A DNA stretch of 48,797 nucleotides from a virus (taxonomy: Duplodnaviria; Caudoviricetes), in the IMG/VR virus record IMGVR_UViG_3300048080_000334, positions 1 to 48,797 of that record; one strand, written 5' to 3'. This document shows, in pieces, positions 1-48,797 of the stretch. A program made the translations under genes and the position numbers. The notes under the pieces are model-generated. The model had not been told where the DNA came from. It did not search any database and saw only the letters and a program-made list of their open reading frames with translations. Position 1 is the first letter of the stretch, and each line of letters opens with the position of its first letter.

Positions 1-1954
1 CCCCGGCGGAGAGTCGCGGCGAGCGCCCGATGGAGCCGGCGGTAGCGCGGATCGACGGAGAGCCGGCGCGACGGGAAGGGCGAAGGCGAGGACAGGGCCA
101 CACCCTCGCCGACCGGGCGGTGCCCCTACCCTCCCCAATCAGGTCGGGCTCGAACCCCGCCCCCGCCAGCTCGGCAAGCTGTTGATCCAGCAAACGCAGC
201 GGTATGTCGGCGTTGTCGTCGTCGTAGTCGGCAAAGTCTTGGTCCTGCACGATGCGGCTCATCCACGCCCTGACCTCGTTCAGCGTCGGTGCCCCGGTCG
301 ATGCCGCCTGCACCGCCATCAGCATCTCGCGCTGCTCGTCGAGGATGTCGATCTCGTTCTGCTTGTAGCGCACCGCCGTCAGGGCATGCGAATCGAGGAC
401 GGCGTTGATGAGCGTCTCGAAAAGGAGCTGGCGCGGGTCGATCTGTGCCCGCTTGTAGCGCTCCTCCTGGGTCTCGCCCGTGCCCGAGCCCAGGCTCGCC
501 GTCTCGATGATCCCGAGGGCATGGGGCAGCATCCCGTAGACGCGAAGCTGAAGGTCGAGGTTGCCCTTCGCATACGCTTGGAACTCGTCGCCGTTGAAGT
601 CAACGGACACCTTCTCCCAAACGAGCGTGCAGATATCGCGCGGGACGTAGTACTGGAGCGTTTTGTAGTCCTCGCCCGTGATCTGATACTTGATATGCTC
701 CGTGATGGCGTCGAGGAAGCGGTTGATGATCGCCATGTTCCCGGCGTCGTTGAGTACCGCCGAGTCGGCCTGGACCTCGATCCGCCAGTCGGGCATGCCG
801 CGCTTGGTGAAGTAGGCGTAGTTCCGTGCCGCGACGAACTGATTACCGCGCACCGCCATGAGGGCGGGGATGATCGGCGGGACACCGTAGTGAAGCTCAC
901 CCGGGTGGTAGTGGCGGAACACATAGAGCTGGCTCTTGAGTTCGCCAACTACCTTCTGCTTCTGCGATAGACCAGCCTCTTCCTTCGTGATGCGCGAATC
1001 GGGGTCGTTCCGTTCGGATCCCCAGTCGCGGAAGAATGCTACCTGCCGGTCAAAGTCGTCGAGCTGCACCCAGCCCTTGCCGTAGGCGCGCTTGCGAACT
1101 AGGCGCCCCGGCACGTGATAGAGCCCGACGATCTTGCCCTCCTCGTCCTCTGGCACCTCGATCGCCCCGTGGCCCACGCTGTCGTAGTCCATCATCGAGA
1201 TCCGCCCGAGCTCGTCGAGCGATATGCGGCGGCCCGTGATGTCGCCCGCGATATTCTCAAGGAGGATCGTCGCCGCGCGCTCATGGGCCACGGCTGTCTC
1301 GTCGCGCTCGCCCTCAGTCCACGGGGAGTCGATGTGCCCGGCCTGGGGGGCGACGGATACGACTGGAGAAACACCCTGGGGGGCGCCAGCCGCTGGCGAG
1401 CCGAGATCCCCTAAACCGGCTTCGTCGGCGACCGGCGGTTCCCCCTGGGGCGCTACCGCCGAGGTAGGAAACGCGGCGGCAACGTCGGTTCCAATGGGTT
1501 GCTCCCGATCGACTAGCTTGTACCCGTTGCCGAAGGTATCGGTCGAGAGCCGGGAGACGATGGCGTAGAAGTCGGGAGCGTCGAGGAGGAGCGAGGTCAG
1601 GGCGTCGAGGTTGAACGGGGGCTCGATGATTTGGAGCGGGCCGAGCTGGTAGCCCGTGGGGTCAAGGTCGGCGGCCTGGCGCCCTCGGCGCGCGTCGTCG
1701 GCCGCCTTCTGCTGCTGGTAGTAGTCGGCCAGGAGCCCGCGGGAGTAGATCCGCGGCATCCCCGAGAGCTGGGTCGTGGGCGGGTCGCCGGGGCGGGCCG
1801 AGATATGGCGCTGCGCCACGACGGCCAGGCCCGCGAGTTTCGAGGAGGGGGCGGCCTCGGCGGGGGGCATCGAGTCAACGCCCCCGCGCACCGAGGAGAC
1901 CGGGGCAGGGAGCCCCGGGCCAACCATCGTGATCCCGTCCTGGGCGTCGCTCAT
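1..1954 (-). CDS. Phage portal protein (PBSX-like), truncated by the window edge
   Basis: Absent from the ORF track because it has no stop in the window. Manual translation from ATG 1954 gives MSDAQDG...IIEPPFNLDALTSLLLDAPDFYAIV...GHGAIEV...GKIVGLYHVP...HYGVPPIIPAL...RNYAYFTKRGMP...RVYGMLPHALGIIE...TLNEVRA, which are portal motifs. Lies downstream of the terminase. Confidence 0.85.
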   Translation of the reverse strand, partial: MSDAQDGITMVGPGLPAPVSSVRGGVDSMPPAEAAPSSKLAGLAVVAQRHISARPGDPPTTQLSGMPRIYSRGLLADYYQQQKAADDARRGRQAADLDPTGYQLGPLQIIEPPFNLDALTSLLLDAPDFYAIVSRLSTDTFGNGYKLVDREQPIGTDVAAAFPTSAVAPQGEPPVADEAGLGDLGSPAAGAPQGVSPVVSVAPQAGHIDSPWTEGERDETAVAHERAATILLENIAGDITGRRISLDELGRISMMDYDSVGHGAIEVPEDEEGKIVGLYHVPGRLVRKRAYGKGWVQLDDFDRQVAFFRDWGSERNDPDSRITKEEAGLSQKQKVVGELKSQLYVFRHYHPGELHYGVPPIIPALMAVRGNQFVAARNYAYFTKRGMPDWRIEVQADSAVLNDAGNMAIINRFLDAITEHIKYQITGEDYKTLQYYVPRDICTLVWEKVSVDFNGDEFQAYAKGNLDLQLRVYGMLPHALGIIETASLGSGTGETQEERYKRAQIDPRQLLFETLINAVLDSHALTAVRYKQNEIDILDEQREMLMAVQAASTGAPTLNEVRAWMSRIVQDQDFADYDDDNADIPLRLLDQQLAELAGAGFEPDLIGEGRGTARSARVWPCPRLRPSRRAGSPSIRATAGSIGRSPRLSAG

Positions 1955-1966
1955 CGCGCGGGCATC

Positions 1967-2656
1967 CTACACCGCGCGCGGGTCGTCGGGCGATACCATA
2001 TCGCCGCCGCGCGTCCTGGCGAGCGCCTTGTCGCCCGAGGCCGAGCGCATCGACGAGGACGACTCCCGGGCGCCGCTCTGGAGCGGGGCCAAGCCCTGGG
2101 GTACTGCCGCTGAGGTAGCCGCAGCCGCCATCTGGCGCCGAGGAGTAGTTGCCAGGGGCGGGCCCTGGGTCGTGAGGAGCCGGGGCTCCATGTCGTCCTC
2201 CTCGCCCGAGGGGACTGGCGGCTGGAGCGCCGCGGGGACTGGGGCCGGACTCGTGATCGCGGCCGCAGCCGTTCGTAGCCCGTTCGCCAGCTGCTTGAGG
2301 AGCTTTACCGTGGGCTCGGTCGGGCCCACATGATCGGCCGTGAGCCAGATCATGGCGCCGGCCCCCATCACGACATCGGGAATGATGACCGGCTGGGCGA
2401 GGCCGAGCGTCGCATACGCGGCCGAGGCGCGCGGTGCCGCCGCCGGGCCCCACTGGTCGAGCTGGTCGGCGATGGCCTCGTAGGCCTGCTCGCGGACGCC
2501 GGGCTGGGCCAGCGCGCGGGCGAGCCAGATCACGGCACCCGAGGGTGGCGTGCCCGCGATGTTCACCACCAGTGGCTCGGCGAGGCCCATTGCGTCCATC
2601 ACCTGCAACCAGAACTTGTGCTCCGCGAGTAACGTGCCGTCGTCCTTCTCAGCCAT
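1967..2656 (-). CDS. Hypothetical protein upstream of the portal
   Basis: Start MAEKDDG preceded by a GAGGAGG RBS; the track ORF is over-extended to 2758. Confidence 0.7.
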   Translation of the reverse strand: MAEKDDGTLLAEHKFWLQVMDAMGLAEPLVVNIAGTPPSGAVIWLARALAQPGVREQAYEAIADQLDQWGPAAAPRASAAYATLGLAQPVIIPDVVMGAGAMIWLTADHVGPTEPTVKLLKQLANGLRTAAAAITSPAPVPAALQPPVPSGEEDDMEPRLLTTQGPPLATTPRRQMAAAATSAAVPQGLAPLQSGARESSSSMRSASGDKALARTRGGDMVSPDDPRAV

Positions 2657-2861
2657 TGTTTTCCTCCTCGTTCGGCCATTCGCCGTTGATAGTCCAGTAC
2701 TCGAAAGCGTCGGCCGAGGCATTGCCGGCAGCCTTGATCGCATCGTCCTCGCTACCACCGGCGGCGATCACGGCGAGCGCTGCCTTCAATGACGCGCTCA
2801 TGCAATGCGGCAGCGCGTGCTCGAAGATTGCGACTGCGGCCTTTCTTTCTCGATCATCCAT
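2649..2861 (-). CDS. Small hypothetical protein
   Basis: 70 aa, overlaps both neighbours in a tight operon. Confidence 0.65.
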   Translation of the reverse strand: MDDRERKAAVAIFEHALPHCMSASLKAALAVIAAGGSEDDAIKAAGNASADAFEYWTINGEWPNEEENNG

Positions 2862-3066
2862 TGCGCACCGCCTCCGCCAGCACGATCTCCGTCTCCAGCC
2901 ACGCGCGCATCCGCCCCTGCCGGTAGACCGGATCGATCTTCATCGCATCGGCAAGGCAGGCCTCGCAGACGACGTGCCCGAAGAGCTTGCCCACGCTCGC
3001 CGGTTCGAGCGCCTTGGCACAGCGCGCGCAGCATTTGCGCACCATCGCTGCCCGCTCCTCACTCAC
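2854..3066 (-). CDS. Small Cys-rich (zinc-finger-like) protein
   Basis: CCARC...CEAC; GTG start overlaps the PolX stop (GTGA). Confidence 0.65.
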   Translation of the reverse strand: MSEERAAMVRKCCARCAKALEPASVGKLFGHVVCEACLADAMKIDPVYRQGRMRAWLETEIVLAEAVRNG

Positions 3067-3707
3067 ACTCGCGCCTCCGGCTCGATCCAATCGAGGCCGA
3101 TCGCCTCAAAGAAGTCGCGCTCCTCCACCTGATCACGGAGTAGCATCCATGCTCTATGCTCCATCGCAGAAACATTCGGATCGATCATCAAGTCGCCGTC
3201 CTTAACGGACATATGATCCGGCAGGAGTCCCCCCTTCGACCGCTGCGTCACCAGCCTCTGCGAGAACTCGGCCGGCCCCGTTCGGATTGCCATGATGACG
3301 CCCCAAGCCGCCGGACGGAATACGGAGAAGAGATCGAGTGCAACCTCGCCAGGGTCTTGGTCGATGATCCACATCAGGCGCTTGTACCGCGACCCCAATG
3401 CCTGGCGTCGGTTCTTGTCCAACCGCACGTCGAGAAGTCGCCCGCCATTATGCGTCGATGAATCGCAAAGGCCATCGGTCGCTAGCTCATCCACCATGTT
3501 TCTCGTATCCGTCGCCTGCCCAAAGAGATCGAGCACCGTCTCCTCGATCTTGGGCACACACACGATCTCGATGTCCGAGACCTCGGGCTTCCGCCTGCGA
3601 ATGGAGCCCGCAATCTCGGCGCGCTCCACCACGGGGGCGAGCCAGGCGAGGATGTCCTTGGCGATCCGCTCGGCCTCGGCGAGGGGGATCTTCGGGTGGT
3701 CGCTCAT
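3063..3707 (-). CDS. polX: Minimal family-X DNA polymerase (Pol beta palm and thumb only)
   Basis: IAGSIRRRKPEVSDIEIV (GS-RR...DxD/E), ALDLF third carboxylate and WGVIMAIRTGPAEF helix M/N motif; 214 aa. Confidence 0.85.
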   Translation of the reverse strand: MSDHPKIPLAEAERIAKDILAWLAPVVERAEIAGSIRRRKPEVSDIEIVCVPKIEETVLDLFGQATDTRNMVDELATDGLCDSSTHNGGRLLDVRLDKNRRQALGSRYKRLMWIIDQDPGEVALDLFSVFRPAAWGVIMAIRTGPAEFSQRLVTQRSKGGLLPDHMSVKDGDLMIDPNVSAMEHRAWMLLRDQVEERDFFEAIGLDWIEPEARV

Positions 3708-3741
3708 CGCATTCGCTCGGAAACCTTCGGCGGCGACAGGA

Positions 3742-4011
3742 TCATGGCACCACCTTCTCCGAGACGATCGTCCCTTCGACCTCGATGTCCAGCTCCAGCC
3801 AATCGGTCACGATCTTTGCCGAGATGAAGTCGTCAGATGGAATGTCGATCGTCACATGCTGAACGTTCTCAAGAACCGCGATCGTGTCGCGGGTGGCGGC
3901 ATCGATTACCGTGACCTCGCACTCGCTGCCGACATAGACGCCTGCCGGGCTGTTAGGACGCCCAATATCGACCACCGGCGGCGTTTTGATCCGAAGGATG
4001 GCCTTCTTCAT
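3742..4011 (-). CDS. Hypothetical protein
   Basis: MKKAILRIKTPP..., ATGA-coupled to its neighbours. Confidence 0.65.
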   Translation of the reverse strand: MKKAILRIKTPPVVDIGRPNSPAGVYVGSECEVTVIDAATRDTIAVLENVQHVTIDIPSDDFISAKIVTDWLELDIEVEGTIVSEKVVP

Positions 4012-4217
4012 GGCACCCCCTTGCCCCCATGGAGCACCACCTTCCCATAGGCATCTTGACGCCAGTTGCCTTGCCCGCCTTTCCATTCGGTATCGGGGCT
4101 TCCTTTCAGTACGGAACTGCTTGTCGCCCCTTGGGTCGATTCGTCGCGTATCAATTCTACGCGCAGTCCAAATCCCGCGACGCGCCGCATGTTGTTACCG
4201 TTAGAGTCCAGAATCAT
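4008..4217 (-). CDS. Hypothetical protein
   Basis: MILDSNGNN..., ATGA-coupled at both ends. Confidence 0.6.
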   Translation of the reverse strand: MILDSNGNNMRRVAGFGLRVELIRDESTQGATSSSVLKGSPDTEWKGGQGNWRQDAYGKVVLHGGKGVP

Positions 4218-5158
4218 GGCACCACCTTTCCCGCCTTGCGGCACCGCGCGGCGCGCTCGTAGAAGGGCTTGACTTGTTCGCGATTATCGCCGGTGACGCT
4301 AATGATTCCTCCGTACTTGATCCAGGTGTCGAGCAAGCGCGTCTCGTCGATCCCCGGATCGATGCTCAGGACGTTGCGCGGATCGCTGCGCCACCGATTG
4401 ACGACGCTTTCCCAAGGACCCCAATACCACGACCATTGCGAGTTCTCGAAGAACGTCGGCGTGGGGGCACCCGTGCCGCCGTTGAACAGCACGATGCCGT
4501 TACGCGTCTGGACCTGCATCCTGGCAAGCTTCACATACGAGCCGACGTTGGTTTCCCAAGTCGCCATCTCGGCCGGAGTCAGGCAGCCGCCGAGTGTCAC
4601 CCCCGAGGCCGGATCGAACATCCATTCCGCGGGCACGAGCCACAGCTGATCCAGGAACAGGTTGCGCGTGAGAGAGCCCGAGAGCTCCATCTGCTTGCGG
4701 ATCAGCGTATCGGCGCGAGCGGAACTGATGACGGTCCAGTCGAACAGCCGCGGCTTGCCGAAAGCAATGAACCGGGCCTCACGTCCGAGGGTGTCGGTGA
4801 GAACGGCATGCCAGCGCCGCACGGCCACCGAGTCGATCCAGTCAAACCAGGGATTGCCTCCACCGATCCATTCTTCGAGCGGCAGCGTGAGGCAATTGAA
4901 GTAGCGGTAGCTGTGCTTCCCATCCTTGAGGAGCCGGTTATAGGCGTCCTCGTAGGCCCCCGTATGGCCGTAGACGAAGAGGTCGTATGGTTCGAGGACT
5001 TCGAGCGGGCCGGCCTCACCCACGGCTTCGAGGTCGCGCACCTCGAAGTGCTGCATGAGGAGGCGTTCGCGTGGTGGACGCGATAGGCTCCACCATGCTC
5101 CGCCCGCAAGCGAGGCCCCGACCGATGCCCATATCACGATCTTCTGGAGTGTGGTCAT
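4214..5158 (-). CDS. Membrane-anchored putative glycoside-hydrolase-like (TIM-barrel) protein
   Basis: N-terminal hydrophobic anchor IVIWASVGASLAGGAWW; LFLDQ, LFNG and FFEN motifs resemble GH114/GHL-type barrels; paralogue of the C-terminal domain of 42733-44178. Confidence 0.55.
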   Translation of the reverse strand: MTTLQKIVIWASVGASLAGGAWWSLSRPPRERLLMQHFEVRDLEAVGEAGPLEVLEPYDLFVYGHTGAYEDAYNRLLKDGKHSYRYFNCLTLPLEEWIGGGNPWFDWIDSVAVRRWHAVLTDTLGREARFIAFGKPRLFDWTVISSARADTLIRKQMELSGSLTRNLFLDQLWLVPAEWMFDPASGVTLGGCLTPAEMATWETNVGSYVKLARMQVQTRNGIVLFNGGTGAPTPTFFENSQWSWYWGPWESVVNRWRSDPRNVLSIDPGIDETRLLDTWIKYGGIISVTGDNREQVKPFYERAARCRKAGKVVP

Positions 5159-5165
5159 TGTTCTC

Positions 5166-5363
5166 CTACAGAAAGTGAGAGTTGCACGGAGAACCCTTGC
5201 CGCCCTCGCAGATGGGACAGCTTAGATCCTCGTCGTCACCGCCGGCCGCAGGAATCGCGGGACGAGCCCGTCGCCGGTATGGGTAAGCAGCAGCGTCTCC
5301 TCGCGGCACATCCCAAATGGCATTGGCATCTTTCAAGAAGCGAGCGTAGTCTTCCGTTGTCAT
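5166..5363 (-). CDS. Small hypothetical protein (CPIC...C..H)
   Basis: ATGA overlap with the terL stop. Confidence 0.55.
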   Translation of the reverse strand: MTTEDYARFLKDANAIWDVPRGDAAAYPYRRRARPAIPAAGGDDEDLSCPICEGGKGSPCNSHFL

Positions 5364-6889
5364 TGCGCCCTCACGGCCAGAGCCAGCGTACCGCCGCGGG
5401 TACGGATACGCGAGTCGGCCAACCAGAGGGCGATCAGCCTATCGCCCGTGTGGGTGAGCGGCGTATAGCGGCGCATCTCGGCGATCAGCTCCTGCACTTC
5501 GGCGCGCCCCCGCGGCAGCCGCCACTGATGGGCCTCGAACTCGGGTGCCAGCGCCCGAATCCCCCACAGAGCGTGCTGCTTGTTCTCGCCCGTGTACTGT
5601 GCCGCCACCCGTACCGTCGATACCTCGTCCCGCGTGGCACCCATGGATTGTAGCACCCCGGCCGAGCGAAGCAATTCCGTCATGTGGAGCTGGGCCGCGT
5701 TCGACTCGACCACCCATTCCTTCGGCCGGAGAAGCCGATGGACCTCCACCACCTGGCGCAGAAGCTCAGCCCCCACCCAATGGCCCGAGCGGAGGTGAAG
5801 CAGGTGCTTCGTCTTGGCCCCCGCCTTGATGCCAACCACCGCGATAGCCGTGAGGCTGGAGGTCGATTCCCGGCTCGCCCCAAGGTCAACCCCCGCGGCC
5901 GTCCACAGGAATGGATCCTGAGCCTGCTCCCGGTATCCACCGACCCACCAGTCGTCGGGGTCGTCGTGGGCCGTCTGGCACCAGCTGACGCCGTCCATGG
6001 GAAAGTAGTGAGTCGCCTCGCCCAGGGGGATGTTGAGCATCTGGCGCGCGTACTCGACCTCTCCCAGGATCGCGCGGCGCTCGTCGAGCCGGTGCTGGGG
6101 CCACCGCTCGGGCCAGCTACACGAGGGCGTGCCGGCCTGATAGGTCGCCACATGGAACTGCCCGGGGCGCTCCTTCGCGAGCCAGTGGGGCAGGTCGTCC
6201 TCGTACCAGGCCGTGCCGGGGATCCAGATGCGCCCGCCCTCGACCATGCGCCCGACGAGGATTTCGAGGAACCAGTCGATGACGGCGCGCCGAGCGGCAG
6301 GAGATTCGCTCTCGGGATTGATGACGTCGTCAAGGATGGCAAGGTCGAGCCGCGTTCCGAGGAGCGACCCCTGGACGCCGAGCGCCTGGACCGACGGGTC
6401 CTTCTGTGTGAGCCGAGCATGGGGCGAGCGCCCGATGGTGATCGCCTTCTGGTGCCACATGCCGGACGGGTCGGGGCGGACGTTGGGGTAGAGGTCGCGA
6501 TAGAGCTCGTTGTAGAGGATATTGTTTTTGACCTGGTTGAGCCACTTCTGCGACTGCGTGGCTGTCTCGGAGATGAGGGCGACCCGGAGATCGTTGTTCT
6601 GACCCAGCTCATGGAGCGCCCCCAGAACCGTCAGGCTCGTCGATTTTCCGTGCTCCACCGGGGCGAATAGGATCAGGTTCTGGTGCTGGCTCGTCAGGTC
6701 GTGCCACTCCTCGTGAAACGTTTGCGCCGTCAGGCCCAGGCAATACTCCCCCAGGAGCGCTCCATTCAGCCTCGACGCTACCTTCCACCACTCCTCGTAT
6801 TCCCCGCAGTCCTTCGACAAGCGCCCGGCGCGCCTCCGCGTTGCCGCGGAAGAAAGATTCCAATTGGGAAAGAGTCCCTGACTCGCCAT
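5360..6889 (-). CDS. terL: Terminase large subunit
   Basis: Walker A APVEHGKST, Walker B LAILDD, GTAW coupling motif, RNase-H AGVDLG, VVESN and GDRLIALWLA. Start is uncertain. Confidence 0.92.
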   Translation of the reverse strand: MASQGLFPNWNLSSAATRRRAGRLSKDCGEYEEWWKVASRLNGALLGEYCLGLTAQTFHEEWHDLTSQHQNLILFAPVEHGKSTSLTVLGALHELGQNNDLRVALISETATQSQKWLNQVKNNILYNELYRDLYPNVRPDPSGMWHQKAITIGRSPHARLTQKDPSVQALGVQGSLLGTRLDLAILDDVINPESESPAARRAVIDWFLEILVGRMVEGGRIWIPGTAWYEDDLPHWLAKERPGQFHVATYQAGTPSCSWPERWPQHRLDERRAILGEVEYARQMLNIPLGEATHYFPMDGVSWCQTAHDDPDDWWVGGYREQAQDPFLWTAAGVDLGASRESTSSLTAIAVVGIKAGAKTKHLLHLRSGHWVGAELLRQVVEVHRLLRPKEWVVESNAAQLHMTELLRSAGVLQSMGATRDEVSTVRVAAQYTGENKQHALWGIRALAPEFEAHQWRLPRGRAEVQELIAEMRRYTPLTHTGDRLIALWLADSRIRTRGGTLALAVRAQ

Positions 6890-7295
6890 TCACCTGTCCC
6901 TGGAACACGGTGCCGCCCGCCCCGGTGCCGATGTTGACGGAGGGCGGAAGCGGCACCATCACGTGATCGTACTCCCGAAGTACCTCCAGGGCGCGATCGA
7001 AGTACTGGAGCCGCAGTGGGCTGTCGCTCGGCTGGCTCGCAAACATAGCCCAGGCCTGCGTCCACAGCCGCTCGTACTTCTGAGCCTGCGAGGCCTTGAA
7101 AGAAGAGATGCTGAACCGCTCGGCCTGGTGCGCGTACCACCACTCGACGTCGTTGTAGATCGTGTTGACGGAGACTTCGAGCTCGGTGGCGATCTGGGAG
7201 GCCGGGACACCGGCGGCGCGGCGGGAGACGACCTGCTCGCGGCGGGCCCAGCGTTCCTTGTCAGTTAACTTGAGTGTTTCTGCGGCTTTAGACAT
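6609..7295 (-). CDS. terS: Terminase small subunit (N-terminal HTH)
   Basis: RRAAGVPASQIATELEVSVNTIYND HTH plus helical body; directly upstream of and overlapping terL. Confidence 0.75.
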   Translation of the reverse strand: MSKAAETLKLTDKERWARREQVVSRRAAGVPASQIATELEVSVNTIYNDVEWWYAHQAERFSISSFKASQAQKYERLWTQAWAMFASQPSDSPLRLQYFDRALEVLREYDHVMVPLPPSVNIGTGAGGTVFQGQVNGESGTLSQLESFFRGNAEARRALVEGLRGIRGVVEGSVEAEWSAPGGVLPGPDGANVSRGVARPDEPAPEPDPIRPGGARKIDEPDGSGGAP

Positions 7296-7779
7296 TACGG
7301 CTGCAGATTGTAGCCGAACTTGGTTTGGTGGTTGCCGGTGACACCTTGGAGGTTACCGGTGGCCGTGACCTGCCAGGCGTGTTGGACGGCGGGGCAGCCT
7401 GGCGATTCGCCGATGGTATGTCGGACACCTGGTCGAGCGGTTTCAAGGTCGCGCGTCTTTCAGCGCGAAGAGGTTTCTCTTGCTGCTTTTCAAGCCAGCC
7501 CGACACGTCGTTATCTCGGTCGGCCAACATGACCCATGGACCATGAAAGGAGAGGCAGAACCGTTGCACCAACTCGGCCTTGCTCATCGTCTTGATCTTG
7601 CCGTCTTCGGGGAAGCTGCACGGCGGGCTCGCCTCCATTGTGGTCACCATGTCTCCCTCCACGGCGACGACGTAGCACCAGAACGAGTACATCTCGTGGA
7701 AGCGGTCGCCGACACGCGGGTCCAGGAGCGCGACTTCCGTATTCGCCTTGGCCTGCTCGTAGTTGAATGCTGCGCTCAC
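7288..7779 (-). CDS. Hypothetical protein
   Basis: GTG start coupled (GTGA) to the upstream gene; stop overlaps the terS start. Confidence 0.65.
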   Translation of the reverse strand: MSAAFNYEQAKANTEVALLDPRVGDRFHEMYSFWCYVVAVEGDMVTTMEASPPCSFPEDGKIKTMSKAELVQRFCLSFHGPWVMLADRDNDVSGWLEKQQEKPLRAERRATLKPLDQVSDIPSANRQAAPPSNTPGRSRPPVTSKVSPATTKPSSATICSRNV

Positions 7780-8018
7780 TTCTCTCCATTCGCCATCGTC
7801 AGCAGTGCCGCGACGATCTGTTCCTGAGCATTCCACCACCCAGCGTCATCGTACTCATCATGCGGTATCTTCACGCTCTGAGCCACGTTGATGCACTTCT
7901 CGACAGCCCGCAAGAACTCGGCGCGCATCATCTCGGCCACTGCCGAAGCCAGGATGCCGCAGTCAATGCACATCTCGGCCGGCTGACCGCAGTGGACACA
8001 GACCCCTTTCTCTGTCAT
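7776..8018 (-). CDS. Small CxxC-CxxC protein
   Basis: CVHC...CIDC; coupled junctions. Confidence 0.65.
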   Translation of the reverse strand: MTEKGVCVHCGQPAEMCIDCGILASAVAEMMRAEFLRAVEKCINVAQSVKIPHDEYDDAGWWNAQEQIVAALLTMANGEK

Positions 8019-8266
8019 GGCTTCTCTCTGGCCAAAGCCCGGATGCGGGCGGCTGCTCCCCTTATCCCATCGATACGACCCGTATGAAATGCAATCTTGG
8101 TGTCACTCATTGAGAACTTAAGGGCAGGCAAATATTCCTCTTCCATCTTCTCCAGCTCTTTAGTGCACTCCTCGAAGATGCGGGCGCGCTCATCGAAAAC
8201 CTCGGTTGTGAACATCGCCGTGCAGCTCGGACAGGTCACTTCGACCTCTCGCATGGGCTCGCTCAT
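8015..8266 (-). CDS. Small hypothetical protein (CPSC)
   Basis: ATGA coupling on both sides. Confidence 0.65.
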   Translation of the reverse strand: MSEPMREVEVTCPSCTAMFTTEVFDERARIFEECTKELEKMEEEYLPALKFSMSDTKIAFHTGRIDGIRGAAARIRALAREKP

Positions 8267-8499
8267 TCCTTCACCGCCTCATATATCAGGTTGAACTCGT
8301 CATTGGCGATCGGGTAGGGATTGCCTCGTGCATCAAACGCAAGCCATCCGTCCTGACAGGTCAGGATTCCTTCGGTGGTCTCAACCTGGAATGGTCCATC
8401 GACTCGGGTCGCTCGGGTCAAAACCTTCTTACGATAGGTTGTGAACGTCAGAGAGGGCAGGAACGCAGGTGTTACACCAAGTTCAAAGCAACGCATCAT
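8263..8499 (-). CDS. PGDYG-like small phage protein
   Basis: YRKK...FQVETTEG...DGWL...GNPYPI...F...YE pattern. Confidence 0.6.
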   Translation of the reverse strand: MMRCFELGVTPAFLPSLTFTTYRKKVLTRATRVDGPFQVETTEGILTCQDGWLAFDARGNPYPIANDEFNLIYEAVKE

Positions 8500-8795
8500 T
8501 CCTTCTCCACCTTCGCCGCGATGGCGAGGAGTTGTTCGTCTGTTTCGAACCACACCCAGCCCTCTGGCCAATTCTCGCGCTTAAAGTGATCCATCACCGC
8601 CCTGAGTGCGGGCAGGAGCGAGGCGCGGGAGTTCCAGAGAGCACGCGCGTTGCTGTCATCTCCATCCTTCCAAGTGTCAGGGACGGGGCCGACTGCTTTG
8701 CATTCGTTGCAGCAGAACCCGGAAGCCAATGGAAGGATGTTAGTGTCCTGGCAGAATGGGCATGGCAGACACGGCAAGAGAGTCTGATCGCTCAC
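8496..8795 (-). CDS. Lar-like restriction alleviation protein (zinc ribbon)
   Basis: LPCPFC...CNEC.A.GP...ARALWNSR signature of the Lar family. Confidence 0.7.
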   Translation of the reverse strand: MSDQTLLPCLPCPFCQDTNILPLASGFCCNECKAVGPVPDTWKDGDDSNARALWNSRASLLPALRAVMDHFKRENWPEGWVWFETDEQLLAIAAKVEKE

Positions 8796-9019
8796 GGCTT
8801 CTCCTGGTGCTTGCGGGAGTCGAGAGCGTTGGTGAGAAGTCTTACAAGTTCATTGCCCTCATCCGTAGTGAGAAGGCATTCGGGCAAGCTCCCCCAATTG
8901 ACAACCACCGAAAGTGGTATCCCAAGACTGCCGCACTTGTCGCAGACACCGACATTCGCGGATACGGTGACGGTTTGACCTCTCCGATTTTCAATGGACC
9001 CAACAAACTTCGTCTTCAC
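8792..9019 (-). CDS. Small hypothetical protein
   Basis: Coupled GTGA junctions. Confidence 0.6.
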   Translation of the reverse strand: MKTKFVGSIENRRGQTVTVSANVGVCDKCGSLGIPLSVVVNWGSLPECLLTTDEGNELVRLLTNALDSRKHQEKP

Positions 9020-9186
9020 TTCTTCTCCTCCCCTTCCCGGATCGGCTTGGCACGAACAGCAACCTCAGCTAGTGCATTTATGGCAATGGCACGTTCTGGA
9101 GAGGTCAGCTTGTAGTTCGTCAAGAGTTCAGCTAACAGCTCTACTGCTCTCGTGCTCGCCGCGCATCGCTCATCGAGGGGGATCAT
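9016..9186 (-). CDS. Small hypothetical protein (starts MIPLDER)
   Basis: GGAG RBS; shares its N-terminal DNA with two neighbours. Confidence 0.55.
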   Translation of the reverse strand: MIPLDERCAASTRAVELLAELLTNYKLTSPERAIAINALAEVAVRAKPIREGEEKK

Positions 9187-9481
9187 GGCTCTCCTGATCG
9201 TTGCCAACGTCCACGACGTAGAGCTTCGGCTCATGTTGTACGAGCATTGACGCTAAGTGTCGGCGCTGTTCCGAGGTCAGAATGACGGTCCAGACTTCTT
9301 CCCTGGAATTGACGCGGTAATTCAACGTCAGGGATAGGTCTCCGTCCTTGTTCACCGTAGCCGTCAATACAGAAGCGAAGCCGTCAGGCTGCCCGAAGCC
9401 GCCGCTATAGCGCGCCTTTACCACTGGATCGTTTGTTCGTGGGTCCAAGCCTCTAGTGGACCGCTCATCGAGGGGGATCAT
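9170..9481 (-). CDS. Hypothetical protein (starts MIPLDER)
   Basis: 103-aa track ORF, ATGA coupling. Confidence 0.6.
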   Translation of the reverse strand: MIPLDERSTRGLDPRTNDPVVKARYSGGFGQPDGFASVLTATVNKDGDLSLTLNYRVNSREEVWTVILTSEQRRHLASMLVQHEPKLYVVDVGNDQESHDPPR

Positions 9482-9681
9482 CCTTTCTCCCTAGTGATAA
9501 CATCCCAACATGTTCCAGAGCAGACCCATTCCCCATTCGTCAACTCAACTCCATCTGGATGTGCCGGACAACAGTAGTCATCATCTACTGGTACGGTCCT
9601 CTCGCAGGTTTTAACCGAAGCGCCACAGACGCAGCAATTGACTACCAGAGCATCCGGTTGAACACAATCGAGGGGGATCAT
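9478..9681 (-). CDS. Cys-rich small protein (starts MIPLD)
   Basis: CCVC, CCP.H and CS..CW; ATGA coupling. Confidence 0.6.
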   Translation of the reverse strand: MIPLDCVQPDALVVNCCVCGASVKTCERTVPVDDDYCCPAHPDGVELTNGEWVCSGTCWDVITREKG

Positions 9682-9890
9682 GGCTTCATCACCGCTAGAA
9701 CTAGTCCCCTCGCAAGCATCAGCGCCTCGGCGCATCTCTCCTGCTCCTCCCTCGCAGCCTTGTCACGCATTGCCAGCGCCCACCGGGCAACGACAAGTGA
9801 CACGTTGGGAGTGTCGATCGCCTCTTCCGCTACTTCGAGAAGATTGCAATAGTCCTGCGCTACCTTCTGCTCCAGCTCCTCACGGGTCAT
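9678..9890 (-). CDS. Small hypothetical protein, paralogue of 9887-10150
   Basis: MTREELEQKVAQ...VARWALAMRD. Confidence 0.6.
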   Translation of the reverse strand: MTREELEQKVAQDYCNLLEVAEEAIDTPNVSLVVARWALAMRDKAAREEQERCAEALMLARGLVLAVMKP

Positions 9891-10150
9891 CCCTTCACGA
9901 TCCTTTCGAGCGCGGCGTCGTCCAAGCGAAGCTTGATGCCGGTAGCAGCTAGCGTGTTCCCCGAGTGTCCAGTAGCTTCCACCATGCACGCGGTCCTCAC
10001 CTTCCTCGCCGCCTCCATCACCGCCTCGTCTCGGATCGCCAGCGCCTCTCGGGCCACGGCGAGCCAAGACCAGGTGCCATCGCGCGGGGCAGTGCTTATG
10101 ATTTCCCACAGCCTCTCCGCCACCTGTTGGAGTTCTTCGTCTCGGGTCAT
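9887..10150 (-). CDS. Small hypothetical protein
   Basis: MTRDEELQQVAE...VAREALAIRD. Confidence 0.6.
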   Translation of the reverse strand: MTRDEELQQVAERLWEIISTAPRDGTWSWLAVAREALAIRDEAVMEAARKVRTACMVEATGHSGNTLAATGIKLRLDDAALERIVKG

Positions 10151-10443
10151 GGCCTATCCCCCAAACATGGGACGCGCTTTTCAGGCCAGCATCCCAATTC
10201 GTGACTGGCGCTACGGCACCCGCATCCTGGTATTGGTGTCGCCAAGTCTCGCAATTCATCAGCGAGGCGCGGTTTCATTTTGGAGCATGACGTGGCATAG
10301 GCGAGCAGGGCTGGCCGCGCATCTGGATCGTGATCGAGGTCGAGCACAAAGTACCGACAGTCCTCATGCTTCCCGCCCGGAGCGCTAGAGCCATCGGTTC
10401 TTGAGATATTGAACTTGTCATAAATGCCCCGTTCGTCGCTCAT
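10147..10443 (-). CDS. Conserved phage hypothetical protein
   Basis: GIYDKF...RTDG...GKHEDCRYFVLDLDHDP.A..AL.AYA, a motif I recognise from many phages; function unknown. Confidence 0.7.
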   Translation of the reverse strand: MSDERGIYDKFNISRTDGSSAPGGKHEDCRYFVLDLDHDPDARPALLAYATSCSKMKPRLADELRDLATPIPGCGCRSASHELGCWPEKRVPCLGDRP

Positions 10444-10814
10444 CAGATCAACCCCCCCCGCTTTGCCTCTCTCCGCCAACGGGTGATGGCTCGCTCGACC
10501 ACCGATGAAAGACCTTTGAGGTAACTTTCGTTTCGAAAGACCTTGCCGCTGCCGGAAGAGACGGTCAGCATTCCTTGCTCGTGAAAAAAGGCAGCGACTT
10601 CGCACAACAGCGTTCCCGCCAAGCAATCATCATCCTGACCTAGAGGAACGAGATCACCATCACTATCGGAAACGAACTTCGCTCCGTGCCGCTCCGCGAC
10701 ACACATCGCTGGTCATCTATGGATCTTCCCGTCTTTATCCTTGTATCCCCAACGATAACGGTTGAAGTCGTCCGCTTCGAGCATGGCGAGTGCGTCGGCT
10801 TTCGTGAGTGTCAT
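10443..10814 (-). pseudogene. Hypothetical gene interrupted by one in-frame TGA, or two tiny genes
   Basis: ATG 10814 MTLTKAD...KIHR, TGA at 10713-10715, then PAMCVAERHG... continues in the same frame to 10443. Confidence 0.45.
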
Positions 10815-11170
10815 GGCTTCTCCGTTCCGTTGTGCAGGATGCTGCGCCATACCTCGACCTTACGGCGGTGGTTGTAGGCCTGCGTCGATTTCACGATGCG
10901 TCCCGTGGCGACGATCCATCCGGCCAGTGCGGCATGGCGCGTTACGGCGCCCATGGCCCGGCGCTCAGGCGGACGTGGCCAACCGAGCGCATCGAGGCGG
11001 TACCAGACTTGATCGACGGTGAACTCCGCGTAGTGACGCGCGCACCAGAGGACGGCCGCGATCGCGGCGGCGAGCCAGTCCCCCGGCGCGTGCCGCTCGA
11101 CGCGCTCGATAGCTTCGCGCTTCGCCTCCTCCGAGCGCTGGATCTGCGAGAAGAGATCGTCCTGGTGCAT
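10811..11170 (-). CDS. Conserved phage protein (winged-helix-like)
   Basis: FTVDQVW...P.ERRAMGAV..AA..GWI..TG...S....H....VW.S pattern. Confidence 0.65.
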   Translation of the reverse strand: MHQDDLFSQIQRSEEAKREAIERVERHAPGDWLAAAIAAVLWCARHYAEFTVDQVWYRLDALGWPRPPERRAMGAVTRHAALAGWIVATGRIVKSTQAYNHRRKVEVWRSILHNGTEKP

Positions 11171-11187
11171 TGGAGCTTCGCTCTCCC

Positions 11188-11550
11188 CTAGTTGTCGCTC
11201 AGCCCATGCTCGGCCATTGCGCATTCGCGACACCACACGCGGCGAAGCGATCTATGCTTTTCGGTCGCACGGAGAAGTCCCCAGCGCTTATCGCTAAGGA
11301 CGTTTCCGCATTGATAGCAACGCATATCGGCTCTAAGACCGGCAACATTAGCATGAAGATGATCGGGTTGGCCATCCCTGGAGCATTGGATAGAGCATTC
11401 GATGCAGAGCGTGAGTCTTTCTTCCGTTTTTTCCAAGCCGGAAGGAACGAGAGCCGCATCCTCGTCGTCAGGAATAGTGCGGCCGCAAACAGCGCATTTG
11501 AGATCCTCAAGCGGTATCAGCGAATGCGCTGGGCGTTTACCGTTACTCAT
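11188..11550 (-). CDS. Zinc-finger protein (four CxxC pairs)
   Basis: CAVC, CIEC, CYQC and CREC. Confidence 0.65.
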   Translation of the reverse strand: MSNGKRPAHSLIPLEDLKCAVCGRTIPDDEDAALVPSGLEKTEERLTLCIECSIQCSRDGQPDHLHANVAGLRADMRCYQCGNVLSDKRWGLLRATEKHRSLRRVWCRECAMAEHGLSDN

Positions 11551-11750
11551 AGCTCGTCGAGCACACCGGGCAGGCGCGCCATCATCGCCAGCACGTGCTC
11601 GCGCTGGCAGTCGGCAATGAACATCGCGGTATCGGCCTTGCGAAAGATGGCGATCATGTAGGCACAGTTCTCCGGCAGCACAACGCGAACGTGCGCGTTC
11701 ACGGCCTTCATCACCTTCTCGGCCTCGTCCCTGTCGATCGATGGTTTCAT
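11547..11750 (-). CDS. Small hypothetical protein
   Basis: MKPSIDRDEAEK..., ATGA coupling. Confidence 0.6.
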   Translation of the reverse strand: MKPSIDRDEAEKVMKAVNAHVRVVLPENCAYMIAIFRKADTAMFIADCQREHVLAMMARLPGVLDEL

Positions 11751-12187
11751 GGATTTGGTTTGCTTCGTTCGATTACGACGGGAATACCGCCATGCTCGCA
11801 CGTCCAGCCGGCCGCAGTGATCGGAGCCCTGCAGAGCGCGCAGCGCATCACATCATCTTCCATAGTCAGTCCGATGTCTTTCTGCTCGACAAACGGCGGA
11901 TTCGATTTGCTTTCCATGACTGGCTCCTCCGCGGCCGCTTCAATCGCCATCTCGTCCTGCGTTTTCCAGAGCCGGATAGCCAGCTCTTCGGCTAGGACGC
12001 ACCATTCTCTGCGCGAGAGCGTAATGCCCCTTGGCCACTCGCCGCTGTTCGTATCGATGCTCACGTGGACGGACGGCACCCCGTCCGGCTCGCACTCGCT
12101 CACCTCCAGCCAGCGATCGAGCCCCTTTGTCGATTCGGGGTTGATCTGAATGCGCGGCTCGTGTTCCTTCGTCTCTTCGGTTTCCAT
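11747..12187 (-). CDS. Hypothetical protein
   Basis: METEETKE... with a GGAGG RBS. Confidence 0.6.
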   Translation of the reverse strand: METEETKEHEPRIQINPESTKGLDRWLEVSECEPDGVPSVHVSIDTNSGEWPRGITLSRREWCVLAEELAIRLWKTQDEMAIEAAAEEPVMESKSNPPFVEQKDIGLTMEDDVMRCALCRAPITAAGWTCEHGGIPVVIERSKPNP

Positions 12188-12189
12188 CG

Positions 12190-12432
12190 TCACACCTCCA
12201 ACACTCCGGCCTTTTCCAGCTGCTTGCGGCAGTACTTCACCTGGAGATCGAGGAGCACGCCAAGAGCGGGCCCCGCCTGGCGCCAGTCCTCGGCCCGGAG
12301 GAGCTTGCGCGCGGCCCATACCTTGCCCGCCGAGTTGATGTAGCGCAGCTCGACGGTCAGGGAGTCGCGCAACTCCGCCGGGATCTCGGGCGCGGCTTCT
12401 GGTTTGCGTTCTATTTCTTGCTCATCGCTCAT
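12190..12432 (-). CDS. Hypothetical protein
   Basis: 80 aa, coupled to its neighbours. Confidence 0.65.
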   Translation of the reverse strand: MSDEQEIERKPEAAPEIPAELRDSLTVELRYINSAGKVWAARKLLRAEDWRQAGPALGVLLDLQVKYCRKQLEKAGVLEV

Positions 12433-12659
12433 GGTGTCCTCGATTCAATCTCCGCCAGATCATTCGCAAGGGATCTCACCAGAACATTCGCCCCTCGGCG
12501 GATCCTTTCCGACCAGTCCATCCAGAATCTTGCGCGCTCGGCATTGCCCTTGCCCAAGGACTCCTCGGCATAGCCGACGCAATCGCTCGCCAGCCCGGCC
12601 GCCTCGGCGGCGAGCGCCCACGATTCCTGGATGCAAGAGCGTCGCAAGTCCTCGAACAT
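12429..12659 (-). CDS. Hypothetical protein
   Basis: MFEDLRRSC... with a GGAGG RBS; overlaps the helicase stop. Confidence 0.6.
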   Translation of the reverse strand: MFEDLRRSCIQESWALAAEAAGLASDCVGYAEESLGKGNAERARFWMDWSERIRRGANVLVRSLANDLAEIESRTP

Positions 12660-14011
12660 CAATCCGCCTCCTTCGTGCGATAGACCGCGATCTTGCTTCC
12701 GCCTACGGTACGGGACTCGACAGCGAGAAGCGCGCGCTTGGCCGCATCCGTGAGCCACCCCCTGGCCTGCTCGTGCTTGATTCCCAGCTTCTCAGCTACG
12801 GCCGATGCGGTCGTCTGACCAGCACCGATTTCGGCAACTGCCGCTACAACGCGTTGGATTCCCTCCTCTCGTCGGATCTTGCGGTCCATGTTGATTGCCT
12901 TGAGATCGCGCGAGAAAACGAACTTCGCCGAGGCGCCATCGCCGGGCTCGGGATTGATCCCGACCACGAGATCCCGCCAGGCGTTGCCTTCGAGGATGCG
13001 CGACTTACGGATCACGAATCGCAGCTCGTGCTCGCCGAGCCGAGCCGAGGCGAACATAACATCGGCCGCGCCGCGAAGCACCGAACTCCCGCGAACGTTA
13101 TCGGGATCGGTCGCATCGAATGGCACGCTGGTCGAGGCGGGGGGCTTCCGCGTGTGCGCGATCAAGAGCACCGTCGCCCCCGACTCCCGAATCTCCCGCG
13201 ACCAGTCGACAACGAGTGAAGCATCGCGCTCGGTGTTGATCGAGATCCCGCGTACCGACTCCGCCAGCGTATCGACGATGACGAGCGCGATCTGTTCCGA
13301 GGCAACATAGCCCGCAAGTTTGCGGCGAGCCGCATGGTCGGAAAGAAGCAACGGGCCCGAGCGATCCGACGGTCGAACGTCGAGCCCCGGCCATCCGTCC
13401 ATGCCCCTGAATGCCGCGAGATGCAGGAGCCGCTTTTTGAGCCTCCAGGTCGAGTCCTCGGCCGCGAGGTAGAGAACGAGCTCGGGGCCACCCGACCAGC
13501 CTGGGGGATCCCCTTGAGCCGTGAGCCCCGGTGGAAGAAAGCTGGCGCCGCTTGAAAGCGCGAGTCCGAGATCGAGAGCAAGGAACGATTTCCAGGCTCC
13601 ACTTTCGCCGTAGAGAATCGCAAGCGCGGGCTCACGCGGGAGGAGATCGCGGACAAGCCATCCCGGGTCCGAGATCCCGCTCCATCCCCCGTTGCCGCCG
13701 TGAAGAATCGCCCCGGGGGTGAGACTCGCCGGAACCGGATCGAGTACCCGATCGACGTAGGCCAGGAAGTCCTCGGGGCTCATGGCGCCTCGCCGCCTGA
13801 GCGAGGCCGCGGTACGGAGCTGCCGAAAGGCGGCGAGTTCGAGATCCTCTGGTTTCATGGCTAGCCCAAACGCCATAGAGGCCCCAGGAGCGACGTTTCC
13901 GAACGAGCCCAGCCAATGGCTTTCGGGCAGCGATTGATTGGCCTTGGCGGCCCCAGGATTGCCTTGAGTAAGCCCCCACGACTCATATCCACAGGCTTCA
14001 TTCCTCGTCAT
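12659..14011 (-). CDS. RepA/AAA_25-type (RecA-like SF4) replicative helicase with C-terminal HTH
   Basis: LYGESGAWKS Walker A, YLAAED, LVIVDTL Walker B, LIAHTRK and RGSS. Confidence 0.85.
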   Translation of the reverse strand: MTRNEACGYESWGLTQGNPGAAKANQSLPESHWLGSFGNVAPGASMAFGLAMKPEDLELAAFRQLRTAASLRRRGAMSPEDFLAYVDRVLDPVPASLTPGAILHGGNGGWSGISDPGWLVRDLLPREPALAILYGESGAWKSFLALDLGLALSSGASFLPPGLTAQGDPPGWSGGPELVLYLAAEDSTWRLKKRLLHLAAFRGMDGWPGLDVRPSDRSGPLLLSDHAARRKLAGYVASEQIALVIVDTLAESVRGISINTERDASLVVDWSREIRESGATVLLIAHTRKPPASTSVPFDATDPDNVRGSSVLRGAADVMFASARLGEHELRFVIRKSRILEGNAWRDLVVGINPEPGDGASAKFVFSRDLKAINMDRKIRREEGIQRVVAAVAEIGAGQTTASAVAEKLGIKHEQARGWLTDAAKRALLAVESRTVGGSKIAVYRTKEAD

Positions 14012-15101
14012 CCCCGAAGCCCGGTGGTGAAGTCTTCCACTGGCCGGCGTTGAGGAACGTGGCCGGGTACTCGATCGCCGCCTCGGGCCGAGCGCCGCCA
14101 TTCGCCTTGAGCCAGCCCTTCGAGCCCCAGAACGCCGCCCACTCGCACACCCCGACGAAGATCCGCTGCGAGATCCGACCGATGAGCTCAGGGGTGGTTT
14201 TCTCCCCCTCGTCTTTCGCCGCCTTCCGAACCGTCGCCGCGAAAGCCCGCTCGGCGGCGTCGGGTTTTACCTTTCGGGGGTACTCGACGTAAAACAGATC
14301 GAAGCCAGAACGAAGGGCGGACGCCTCCTCGGCGGTAGGCCGAGAAGACCGACTGGACCCACGGCCGATTTGCTGCTTTTGGCAAATCGGCAAAGGATCG
14401 GGCTTTTCTTGGGTGGGGTTTCTTTCTTGGGAGGGTCTTCTTTCTTCTTCTGTATCTGCAGATGAAGATGCAGATGAAGAGCTTGCCTTTTGCTTGGCGT
14501 TTGCTTGAAACTCTCGACGTAGTTCTGCGGACTTACGGCCACCCTGTACTCCGGCAATTGAACGGTGCAGGGCCAGGGTTTCGATACGCTGCAGGTCGTC
14601 GAACATGCGTGGTTGGACGAGGCGACCGGGCTGTGAAGGGTGGGGTTGGAAGACAGTCGAAAGGGGCCATTTCCAGACGGCGCGGAAGGCTGCCGTATGG
14701 CCGTAGAGGCGAATCAGCCGGGCGATCCTATCGGTCTCCGCCGGGATCGAGCCTTCTCGTGAATGGATTATGAGTAGGAGGGTGTAGGCCCCGAGCTGGG
14801 CCAGGGTCATGCCGATTACGGCCTCGTCGGCCAGGTAGTCGGCACCGTAGAGAAGGAAAGCCGGGCGCTTGCCGGTGCGTGGGGGGGGAGGAAGTAGACC
14901 TTGACCGTTGCCGCCGTTGTCGCTAAGATCCGCCAATGCAGGAACCTCCGCGTAGGTTCTTCGGCCCCGCTTGGCGATCAGCTGGCGGGGCCTTTCCTTT
15001 CTATCCTCAGGGTCGGAATCGCATTCTACCCCAACCCACCGCATCCAGAATCCGCACATTATGCTCTCCATACAAAGATGCAAGCCCGCGAAATCGTTCA
15101 T
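13998..15101 (-). CDS. Phage replication initiator (DUF1376/YdaU-like N-domain)
   Basis: PAFLLYGADYLAD...MTLAQLGAY.LLL; C-terminal FDLFYVEYPRKVK..A.RAF...YPATFLN. Start is uncertain. Confidence 0.8.
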   Translation of the reverse strand: MNDFAGLHLCMESIMCGFWMRWVGVECDSDPEDRKERPRQLIAKRGRRTYAEVPALADLSDNGGNGQGLLPPPPRTGKRPAFLLYGADYLADEAVIGMTLAQLGAYTLLLIIHSREGSIPAETDRIARLIRLYGHTAAFRAVWKWPLSTVFQPHPSQPGRLVQPRMFDDLQRIETLALHRSIAGVQGGRKSAELRREFQANAKQKASSSSASSSADTEEERRPSQERNPTQEKPDPLPICQKQQIGRGSSRSSRPTAEEASALRSGFDLFYVEYPRKVKPDAAERAFAATVRKAAKDEGEKTTPELIGRISQRIFVGVCEWAAFWGSKGWLKANGGARPEAAIEYPATFLNAGQWKTSPPGFGDDEE

Positions 15102-15667
15102 ACGCGCTCGGCCTTGTTGATGGCAATCTGGTCGAAGGTACCGAAAAGCCACGCGTGAACGTAGGTGCATTCTCCAGCCCCAGCGTCGTAGCGCTTCGAG
15201 ATTTGCCACCCCACGATCTGCGCGTCGTCGTGCCACCAGACGCCGGTTCCCGCGTCGCCAACGGCGCGCGCGAGCTTGTCGCAATCGGGCGCGGTTGGTG
15301 GTGCCGAGGGGGCCGACGGCTTCAACTTGCGCGCGTTCTTCCCAGAGCCGTAATGAGAGCGTGGCCGACGAAAGACGAACGCGGCATGGACGACCACGGG
15401 GACGCCGCGCATCCAAAATGGTAGCGCCCAGTCGCCGCTCGCCCCCTCGGGGAATCCATGCTGCTCAAGGCTCTCGCGCATCGTCGCTCGCATGGCGGCG
15501 CGGTACTTCCTGAACTCACTGCCACCCGATTCGATGAGGAGCGGCCGGCCGCCGCTTCGCCCCGGGAGGACGCGCTTCGATCCCTGCGGCATCGGGCGTC
15601 CTGGAAGAGCGATGCGAAGCACCGAATCGCGCATATCCTGACGGACAAGAGCATCGGGGAAAGTCAC
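15098..15667 (-). CDS. rusA: RusA-family Holliday junction resolvase
   Basis: PMPQGSKR...FRRP...PDCDKLARAVGDA...WHDDAQIV. Confidence 0.88.
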   Translation of the reverse strand: MTFPDALVRQDMRDSVLRIALPGRPMPQGSKRVLPGRSGGRPLLIESGGSEFRKYRAAMRATMRESLEQHGFPEGASGDWALPFWMRGVPVVVHAAFVFRRPRSHYGSGKNARKLKPSAPSAPPTAPDCDKLARAVGDAGTGVWWHDDAQIVGWQISKRYDAGAGECTYVHAWLFGTFDQIAINKAERV

Positions 15668-15831
15668 GGCCGGTCGCGCTCCTCGTTGATCTCGGAGCCG
15701 ATGCGTCTGACCCGCTTTGCGCTCGGGGGTGCTGGAACGATCCTGCGCACGATCGACTTCGCGCAGAGAACTGACAGCCCGGCGAGAACGACAACCGCGA
15801 ATAACACCAAGAGAATCACCGTTATGCTCAC
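15664..15831 (-). CDS. Small single-pass membrane protein
   Basis: VSITVILLVLFAVVVLAGLSVLC; GGAGG RBS; below the track length cutoff. Confidence 0.55.
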   Translation of the reverse strand: MSITVILLVLFAVVVLAGLSVLCAKSIVRRIVPAPPSAKRVRRIGSEINEERDRP

Positions 15832-15851
15832 GATTCGCCCTCCATGTTGGA

Positions 15852-16145
15852 TTAATGCGGCAGCAGAGTATCGCGGAGCGGAATGGCCGCCATCGCGGTG
15901 CCCCGGAGAACCGCCTGGGTGTAGATCACGACGCCGGCCTCTTTATCGACCCATCGATAAATGCTCGTCCCGAATTCACCATGAACAACCTCGACTACAT
16001 CTTGGCTCAACTCATGAGGCCGGATCTTGGCGGGCTCGCATCCGGTATTCATCGGGCCGAGAATGGCGAACATTCCCAAGAGAACGAACATGAATAACCA
16101 AGGGACGGCGCTAAAGATGCGCTCTCCGACGTTCATGGTGGTCAC
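15852..16145 (-). CDS. Exported or lipoprotein-like small protein
   Basis: Hydrophobic N-terminus ending NTGC; WVDKEAGVVIY motif. Confidence 0.55.
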   Translation of the reverse strand: MTTMNVGERIFSAVPWLFMFVLLGMFAILGPMNTGCEPAKIRPHELSQDVVEVVHGEFGTSIYRWVDKEAGVVIYTQAVLRGTAMAAIPLRDTLLPH

Positions 16146-16182
16146 TTCTTACTCCGTATCTTTGTTTGTTCGGCTCCATAAT

Positions 16183-16260
16183 AAAAACGGGCGGGCCCGT
16201 TGCGGGGGAGCAACCGATGAAAGAAGCAACCCCGCGGGGTAGGCCCGCCCGCCAATCTCC
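16183..16260 (-). ncRNA. Putative antisense small RNA (hairpin with anti-RBS loop) ending in an intrinsic terminator
   Basis: 10-bp perfect stem CGGGCGGGCC/GGCCCGCCCG, inner GCGGGG/CCCCGC stem, loop UUCUUUCAUCGGUU and a UUUUU tail; lies in an otherwise empty intergenic gap. Confidence 0.6.
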
Positions 16261-16265
16261 AGGGC

Positions 16266-16274
16266 ATCATATCA
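16266..16274 (-). promoter_or_regulatory. Extended -10 promoter (TGaTATGAT) for the putative sRNA
   Basis: Matches TGnTATRAT about 6 nt upstream of GGAG at 16260; no good -35. Confidence 0.5.
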
Positions 16275-16294
16275 TCACGCGCCCGGGAATGGGG

Positions 16295-16549
16295 CTACTT
16301 GCCCGCGATCGCCTTGAGCTTGGCCACAACGCCCTGTGCCGCCTTCTCGGCCTTCCATACCCACTGGCCCATGCGGCCCCCCATGCCGTCGTCGTAGCAC
16401 CAGTTCGCAGGCTCCCCGTGATCCGGGTTGCACTCGTCGAATTGCTGCGCCCAGCGCGTGACGCACGGGCGAGCGTCGGCTGACGTCGCGGCGACGATCG
16501 TCGAGAGCACGGCCCCCACGATCAGAATCAGGACAATGGAAAGTTTCAT
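16295..16549 (-). CDS. Small secreted protein
   Basis: Signal peptide MKLSIVLILIVGAVLSTIVAATSADA. Confidence 0.65.
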   Translation of the reverse strand: MKLSIVLILIVGAVLSTIVAATSADARPCVTRWAQQFDECNPDHGEPANWCYDDGMGGRMGQWVWKAEKAAQGVVAKLKAIAGK

Positions 16550-17022
16550 GGCTCGATCCTCCTCAGAACAACAACACGGCCACCGAACACGGCAAGCCCA
16601 AGCGAATCGGACGAGGCATCGGCCAAGCGCACCAGGTAGTAGGTGAGCTCACCGATCCCCTGCTCCGTCCCCTCGGCTCCCATGAGACATGCGACGCGCC
16701 ATCCTGTGGGCCACCCAACTGTCCGCACTTGGGCCGCGGCACTATCCGGCGCGTCGCAAAGATAGACCGTGGCCCCTCGCGGCACCGACTTACCGCAATC
16801 AAGCTCAAGCCATTCGCGGAACCGCACCTGTGCCCGGTCCTCGCCCATCGGCTTGAAGCCGTACTGGCGGGCGAGCGCCTTCGGCATCGAGCTGTAAGCG
16901 CGCCACCCGGGCGGGCCCTCCAGCACTTCGGCCCGGCAGTACGCGGCGAGAATCATCAGTCCGACGAGGATGGAGAGCACCACCACGAGCATCCATCCCA
17001 CGCGATTGACGAATCGGCTCAT
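16546..17022 (-). CDS. Secreted or membrane hypothetical protein
   Basis: N-terminal hydrophobic helix; GGAGG RBS. Confidence 0.65.
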   Translation of the reverse strand: MSRFVNRVGWMLVVVLSILVGLMILAAYCRAEVLEGPPGWRAYSSMPKALARQYGFKPMGEDRAQVRFREWLELDCGKSVPRGATVYLCDAPDSAAAQVRTVGWPTGWRVACLMGAEGTEQGIGELTYYLVRLADASSDSLGLAVFGGRVVVLRRIEP

Positions 17023-17037
17023 GTCATACGACCTCCA

Positions 17038-18264
17038 CTAAAAGGGGACATCGGTGTCCTTGTGTGCGGACAGGATCGGAAGCAGCTTCTCGATCTGCGC
17101 CCGCGTGAGGCTCCCGAGCGCCACCGGCCCCGGCTTCATGTCCATCCCGATCCGCACCTCCGCCGGGAGAGTCACATACCAGCCGTCGGTTTCGCGCTTG
17201 CGTGAGAGATCGAGGGCCTTGATCAGCCCCCAAAGCTCCTCCATCTGCTCACGGGTCGGCGGCTTGGCGTCGGCCGCTGCGACTCCCGGAACCACGGACG
17301 ACGCGCCGGGGGCAGCCGCAGGAGCCGTAGCAACCCTGGACTGCCTTGTCTCAGGTGCCTCCCCGCCGCCCCCGGCGTCATTCGAGGCGACCGGGGCGGG
17401 TTGTCCGCTATCACCCGCCGACGCCTTCACCCCTCTCGCTCTAGGAGTAGACGTCGCCGCTTCCCCGGTCGCCAAATTGTCCTGCTCAAGGTCAGTCGTG
17501 AACATGCCGGCGCTTCGCGTGGCCGCGATAATCGCATCGTTGTAGGCGCGCTTCTTCGCCATCTTGAGGAGCGTGTTCGCCTGGTCGGCGATGTCCTCGT
17601 TCTCGATCCGGCCGACGACCTGGTCCGTGATCGCTGGATCGTCGATTGCGAACTTCTCTCGGCAGCCGCCGCCGTCCCGCGCCCAGCATACCCACGTCCC
17701 AGGGTCGCCCTCTTTGAATATCTTACCCCTAATGATCGTCTCGGCACCGCAAGCCGGGCAAGTACGCGCCCCCTTGCGCCAGCGATACCTCGCCTCGCGC
17801 GAGTTGGCGCTCCCGATCCCGTAGCCGACGACGAATCCAGTCCGCTTCGACACGACCTCGACCCGCACGAGGTAGGAGAAGAATGGGATTGGGTCGTCGA
17901 AGCGCTCGATCTTCTCGTCTACGATCATCCGGCCGAAGTAGCCATAGATTTCGGCTAGCATCTGCGCTCCGGCCTGATAGAGGATCCTTTTGGGCTTGCC
18001 ATCTGTGCCCACGACTCCGGGTAGGAATCCGTAGTCCACACCTTCGACCATCACCAAGCCAACGAAGCGCTGAAACTCGCGGAGCTGAGCCAGCGCCTCC
18101 TCGGGCGAGCGCACCATCTGCGGCGCTAGGTCAAGTGAGCGCAGTGCCAGGGCCGTCTCCCGTGGCGGCACCATCTCGGGCTCGATCGCCATATCTGAGT
18201 AGTCCTCAGCCTGGAGCGCCGGGTTGCCTTTCGGGTTGTCCTTCATTTCGTCTCGCTCGTTCAT
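17038..18264 (-). CDS. Putative single-strand annealing/recombination protein with zinc-ribbon insert
   Basis: GVDYG.LPG...K..L...GA..L, GIGSANSRE.RYR, CPAC...C...C, NTLLKMAKKRA..DA...FTTDLE; acidic C-tail DTDVPF. Confidence 0.6.
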   Translation of the reverse strand: MNERDEMKDNPKGNPALQAEDYSDMAIEPEMVPPRETALALRSLDLAPQMVRSPEEALAQLREFQRFVGLVMVEGVDYGFLPGVVGTDGKPKRILYQAGAQMLAEIYGYFGRMIVDEKIERFDDPIPFFSYLVRVEVVSKRTGFVVGYGIGSANSREARYRWRKGARTCPACGAETIIRGKIFKEGDPGTWVCWARDGGGCREKFAIDDPAITDQVVGRIENEDIADQANTLLKMAKKRAYNDAIIAATRSAGMFTTDLEQDNLATGEAATSTPRARGVKASAGDSGQPAPVASNDAGGGGEAPETRQSRVATAPAAAPGASSVVPGVAAADAKPPTREQMEELWGLIKALDLSRKRETDGWYVTLPAEVRIGMDMKPGPVALGSLTRAQIEKLLPILSAHKDTDVPF

Positions 18265-18479
18265 CGGTTCCTGCCTCCTCCTCGGATCGTGATTTCGGTG
18301 ACGGTGTGGGCGATCTCACAGCCAAGGATGTCGGCTGCATCGCTCAATGGCACGGCCTCGTTCTCGGCGCGCGCCATGTCGGCGGCATCGGACCCGTCGG
18401 CCCATGCCGACAGGATCATCGAGAAGCCGGTGTTCGTCGAGAGCCGCCGGATGTTACGTATGACAAGGTAGGCCTTCAT
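18261..18479 (-). CDS. Small hypothetical protein
   Basis: MKAYLVIRN..., ATGA coupling at both ends. Confidence 0.6.
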   Translation of the reverse strand: MKAYLVIRNIRRLSTNTGFSMILSAWADGSDAADMARAENEAVPLSDAADILGCEIAHTVTEITIRGGGRNR

Positions 18480-18715
18480 TTGTGGCGGCTCCCGCGATAG
18501 TCCCCGAAGCCGAACCGGCGCTCCTCGCGCATGGCGTCGTCCAGGGAGTCCCAAGTCGGGTCCGGCACGGGCTTGGCCGACGGGGCCACTGGATAGACGC
18601 GCTGGAGCCCGTCGAAGCACCAGGGGCAAAGCGGCACCCCAGTGTAGAGATCGGGCTCGACTTCGCCGTGGTGCGGGCAGTAATAGGCGGGATCGCGTGG
18701 CGTGTTCTGGCTCAT
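18476..18715 (-). CDS. First gene of the leftward early operon; zinc-finger-like
   Basis: CPHH...CPWC; GGAGGAACCG-ATG start. Confidence 0.65.
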   Translation of the reverse strand: MSQNTPRDPAYYCPHHGEVEPDLYTGVPLCPWCFDGLQRVYPVAPSAKPVPDPTWDSLDDAMREERRFGFGDYRGSRHK

Positions 18716-18773
18716 CGGTTCCTCCATCGGTTCGCTCGTTCATCGGTCAGGGGCTTCCCCCCTTGCAAGCCTG

Positions 18774-18802
18774 ATTATCGCTCGGCCGTGGCAGAATTGC
18801 AA
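18774..18802 (-). promoter_or_regulatory. Leftward early sigma70-type promoter
   Basis: TTGCAA-N17-GATAAT with an A-tract upstream. Confidence 0.7.
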
Positions 18803-19132
18803 ATAGTTTTTTGCCCGCTCGGCCACCGCAATTTGCCCGCTCTCGGGTTGCCGCCAGCCAGCTGCAAGGGGGGCGCCCAGGTTGGGTCATTTTGGCCAAA
18901 ACGCCATAGAGCCCACAGGAGCGACTTTCGAGCAGGTGCCCGGCCTTCTGGCCCCGGGCGGCGATCTCCCGGCCCTGGCGCCCGCCCGCCGCTACGGCCT
19001 GGCCCATCGTGGAGCTGCGATCCCCCTGGAAACGTACCGCCCTGGGCCAGCCCCGCCGCCCGGCCGCCAGCCTTGGCCCGGGTTAAGCTTACTTACCTAA
19101 ATAGAAAATCGACCGCCGAGCTACTTTTTTAT

Positions 19133-19161
19133 TTGCAAAACGGCGGCGAATGAGCGATGAT
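19133..19161 (+). promoter_or_regulatory. Rightward early sigma70-type promoter
   Basis: TTGCAA-N17-GATGAT with a T-tract upstream; same ATTTGCAA...GAGCGAT(A/G)AT layout as the left promoter. Confidence 0.65.
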
Positions 19162-19220
19162 AGAAGCGATCGAAGGATGGGGGCGGCCCCCCCCGAAGCA
19201 AGCAACCGATGGAGGAACCG

Positions 19221-19406
19221 ATGAACTCGAACCAGACCTTCCGCTACTCGACCTGGACCTCCCGAGCCTTCAATGCCGTCCGCCTACGCCGGGCTGTCAT
19301 GGCTGGCCGCGCCGAGTTTGCCAGCGTCCCGATAGGCGTTATCGACCTCGCCTTCTGGCAGATCACGACCTACCTCAACCGCCGGTCGCTCCGGCAGGGA
19401 CGGTAG
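19221..19406 (+). CDS. First gene of the rightward early operon, hypothetical
   Basis: GGAGGAACCG-ATG start. Confidence 0.65.
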   Translation: MNSNQTFRYSTWTSRAFNAVRLRRAVMAGRAEFASVPIGVIDLAFWQITTYLNRRSLRQGR

Positions 19407-19408
19407 CC

Positions 19409-19759
19409 ATGACCCGCTACTCGATCCGGTGCCGCATCTGCAACGAGACCTGGGCGGAGGACGCGAGGAGTTCAACCGATGTTGGCATCTTCCATCCCTG
19501 CACCAAGGGAAACGAAGGGGATCACGAGCTAAGAAGCTGGCCCCTCCGAGCGAGCCGGTTAGAGATCCATGCGGTCAAGTGGACCGCTGGTAGCGAGCAC
19601 AAGTGCAGAGCTAGATGCTGGAATGCCATCGGATCCGCCTGTCGGTGCGAGTGCCGTGGAGCCAGGCACTCAAGCCTCCGCCTCCGCAAGTCACCAGAAG
19701 TCGAGCGCGCGGAGGTTGATGCCATCTTCGAGAGCCTTAGTGGAGGTATAGTCCGATGA
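19409..19759 (+). CDS. Cys/His-rich phage protein
   Basis: CRIC...HKCRARCWNAIGSACRCECRGARH. Confidence 0.7.
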   Translation: MTRYSIRCRICNETWAEDARSSTDVGIFHPCTKGNEGDHELRSWPLRASRLEIHAVKWTAGSEHKCRARCWNAIGSACRCECRGARHSSLRLRKSPEVERAEVDAIFESLSGGIVR

Positions 19760-19863
19760 GCGCCATCCCCAAGCTCTGGATCCCAATCGTCGCCTCGATC
19801 GTGTTGTGGGGATTCGCCTGGTTGGCGGGCAGGCTCGTCGCGGATTGGATCGGAGGTGTCTGA
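19756..19863 (+). CDS. 35-aa membrane peptide
   Basis: MSAIPKLWIPIVASIVLWGFAWLAG...; GGAGG RBS, coupled on both sides. Confidence 0.55.
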   Translation: MSAIPKLWIPIVASIVLWGFAWLAGRLVADWIGGV

Positions 19864-20027
19864 TGAGCGCCCCCGATCTCACCCTGTCGCGGCTCCATCG
19901 CCAGCTCGCCTTCCTTGAACTCGATCGCCGGGGCGCGGCCGAGCGCCTGTCACAGATCGAGGAAAGCATCCAGCTTTTCGAGGAGCGCATCCGCCTCGCC
20001 GAGAAGCCGGAGAAGGCACGGTCGTGA
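19863..20027 (+). CDS. Small coiled-coil protein
   Basis: MSAPDLTLSRLHRQL...; TGATG coupling. Confidence 0.6.
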   Translation: MSAPDLTLSRLHRQLAFLELDRRGAAERLSQIEESIQLFEERIRLAEKPEKARS

Positions 20028-20479
20028 CGAAGCGCGACGGCATCCCGGTCGAAGGCAATGGCGGGCGTCGCTTCGTCTTGAAGTGCAGATCATGTCACGC
20101 GCCCTGGACCGAGGAGCACCCCCGTGACGAGGCCCCGACTCGCCTTGCCCGCGATCACCACTGCGCGGGATTCGACACGCTGTGCGTCGCGGGCGGATCG
20201 TGGCAGGCGATCCTCTTGATGGGCATTCGGGTACTGCCCGTGGTCTGGCACCCCGGTCATGAGCATCCATGCTCTCCCGTGTGTTCGGCGGCCGCTGGGG
20301 CGGAGTGTCGCTGTGCTTGCAAAGGGGCGCAGCACGGTGTCGCTTTGCTACCGGCGGCCGCCATCTCCAAGGCCGAACTCGACGCGCTTTACGATCGCCT
20401 GGATAGCTCGGCGAGATTCCGCAAGGGCGACCCTATCGACCGCTCTAATCCGTTCCCACGCAAAGGAGGCAACCGATGA
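20024..20479 (+). CDS. Cys/His-rich protein, paralogue of 19409-19759
   Basis: CRSC...EHPCSPVCSAAAGAECRCACKGAQHG. Confidence 0.7.
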   Translation: MTKRDGIPVEGNGGRRFVLKCRSCHAPWTEEHPRDEAPTRLARDHHCAGFDTLCVAGGSWQAILLMGIRVLPVVWHPGHEHPCSPVCSAAAGAECRCACKGAQHGVALLPAAAISKAELDALYDRLDSSARFRKGDPIDRSNPFPRKGGNR

Positions 20480-20700
20480 GCCCCATGACACTGCTTGAGG
20501 CTTGCGCCTTCGCGCGGCTCCGAGCGCCCAGGACCGAAAGCGATTTGCACGCGATATGGCGCGAGCTTGACCGCCGCGGAATCAAACATAACCTGATCGA
20601 TGAGCCCGGCTATAAGTGCTGGAAGGCCACCGTGTTCAAGGCTCGGGGCTGTGCCGTGCAGGTCGCCGTCGCGGCCGCCCGGCGGGGGATGAAGCCGTGA
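20476..20700 (+). CDS. Small hypothetical protein
   Basis: GGAGGCAACCG-ATG start. Confidence 0.65.
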   Translation: MSPMTLLEACAFARLRAPRTESDLHAIWRELDRRGIKHNLIDEPGYKCWKATVFKARGCAVQVAVAAARRGMKP

Positions 20701-21056
20701 GCAACTGCGAGGGATGCGGGCTCCTCTTCTCCTGGCTATATACCTGTGCGCAGGATGAGCAACCGATGCTCGGATTCTGCGACCGCTGTGCCATTGTTCA
20801 TCTAGTCGGCGCACACGACTTTCCCGATGAAGCGGCTTTCCACGAGGTGGTCGGTCTTCATCTCTTACAGGAGCGCGCCCGCACCATGCAACAGATAGCG
20901 ATGGTCCCCGATGAGATGGCAGAGGAGGAATTGATGAAGGAGAAGACCGTCGGCGGCTTGACCATGAGCACGATTGCGTTTTCCGCTGGCTATGTGCAGG
21001 GGTGCAGAGCCGTGGCCGCCCGCCTTGTGGCGATGGTGAAGGGGGAGACGTCGTGA
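20697..21056 (+). CDS. Hypothetical zinc-finger protein
   Basis: CEGC...CDRC; GTGA coupling. Confidence 0.6.
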   Translation: MSNCEGCGLLFSWLYTCAQDEQPMLGFCDRCAIVHLVGAHDFPDEAAFHEVVGLHLLQERARTMQQIAMVPDEMAEEELMKEKTVGGLTMSTIAFSAGYVQGCRAVAARLVAMVKGETS

Positions 21057-21304
21057 AGAAGAAGCGAGGGCCAGAATCAGACCGCGAGCGGTTCATCCGC
21101 ATCGCCGAGAAGCGCACCCAGCGCGTGATCGCACGGCTCCGAATCCTCGGGAACTGCCATAACCGCCAGTACTACGAGTACCGGCCCAAGGACGTCGAGC
21201 GCATCTTCCTTGCGATTAGCGAGGCTGTAGCGGAGACGCGCCGCCTGTTCGATCAGAAGCAGTCCGTCGAGCAATTCAGCTTCGCGGAAAAGGACGAGCA
21301 ATGA
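21053..21304 (+). CDS. Conserved small helical protein
   Basis: RERFIRIAEKRT......RILGN..N...YEY...DVERIF.AI, a widespread family of unknown function. Confidence 0.7.
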   Translation: MKKKRGPESDRERFIRIAEKRTQRVIARLRILGNCHNRQYYEYRPKDVERIFLAISEAVAETRRLFDQKQSVEQFSFAEKDEQ

Positions 21305-21720
21305 ACAGGCGCGACCTAAACGAGATGCTCGGGAAGATGCACTGGGTCGTGGCGTACCTCATGAACGACCATCGAATGGCGCGCCGGTTCGCCGCCGCTG
21401 AGGGCGTACGGACGTGGACGCGGTATCCGCTGACTATCGCCTGGGATCCGACGCCCTGGGCCTCGGAGTGGCGCGCGTGGAACGACGACGAAGGCTGCCG
21501 CTACCTCCGGCTCGGGCGGGTCATGCTTTGCTGGCACGCGTGCCAGGGAACGACGCCGCCAGCGTACGAAGACCGAAGGCGCGCGGTTTTCCTTATGGCG
21601 ATGCAACCGCACCTGCCGCGAATGGACATAGCGCAGCTCAATGAAGATTACGCGAAGCTCATGTCGGCAATAGAAGAGCTTGGCAACGAAGCAAATGAGA
21701 AAGGAGGCGGCGATCAATGA
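21301..21720 (+). CDS. Hypothetical protein
   Basis: 139 aa, ATGA coupling. Confidence 0.6.
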   Translation: MNRRDLNEMLGKMHWVVAYLMNDHRMARRFAAAEGVRTWTRYPLTIAWDPTPWASEWRAWNDDEGCRYLRLGRVMLCWHACQGTTPPAYEDRRRAVFLMAMQPHLPRMDIAQLNEDYAKLMSAIEELGNEANEKGGGDQ

Positions 21721-21984
21721 AGCCCAAGCGCTGGACAGTTGGAAGACGTCAAGGGCGTGATCCACAACCCCGTCTACACCGGCATGGGCGCCTACCCGGT
21801 AGTCGTGGACGAGAGCGTGTGGGTGAAGTCGGCGATAGTGGCCATCGAGGAAGAAGGCACCGAGGAGTTCCTGCGCAGAATGCTCGCCGTGCTCAGAGCC
21901 GCGATGGACTTGGCCGCGGCGAACGAGCTGTCGCTCCGCCACGACGCGCCCACGATCGAAGGAGGAACCGATGGACCTGCGTGA
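21717..21984 (+). pseudogene. Small recombinase-domain-like protein with an apparent +1 frameshift at about 21741
   Basis: MKPKRWTV (frame 21717) joins EDVKGVIHNPVYTG...YPVVVDESVW (frame 21739) to give W..V..NP.Y.G...P..D..W. Confidence 0.45.
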
Positions 21985-22255
21985 GACGTTGGAAGTCGAA
22001 GGCTATTCCTGTGTCCGCCAATTGCCGAACGGCGTCTATATCGGCGTTCGTCGCCAATTGTTCACCGTCGGCCTCTTTGTCGGTCTGGATGAGACGGGCT
22101 ACCGATACCGATACTGCTACGAGTGGGAGAAAGATGCTTTAGCGGCGTGCGCGGTATGGGATGGCTGCGGGCATCCGCCCGGACCTTGGGTGAAGATCAA
22201 GGGCGACCATCCAGAGAGTGAGCGTCTAGGACCCGGGGCCGCCGATGTCTATTAA
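21971..22255 (+). CDS. Hypothetical protein, last of the rightward operon
   Basis: GGAGGAACCG-ATG start; YRYCYE...A...WDG.GHPPGPWVKIKG; stop overlaps the convergent gene (TTAA). Confidence 0.7.
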   Translation: MDLRETLEVEGYSCVRQLPNGVYIGVRRQLFTVGLFVGLDETGYRYRYCYEWEKDALAACAVWDGCGHPPGPWVKIKGDHPESERLGPGAADVY

Positions 22256-22479
22256 GGCTGCCAGCGCGGATCGTCAATCCGACGCACCCCGTGAAGGCTG
22301 ACCCAGAAATTGACCTCGGCGATCTGATTCGTCGTCGGCGCGTCGCGCTGTCCGAGATATTCGATGAAAACTTCTGCTCGCGTCATTCGCGCCCAACGCT
22401 GCGCGGTTTTTGAAACTCTGGCAAAGCAGGAATAGCGTCCGCCAGGCTCGTGCGTTGGGATCGTCCAAGGTCCCGCCAT
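22252..22479 (-). CDS. Small hypothetical protein, last of the late operon
   Basis: Starts 2 nt after the endolysin stop. Confidence 0.55.
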   Translation of the reverse strand: MAGPWTIPTHEPGGRYSCFARVSKTAQRWARMTRAEVFIEYLGQRDAPTTNQIAEVNFWVSLHGVRRIDDPRWQP

Positions 22480-22481
22480 CC

Positions 22482-23885
22482 CTAGAACAGACGGCGGATG
22501 CCGAGGATCCTGCTAGCCGAAAAGGCTGCGACGCTCACCTTGTTTGACTGGTTCCCGCCCAGGATGAGCACGTCAGAATCGAGAGGCATCGTCCCGGCAT
22601 ACAAGCCCACATGGCCCGGAGCATTGATCGTCTCTGGCCCCGCGTCCGAGGCCCCGCGCTTGAGCACGACAACGTCGAAGCCGACCTCGACATCCATTTC
22701 GCTTACGGGCGTCCCAACCTCAAGCCACGACCGCGCGCGTAGACTTTTCGACCTCGGGAGCCGCAGGAGCCAAGCCCAATAGTTGAGCGCTGCTGAACAG
22801 TTACCCACGGGTATCACCGTCCCGCTCGGATCTCTAATAACGATAGCCCCTGTCGGCACCTCTACGCAGAACAGATCCGTATTTTGCTGATCATGGAATG
22901 AGAGCGCACTTGGACGGATCGTCCTTGTTCGCTTTCCTGGTGAAAACACAATTTCATCGCATGGCCTTCCAGAAAACGGACTGATCGAAGAAACGCGGTG
23001 GGATGAGTGATACCCAGCCAAGGTAACAGCGACCTGCAACCAATCGCGCAGGGTTGGCTCGCTCGTATATAGATAGATTGATCCGCCACGCGTATGTCCG
23101 TCGAACATCGCATACGTGTGGACGAAATGATCGAGCTGGGATTGGCTCCATCGGCGAAGGAGTCCCCAGTCCGGCATTTTATAGTCTGAAAAAGCACCTT
23201 CAAAGGCGACTGGAATCTCATACTCGAAAGTGGTCAATGCTTTGGTACTGCGTCCGTAGGCTCGCGGAGCTTGATAAATATTGGCCGGATTCAAAGTTGG
23301 CAGGAGATCTATCTTACGTTCTCGGCTCACTTGCATTGAGAGACGGCCATGATGAAAACAGCCATCGGAAATGAATGCGGCGAAAAGGGCAATATCTCTT
23401 TTCGACCATTCGGGGTCATCCTTTTTAATCGCTGTACTTACGCTCGGGATGAAGAGACCGCTTGTAAGGTCCTTGATTGGACGCAGCTCGATAGGGCCGG
23501 CCGTATCGTTCGCGCGGTTCCAAATACCAAGGAATCGATGCTCAGGATCACAGACAAGGTCAAATTGGGGAGTTTTAATATTGGCGAGGATGCCACTATA
23601 GGATTTCCTGATCACGCGCAATGGGCGGGTATATGAAATGCGCCTGGCAGGATCAACTTGAGCAACAAGATCATCGTCAGCCAGTGCGTCAAATCGCCGG
23701 AATCCAGCGGCGGTCAAAATCGCAACATTGCCGGTGAAGCACCACGGGACCTCGTCGTCCTGGGGCCAGGTGTCGTCGAGCTGGAGCATGGCGAGGATTG
23801 CCGGATTGGCGAGTTTGCCGTCCACTTCCTTCATGCCGATGAACCGCTCGGCGATGCTGTAGAGGGTGACGCCGATTGTTTTCAT
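22482..23885 (-). CDS. Endolysin (TIGR02594/NlpC-P60/CHAP-like Cys peptidase) containing an intein
   Basis: Spliced product (153 aa): GMKEVDG..ANPAIL...DDEVPW|CSAALN...ARSWL..G...VVL.RG...GHVG...ILGGNQSNKVS. Confidence 0.85.
   Translation of the reverse strand: MKTIGVTLYSIAERFIGMKEVDGKLANPAILAMLQLDDTWPQDDEVPWCFTGNVAILTAAGFRRFDALADDDLVAQVDPARRISYTRPLRVIRKSYSGILANIKTPQFDLVCDPEHRFLGIWNRANDTAGPIELRPIKDLTSGLFIPSVSTAIKKDDPEWSKRDIALFAAFISDGCFHHGRLSMQVSRERKIDLLPTLNPANIYQAPRAYGRSTKALTTFEYEIPVAFEGAFSDYKMPDWGLLRRWSQSQLDHFVHTYAMFDGHTRGGSIYLYTSEPTLRDWLQVAVTLAGYHSSHRVSSISPFSGRPCDEIVFSPGKRTRTIRPSALSFHDQQNTDLFCVEVPTGAIVIRDPSGTVIPVGNCSAALNYWAWLLRLPRSKSLRARSWLEVGTPVSEMDVEVGFDVVVLKRGASDAGPETINAPGHVGLYAGTMPLDSDVLILGGNQSNKVSVAAFSASRILGIRRLF
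22800..23741 (-). mobile_element. 314-aa intein with LAGLIDADG-like homing endonuclease domain
   Basis: N-terminus CFTGNVAILTAAGFRRF, block B CDPEHRF, FAAFISDG and YAMFDGH endonuclease blocks, C-terminus LFCVEVPTG...VGN followed by a Cys+1; visibly more AT-rich than the flanks. Confidence 0.9.
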
Positions 23886-23887
23886 TG

Positions 23888-24535
23888 CTACTCCTCCCTG
23901 AATGGCACGGTGATGTGCGCCGGGCATTGGCCGTAGAAGTCCAGGCCCTCGATTGTTGCGGGGTTGACCTCGCTCTCGCCGTAACGATCACCCACCATGT
24001 CGCAGATTATCGTCGTGATGGGAAGGACGTGCTCGGCGTGCCGGCCCGAGAACTTCTGGCACCGCTCGCCTACCAATGCAAGCTGATCGAAATGCTCCTC
24101 GGCGATCACCTGGATGCCGGTCTCGGGGAAGGCGTGTCGCGGACACCAGAAGGTAATCCACCCCTTCTCGATCTCGTTCATCTTGTTGACCATCCGCCGG
24201 CTCGCCAAGTAGAAGTCGCTCTCGACGTGCCAGATACGGCGACATCCGAGGTCGCGCGCGATCGTGGCGGCGTGGCCAAACGACCGCCACCAGCCAGGAT
24301 AGTCGAGATGCGACGGTCGGCCGAGATGCGGTGCCAGGTTCGCGGCATGGTAGTTACCCGGCGGATGAACGATCTGTGGCCAGGTGATCTCCGGGGCGAT
24401 CCCGTCGCCCACGACAGCGAACTCCACGTCGCATGGGTAGGCGATGCGGCCGTGATGATTGAGCCAGCGGCCGACGCGCCCCTGCATGTGATCGGTCGAG
24501 TCCGACCATGCCGTACACGATATGAGGGTTTTCAC
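23888..24535 (-). CDS. Putative glycosyltransferase (GT-A-like)
   Basis: VVGDG, GWWRSF and IWHVESDFYL (ExD metal site); cluster context. Confidence 0.55.
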   Translation of the reverse strand: MKTLISCTAWSDSTDHMQGRVGRWLNHHGRIAYPCDVEFAVVGDGIAPEITWPQIVHPPGNYHAANLAPHLGRPSHLDYPGWWRSFGHAATIARDLGCRRIWHVESDFYLASRRMVNKMNEIEKGWITFWCPRHAFPETGIQVIAEEHFDQLALVGERCQKFSGRHAEHVLPITTIICDMVGDRYGESEVNPATIEGLDFYGQCPAHITVPFREE

Positions 24536-25224
24536 TTCGCCCTCACGATATGGATCCAGAACCAGTAGCTTTTGAACTCGGGCCAGTCCATTACGCGCCC
24601 TAGCCGGTTAGCCCAGTAGCCAGGCGGCAGGAGTTTTAGAATTATGTCGAGCATGTAGGCAGGCGTTCGGCACATCCGCCCGTCGAAGCCTGGAGGAATA
24701 TCGGGCCGATCCCAGTTGTTCTCACTGTCGATCGTCGATCCCGCCAGATGTAGCGAGAACATTCCTCCTGGGTGGAGCGCCCGGGCGACGGACACAACCT
24801 GGGCCAATAAGTCGGGCTCGGCCATGTGCTGAGCCACGAGATGAGATACGGCTAAGTCGTACTCGGCTACCGGCAGAAGGTCAAGGCGATCGTGGAGGTA
24901 GAAGTTTCGGATCCATGGGCGCACCTGCGCTTCGGCCTTTTCCGCTATGTCCAGGGCATCGACAATACACTCGCGCTCGCGGAACATGCGGGCCGCGTAG
25001 CCGAGGCCGACGCCGATATCGAGGACGCGGGCCCCGGGGCGCACGAGGTGTTCGACCTGGTGGTGCCGAAGCATCTCGGCCGGGTCGGACCCGGAAAGGG
25101 CGTCAGCATCCTTGACGGTGTGGGCTTGGTTCCAGGCTGCCGCCCGTACCGCATACTCGTCAGCTCTTATCGTGAGCGATGTGGAAGCCAACGGCCCCCC
25201 CAAGGAACTTGAAGAACATGCCAA
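24532..25224 (-). CDS. Class I SAM-dependent methyltransferase
   Basis: VLDIGVGLG, ALDI, YDLAVSHLVAQH and ALHPGG. Confidence 0.85.
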   Translation of the reverse strand: MACSSSSLGGPLASTSLTIRADEYAVRAAAWNQAHTVKDADALSGSDPAEMLRHHQVEHLVRPGARVLDIGVGLGYAARMFRERECIVDALDIAEKAEAQVRPWIRNFYLHDRLDLLPVAEYDLAVSHLVAQHMAEPDLLAQVVSVARALHPGGMFSLHLAGSTIDSENNWDRPDIPPGFDGRMCRTPAYMLDIILKLLPPGYWANRLGRVMDWPEFKSYWFWIHIVRAK

Positions 25225-26458
25225 GGCGCATCATTCGGATCGCCAGGTGAAGGTCGCTCGCCCCGTGGGGGTTGCCCTCGGGGTAGCCGCCGGTGCGAAG
25301 CCAGTCAGCGTGGGTGATCGCGCCGGCGAAGAAGAGCGGAGCCGGGCGGGCGCGGCCGCTGTAGACCTCGACGGCCTGGCGCCCGACCTCGATCGCCACC
25401 GGGGGGGCCACCGTGCCTTCACCGCCATCTGGGCGCCGCCCCTCTGGATCGATCACGCCGAGATAGGGGGGCTGATACAAGCACTCTCCCGCGTTCCAGC
25501 CCGCCGCTACGGCCTGCTCGACCGCCAGGAGCTGTTGTTCCCCACCAGCGAGCACCGTGGCGAAGGCCGCGGCCCCGGGCTCGCACGCTTCGAGGAGTTG
25601 GCGTGCCAATGGCGTAAGATGCACGACCTCGGCCGATTGCTGGATCAGCACGTCGCCTCGCCCCATAGCCATGAGCTGGTTGAAAAGCTCACCCGTATCG
25701 GCCCGGTAGCCACCCGCCCTCTCAATCCGCTCCGACCGGACCCCTGGATAGTCGGCGAGCATCCAGCGCGTCTCGTCGGTCGAAGCGTCGTCGAGGACCA
25801 CAACCTCGGTTTCGGCGTAGCGTTGCGCCTCGATCGACCGGAGCGTCATCTCCAGGAGTCGCCAGCGGTTACGCGTCGGGATTAGGATCGAGGCCAGGGG
25901 CGGCATATCGCGCCGCCGCCAGTATGTCCCTACCGTCGCCAGCCCACTTGGCACGGGCCCACGATGGAGTTCGCGCCAGCCGTCGTCGATAAGCTCCTCG
26001 TGCGTCCACTGAGCGACGTGCTCCTCGTACGGGTTGCCGAACGGCTCGCCGCGCTGGGGGCAATCGGTCACGGGGATCGAGAGGAAGAGGGTGAGGCCGG
26101 CGGCGAGCATCCGATCGACCAGCGCCCTCGCGTCGTCCTTGGGCATGTGCTCCAGCACGTCGCCAAGGATTGCAGCCTCGTATTCGTCCCAGGCGCCGAA
26201 CTCGCGGGCGTCGGCAACATGGACCCCGGCGTAGAGCTCGCCCAAGGGGAACCGCTCGACGTAGGGCGGCCATATTTCCAGGGCGTCGATACGGACGCGA
26301 TCGCGGAGGAGCCGACCCCATTTCCCCTCGCCAGCCCCCACGTCGATCACGCCGTCGGGCTTGAGGGCGAGGATGTGCTCGACCATGAGGTCGCGCCCGG
26401 CGATCGGCTGCTCGCTCTCCGGCACGTTAGCCCCCCGGTAGTTCGTAGGTCCGGACAT
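25160..26458 (-). CDS. Methyltransferase-GT2 glycosyltransferase fusion
   Basis: N-domain VIDVGAGEGKWG, GDVLEH and NPYEEH; C-domain SILIPTRNR, VVLDDASTD and GGYPE...SDLHLA.R. Confidence 0.85.
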   Translation of the reverse strand: MSGPTNYRGANVPESEQPIAGRDLMVEHILALKPDGVIDVGAGEGKWGRLLRDRVRIDALEIWPPYVERFPLGELYAGVHVADAREFGAWDEYEAAILGDVLEHMPKDDARALVDRMLAAGLTLFLSIPVTDCPQRGEPFGNPYEEHVAQWTHEELIDDGWRELHRGPVPSGLATVGTYWRRRDMPPLASILIPTRNRWRLLEMTLRSIEAQRYAETEVVVLDDASTDETRWMLADYPGVRSERIERAGGYRADTGELFNQLMAMGRGDVLIQQSAEVVHLTPLARQLLEACEPGAAAFATVLAGGEQQLLAVEQAVAAGWNAGECLYQPPYLGVIDPEGRRPDGGEGTVAPPVAIEVGRQAVEVYSGRARPAPLFFAGAITHADWLRTGGYPEGNPHGASDLHLAIRMMRLGMFFKFLGGAVGFHIAHDKS

Positions 26459-26717
26459 CGGGAGCGTGGCCCATCCGCCCGCGCTCGATCGCCTCGGCCA
26501 GGCGACGGTTGATTTCGTCCCGAAGCCTTACGCGCTGCTCCCCTGCCTTGCGAGCCTTGAACTCAAGCTCCGAGATGCGGCCGTTATTGGCGTCCTTGCC
26601 CTTGCGGCGCTCTGCGAGGATGTTCTCATTGGCGTGGTAACACTTGATATTTTCTATGGATAGCTTGTCGATCAGCTCGCCGATCGAACAGACGTAATCG
26701 TAGCTCTCGGCTGTCAT
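26427..26717 (-). CDS. Small helical protein of the kind found in glycan loci (DUF4254/DUF6165-like)
   Basis: SIGELIDKLSIENIK...EQRVRL..EIN. Confidence 0.6.
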   Translation of the reverse strand: MTAESYDYVCSIGELIDKLSIENIKCYHANENILAERRKGKDANNGRISELEFKARKAGEQRVRLRDEINRRLAEAIERGRMGHAPDVRTYELPGG

Positions 26718-27484
26718 GCCCCCTCCGCCATGTGCTCCGCCCCGGGCGGGCGCCGGCCGCGCCGCTCAACGGCTTCGTGATGGTAGACGATCGAATCGCG
26801 GCAGAGGAGGAACTTGGCCCCATGGTCGGCGCAGATAGCGAAGAATCGGCGATCGGGGGCGTCCCCGCCTTCGTGTCGCAGAGCCCACGGCCCGTACCGC
26901 GCCCACCATGAGCGGTGAAGCGCGTAGGGAAAGGTGGCGCAACTTCGCCACCCGCCAGGCACCTCGTCCTGTGTCGCTACGCGGTCCTCGCGCAACCGCT
27001 CCGCAAGCCGCTCGAAGCCGATGAGGTCGAAGGTATCGGCCGTCGGCAGGCCGAAGTTCCCGTAAATGATCCCCACGCCCTGGGCCGAAGGATCGCCCGC
27101 CGGCGTGGGTGTGATGTGGAGCGAGTTGGGGATCACTCCGGGCTCCGTCGCCCGGCGCACCAAGTTGGCGAGCCATCCCTTGGCAAAGGCCATGTCGGTG
27201 TTCACCGGCACCACCCAATCGTTTGCCAGAATCCCAGTGTCAAATCCGTGGTTCATCATTGCGCGAAGCTGCGGAACATAGTCGAGCCCTGGCTGAGTCT
27301 CGAACGGGATGCGGATGATGGGATAACCTGCGTACTCGATCCAGGTCACAACCTCGGGAGTGGGAAGCCAGGTCACGACATAGTAGTCGAAGTCGTCGGT
27401 ACCCGCGTTGTCGAAAATCATCCCCGTCGAGAACTTGAGCATCTCGATGGCGGTGCTACAAAAATTGACAACACTCACGCGCAT
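26714..27484 (-). CDS. GT2-like glycosyltransferase
   Basis: MNHG, VVPVNTDM...GWL..L, PDRRF and IVYHH. Confidence 0.75.
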   Translation of the reverse strand: MRVSVVNFCSTAIEMLKFSTGMIFDNAGTDDFDYYVVTWLPTPEVVTWIEYAGYPIIRIPFETQPGLDYVPQLRAMMNHGFDTGILANDWVVPVNTDMAFAKGWLANLVRRATEPGVIPNSLHITPTPAGDPSAQGVGIIYGNFGLPTADTFDLIGFERLAERLREDRVATQDEVPGGWRSCATFPYALHRSWWARYGPWALRHEGGDAPDRRFFAICADHGAKFLLCRDSIVYHHEAVERRGRRPPGAEHMAEGA

Positions 27485-28296
27485 GCGGCGAGGATCCTCC
27501 TGATCTCGGCCGGCACCGCCCCGGGCATCGTCGCCACATTGTCAGCTGTGAGAGCCATGTTCCAGGATTGATTCATGCCACCGTACCAATGCACGCCGCA
27601 GCAGTCCTCGGGGATCTCTGGATAATCATTACGCTCAAACATCCACGGATGCCATTGCATCCACTCGCCCTTGAGTGCGAATGGGTAGACGACGCGCTCG
27701 GAGAGTAGTGCTTTGGGCTCTGGGATCTCGTCCCATGAGGCGGGGAAACGCCCGGCGCCACAGCTTTCGTAGACTGTGGGGTTGTAGGCTTCGCGTGCTC
27801 GCTGGTACATCTCCCGCCAGAACTCGCATGGCCGGCCCTGGAGGAATCCGATTGGCATGTACCCGGCCTTGGGCCAGCCAGTGCAAACGACCATTTGGAT
27901 CGGGGCAGTGATCACTGGTAACGGACGAATGAACAGCACGTCCATGTCCGCCACGGTCCCTCCCTGCTCGGCCAAGAGCTTCCACCCGAGGAGATCGGAG
28001 GTCTGGACGTCGGGGGCCGCAAGCTCGGCCAAGTCGAGCGCGATCTCGTGCAGCGGGATCTGTTTGACCGTCGGCGGCAAACGATCGATCCAGTTCTTTC
28101 CGATGGCCGGCATCTGGAAGTCCTGGTGTTCGTGCCAGTGCTTCGAGGCCCGCATCTCCGATTCGTGGAGTGCCTGGTCATTCTCCCGCCTGACCAGGAT
28201 CACGTTGTCGTGGACGAGGCTCGCGCTCTTGAGAGTCATCCAGCGAAGGAACGTAAGATGATTCCCGCCCCAAAAGAACCAGAGCGGGTCGCTCAT
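27475..28296 (-). CDS. GT32-like (DxD) glycosyltransferase
   Basis: FFWGG, SDLLGWKLLAEQGGTVADMDVLFIRPL and GVHWYGG. Confidence 0.8.
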   Translation of the reverse strand: MSDPLWFFWGGNHLTFLRWMTLKSASLVHDNVILVRRENDQALHESEMRASKHWHEHQDFQMPAIGKNWIDRLPPTVKQIPLHEIALDLAELAAPDVQTSDLLGWKLLAEQGGTVADMDVLFIRPLPVITAPIQMVVCTGWPKAGYMPIGFLQGRPCEFWREMYQRAREAYNPTVYESCGAGRFPASWDEIPEPKALLSERVVYPFALKGEWMQWHPWMFERNDYPEIPEDCCGVHWYGGMNQSWNMALTADNVATMPGAVPAEIRRILAACA

Positions 28297-29384
28297 ACGA
28301 AGTTGCCGTGCGTCACGGGCAGCGTATTGATCAGGTGATTGATAGCGCGGTTCTTGTCGTTAAACTGGCATCGCGGGCACGATCGAGCGTCGAACCGGGC
28401 GAAATCGTCATGCTTCGACTGCGACTCCCAAAGGTCGCGGAAGCGCTGGCTCTTGAGCGAGCCGATGGCGCCGCGCTCGGTGTAGGAGAGGACGCAGCAC
28501 CGATAGAGGTTCATGTCACCGCCGATATAGGTGGTGAAGTTCTGGTAGCCGCATCGCTTGTAGTCGGGGGAATGCAGCTCCAGATCCGAGAGTCTGGTTC
28601 CGAAGTTGTTGATCACCGTGAATCCGTTGCCGCTGATCGTCTCGGCTTCGGCGCATAGCGCCACCGCTTCGTCGTGAAATTCGGCGAAGTAGTGATCGTC
28701 GTCGGGCTGGAACATCGCCGAGATGCGCATGTTGTCGGCCCCCAGGTCGCGCGCAAGCCGCGCCCCATCGACGACCTCTCCCCAATTCTCCTTCGTCACC
28801 ACGAAGCCGATGCCGATGGTCAGCGGCCGCGTGGCGTCGAGGCGCGCTGCGACTAGGGAACGCACGTTCGCCAGCACTTTGTCCCAATGCCCGCTCGGTA
28901 CGTGCCGAACCGCGCAATACGTCTCCTGGTGGGCGGCGTCGATTGAGATGCGTGTCCACTTGGCGCTCATCAGCTGGGGCAGGACAAGCGGCAGCCGCAC
29001 CCCGTTAGTAACGAGAGCAACGTCGAGGCCGAGGTCGAGCGCTCGCTGCATGATCTGCGCGCATTGCGGGTGGACGGTCGGCTCACCCCCGCCGGTAAAC
29101 TGCACCGCCTTGCCGCCCATGCCCTCGAAGTCCTCAAGAATCTCGACGGCCTTGTCGAATGGGATCATCCGGTTTGGGTTGTGATTGCGCGTACCGTCGG
29201 CCTCGATCACTGAAAAGCTCTCGGTATAGTTCTCGATCCTGTAGGCACAGAAGCTGCAATCCTGGTTGCAGAGATCCGAGATGATGAAATGGAGATGAAC
29301 CGGGGCGGGCTGCTCCCCCGAATGGATCTTGAGAAGGCGGTCCATGTGCAATACCGCCTTGTCGGCGGCGTAGGGACTGCTCAT
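28293..29384 (-). CDS. Radical SAM enzyme with SPASM/twitch domain
   Basis: CNQDCSFC, FTGGGEP, TNG, RISID; C-terminal C...YRCC...IGSL...LW...CPRC. Confidence 0.9.
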   Translation of the reverse strand: MSSPYAADKAVLHMDRLLKIHSGEQPAPVHLHFIISDLCNQDCSFCAYRIENYTESFSVIEADGTRNHNPNRMIPFDKAVEILEDFEGMGGKAVQFTGGGEPTVHPQCAQIMQRALDLGLDVALVTNGVRLPLVLPQLMSAKWTRISIDAAHQETYCAVRHVPSGHWDKVLANVRSLVAARLDATRPLTIGIGFVVTKENWGEVVDGARLARDLGADNMRISAMFQPDDDHYFAEFHDEAVALCAEAETISGNGFTVINNFGTRLSDLELHSPDYKRCGYQNFTTYIGGDMNLYRCCVLSYTERGAIGSLKSQRFRDLWESQSKHDDFARFDARSCPRCQFNDKNRAINHLINTLPVTHGNFV

Positions 29385-30046
29385 CGCACCATCCTGACCT
29401 GCGGTAGTTCGACCATCTGCGGCCCCCCGGGTAGGTTCGAGCTATTGCGACCGTATTCCACCACGGCGAGCTCGTGGCAGTCGAGCACTCGATAGCCGTG
29501 CTTCTTCGCTAGGTACCCGGCCCAGGCGCTGTCTTCGCTGTAGCGGCGCTGGTTCACCGGCATGGCGACGACTTCGCCATTGATCAGGCGCCGATGATAG
29601 ATCTGGCAGGTAGCAGTTCGACACTCGCCCGGAGGCAACACCAGCCAGCGCACGCCACCCATCGTGATCGGGAAGACACCCATTGCCTCGGGTCCTCGGT
29701 CTCCGACCAAGCGCACGAGCGTTTCGATGGCGTCGGGGACGTAGTAGTCGTCGTCGTCGAGGTAGAGGATGTAGTCGCCCGTCGCCTGGTGGGCGGCGAT
29801 GTTGCGGCAGGTCGCCCCGCAGTCGTTATGACGCGCGCCACAGCGGATGAATTTCCGCCGTGGCGATGCCCAGCGCTCGGCCGCATGGGCGGAGAGTTCC
29901 GCAGGCTCGGCTCCGTCTATCACCACGATATGCTCGTAGTCAGACGACGTCTGCGCGTCAACGCTGGCCATCGTCCTATCGGCCGTGATCCGCATGATCG
30001 TCGGTGTGACGATTGAGAACTTCGGCATCCTCCTCACTACGGGCAA
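29381..30046 (-). CDS. GT2 glycosyltransferase
   Basis: SIVTPT, VVIDG, RN.A...ATGDYILYLDDDD and SED. Confidence 0.88.
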   Translation of the reverse strand: MPVVRRMPKFSIVTPTIMRITADRTMASVDAQTSSDYEHIVVIDGAEPAELSAHAAERWASPRRKFIRCGARHNDCGATCRNIAAHQATGDYILYLDDDDYYVPDAIETLVRLVGDRGPEAMGVFPITMGGVRWLVLPPGECRTATCQIYHRRLINGEVVAMPVNQRRYSEDSAWAGYLAKKHGYRVLDCHELAVVEYGRNSSNLPGGPQMVELPQVRMVR

Positions 30047-30061
30047 CGCACTACCTGGATG

Positions 30062-30460
30062 CTAGCTCCGCTTCTTGAAAAGCCGCGCCAGCACGGCTCC
30101 CGCAACGGTCCAGATGACGGTTGGAGTTCCGACCAGGGCCGCGGTCGCCACCGCCGGCACCAGCCCAACCAGCGACTTTCCGACTACTGGCAGGGCCTTC
30201 TCCACCTTCACCGTGGTCACGGTCGGCAGCTTCTCCGCTGGCTTGGTGAGCGTGTAGGCTCCCGAGGCCAGGGCGAAGATCGCCGCCACTAGGAGAGGAA
30301 GATCCTTGATGGTCGGCGTATCGGTAACGACGATGTAGGCACCGGCAAGGATCGCGATCCCCCACAAACTTAGCGGGCGAAGGCTCTCGGGAACGAATCG
30401 GTTGAGCAAGCCCTGGAGGAGCGTCACCGCTCCAGGCAGCCATTCTGGCAAATTCGGCAT
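30062..30460 (-). CDS. Multi-pass membrane protein, holin candidate
   Basis: About 3 hydrophobic segments and a basic C-terminus RLFKKRS. Confidence 0.5.
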   Translation of the reverse strand: MPNLPEWLPGAVTLLQGLLNRFVPESLRPLSLWGIAILAGAYIVVTDTPTIKDLPLLVAAIFALASGAYTLTKPAEKLPTVTTVKVEKALPVVGKSLVGLVPAVATAALVGTPTVIWTVAGAVLARLFKKRS

Positions 30461-30464
30461 CGCC

Positions 30465-31019
30465 TCACTTCTCCTTCTGGTCACCGAACCAGATCCCGAC
30501 CTTGGCACCGGCCGAGAAGTCCCACGGATAGAGCTCGCTCCCGTCCTCGGTGAAGATATCTGGAATGTGGATCCCAATGTCGGCAAAATAGCGCGCGAAG
30601 GCGAATTCAAGCCCCCCCTCAGCGCCGACCGAGAAGCGATCGGGCTCGTTCGGGCGCGACACCCGGAGCCCGGCGTATGGATTGCTCTCCAGGCCGAGGA
30701 TTCCGTAGTCGCTGGTAAAGAGTCCAAGCGATACGTCGAACGTCTGGTCCCACGGCACAGGGTCGCCCTGGATTTCGATACCGTCCTCAGGGGTTTTTGC
30801 CTTCTCGCGCCAGAAATCGTGAACGGTGAAGCGGCCGTTCAGATAGACCTTGCCGCTTGTAACCTCGCACCCGAAGGTGGCGTTGTTCGACCAGCGCTCG
30901 TCAACATTCTCGACCCCGAGGCTTCCGTATGGGTGGGTCTCGACGTCGGCTCGCGCTGGCATGGCGAGCCAGGTGGAAAGCAGCGCCAGCAGGGCGGCGC
31001 ACGTGGCGATCGTTCTCAT
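30465..31019 (-). CDS. Secreted putative outer-membrane beta-barrel protein
   Basis: Signal peptide ending PARA|D, alternating amphipathic strands and terminal strand AGAKVGIWF; AAGGAG RBS. An in-frame Lys/Arg-rich extension to 31127 is possible. Confidence 0.6.
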   Translation of the reverse strand: MRTIATCAALLALLSTWLAMPARADVETHPYGSLGVENVDERWSNNATFGCEVTSGKVYLNGRFTVHDFWREKAKTPEDGIEIQGDPVPWDQTFDVSLGLFTSDYGILGLESNPYAGLRVSRPNEPDRFSVGAEGGLEFAFARYFADIGIHIPDIFTEDGSELYPWDFSAGAKVGIWFGDQKEK

Positions 31020-31142
31020 GGAATAGCTCCTTTGTTCCTGTGGCTTCGGCGACTTGCTGCCGCCTTTCTTCGGTGGCCGTTTCTTGGCCGGCCGCTTGCG
31101 TATGGGTTTGTTCGGTGCCTTTGGCATGATACTACGCTCCTT

Positions 31143-31979
31143 TCATTGCTCGAAGAACAGGGAATCGAACTCGATCGACCCGGTGATCGAGTCCATGTTC
31201 CCGAAGTACATGTATCTCCCAGGGTTTGGAGAGCCGGGTTGCAGGTTGAAGAAGTGCTCCTGGCCGTTGACTGTGGCCTTGAGCTGATCGCCGACCCTCT
31301 GCCAGCGCATCTCGATGGTCGTCCAGGTCCCGACCGCAAGCCCCGAGATGTTCGGCCACCAGACCTCCTCGAAGAGCGTCCCGTCCTTGTTGTTGTAGAG
31401 ATGGGCACGGATCTTCCCGGTCGAGGGTCGATCGAGATCGATCCGAGTGGCCCCGCGACCGGTCTCTTCGTGGGGAGTGCTGTCGAGGGCTAGAGCATTC
31501 GATGAAATGCCGCCGAGATGCTTGCCGCCGGCGAGGTTGATCTGGCTGGAATGCGTGAGAAGCACCTTAAACCGGATCCTGCCCTCGCCATCATCGTCCG
31601 GGCCAAGATAGCGCACGCCCTGGGTATTCGACTTCATGCAGCCGTGGCCGTTGCAATCGATATACTTGGTATCGTCCCGCACCGTCCAGCACCGCCAGAA
31701 GCCAGAATCAATCCGATCGCCACGCGCGGTATCGCCTGTCTGATCACCACAATCGCCTGGCGGAGGAGGAGGGGGGGGAGGAGGCGGGGGTGGAGGTGGT
31801 GGAGGTGGGACGCCAGCTTCGCTCCAGCCCGCCGCCACAAGTGAATCAAGTACCGCTTGCCGGTAACGCGAAAGGCCCGCCAGTCCCTCCTCTTGTGGAC
31901 CGGAGCGCGCCACCACGACCACAACCAAAAGCACGAACCAGATTACGGCCGCGATCGGTAAAATCTTCCTAACGTTCAT
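31143..31979 (-). CDS. Membrane-anchored protein with poly-Pro stalk and beta-jelly-roll (lectin/polysaccharide-lyase-like) domain
   Basis: TM helix, 17 consecutive Pro, GGKHLGG, GTWTTIEM, VNG and IEFD. Confidence 0.6.
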   Translation of the reverse strand: MNVRKILPIAAVIWFVLLVVVVVARSGPQEEGLAGLSRYRQAVLDSLVAAGWSEAGVPPPPPPPPPPPPPPPPPGDCGDQTGDTARGDRIDSGFWRCWTVRDDTKYIDCNGHGCMKSNTQGVRYLGPDDDGEGRIRFKVLLTHSSQINLAGGKHLGGISSNALALDSTPHEETGRGATRIDLDRPSTGKIRAHLYNNKDGTLFEEVWWPNISGLAVGTWTTIEMRWQRVGDQLKATVNGQEHFFNLQPGSPNPGRYMYFGNMDSITGSIEFDSLFFEQ

Positions 31980-32182
31980 TCCCTCCCACTCCTTTCTCGA
32001 AGCAGAGCCTCGATGCGCTCGGCTGTCTCCTTCGTAGTGATCGTTCTCTCCTCGATCGTGCCCTGCCACTTGCTCATGTTGAGCACCCAGGTGGCAAGGC
32101 CGACGATCGCGGCAATGATAATGGCAAGTAGTACATCACGTACATCACGGAACGGGCCCATGCCGTTCGAGGTGGCGGCCAA
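31976..32182 (-). CDS. Single-pass membrane protein with coiled coil (holin or spanin candidate)
   Basis: VLLAIIIAAIVGLATWVL followed by a heptad tail. Confidence 0.6.
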   Translation of the reverse strand: MAATSNGMGPFRDVRDVLLAIIIAAIVGLATWVLNMSKWQGTIEERTITTKETAERIEALLRERSGRE

Positions 32183-32423
32183 CTTGAACCTCCAGACTGT
32201 CCATCCTTAGATCCAACGATTCGAGTTCGTGAATGACGCGGGGACGCTCATGGTAAAGAGTGTCGAGCTGTGCTATCGCAGGACGTCCGAGCGCTTGGTA
32301 GTTTTCCGCGCTTCGATGACGCAACGCTAGCAATCCAAGGACTACCGTAGCCAGGACGGCCCCCATGACGAGGAACGTACGGAGGAATCCATTCGCGCGA
32401 TATGGTGCCCCGGTCGTCATCAA
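32145..32423 (-). CDS. Single-pass membrane protein
   Basis: FLVMGAVLATVVLGLLAL followed by a helical tail. Confidence 0.55.
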   Translation of the reverse strand: MMTTGAPYRANGFLRTFLVMGAVLATVVLGLLALRHRSAENYQALGRPAIAQLDTLYHERPRVIHELESLDLRMDSLEVQVGRHLERHGPVP

Positions 32424-32435
32424 AGGACCTGATCC

Positions 32436-32519
32436 CTACGGTCTCATGCTATTGGCGATCCACCCGGCGATGAACCCTATCACCAGGCCGATCAGGAAAT
32501 TGGCAACGGCACTTTTCAT
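32436..32519 (-). CDS. 27-aa membrane peptide
   Basis: AAGGAGG RBS; MKSAVANFLIGLVIGFIAGWIANSMRP. Confidence 0.55.
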   Translation of the reverse strand: MKSAVANFLIGLVIGFIAGWIANSMRP

Positions 32520-32533
32520 GTGAACATCCTCCT

Positions 32534-33076
32534 TTAGAAAGGTGTCTCGCTTGAGAGGTAGAGGAAGGATGTGCAGAACCAGGAAAATGCCTCCTGGGTC
32601 ACATCGACGAACAGCCGCAGACCGATGTATTGGCCTGAAAGAATGCCGCTCAGGTCAACGGTCCTGAGCGCAGGCCCGAGGCTCGTCCCGCCGCCGATAA
32701 TCTCCGGCAATCTGATGCCGAGTATTCCGGATAATGAGGAATGGCCTGGGTTCGCATTAATCCAGCTCGCATCGCTGTCGAGCGAGTACTGGATGTGAAG
32801 GTCGGTCGCCGTACCGCTGGCGTGGAGGTTAAAGATGATATCCATCCGATCGTAGACCTGCTTCAACGGATTGAAAGGATACCATCCGAGATTGACCCAG
32901 CTACCGGCAGCTGGAGGGAGAAGGCTTGCTCCGCCCGTCGTAGAGACGCGAAGCGCGTGGCCCACCGAAGAAACGATGAGCTGGCCGCGCGTCAGATAAT
33001 CGCTTACTTCCTGGTTGAGCTTGCTGCTCGTAAGCGGTGTCTCTCCGAAAACATATGTCGTTCGAGCTCTGGTCAT
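32534..33076 (-). CDS. Minor tail or tail-tip protein
   Basis: FGETPLTSSKLNQ N-terminal motif typical of tail-tip proteins; follows the hub gene. Confidence 0.6.
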   Translation of the reverse strand: MTRARTTYVFGETPLTSSKLNQEVSDYLTRGQLIVSSVGHALRVSTTGGASLLPPAAGSWVNLGWYPFNPLKQVYDRMDIIFNLHASGTATDLHIQYSLDSDASWINANPGHSSLSGILGIRLPEIIGGGTSLGPALRTVDLSGILSGQYIGLRLFVDVTQEAFSWFCTSFLYLSSETPF

Positions 33077-33077
33077 T

Positions 33078-36000
33078 TCAGAATACTCCCCAGCACTGGT
33101 CGATGCCGATTGGCGGTGTATCGAGCGCTATGAACCCGCACTCGCCCTCCTCCTGGATCAGCGACGAGACATCGATGAGCTCAAGATCAACGGTCAGGTC
33201 ATCGGACACGCGCTTGTCGATCGAGAAAACCTCCATCGCCGGTATTCTCGTCGTTGGGAAGATGGAGTCAAGGGTATATGTGTCGTCCAGCTCTGCCGTC
33301 ATCCGCCGCAGCTTCGTTCTTACCTTGGCCGTAAGTGCCGGGTTCTCGTAGCGACGGTAGAGAACCTCGGCAATCAGGGCCACCCATGGCTCGTTGTCCG
33401 CAATGGCGACGCTGTAGGATTTGAACTCCAGCTTACGTGGGGCGGGGAGCAGGCGCCCATAGCGCATGAACGATGGGTTATCGGCAAGGCGAGTCGGCGT
33501 GACGAAGCCGTCAAGGAACTCCTGGGTGGCAACGTCGTAGTCTAACGATGACACAAATTGATTGTAGATCTGGAGATGGTCGATCTCGGCCGACATGAGA
33601 TCATCGCCATGGCAAAGGGTATCTAGCGTGCCGGCGGGGACAATGCGCGGCATGATGTTTAGGAGCCCGATCGTGGCGTTGATTTTCTCGATCGCCACGG
33701 CCCCAAGGTGGAGCGACAGCGCGTCGAGAGTCTCAAGGCCTTTCTGCGGCTTATCGACGACGAATGGGCGAGCCTGCTGGTTATTCCTCATCACCGACAG
33801 GGCATTGATCGTTGCCGAATCGAGTTCCGATGCTTCTAAGGCCCCGCCCTGGGGGGAGAGGATGAAGTCGCGCCAGATGTCCAAGATCGGGCGAATTGGA
33901 TCGGCGGTCGGCGGGTTCTGCAAGACAGAAGAGGCCCAGCCGAGTTCGATCGTGAACCGCTGATTGGCGGCATAGACATGAGTCCCCGTGTTCCAAGTGG
34001 CATTTGAGGCTATCGTGATCGACCCTGAGAGCGTCGTAAATGCATCGCCGATATTACCACTACCCTCGAAGCCGGAGACCGAACCAACGCAGATGAATTC
34101 CGATGAATTCTGAATCTCAAAAGTCAGAATCTCAATCGGCGGATTGGCAGATAAGTTAAATGTGATTGGCGGTCGAGCAACAAAGCCTCCTCCAGGGGGA
34201 TTAGAGCGTGGATGCTGCGGGATCCCATCGGTATCGGTGATGCGCACGATATCGTTCGCCAGAACCTGGCGATCAAATAGCTCCTGAAAGCGATTGCCGA
34301 TGCGGAGCTGTCCGATAGCGCGCCTCGCGACGACCTGGAGCACGAAGCCGCGATACTGCGTGAGCACTTCCTCCCCGAACAGGATGCTGACGAGGACCGG
34401 CGTGCCAAGCCACTTCGGCTCTCCGGTGGAGTCGAGCAGGAAGCTGTCGGGATTGGATTCGAGGAAGAGTTCGTTGGGATCTTTGAAGATCATCGTCACG
34501 TCGGAGGCGCGGTAGTTTCTGAGCAGGATGTCGCGCTCGTAGCGCAAGGGCGTCATCTGCTTGAACAGCATCGACAGGTCGTGCTCCTGCGGGCCGCCCG
34601 GATCGAACACCACCGAGATGCAGTAGCGACAGTCCTCGCCGCCTGGCCCCGGGCCCGGCCCGGGGCCAGGAATAGGCACGCTCGACGGCACACTTCCGCC
34701 ACCGCCCTCCGAGGCGGGGATGTAGCCCTGGATCGCACCACGATCGAGAATGCCGAGCCCAGGCGTCGAGTCGTCGGCCGTGTGGACATAGTCTGGGTCG
34801 CGCGGGCGCCAGTCGCCTTCGAGCACTATCGCCGAGGAGGTACCTTCGCCGCCGAGCCCCTGGCCTGCGGTGTGAAGCCAGGTGAAGGCGCTAGACGGAG
34901 CGGTGTAGTCGGGAGGGCCGACATGGTTGTTGCCGCCGTCCGTGACTGCCGCATCGTGTGGCGTCGTAACATCGGCGTAGCCATTGTGGTGAGCGACGAA
35001 GGTACCGACCGGTGGGAAGTCGCCGTTGAGCGTCATCCCGTTCGTATAGATTCCGAAGTCGGTTGTCGGATCGGTGGCGAAGGCTCCCGGTCCAGTGGTG
35101 ATATTGTTCTGAAACTCGATGCTCCCATCCATGTGATGCGGGTCGAGAACGGTAAGAGGTGAGTCGCTTGGGAAAAAGCCCCTAAATATATCGAGAAACG
35201 TCATGTGGTCAAAATCATAAACGTCGCCTGGCTGAAGATCGCATCCCGTATCCATATTAATTGCGGCGGAAAGCTCTCCAGGAGTTGTTAGGCTCGCGAA
35301 GCCCTTAAATACATTGAACCGGAACCGGACTTGTTTGACCCTGGTGACAAAGTTGACGTAGAAGTTATGCTCATCGCTTGCCGGTCCACAACGTCCGTAG
35401 CAGAAAAACATCTCGAAGCGCTCGCAGACACCGGCAGTCTGATTCAGCGTCACCGCCTGGTTGTTCCCGCCAGCGACCTGGAAGTCGAACTTGCACTTGG
35501 CGTATTGCTGCGAGTGATCGTTCCCAGACGTATGCTGGTTGATAGTCGAAGCGGCGGAACTGTCCACGGTCAGCTCGTAATCGAAAGAACGGTAAACGAT
35601 GCCGGTGGCGGTCCCTCTCACCACAAAAAATCCGGTCCCGCCATTAACCTCGCGGAGGACCGTTCGCCCGCCATCCATGCCTTCAATGGTGAGGTTCGGG
35701 CTTCCCGCGCTCCCCAGACCGATCAGCGAACCGTTCTCTGGATCATAGGACGGGAACGTGAACGTGCCGAGGAACTTGTCGGCATGACCAATGAAGTTCG
35801 AGTTGACGCCCGTGAGGTTGGTGTAGAGTGGATCGGTGAGTTTGAGCCTGCCACCGCGGTTGAGACCGACGTTGTTCAGCCCATGCCGGATGGTGAGATC
35901 GGGCCTCGCGGCCGTCCCCATGCCTTCGCCGGGCACCCCCCCGTTGAAGTCGAGATCGACGTAGATCGTATCGGCGCCGCCGTCGAACGAAATGAAGTCG

Positions 36001-36557
36001 CTCCACTTGAGATTCGTGATGCCGGTGGCATTGTTTGCTCCAGAACTAATGCCGCAAGGACCGCTCCAGAGCTGCCCCTGGGCATCAGTATCCACCTCAT
36101 CGAATACTGGCCCATCGCGGAGAGATCCGGTGTCGTAGTTGTTGTCGAAATAAATCTGGATGCGGGTTCCAACATGGCGAACGCCGACACGTTGAAAAAG
36201 ACCTGCGGTAACGCTGCCGAAGAACCCGCCGATCTGAGTCGCAACACCGCCCTCGAAGCGGAATACCCCCCACGAGACTCCGGCACCGGTTGTCGCTCGA
36301 ATGAAGTAGTAGTTCGATGTGTCCTGAAAGCGCCAGACAAGTCCAACCGCGTTTGATCCATCTGACCCCACAAGCCAGCACTGGAAGTAGGTATCGCGCT
36401 GAGAGGTACCGTTCTTGGTCGCGAGATGCCCGACGCCAGAGGTGTCAATCCGAGCATGGGACCCGTCGCACGACATATTGGTACTGCCATGCTCGCTCCA
36501 CCCGGAGCCGAGAGTCCCGTCAACGCGGTTGAAATCGTCGGATCCGAGGATCGCCAT
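33078..36557 (-). CDS. Large tail-tip protein: lectin-like plus beta-helix-like plus hub/Tal-like domains
   Basis: SDDFNR.DG.LG..W jelly-roll start, TIYVD...G.GT beta-helix cap, GPGPGPG linker, then a hub-like C-terminal half; start at MAILGSDDF. Confidence 0.7.
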   Translation of the reverse strand: MAILGSDDFNRVDGTLGSGWSEHGSTNMSCDGSHARIDTSGVGHLATKNGTSQRDTYFQCWLVGSDGSNAVGLVWRFQDTSNYYFIRATTGAGVSWGVFRFEGGVATQIGGFFGSVTAGLFQRVGVRHVGTRIQIYFDNNYDTGSLRDGPVFDEVDTDAQGQLWSGPCGISSGANNATGITNLKWSDFISFDGGADTIYVDLDFNGGVPGEGMGTAARPDLTIRHGLNNVGLNRGGRLKLTDPLYTNLTGVNSNFIGHADKFLGTFTFPSYDPENGSLIGLGSAGSPNLTIEGMDGGRTVLREVNGGTGFFVVRGTATGIVYRSFDYELTVDSSAASTINQHTSGNDHSQQYAKCKFDFQVAGGNNQAVTLNQTAGVCERFEMFFCYGRCGPASDEHNFYVNFVTRVKQVRFRFNVFKGFASLTTPGELSAAINMDTGCDLQPGDVYDFDHMTFLDIFRGFFPSDSPLTVLDPHHMDGSIEFQNNITTGPGAFATDPTTDFGIYTNGMTLNGDFPPVGTFVAHHNGYADVTTPHDAAVTDGGNNHVGPPDYTAPSSAFTWLHTAGQGLGGEGTSSAIVLEGDWRPRDPDYVHTADDSTPGLGILDRGAIQGYIPASEGGGGSVPSSVPIPGPGPGPGPGGEDCRYCISVVFDPGGPQEHDLSMLFKQMTPLRYERDILLRNYRASDVTMIFKDPNELFLESNPDSFLLDSTGEPKWLGTPVLVSILFGEEVLTQYRGFVLQVVARRAIGQLRIGNRFQELFDRQVLANDIVRITDTDGIPQHPRSNPPGGGFVARPPITFNLSANPPIEILTFEIQNSSEFICVGSVSGFEGSGNIGDAFTTLSGSITIASNATWNTGTHVYAANQRFTIELGWASSVLQNPPTADPIRPILDIWRDFILSPQGGALEASELDSATINALSVMRNNQQARPFVVDKPQKGLETLDALSLHLGAVAIEKINATIGLLNIMPRIVPAGTLDTLCHGDDLMSAEIDHLQIYNQFVSSLDYDVATQEFLDGFVTPTRLADNPSFMRYGRLLPAPRKLEFKSYSVAIADNEPWVALIAEVLYRRYENPALTAKVRTKLRRMTAELDDTYTLDSIFPTTRIPAMEVFSIDKRVSDDLTVDLELIDVSSLIQEEGECGFIALDTPPIGIDQCWGVF

Positions 36558-36558
36558 C

Positions 36559-37098
36559 TCAGCTCGTGACTCCTGGGCAAAGCTGCTGCATATAGCCAAA
36601 TGGCGAGGTGGGGAACTCAGCATCCGGCAAGGCGATGAACCGCAGGACGAACTCGGTGAACGAATCACGGCGGAAAGGCAGCGTCCATGGGAGTTCGATG
36701 AAGGCGCGGCGCAAGAGGACGATCACCATCGTACAGGCGTCGGGATCGTCGCAGGTGGCGATATGGTGCATGAACACCACTTGATGGAGTGCCTCCTGCC
36801 GGATAGTCGTAAAGGGTATCTGGTAGCCGCCCGAGATGTTCGCCGACGGCTCCTTGAGTAAGAATTCAAGATTCTCGATTGTGACCCAATCGCAAGTAGC
36901 CTCGATTACAATGCGCTGCTGGAACCCGAGCTGCGCCTGGCTCGTGTCCGACTCGGCCTGCACCGCGGGGTAGAAGATGCACTGGTTCTCGCCCTCGCCG
37001 GCCGTGTCGATGATTGCGACGTTGCCAACATCCACGCCGTCTACCATGAGTTCACCGGTGCCGATGAGAAGCGGGGGCGAGTCAGTTGTGCAGCTCAT
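36559..37098 (-). CDS. Second tail-tube-fold protein (tube initiator or baseplate tube)
   Basis: Colinear similarity to 41167-41721. Confidence 0.7.
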   Translation of the reverse strand: MSCTTDSPPLLIGTGELMVDGVDVGNVAIIDTAGEGENQCIFYPAVQAESDTSQAQLGFQQRIVIEATCDWVTIENLEFLLKEPSANISGGYQIPFTTIRQEALHQVVFMHHIATCDDPDACTMVIVLLRRAFIELPWTLPFRRDSFTEFVLRFIALPDAEFPTSPFGYMQQLCPGVTS

Positions 37099-37099
37099 G

Positions 37100-37525
37100 C
37101 TACGATACCTCGGCGATGCAGAAGGTTTCGACGACCTCCTTCATCACGATCTCCTGCTCCCAGCACCCGGCGATGCGACCGCGAACATGGCGCTCGTGGA
37201 AGTCCGATACGTTCGTCCAGAACACCTCGAAGTGCGTTACCTGGTCGTAGAGCCAGAAGGGCCAGAACTGGAACGGCTCACAGCTTTCCGATTGCGCCGC
37301 CCGCATCTCGTCCAGCTTTTCGATCGTATCGCGGAAGTACATGTTCACCCGGAAATCGAAGATGAAGTATGTGCTGCCCACCGGGATAAGCGAAACGTTC
37401 CCCGACTGGCTAATCTGTTCCTCGGTGTGCTGGAACGGGTTGGCCCTGAGATCGACAATTTCCTCGTCCTTAAAGAGAACCGGGGCGAGCAGAAATGGAT
37501 GGGTGAAGCGGAAGACATCGACCAT
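37100..37525 (-). CDS. Distal tail (Dit-like) protein
   Basis: 141 aa directly after the tape measure; synteny only. Confidence 0.5.
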   Translation of the reverse strand: MVDVFRFTHPFLLAPVLFKDEEIVDLRANPFQHTEEQISQSGNVSLIPVGSTYFIFDFRVNMYFRDTIEKLDEMRAAQSESCEPFQFWPFWLYDQVTHFEVFWTNVSDFHERHVRGRIAGCWEQEIVMKEVVETFCIAEVS

Positions 37526-37528
37526 CGC

Positions 37529-40219
37529 CTACAAGGGCTCCTCGCCAAGCTGGCGCTGGCGCTGGCGGAGCCTCGGCAGGACGACCTGGTCAGTGTAGAT
37601 GGCCTTGGTAAGGGGTCCTGGCTCAAGGATCTTGACCTGCGGCCGTACGGTAACTCCGCCCTCGCTTGTCGGAGCGGGGGCGCTTCTGGCGATACCGCTG
37701 AACGCCGTGGTCTGGGCCGCAGCCCGGGCCCCGCGACCGAACAGCATCCCGAACCGGTTTCCCTCCGACGAAGCGAGGGAGTCAATCCCGGGAATGTCGA
37801 ACGGTCGGAGGAGATGGCCCACGGGGGTCGAAAAGATGCCGTCCGCACCATGGCGAGCGGCCTTCCCGAACCTAGTCGCTGCGACGTCAAATTGCGGAAT
37901 ATCGAATGGGCGGAAAAGCCGACTCGCCGGCGAGGAGAAGATCCCGCCATCGCCAGGGCGTGAAACTTCGCCAGTAGTGTGACGGCGCCCGAGCTTCCTT
38001 GCCGCCACGTCGAATTGTGGGATGTCGAATGGGCGAAGGAGATGGCTGACTGGAGTGGAAAAGAGATCGCGCTCTGGGCGGGCGGCCTCCTCGTGTGCGC
38101 CTGGGGCCGTGCTCCGGCGACCGAGCTTCGCGGCCGCCGTGTCGTAGCGCGGAATGTCGAAGGGACGTAAAAGATTGCCGATTGACGCCGAGAAGATCCC
38201 CCCGTCGCCCGTGCGCGCGGGTTCCTCGGTCGCGCGGCGGCGGCCGAGTTTCGTGGCAGCGGTATCCATCTGCGGGATATCGAATGGGCGGAGGAACCGC
38301 CCAATGGTAGTCGCAAAGATACCGCCGTCGTCCGGCGTCTCGGCCTTACCCGTAGCGCGCCGACGCCCGAGCTTGCTAGCGGCGACGTCGTAGCGGGGGA
38401 CGTCGAACGGGCGGAGAAGGCTGCCCATGGGCGTAGAGAGCGGCGACGCTGACCGCACGGGAACGGCCTCCCCGGTTGCACGCTGCCGCCCGGACTTGGT
38501 TGCCGCAATGTCGGCGCGCGGGATGTCGAAGAGCTTTCCGAAGAATCCGAGCGGCCCACCGAGCGTGCTCACGATGGCCTTCAGGATAAGAGCCTGGACG
38601 ATCGCGGCGGCGATCTGCTTGAGTAGCTGCTTGAAGAAATCTCCGAAGGCGCGCTTTCCTCCGGTTGCCGCATCGACGATCACCGAGCCGATGTTGCCAA
38701 AAGCCGATGCAATAACACTCCCGGCCTGGAGCCCGGCGTCGGTCATCTCGTTGAAGGCGATCGTCTGGCGCTCCGACTCCACACGCAACTCGTGCGCCGC
38801 CTCCAAGGCCTCCTCGTTGACGGGCGGCCCAGTGATCAATACTTCCTGCTCGATAGCCTCAAGTCGGCGCGTCTCGCGGATCTCGGGCTCGATGACGGGC
38901 CCTTCGATACCGACCACGGCACCGGCGATCTCCTCTTTCGCCCGCCGCGCCGCCTCTGCAAGCTCGCCCCCCTTGGCGATCGCCTTGTCGAGCTCGGAGT
39001 TGATCAATTCCAGGCCGGCCTGGGCATCTCCACCTCTGAGCGAGGCAAACTGTGCCGCGAGCGACACAATCGCGCCGACGCCGCCCTCTGCCGCAGTGAA
39101 CGTCCTTTCAAGCCGCTCGGCCACCTGCCCCAGCGGCGGCAGAACTTCCTTGACCTTCTCCTCTAGCTCAACGAACTCATCGCCCAGGGCACCAACGGGC
39201 ATCGTGATCCCGGGCTCGACCTGCTTGCCCACGGCGATGAACTGCTCGAACGTCAGCTTGTCCTCTTTGAGCACTTCCTTGAGCCTGGCAAACGTGGCCG
39301 TCACGTTGCCCTGCTCGCCAGGGGTGAGGATCTGGAGGAAGGCCTTGGCGAGAAGCCCAAGCTCCTCAAACCCCAAGGCAAGCTCACGCACTACGAAACC
39401 GAAGCGCTGGAAAAAGCCTGCGATCGCGGGGCCGTTCCGCTCGGCGAAATCCACTGCAAACTGTGCGAACTTGGCAAAAACGGGGAGGAGCTTTTCCCCG
39501 ATCTGTAGGGAGACGCCTCCCAGCGCCGCGCGGACGGCCGACATATTGTCGTTGAACTCGTCGGAGCGGCGGGCGAAGTCGGAGGAGATCGTGAGGCCAA
39601 GCCGGTCTGCCCGGGCGCGCAGCGCATCGATTCCCTTCGAGCCCTCGCGGAGGAGCGGCACGAGCTGCGACGCGGAGAGCCCGAGCACCTTTGAGGCCTT
39701 GGCGAGTTGGAGCTGGGCGTTCCCGGTTTTGGCCACGCCGTCTGCTACCAGGCCGAAAACCTCGTCGATCGGCCTCCCGAGATCCTTAACGCCGATGCCT
39801 AGATCGGCGAAAGCCTTCCGTGCAGTCTTGGAGCCGCCAGCCGCGGCACCGATCGTTTGGGAGAGCCGCCGGAAAGCGGGCGTCAGTGCCTCGACCGACC
39901 CTCCAGATTGCTCGACCGCGAACTTGAGCTGCGAGAAGGCTTCGACCGTCGTGCCCGCCCGGTTGGCCAGGGCAAGCATGTTGTCGGCCGTGTTTGCGGC
40001 CTTGAGAACGGCTGCTCCGACGGCGGTAATACCGCCTACGGCAAGGGCCGCTGCCGGGTGGATCGAGCCGATCGATGCCGTGACGTTGCTGAAAACGTCT
40101 CCGAGGGTGCGGTTCCGGTCGAGGAAGCCCTTGAGCGCCGACGAGGCGTTGTTGATCCCGGCCGTGAACGGCTGGGATATCGCCTCAAGCCGGATGGAGA
40201 GGGTATTGGCTAGCGCCAT
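37529..40219 (-). CDS. Tail tape measure protein with C-terminal RPFDIP repeats
   Basis: 896 aa, Ala/Gly-rich helical; FAVEQSGGSVEAL...AFADLGI...DEVF..VAD...LVPLL.EG; follows the chaperone pair. Confidence 0.9.
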   Translation of the reverse strand: MALANTLSIRLEAISQPFTAGINNASSALKGFLDRNRTLGDVFSNVTASIGSIHPAAALAVGGITAVGAAVLKAANTADNMLALANRAGTTVEAFSQLKFAVEQSGGSVEALTPAFRRLSQTIGAAAGGSKTARKAFADLGIGVKDLGRPIDEVFGLVADGVAKTGNAQLQLAKASKVLGLSASQLVPLLREGSKGIDALRARADRLGLTISSDFARRSDEFNDNMSAVRAALGGVSLQIGEKLLPVFAKFAQFAVDFAERNGPAIAGFFQRFGFVVRELALGFEELGLLAKAFLQILTPGEQGNVTATFARLKEVLKEDKLTFEQFIAVGKQVEPGITMPVGALGDEFVELEEKVKEVLPPLGQVAERLERTFTAAEGGVGAIVSLAAQFASLRGGDAQAGLELINSELDKAIAKGGELAEAARRAKEEIAGAVVGIEGPVIEPEIRETRRLEAIEQEVLITGPPVNEEALEAAHELRVESERQTIAFNEMTDAGLQAGSVIASAFGNIGSVIVDAATGGKRAFGDFFKQLLKQIAAAIVQALILKAIVSTLGGPLGFFGKLFDIPRADIAATKSGRQRATGEAVPVRSASPLSTPMGSLLRPFDVPRYDVAASKLGRRRATGKAETPDDGGIFATTIGRFLRPFDIPQMDTAATKLGRRRATEEPARTGDGGIFSASIGNLLRPFDIPRYDTAAAKLGRRSTAPGAHEEAARPERDLFSTPVSHLLRPFDIPQFDVAARKLGRRHTTGEVSRPGDGGIFSSPASRLFRPFDIPQFDVAATRFGKAARHGADGIFSTPVGHLLRPFDIPGIDSLASSEGNRFGMLFGRGARAAAQTTAFSGIARSAPAPTSEGGVTVRPQVKILEPGPLTKAIYTDQVVLPRLRQRQRQLGEEPL
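37770..38530 (-). repeat. Seven imperfect 35-46-aa coding repeats (IFS.P...LLRPFDIP..D.AA.KLGRR)
   Basis: FD(I/V)P occurs 7 times in the translation. Confidence 0.9.
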
Positions 40220-40222
40220 CGC

Positions 40223-40640
40223 CTAGCCCCTGTCCTCGCCCATCGCCTTGCGCTTCATGGCCGCCATCTTTGCCCTCTTCGTCTCCCATTCCTCACGCGT
40301 GACCATCGTGGCCTTCACCTTCCCCATGACGCGCTCTAGAGCGCCAAGGGTGATCCCTGTGGGGTGGCCGCTGTCGGCGACCGTTCCCGCGCCTTTCTTC
40401 CGTCGAATCCCCTGGAGCCGAGCGATCAGTCCGTTGAGGAGGCGCGGCAGCTTGGCCATGTCGTGAGCCTTCTGTAGATGCGGATTCCGAGAGATCGCAA
40501 GGTCCATCTGCCACTCCACGGCGCGAGCGAGCTCCGCCGCCCGGGAAAAGTGCGTCATCTGACTCCAGGTCATAGTCCGAACGTCGGCCCAGGTGAAGCC
40601 CGCGTTCACCAGGCCCACGATCACATCGGCTTTCAGGCTG
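40223..40640 (-). CDS. Tail assembly chaperone, second (T) ORF, in the -1 frame
   Basis: GFTWADVRTMTWSQM.HF is typical of gpT; overlaps the end of G. Confidence 0.65.
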
Positions 40641-41151
40641 GGTTGGTCGTCGTCTCCTCGGCCTTGGCCGGCGGCTGCTGATTGCCGGCGCCCGCCGCCG
40701 GGAGATCGGCCACCAGCTGCCGAAGCCGGGCGCCCGCGCTGAAAGATGCCTGGATAGCCGGGCGCTGGGCCTCGATACACGCCAACGCCAAGTTGATGAA
40801 GGCACTCAAGGGCAGCCCGTAGAGCTTCGGATCCTCAGGAGGCAACCCGCAGGCATCGGCCATGAAGTCGCGGAGTGTGCCGTGCGCCTCGACTACTAGC
40901 GCGGGAAGCTCCTGGGCGATGAGATCGCCTACCTCGATGTCCTTGAGCTTCTTACCCGGGTGCCGCTCGACGAGCCGGCCGATCAGCCGATGCCACAAGC
41001 TCACGTGCTTCAGAAACTCCATGTCGGTGATCTCGCGGACCCCGAACTTGCGGCCCATGAGAGTCACCGACACGGGGATGTTGTAGAGCGGATCGATCGG
41101 TTCGGTATAATGCACCGTCGCCGTCCCGCCCGGGATATCAACTACCGTCAT
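40633..41151 (-). CDS. Tail assembly chaperone (G)
   Basis: Lies between the major tail and tape measure genes; ends ...TTNPA. Confidence 0.7.
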   Translation of the reverse strand: MTVVDIPGGTATVHYTEPIDPLYNIPVSVTLMGRKFGVREITDMEFLKHVSLWHRLIGRLVERHPGKKLKDIEVGDLIAQELPALVVEAHGTLRDFMADACGLPPEDPKLYGLPLSAFINLALACIEAQRPAIQASFSAGARLRQLVADLPAAGAGNQQPPAKAEETTTNPA

Positions 41152-41166
41152 ATGGCTATTCCTCTC

Positions 41167-41721
41167 CTAGCTCGTGGGGCAGACCTGGCTGAACTCGATC
41201 TTCCCGTAGGGCTCGGCCGGGTGGATGCTTTCGCAACTGAGCGCTCGGATCGAGCCCGCGATCTGGGCGAACTCGGTACCGAAGGTCATCGTGAACGGGG
41301 CGAGGATCTGGGCACGCCAGAACGTGATCTCGAAGCTCTTGGTCGCGCACGGGAACTCGTGGACGAGCCTTACCCCGTAGGTCGTGACACAGCGCTCGCC
41401 GATGAGCGGGATCTTGCATTCACCGCTTACGGTGACCGCAGTCTCGTTGAGCAGAGCCGCCAGGTTCCGAGCGGTGATCGAGTCGGTAGTGAAGTTGATC
41501 GTGTAGTCCTTCGAGAGCGCCAGGACCGCATCTAGGGCGTTAGTCTTGCCCAGGCGGTGCTCCAGCACCTCGACGTCGAAGGCGAACTCGGACCCGGCGA
41601 CGATGTTCCCCACCAGGAACTCTTGTCCACCGGACGGAGTGAGATACAGGTCGAACGTCCCGACCGTGTAGTTCTCGTCCAGGGTTTCGGTACAGAGAGC
41701 AGGATCAAGTAAAGCAGGCAT
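41167..41721 (-). CDS. Major tail tube protein
   Basis: Strong AAGGAG RBS, synteny, and G...LY...VGN...TARNLA.LL...PYG pattern. Confidence 0.75.
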   Translation of the reverse strand: MPALLDPALCTETLDENYTVGTFDLYLTPSGGQEFLVGNIVAGSEFAFDVEVLEHRLGKTNALDAVLALSKDYTINFTTDSITARNLAALLNETAVTVSGECKIPLIGERCVTTYGVRLVHEFPCATKSFEITFWRAQILAPFTMTFGTEFAQIAGSIRALSCESIHPAEPYGKIEFSQVCPTS

Positions 41722-41735
41722 CGCCTAACTCCTTT

Positions 41736-42320
41736 TCATGTGGCACAGCAAACATCTGGAATCGGAGGAACCAAGCCACGCGAGATCACCGTCCAGCGAA
41801 ACCTCGTCTGGATCTCCCATGCAGCCAACTTGTCGTTGAAGTGCAGATCAACCACGTCGCCCACGTGCTCGCGATGAGGGACGAGGATCATCCCGCCCTC
41901 GCCGCATTCGAGCGGCAGCGCGGCACCCCCCGCTTGCCAGCCCAGGATCCTCACCACCATGTCGTAGATGTCGAGCGCCCACAGGTCGCCTGGGCTCGGG
42001 ACGTTCATCTCGTCCTTCGGCGTCTGCCGCACCCATACCCCCACTACGAACGTCCACGACTCGATCCATGGGCGCTGGTTGATCGAGCGCGGCGACCGCG
42101 AGAGCCGACCGAACGTGACTACCGCGCGGGTGAAGTCTCCGGGCCACCCCTGCTCCTCGCGCCGAATCGGCCGTCCGAAGTGCGAGTTGAGCGGCATGTC
42201 GCAGAAGTCCTCGCTCCCATGGATCGTCGTTGCATCGGCTGGCTCCAGGTAGCCGCTGGCGAGACAGACATCGTCGGCCAAGAGGTCGTAGATCGTGGCG
42301 ATGATCGCGCGCGCACTCAT
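41736..42320 (-). CDS. Tail terminator/completion protein
   Basis: IIATIYDLLADD..L; FVVGVW; synteny. Confidence 0.65.
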   Translation of the reverse strand: MSARAIIATIYDLLADDVCLASGYLEPADATTIHGSEDFCDMPLNSHFGRPIRREEQGWPGDFTRAVVTFGRLSRSPRSINQRPWIESWTFVVGVWVRQTPKDEMNVPSPGDLWALDIYDMVVRILGWQAGGAALPLECGEGGMILVPHREHVGDVVDLHFNDKLAAWEIQTRFRWTVISRGLVPPIPDVCCAT

Positions 42321-42730
42321 CGCGACCACTTCTTGAGCGCTGGCACGACGCCCTGCTCAGAGAGGATCGTCGTCACCTCGTTGAACTTCTGCTCCGAGGC
42401 GGGGAACAGGTAGCCGCCGTCGGGCAGCGCCTCGACGTAGGGCGCGTAATGAATCGCCGTCCCCACCTCGACCGTGAGGCGCTGGCTCAGGACACCAGCC
42501 TTCTGGAGCTGGGTGTTGATCGAACGGCGGAGCGTGCCCGTGACGATATGGCCCTTCTCGGTGATGATCTCCTTGGCGCGCGCCTCAATGAGCTGTCCGG
42601 CGTTGACCATGATCCGCCCGAGGGCGTTGCCCGTGAGGTCGCGCAACAGCTCCTTGTTGCGATCCGTGGCCTGTTTGAGCACCTTCGAGAGCTCGCGCTG
42701 GCTGAGATTTTTGGCGATGAACTTGCCCAT
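42317..42730 (-). CDS. HK97 gp10-like neck/tail completion protein
   Basis: VTGTLRRSI...VGT..HYAPYVE...YLFPA. Confidence 0.85.
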   Translation of the reverse strand: MGKFIAKNLSQRELSKVLKQATDRNKELLRDLTGNALGRIMVNAGQLIEARAKEIITEKGHIVTGTLRRSINTQLQKAGVLSQRLTVEVGTAIHYAPYVEALPDGGYLFPASEQKFNEVTTILSEQGVVPALKKWSR

Positions 42731-42732
42731 GG

Positions 42733-44178
42733 CTAACCTGTTGGCCTCACCGCTGCGAGCTCGGCATTGGCTTGGACCATATTGGAGTCCTGGTTGTCGG
42801 GCCCTTTGGCCGCAACCCACCGACCTTCGGCGGCAAAGAGTTGCTTGAGCTGCTGGAACTCGGTGATGATGGCGAGATTGACGGGGGCCGCCGGGATGTC
42901 GATTGAAAGCACGTTGCGCTGGTCCTCGCGCCACCGGGCCAGTGCTTCGGGTTTGATAGCTCCGCCCGATGCCGAATTCTCCAGGTAGATCGGGCGTGGC
43001 ACCTTGTCGCTATTGGCCCCAACCGTTTCCACGGTGATGTTGGGGCGGCCGTTGGAGAACGCATAGCCGCCCTGTGCCGCAAGCCGCACCTGCGCTTGCT
43101 CAACAAAGGCTTTCTGACTCGCAATGGCGGCTGGAAACCTGGACGCGTAGTCCGCTCGGTTGCCGCCGGAATAGACAACCAAACTCACGCAAGAACGGCA
43201 CGAGCCGCAGGCTCCGGCCGGGGCCGCCGCGTCGCCACACCAGAAGAAGTCGGGCGGTTCGAGCCACACTTGATCGAACATCACGCCGTCGGCCGTGAGG
43301 GGGAGCATCGAATCAAGTATCGCCGTGCGCCGCCCGGAGTCGATTTGCGACCAGTCGATCAGCTCGCGGTATTCTTGCAGCCCGCCGCAGGGCGAAGTGT
43401 TTGGAAGGCAGAAGTGAACGAACTGACCGGCCGTCAATCCGGTCACGAAGCGAGCCCCCCATCCGATCTGTACCGTGGTCCGAAGAAACGACTTCCAGGC
43501 TTCGTCATCGCCGGCCGCGGCAAAGGGGAAGTCGAGGAGAGCGAAGTAGCGAAAGAACCGTTTGCCCTGGGCTCTGAGCATGTCTACGGTCGATAGCTCG
43601 ATATCGCTATGCCCGAAGGTGAATCCCTGGTAGTCGCCGTAGTTAAACGTGCCCATGCGGATCGCCGCCATATCGGCGCCCTCAAAGTGGCGCAGGATGA
43701 ATCCTTCAAGAGCGCCACCACCAGTACCTCCTCCGGTGGTGCCACCGCCTGTCGTGGCGACCAGGGCCGACCCTTCGGTGACGCCGCATTGCCCGTAGAC
43801 CACGCCATCGTCCTTCACGACGCGGAGTACGAACTGGTGCATAGCGCTCTGGGGATGGCGGCCGCGCGGGCGAATGAGCCCGAGGATGTCGTATGTCTCA
43901 TTGTTCTTGAGATCGTAGAAACGATCGCCCGTCATGAGGCTGTGGCCGTTGATCACCGGCTGTCCCAAGGCGCGATGGGTCGAATCGACGGCGTGCTCCC
44001 CGAGTTCGTGTATCCCGCGCTCCTGGTGATGCTCGGGATAAATCCGCACCCAATACCGTTGCACCAAGGTCTGCCAGTCCTGGTACGTGCCGCCCATGCC
44101 GTCGTTCCGCACCAGGCGGCGTTGGACGCACACGGTGCGATCCAGAAGCTGGGTCTTGTTAGTGGTGATGATCCCCAT
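42733..44178 (-). CDS. Head-closure (SPP1 gp16-like) protein fused to a glycoside-hydrolase-like domain
   Basis: N-terminal LLDRTV.VQR....DGMGG....W...GDR......YDI; Gly/Thr linker; C-domain paralogous to 4214-5158. Confidence 0.75.
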   Translation of the reverse strand: MGIITTNKTQLLDRTVCVQRRLVRNDGMGGTYQDWQTLVQRYWVRIYPEHHQERGIHELGEHAVDSTHRALGQPVINGHSLMTGDRFYDLKNNETYDILGLIRPRGRHPQSAMHQFVLRVVKDDGVVYGQCGVTEGSALVATTGGGTTGGGTGGGALEGFILRHFEGADMAAIRMGTFNYGDYQGFTFGHSDIELSTVDMLRAQGKRFFRYFALLDFPFAAAGDDEAWKSFLRTTVQIGWGARFVTGLTAGQFVHFCLPNTSPCGGLQEYRELIDWSQIDSGRRTAILDSMLPLTADGVMFDQVWLEPPDFFWCGDAAAPAGACGSCRSCVSLVVYSGGNRADYASRFPAAIASQKAFVEQAQVRLAAQGGYAFSNGRPNITVETVGANSDKVPRPIYLENSASGGAIKPEALARWREDQRNVLSIDIPAAPVNLAIITEFQQLKQLFAAEGRWVAAKGPDNQDSNMVQANAELAAVRPTG

Positions 44179-44191
44179 AGCGCCACTACCA

Positions 44192-45175
44192 CTACATCAC
44201 CGCGACCCGGGGCAGTCGGGGATATCCCGCCAGGATGGCATCGACGTCTGAGTAGCCGGTTTCGGCGTGCGTCTTGGCACCTTCAAAGATCTTGCGGAGC
44301 GTATAGCTGTAGTCCGTGCCGGCGTTCTCGGAGTCGATCGCGTTATAGGGCACGCCCGCGGGGTTGTCGCAGGCGGCGGCATACTTGACCAAGAGTCCGA
44401 CTGCCGCCTTAATGAGAAGCGGAGCCGTCGCATAGAGGCCCCAGGCCCCCGTGATCTCGACGTTCTGGAAGCCCGCTGGCCAACCGCACCCATTCGCACT
44501 CAGGCGCGAGAGAGAGCTGCGGCTAAACGGCCCCGGGATCACGTTCCCGATTGCGAGCATCGTTCCTGAGCCACTGATCCGAATGTCCTCGATTGCCTGA
44601 GTCTCAAACGAACTGTCGCAACGGAAGCGCACGCCGGAGACGGAGATGATCGGGTCCTGGATGTCCTGGACGGCCATACCCGAGCCGTCGAATACGCGCG
44701 CCTCGGTGATGGGCGTGAAGTATTGCCCCGTGATCTTCTCTGCCGTCGCCTGGGCCAGGGCGACGAGGACGGCGAGCTGGGCATCGGATAGCGTCGTCTC
44801 AGGCGGCAGGTAGGCCCTGACCTCAATAGGCGTGAGATAGCGCCCGACGCCGACGCCAGGGCCCGCCAGCGCTGGGAGGACGTAAAAGGTAAGCGTGAAC
44901 TGCTTCTCGGTCGCCCCCGTGGTCGAGGTCGCAAACCAGCGGTCGTTGTAGAGCGCTACGGCCTGGGTAGCACTCACCGCCCAGTCGACGTGGTACATGC
45001 CGGTCGAGTCGCGGATGATCGACCCCTGGGGGAAGGTTTCGACGGTAGCACCCGCCTGGTCGAGAATCAGGACCTGACGTACCTGGACGGGGTCGAACAG
45101 CGTCCCCGAGCGGCGGAACTGCATCCGTAGCTGTACCGTTTGCCCCTGGGCCGCAAGCGCGCGCTCGACTGCCAT
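44192..45175 (-). CDS. Head-tail adaptor (gp6/gp15-like) with an extra N-terminal Ig-like domain
   Basis: C-terminal half YLTPIEVRAYL...A....EKITGQYF...FDGSG...NVEITG.WG...P..IK.AV; N-terminal RDSTGMYHVDW...Y.DRW. Confidence 0.75.
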   Translation of the reverse strand: MAVERALAAQGQTVQLRMQFRRSGTLFDPVQVRQVLILDQAGATVETFPQGSIIRDSTGMYHVDWAVSATQAVALYNDRWFATSTTGATEKQFTLTFYVLPALAGPGVGVGRYLTPIEVRAYLPPETTLSDAQLAVLVALAQATAEKITGQYFTPITEARVFDGSGMAVQDIQDPIISVSGVRFRCDSSFETQAIEDIRISGSGTMLAIGNVIPGPFSRSSLSRLSANGCGWPAGFQNVEITGAWGLYATAPLLIKAAVGLLVKYAAACDNPAGVPYNAIDSENAGTDYSYTLRKIFEGAKTHAETGYSDVDAILAGYPRLPRVAVM

Positions 45176-45178
45176 CGC

Positions 45179-47008
45179 CTATCCCTCGTTTCCAGTGAAG
45201 GCCAGGTCGTCGGTGTCCTGGGCGATGTTGCCCATGATCGTGTCTCCCTGGTGGTCAGCCTTGGGCTCCTGCCACACGGCGTCGGCCACGGCCCCAGGCG
45301 AGGAGCCGCCGCCCGCCCCGTTCAGGGCCTCGCCCGTCGAGCCGAGGAGCAGATGGCCAGCCAGGATCTCGTCCCACACCTGGTCGGCGTTGGCGTTGGC
45401 GATCGCAGCATCTTGGGCCTCGACGTGGGAGCGCATCCGCCCGCCGTTGAGGGTAGCGGGCAGCCGCGTCTGGATATCGTTCGTATCCGCCAGAATGTCA
45501 TCGATCGTGTTCTGAGCCTCACCTGTGGTCCCCGCAGCGACGTGCCCGGCAAGGGCCTCATCCCAAACCTCGTCAACTATCTGATCGATATCGGCTGCGG
45601 AGAGGGTTGCCGAGGCTGCTCCCTGGGGCACGATGGCGACGACCGATGTAGCGTCGGGCACCGTCACCCAGGCGGGGCTCACCGTCGCCACGCGCGTTGC
45701 CCCGACGTAAGTGGTGATCGTCCTCGACTGTCCGACGCCCGTGCCCCCGCTGATGAATAGGAGGGCGTTGTTGTAGAAACTGTCGATGGCCGAAGCCCCA
45801 GCCGGGAGGGTGATGGTCGAGGCAGCTCCGGCGGTTGCGGTGCCCGAGAACAGCGACTGCAACCGTTGGCCGAAGGTGCCGACGGTGGTGTGGCCGTTTT
45901 GTAGCTCGTTCCAAACGGCGTCCACGATCTCGTCCACCGCGTCGGTAGCAAGTGCGTCCGCATCAATGGCCCCCGTAGCAATGACCGCAGCCGTGATGAC
46001 GCCAGCGTCCATCGCTTCCACATGCGAGCGCATCCGCCCTCCATTCAGCGTAGCGGGGAGGCGCGTCTGGATATCATCCGTATCGGCCTGGACGAGCGCC
46101 AGGGCGGCGGCCGTCGCCAACCCGGCCTGGATCTCCGTCACGGCGGACGCAGCGATAGCATCAGCGTCAATCGCATCAGTCGCTATAACTGCAGCTGTTA
46201 TGACTCCAGCGTCCATCGCCTCGACGTGACTCCGCATCCTTCCGCCAACGAGGCTTGCCGGGAGACGGGTTTGGATATCGTCGGTGTCGGCCAAGATGTC
46301 GTCGATGGCATTTTGGGCAAAGCCAGTCGTCCCCGCTGCCACATGACCAGCAAGCGCCTCATCCCAAACCTCATCGACGATCTGATCGATGTCGGCCGCA
46401 GTCAGGCTATACCCCGTCTTGTCGCCAACTACCTGGGCGTTGGCATCCACGCGCCCCGAGATCAAAGCATTCGGCGTGACACCCAGCCACTGACCGATAT
46501 CTGTTCTGGAGTTGGCGATGATTTCGTAGTTGTGGGTACCGACCGCAACTGTGGTCGCCGGGGCGAAGGTGATCGTGTCCGTTCCCGGAACGAATCCCGT
46601 AATGAGCCTCGTCTGCCCCATGAGGGTTCCCGAGGTGAACCGGATCGCGTCGCCCTTCCAATAGTCCGTATCAGCCTCGGTGCGGGCGGCATCCACCATC
46701 GTCGTCGTCGATCCCGAATCAGCGGTCCCATAGGCATCGGCCCTGGTCACAAAGTTGGCACCGACGGGGATGGCGCCCGTGGCCGTGAAGAGATAGCCAA
46801 CATAGTCGGCGTCGGTATCGGCAGCCGATGGATCGAATCGGTACTGACCGTTGCCAAGTTCCGTGATCGTTCCCGTAGCCGCTGCCTGGGCGGCGGCGTC
46901 GAGTCCTCTTCTTGCCGTAACCGTGGCGCCGGTTAGAGCCCCGCCCGTGTTCACATCGACCAATGCAAAGAAAACTCTTTGCCCTGCTTGGTTACGGCGC
47001 AACATCAT
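45179..47008 (-). CDS. Repeat-rich virion protein (collar or fibre-like)
   Basis: Ig-like N-domain (ELGNGQY); repeats DIDQIVDEVWDEALAGH and DT.DIQTRLPA.L.GGRMRSHVEA. Confidence 0.7.
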   Translation of the reverse strand: MMLRRNQAGQRVFFALVDVNTGGALTGATVTARRGLDAAAQAAATGTITELGNGQYRFDPSAADTDADYVGYLFTATGAIPVGANFVTRADAYGTADSGSTTTMVDAARTEADTDYWKGDAIRFTSGTLMGQTRLITGFVPGTDTITFAPATTVAVGTHNYEIIANSRTDIGQWLGVTPNALISGRVDANAQVVGDKTGYSLTAADIDQIVDEVWDEALAGHVAAGTTGFAQNAIDDILADTDDIQTRLPASLVGGRMRSHVEAMDAGVITAAVIATDAIDADAIAASAVTEIQAGLATAAALALVQADTDDIQTRLPATLNGGRMRSHVEAMDAGVITAAVIATGAIDADALATDAVDEIVDAVWNELQNGHTTVGTFGQRLQSLFSGTATAGAASTITLPAGASAIDSFYNNALLFISGGTGVGQSRTITTYVGATRVATVSPAWVTVPDATSVVAIVPQGAASATLSAADIDQIVDEVWDEALAGHVAAGTTGEAQNTIDDILADTNDIQTRLPATLNGGRMRSHVEAQDAAIANANADQVWDEILAGHLLLGSTGEALNGAGGGSSPGAVADAVWQEPKADHQGDTIMGNIAQDTDDLAFTGNEG

Positions 47009-48219
47009 GCCACCTCGGGGGCGAATCCATCGCCCAGGTTCCGCGCTCCGCGGATTTTCCGGTCTTCACAGATCAAGCTGACGTAGTTCACGTCTAGCGC
47101 GCCTACCGTACCAACCACCAGCGATGCACCAATTTCGTCATTGGCCGCAAAGTAATCTGCATTGGTGATGTCCTCGAATCGGCCGGTGGTCAAGGCGGGG
47201 ATAGTGACTACCGAGTTGCCGTTCGAACCGTTCTTCCGCAGACGGAAAATACTAGCTGTGACTGCCGCATTGGCCGTTGCCTGAATATGAAGAACAAAGG
47301 CTGTAAATGCAGTGTTTGCATCGACTGTTACCACGCTCTCCGTGGCCGAAACTCCCAGCTGACCGGCAATACTCAGGAAGTTGGTGCTTCCGGCCACTAG
47401 GGTTCTTGCCGTGACAGCGGCCACCTGAGCTTTGCGAGTGGTCGTCACCAATTCGACACCCATGCGGTAAACGATCGCACCGCCGCTGGTCCCGGTCGTT
47501 ATCGAGTAGTTCACCAAGTCTTCATCGGCGATGGTGTCGGTATTGACGGTGTCCTCGAAGATCCCCGTGGCCCCGGAGCCTACGCTCACGCTTTGCGCCC
47601 CGTTTGCACCATTGATTCTCGTTCTGAAGGTCGTAGTCGTGGTGCGAGCATTCGACTCGATCACCACAAGCAGATTCTTGAACGAACCGGCAAGGTTCAT
47701 CTTGATCTGGACCGCCGATTCCGTGGCGTTCAGATCCCCGATCCCGGTGATCCATGAATGCCGAGTCACGCTATCAGTCGAAAGCGATTGAGCAGGAGCG
47801 GTCACGTATCGGATGGCGGTATCGGTAGTCGCTGCCAGCAGAAAATAGAGAGATGAGTACGTGACAGTACCAGTGAATCCCGCGCGCGAACCCTCGAATG
47901 CAATTAGGTCTCCAGCTGCAACGGTATCTGTATTGACGACGTCCTCGAACTCTCCGGTAGCTCCCCCGGCGATAGAAAGAACCTGGTTGCCGTTGGCACC
48001 GTTCTTTCGGACCCGCATCGTTGTCGTACTTCCTGCGTCATTCGCTGTTACCCTCGCATAGAGATTGCTGGCCGTGCCGGCCGTTGCCCGATACGGTGTC
48101 TGCCGGTGGCTTTCCGTTGCCGACTGACTGGCGTCGCAAACACCGGCAACTGTATAGCGGAGCGCAGAGGTATTTAGAGCTGCGCCGACCGTGAATTGGA
48201 ACTGGTTGATCCGCGCCAT
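47005..48219 (-). CDS. Virion protein of three tandem beta-sandwich repeats
   Basis: R.NG.NG...(S/T)......TG.FED..N.D..A..D occurs three times, about 130 aa apart. Confidence 0.7.
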   Translation of the reverse strand: MARINQFQFTVGAALNTSALRYTVAGVCDASQSATESHRQTPYRATAGTASNLYARVTANDAGSTTTMRVRKNGANGNQVLSIAGGATGEFEDVVNTDTVAAGDLIAFEGSRAGFTGTVTYSSLYFLLAATTDTAIRYVTAPAQSLSTDSVTRHSWITGIGDLNATESAVQIKMNLAGSFKNLLVVIESNARTTTTTFRTRINGANGAQSVSVGSGATGIFEDTVNTDTIADEDLVNYSITTGTSGGAIVYRMGVELVTTTRKAQVAAVTARTLVAGSTNFLSIAGQLGVSATESVVTVDANTAFTAFVLHIQATANAAVTASIFRLRKNGSNGNSVVTIPALTTGRFEDITNADYFAANDEIGASLVVGTVGALDVNYVSLICEDRKIRGARNLGDGFAPEVA

Positions 48220-48222
48220 GAT

Positions 48223-48636
48223 CTAATCCACCAACACCAAGCCGACTCCAAACCGCGCATCCAACAAAAGCACCAATGATCTCTTCTCCGCTTGAGTCAA
48301 CGTGGGAACGTCGAGGTGAAGCGTCCGAGCGGCATCAAAGGACCAGCCCGGTTCCTTGCCACGCAAGAAGCGTCGAGACACGGCTCCGCTCTCGTCCGTG
48401 ACCTCTTCCCCAATCCGCAGCACATTTCCAAGAACGATATCTAGCGTCGCATTCTTCCTTGAGTTCTCTGCTACCACGGCCGGATAAGCCAGCTCGTCAG
48501 TCAATGCCACATGTTCCGGGCAGCGAGTAACCGCCCGCTTGAACGTATGTCGCCGCGTCTCGGCAGGCTCATCCGTATCCCACTCGTACTCAAACACACA
48601 GCGGCATGTATCAGGAGACCACCGAGTCGTGTTCAT
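48223..48636 (-). CDS. Hypothetical virion-associated or fibre-assembly protein
   Basis: 137 aa; GGGAGGG RBS. Confidence 0.65.
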   Translation of the reverse strand: MNTTRWSPDTCRCVFEYEWDTDEPAETRRHTFKRAVTRCPEHVALTDELAYPAVVAENSRKNATLDIVLGNVLRIGEEVTDESGAVSRRFLRGKEPGWSFDAARTLHLDVPTLTQAEKRSLVLLLDARFGVGLVLVD

Positions 48637-48651
48637 CTCTCATCCCTCCCT

Positions 48652-48797
48652 TTATGCCACCGCTGAGAACTGTGGCTCTGCAATCGGACGTGGAGCCGAA
48701 ACCGGCAGCCAGCGGCTGGTCCGCGCCCCAGGGCGCGACCAATTGCGCGGCGCCTCCAGCGGCCACGGGGGATGATTCCTGGTCACGAACTCGACCT
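48652..48797 (-). CDS. 3' end of a gene entering from outside the window
   Basis: Open frame ...VEFVTRNHPPWP...FSAVA ending at TAA 48652-48654. Confidence 0.4.
   Translation of the reverse strand, partial: VEFVTRNHPPWPLEAPRNWSRPGARTSRWLPVSAPRPIAEPQFSAVA

Follow-up and report, generated by a model that had tools for sequence, protein, structure and literature searches.

A hairpin RNA candidate antisense to a start-site tag of early genes in an uncultured phage

Behind the last gene of a leftward early operon, the virus genome studied here has a strong hairpin whose tip carries, in reverse, a short sequence that otherwise accompanies gene starts. The question is whether this hairpin gives an RNA that acts on the early mRNAs by base pairing or serves transcription termination only. 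The window, that is the whole stretch of DNA analysed (48,797 nucleotides), is a linear virus record of 48.8 kb with 62% GC, ~80% complete, and it is cut within the portal gene. Its sequence was found in one sediment DNA run, possibly the source sample, in whose reads the hairpin is present without variants; no RNA dataset was found to contain it. No cultured relative was found, the best listed terminase matches being 21-27% identical, and a blastn search of the hairpin region against cultured phages gave four short matches, in a coding part.

Searches with PHROGs and Pfam identified terminase, tail, primosomal, AAA_25 helicase-like and RusA genes. Neither an integrase nor a CI-like repressor was matched among the window ORFs scanned (89, 70 and 7 ORFs; PHROGs/Pfam), a search for HTH_3 across the contig was empty, and no antirepressor or repressor was matched in PHROGs or Pfam among the early ORFs scanned, where remote homologs could escape. 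The window contains no tRNA. Nearly all genes are on the minus strand, with the exception of a plus-strand block (19221-22255). A cluster of glycosyltransferase, radical SAM and methyltransferase genes (23888-30046, minus strand), 38-74% identical to that of the relative G008, is possibly involved in virion or DNA modification. Two repeats were also observed: an exact 20-nt repeat at two neighbouring gene starts (9167-9186 and 9462-9481), and a 51-nt repeat, 78% identical, with one copy in the replication gene region (13864-13914) and the other in the early intergenic region (18895-18945).

The hairpin behind the leftward early operon

The sequence, coordinates and pairing of the hairpin were as a first, sequence-only reading had given them (Table 1). 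The hairpin lies within the 158-nt gap that follows the 84-aa gene, and is the first strong stem with a U-tract downstream of the leftward promoter; it is therefore probably the 3' end of the leftward operon and is predicted to be its terminator. The description of the RNA as made about 2.5 kb away leaves out of view that the hairpin starts ~40 nt past the last gene of the very leftward operon that it would control. The RNA may thus be a 3'-end product of the leftward mRNA. The extended -10 sequence reported at 16266-16274 is present, is the sole TGnTATRAT match in the contig and lies between the stop codon of the 84-aa gene and the stem, where this putative promoter could yield a separate 78-nt RNA.

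The 83-nt minus-strand sequence folds at -45.2 kcal/mol (z -4.33), and none of 200 shuffled sequences was equally stable; the two strands fold almost alike (-45.2 vs -43.7). The tip had been described as a 14-nt loop that pairs at all 14 positions. The pairing was recovered; in the predicted fold, however, the loop is not an open one of 14 nt, and the 22-nt tip is made up of weak 2-bp helices that carry a terminal loop of 6 nt. The UUCA of this tip presumably corresponds to the U-turn loop motif of antisense RNAs. No gathering-score match to Rfam was obtained in the window, and a search limited to 15900-16500 returned four chance-level matches (E up to 10), none of them to c4, which bears out the exclusion of c4 and other known RNA families. 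The 84-aa protein, which has no named family match, is one of a small family of phage proteins in which the N-terminus resembles a signal peptide and the pattern C..EP..WC..G..W, cysteines included, is conserved; a role in superinfection exclusion would be a guess.

Table 1. Positions of the features discussed (window coordinates unless another record or contig is named)
Feature	Position	Strand	Remarks
Hairpin RNA, ~78 nt	16183..16260	-	Basal stem, internal loop, GCGGGG/CCCCGC stem, 22-nt tip, U5 tail
Recognition tip UUGCUUCUUUCAUCGGUUGCUC	16208..16229	-	Pyrimidine; terminal loop UUCAUC predicted unpaired, holds anti-AUG triplet
Extended -10 match TGATATGAT	16266..16274	-	Candidate internal promoter, putative function; no -35 by eye
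84-aa protein gene (marker)	16295..16549	-	Last gene of leftward early operon; start untagged; homologs mark hairpin position in relatives
Tagged start of 408-aa gene (17038-18264), phrog_10048	18253..18272	-	Third-ranked target; 18 bp predicted with the 22-nt tip
Leftward leader, three CCGATG seeds	18715..18748	-	Main site 18737-18715, 21 bp predicted with the 22-nt tip, one bulge; spans Shine-Dalgarno of first leftward gene (ATG 18715)
Leftward early promoter-like site TTGCAA-N17-GATAAT	18774..18802	-	Pattern match
Rightward early promoter-like site TTGCAA-N17-GATGAT	19133..19161	+	Pattern match
Rightward leader, tandem AACCGATG	19201..19223	+	Best target, 20 bp predicted with the 22-nt tip, 17 contiguous; spans Shine-Dalgarno of first gene (ATG 19221)
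Tag copy before 17-codon ORF nested in another ORF	19474..19481	+	
Tagged start of 74-aa early gene	20471..20478	+	13 bp predicted; weak after accessibility
Tagged start of 96-aa early gene	20761..20768	+	12 contiguous bp; weak after accessibility
Tagged start of 94-aa early gene	21966..21973	+	10-bp core; weak after accessibility
G001 hairpin, loop antisense to AAAGGAGACC(AA)	L182:7418-7510	-	Tag of six starts
Multi-hairpin RNA loci of relatives	L198:10200-10650 (-), L223:12400-12680 (-), L212:9880-10250 (+), L284:1755-2100 (+)		
Tiny hydrophobic ORFs of relatives	L182 after 7576 (-); L363:8281-8370 (+); L189 below 290 (-)		
Adephagia hairpin	JF704105 record ~58655-58720 (L374:30655-30720)		

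The start-site tag and its predicted pairing with the tip

The tag AACCGATG occurs 11 times in the contig, where 1.6 copies are expected and at most 5 were found in 100 shuffles. Ten copies are sense to the local genes and only the one at 16212, in the hairpin tip, is antisense, in agreement with the sequence-only reading. Six copies are located at called early start codons (18715, 18264, 19221, 20476, 20766 and 21971); the others are one tandem upstream copy in each of the leaders, one before a 17-codon ORF, one at 10399 and the one in the hairpin tip. The AACCG motif precedes 6/16 early starts and 0/58 other starts (Fisher p 4e-5), a count for which the early region was set after looking and which relies on our own gene calls, with seven dropped and three added by inspection. 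CCGATGGAGRAWCCGATG is also found in many unrelated contigs. In both leaders (19209-19223, plus strand; 18727-18713, minus strand) the upstream tag provides an ATG that is in frame and lies four codons ahead of the called one (MEEP-M), and the choice of start could be part of the control. The window leaders also contain a GGGGG/CCCCC hairpin, smaller, where the relatives G008 and G005 have a TCGGGGGG...CCCCCCGA stem.

The two early operons diverge from two sites with the pattern TTGCAA-N16/18-RATRAT, which was derived from those same two sites and has no other match in the contig (0.02 matches expected). The third gene start considered below, that of the 408-aa protein, belongs to a gene whose product matches unnamed phage clusters and has lead-level similarity only to Rad52/ExoX-like families.

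Accessibility-based interaction energies were calculated for the hairpin RNA against 74 starts. The leaders of both operons, which had been expected to top such a ranking, came first (19221, -17.3 kcal/mol) and second (18715, -13.9), followed by the start of the 408-aa gene (18264, -12.2); the fourth-ranked start reached -7.5 kcal/mol, and the other three tagged starts gave -3.2 to -6.4 with structure counted, that is weak binding. These energies disregard the strain of a 20-bp duplex in a closed loop, and opening the upper stem changes the fold from -38.4 to -25.4. The 17-nt pairing proposed at 19201-19217 was confirmed and extends to 20 bp. Nowhere in the contig is there a longer uninterrupted antisense match to the rightward leader than this 17-bp run at the hairpin; masking the hairpin leaves 12, and the maximum in 200 Markov genomes was 16. 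The 14-bp run of the leftward leader is unexceptional alone, as runs of at least 14 occurred in 51/200 Markov genomes, and, since the rightward leader contains the identical 14-mer, it is not independent.

Matched hairpins and tags in other phages

A terminase alignment gave a clade at 40-48% identity, the larger records of which were compared; the nearest terminases (64-67% identical) are on contigs outside the hairpin comparison. With an HMM built from three sequences, homologs of the 84-aa marker gene were found in G008, G005, G004 (E 1e-8), G001 (3e-6) and G002 (3e-5), with a weak one in G010 (0.021), and G021 has a homolog but no terminase match. Among these seven relatives, a matched loop and tag system is clear in one (G001), weak in one (G008) and not seen in five: in G002, G004, G005, G010 and G021 no enriched target set was detected for an unpaired loop. 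G002, G010 and G021 have strong hairpins at the marker-gene position, and hand-selected loops of G002 and G021 did not favour the starts of the genome they came from.

In G001, the terminase of which is 47% identical to that of the window, the hairpin again follows the homolog of the 84-aa gene and folds at -48.3 on the transcribed strand vs -37.3 on the other (z -5.0). Its tag is a different one: AAAGGAGACC, absent from the window, is found in six sense copies before starts and in one antisense copy in the loop, against a maximum of one copy among 200 Markov genomes. The G001 loop, UUAUGGUUUGGUCUCCUUU, pairs at 19/19 positions with one start. Each RNA was also compared with the starts of the other phage, and each favoured those of its own. 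The best energy of the window RNA was -17.3 on its own starts vs -7.5 on the 83 starts of G001, and the G001 RNA gave -12.1 to -18.3 on five of its own starts vs -13.6 on one window start. Five of the six differences between a tip and its best target are G.U-compatible (3/4 in the window, 2/2 in G001). The two hairpins have GCGG...CCGCAAC-N-GGC in common, and a descriptor made from their stems gave four distinct matches in 3.6 Mb made up of partly redundant loci; this comparison involves two sequences with a poor automatic alignment and no formal covariation.

A scan blind to motif and position, in which 8-mers common to at least three starts were searched for as mirrored copies in 3' intergenic regions, ranked first the hairpins of the window (6 starts), G001 (8 starts) and G008 (3 starts), each located behind the 84-aa gene or its homolog. 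A strict cut-off (at least five starts, 6/8 bases unpaired and at most -40 kcal/mol), chosen after seeing both positives, was passed by the window and G001 only among 50 genomes or loci, 36 of which are fragments of 15-21 kb.

G004, G005 and G008 keep a leader with CCGATGGAGAATCCGATG and, behind the marker gene, a hairpin with GAGGUCUCCAUC. The GAGGUCUCCAUC loop mirrors 4/67 starts in G008; for the conserved hairpin, the CCGATGGAGAATCCGATG leader ranked 5th of 53 starts in G004 and outside the top 14 in G005 and G008. The sequence GGTCTCTCCAT directly after the marker gene of G005 proved to be a small-ORF spacer and not an antisense loop. A wider search for the window sequences gave no IMG/VR match to the exact leader 20-mer and 99 matches to the loop 15-mer, none of them within a comparable hairpin. 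A degenerate leader pattern was found in 19 viral and 119 metagenome stretches, mostly unrelated; among the matches listed, a tblastn comparison found the terminase in common for G004, G005, G008 and near-copies only, and L358 was a chance pattern match.

Several other features were seen in these relatives. Behind their marker genes, G008, G005, G004 and L284 share a conserved multi-hairpin RNA in which some changes appear to be compensatory and the GAGGUCUCCAUC tip is invariant. Immediately upstream of the CCGATGGAGAATCCGATG start lies a TCGGGGGG...CCCCCCGA stem, in G008 (L198:9715-9800, minus strand) as well as in G005 (L223:10010-10090, minus strand). Between the marker gene and a structured RNA, G001, G021 and G005 have tiny hydrophobic ORFs with a DIFW-like ending, a layout that resembles type I toxin-antitoxin systems. 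In G005 (L223:11990-12420 and L188:18096-19463, both minus strand), a 455-aa gene matching phrog_850 (RNA-binding protein) is preceded by several tRNA-like repeats; we take its product to be TROVE/Ro60-like and the arrangement to resemble phage Ro60 with Y-like RNAs, and no Rfam match at gathering score was obtained. The early promoters differ as well. The window has two sigma-70-like TTGCAA sites, whereas the early regions of relatives (L198, L223, L182 and L186) contain repeated sigma-54-like cassettes, each followed by a TGCGCGG...CGC leader hairpin; their TGGC-N7-TGCA is presumably the sigma-54 consensus. Sigma-54-like sites are not in excess in the window (6 vs 4.4 expected).

A comparable arrangement was found outside this clade. 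The Start-Associated Sequences (SAS) of Cluster K mycobacteriophages are asymmetric, have one orientation and are present in 11-19 copies at the starts of non-structural genes; a single reversed copy is present in four K1 phages, and their function is stated there as unknown (PMC3203893, excerpted text). In Adephagia, 31.6 of 59.6 kb of which were examined, we found 16 sense SAS sites and one reversed site, at record position 58682. The reversed copy forms the loop of an intergenic hairpin (z -2.9 against 60 shuffles; unpaired probability of the core 0.99), and the element is found in 131 mycobacteriophage records. In four records compared, the loop CCUCCUAUCCC is invariant, and among 16 predicted pairs one shows a two-sided change, four show one-sided changes (including that one) and three are broken or gapped in one sequence. 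The hairpin folds equally on both strands, and a hypothetical gene is annotated across the element in 5/12 listed records. No reversed SAS was present in the parts examined of TM4 (26.8/52.8 kb) and Pixie (33.1/61.1 kb). The window tag is likewise an asymmetric start repeat in one orientation with a single reversed copy, of different sequence: judged by eye, AACCGATG with its varied upstream Shine-Dalgarno does not fit the 13-bp SAS consensus, and it contains the AUG, whereas the SAS lies wholly upstream of it. The SAS and the window tag are unrelated in sequence and in host group, and the inverted repeats of the extended SAS are a Cluster K feature of which none was noticed in the window. The account of the SAS, in the portion of PMC3203893 considered, does not mention a hairpin or an antisense RNA.

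Possible roles and comparison with known phage regulators

On balance, we consider it probable that the hairpin acts as a phage antisense RNA that damps or shuts off early translation by pairing of its tip with the tag. Support from the sequence comes from the tag itself, its restriction to early starts, the strong hairpin that contains the one antisense copy, and G001, where the same layout goes with another tag. The RNA would be supplied by the 3' end of the leftward early mRNA, by the extended -10 promoter or by both. Its unpaired UUCAUC loop would seed on GAUG, and the duplex would then spread over the first gene's Shine-Dalgarno sequence in each divergent operon and over the AUG of the 408-aa gene. 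Loading of the 30S subunit would be blocked, as is described for c4 and sar in the excerpted text of PMC12197685. As U pairs with A or G, one tip could read several variant starts. As the early operon would itself be the source of the RNA, accumulation of the RNA would feed back negatively and bring the early phase to a close, so that an apparently non-integrating phage would have an RNA-only negative feedback on its early phase. Untagged distal genes, that of the 84-aa protein included, would escape direct repression.

The sequence-only reading had proposed a candidate RNA master repressor for immunity, early shut-off or a carrier state. As an immunity repressor, a steadily made RNA would silence both early operons while the phage persists as a plasmid-like prophage or in a carrier state, and would keep out superinfecting kin, like P4 CI RNA and P1/P7 c4 RNA. 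The best targets are indeed the first genes behind both divergent promoters, the RNA has an extended -10 candidate of its own, the contig is without an HTH_3 protein, and Adephagia, with the same layout, carries an integrase. Loop and tag also differ between relatives, as in heteroimmunity (PMC12197685, excerpted text on c4). On the other hand, neither a tyrosine integrase nor a serine recombinase was matched among the window ORFs scanned or in five relatives, three of which are at least 90% complete (an HTH_3 protein is present in G005, which is among the five), and no homolog of the marker gene was found in 185,579 prokaryote genomes. The absence of an integrase from the window is not proof in itself, since the window is only ~80% complete. 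We regard immunity as unlikely, and early shut-off fits better because no integrase was found in the contig or in the five relatives. Of the original proposal, an antisense RNA directed at the ribosome-binding regions of both operons is thus retained, on account of the ranking and of G001, whereas the role of master repressor in immunity is not.

It appears just as improbable that the hairpin is a terminator only, the tag being read by a RegA-like protein or favoured as an initiation context and its mirrored copy being left over from an inverted leader or else opening a plus-strand gene. The U-tail and the position fit a terminator, the tandem motif is common in unrelated contigs, and T4 RegA represses ~30 mRNAs at their AUG regions (PMC3014915, in part) and so offers a precedent. 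An 88-codon plus-strand ORF does begin in the loop, and the sequence-only reading had named such a gene as the finding that would overturn it. This objection failed: the ORF runs head-on into the conserved 84-aa gene, with which it overlaps, and it scores -1.3 for coding vs 15.4 for that minus-strand gene; it has no PHROG match and in relatives has only a 12-residue match (E 0.75), so no credible homolog, and its start is ATA instead of ATG in the G001 equivalent. Moreover, a terminator needs no 22-nt tip that tracks each phage's own tag.

The hairpin might alternatively work as an attenuator, with early leaders pairing with the nascent tip, opening the hairpin and allowing readthrough into the resolvase, primosomal and helicase genes. 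These replication genes do lie downstream on the same strand, and a sigma-70 scan gave no minus-strand promoter between them and the hairpin. However, forcing the tip and the upper stem apart leaves the basal stem in place, and just before the U tail there is a backup hairpin of 6 bp. Gating is not a conserved role, as the G001 hairpin is, read by eye, apparently followed by a separate promoter cassette, and we rate an attenuator as very improbable. Pairing within one molecule only, with the leftward mRNA's 3' end folding back on its own leader, would suit a hairpin that shares a single predicted 2.6-kb transcript with two top targets, but it has the slightest chance of all, the best target being the opposite-strand operon and 3/6 AAAGGAGACC sites of G001 lying downstream of the hairpin, behind further promoter-like cassettes.

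An antisense RNA that shuts off early translation would have precedents in part. The c4 RNA of P1 and P7 (RF01695) is likewise a structured phage RNA with loop sequences pairing near ribosome-binding sites of its own mRNA, and its sequence varies between related phages (PMC12197685, PMC2864571, excerpts). In the window RNA, loop-borne complementarity to its own ribosome-binding regions is found as predicted pairing. It differs from c4 in being one unbranched hairpin without Rfam match, in addressing a common tag at several starts of two divergent operons instead of one antirepressor operon, and in that no repressor-antirepressor pair was recognised in the window. The CI RNA of P4, described in the excerpted text of PMC4825925, is small, is processed from the transcript under its control and pairs with two sites there, the flanking seqA and seqC, where it causes premature transcription termination and so maintains lysogeny. 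The window hairpin stands where the leftward transcript is predicted to have its 3' end, and, unlike those of CI, its sites are Shine-Dalgarno and AUG regions at a distance of 2-5.8 kb, non-flanking and including the opposite operon. The window RNA would work like c4 and CI but is a member of neither. P22 sar and lambda OOP are also small phage antisense RNAs that lower expression of a phage gene (PMC12197685, excerpt); they have one target each, whereas the window RNA is partly complementary to several distant starts. T4 RegA and RegB similarly silence many early and middle mRNAs post-transcriptionally at translation starts (PMC3014915, excerpt), but are proteins, whereas the specificity of the window system would come from base pairing. 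No description of an anti-tag hairpin RNA design was found in the literature searched, in which subscription journals were thinly covered.

A broader proposal is that such hairpins represent a widespread RNA-only phage master switch, in which a private tag and its mirror hairpin are reprogrammed together and replace a protein regulator of the early phase, and which explains the Cluster K SAS as well as their single reversed copy; we put this forward tentatively, at slightly less than an even chance. Proteins such as RegA and RegB of T4 are known to shut off early genes as a class, and to our knowledge the known phage antisense RNAs (c4, CI, sar and OOP) control one operon each. If the proposal is true, phages would have a different means of timing infection, in which one hairpin reaches an entire gene class by way of an exchangeable tag, and such a hairpin would offer a compact scaffold for multi-gene translational control. 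The start-associated repeats of phage genomes would also gain a concrete interpretation, and as Adephagia is cultured and has the same layout, it provides a testable model in Mycobacterium smegmatis.
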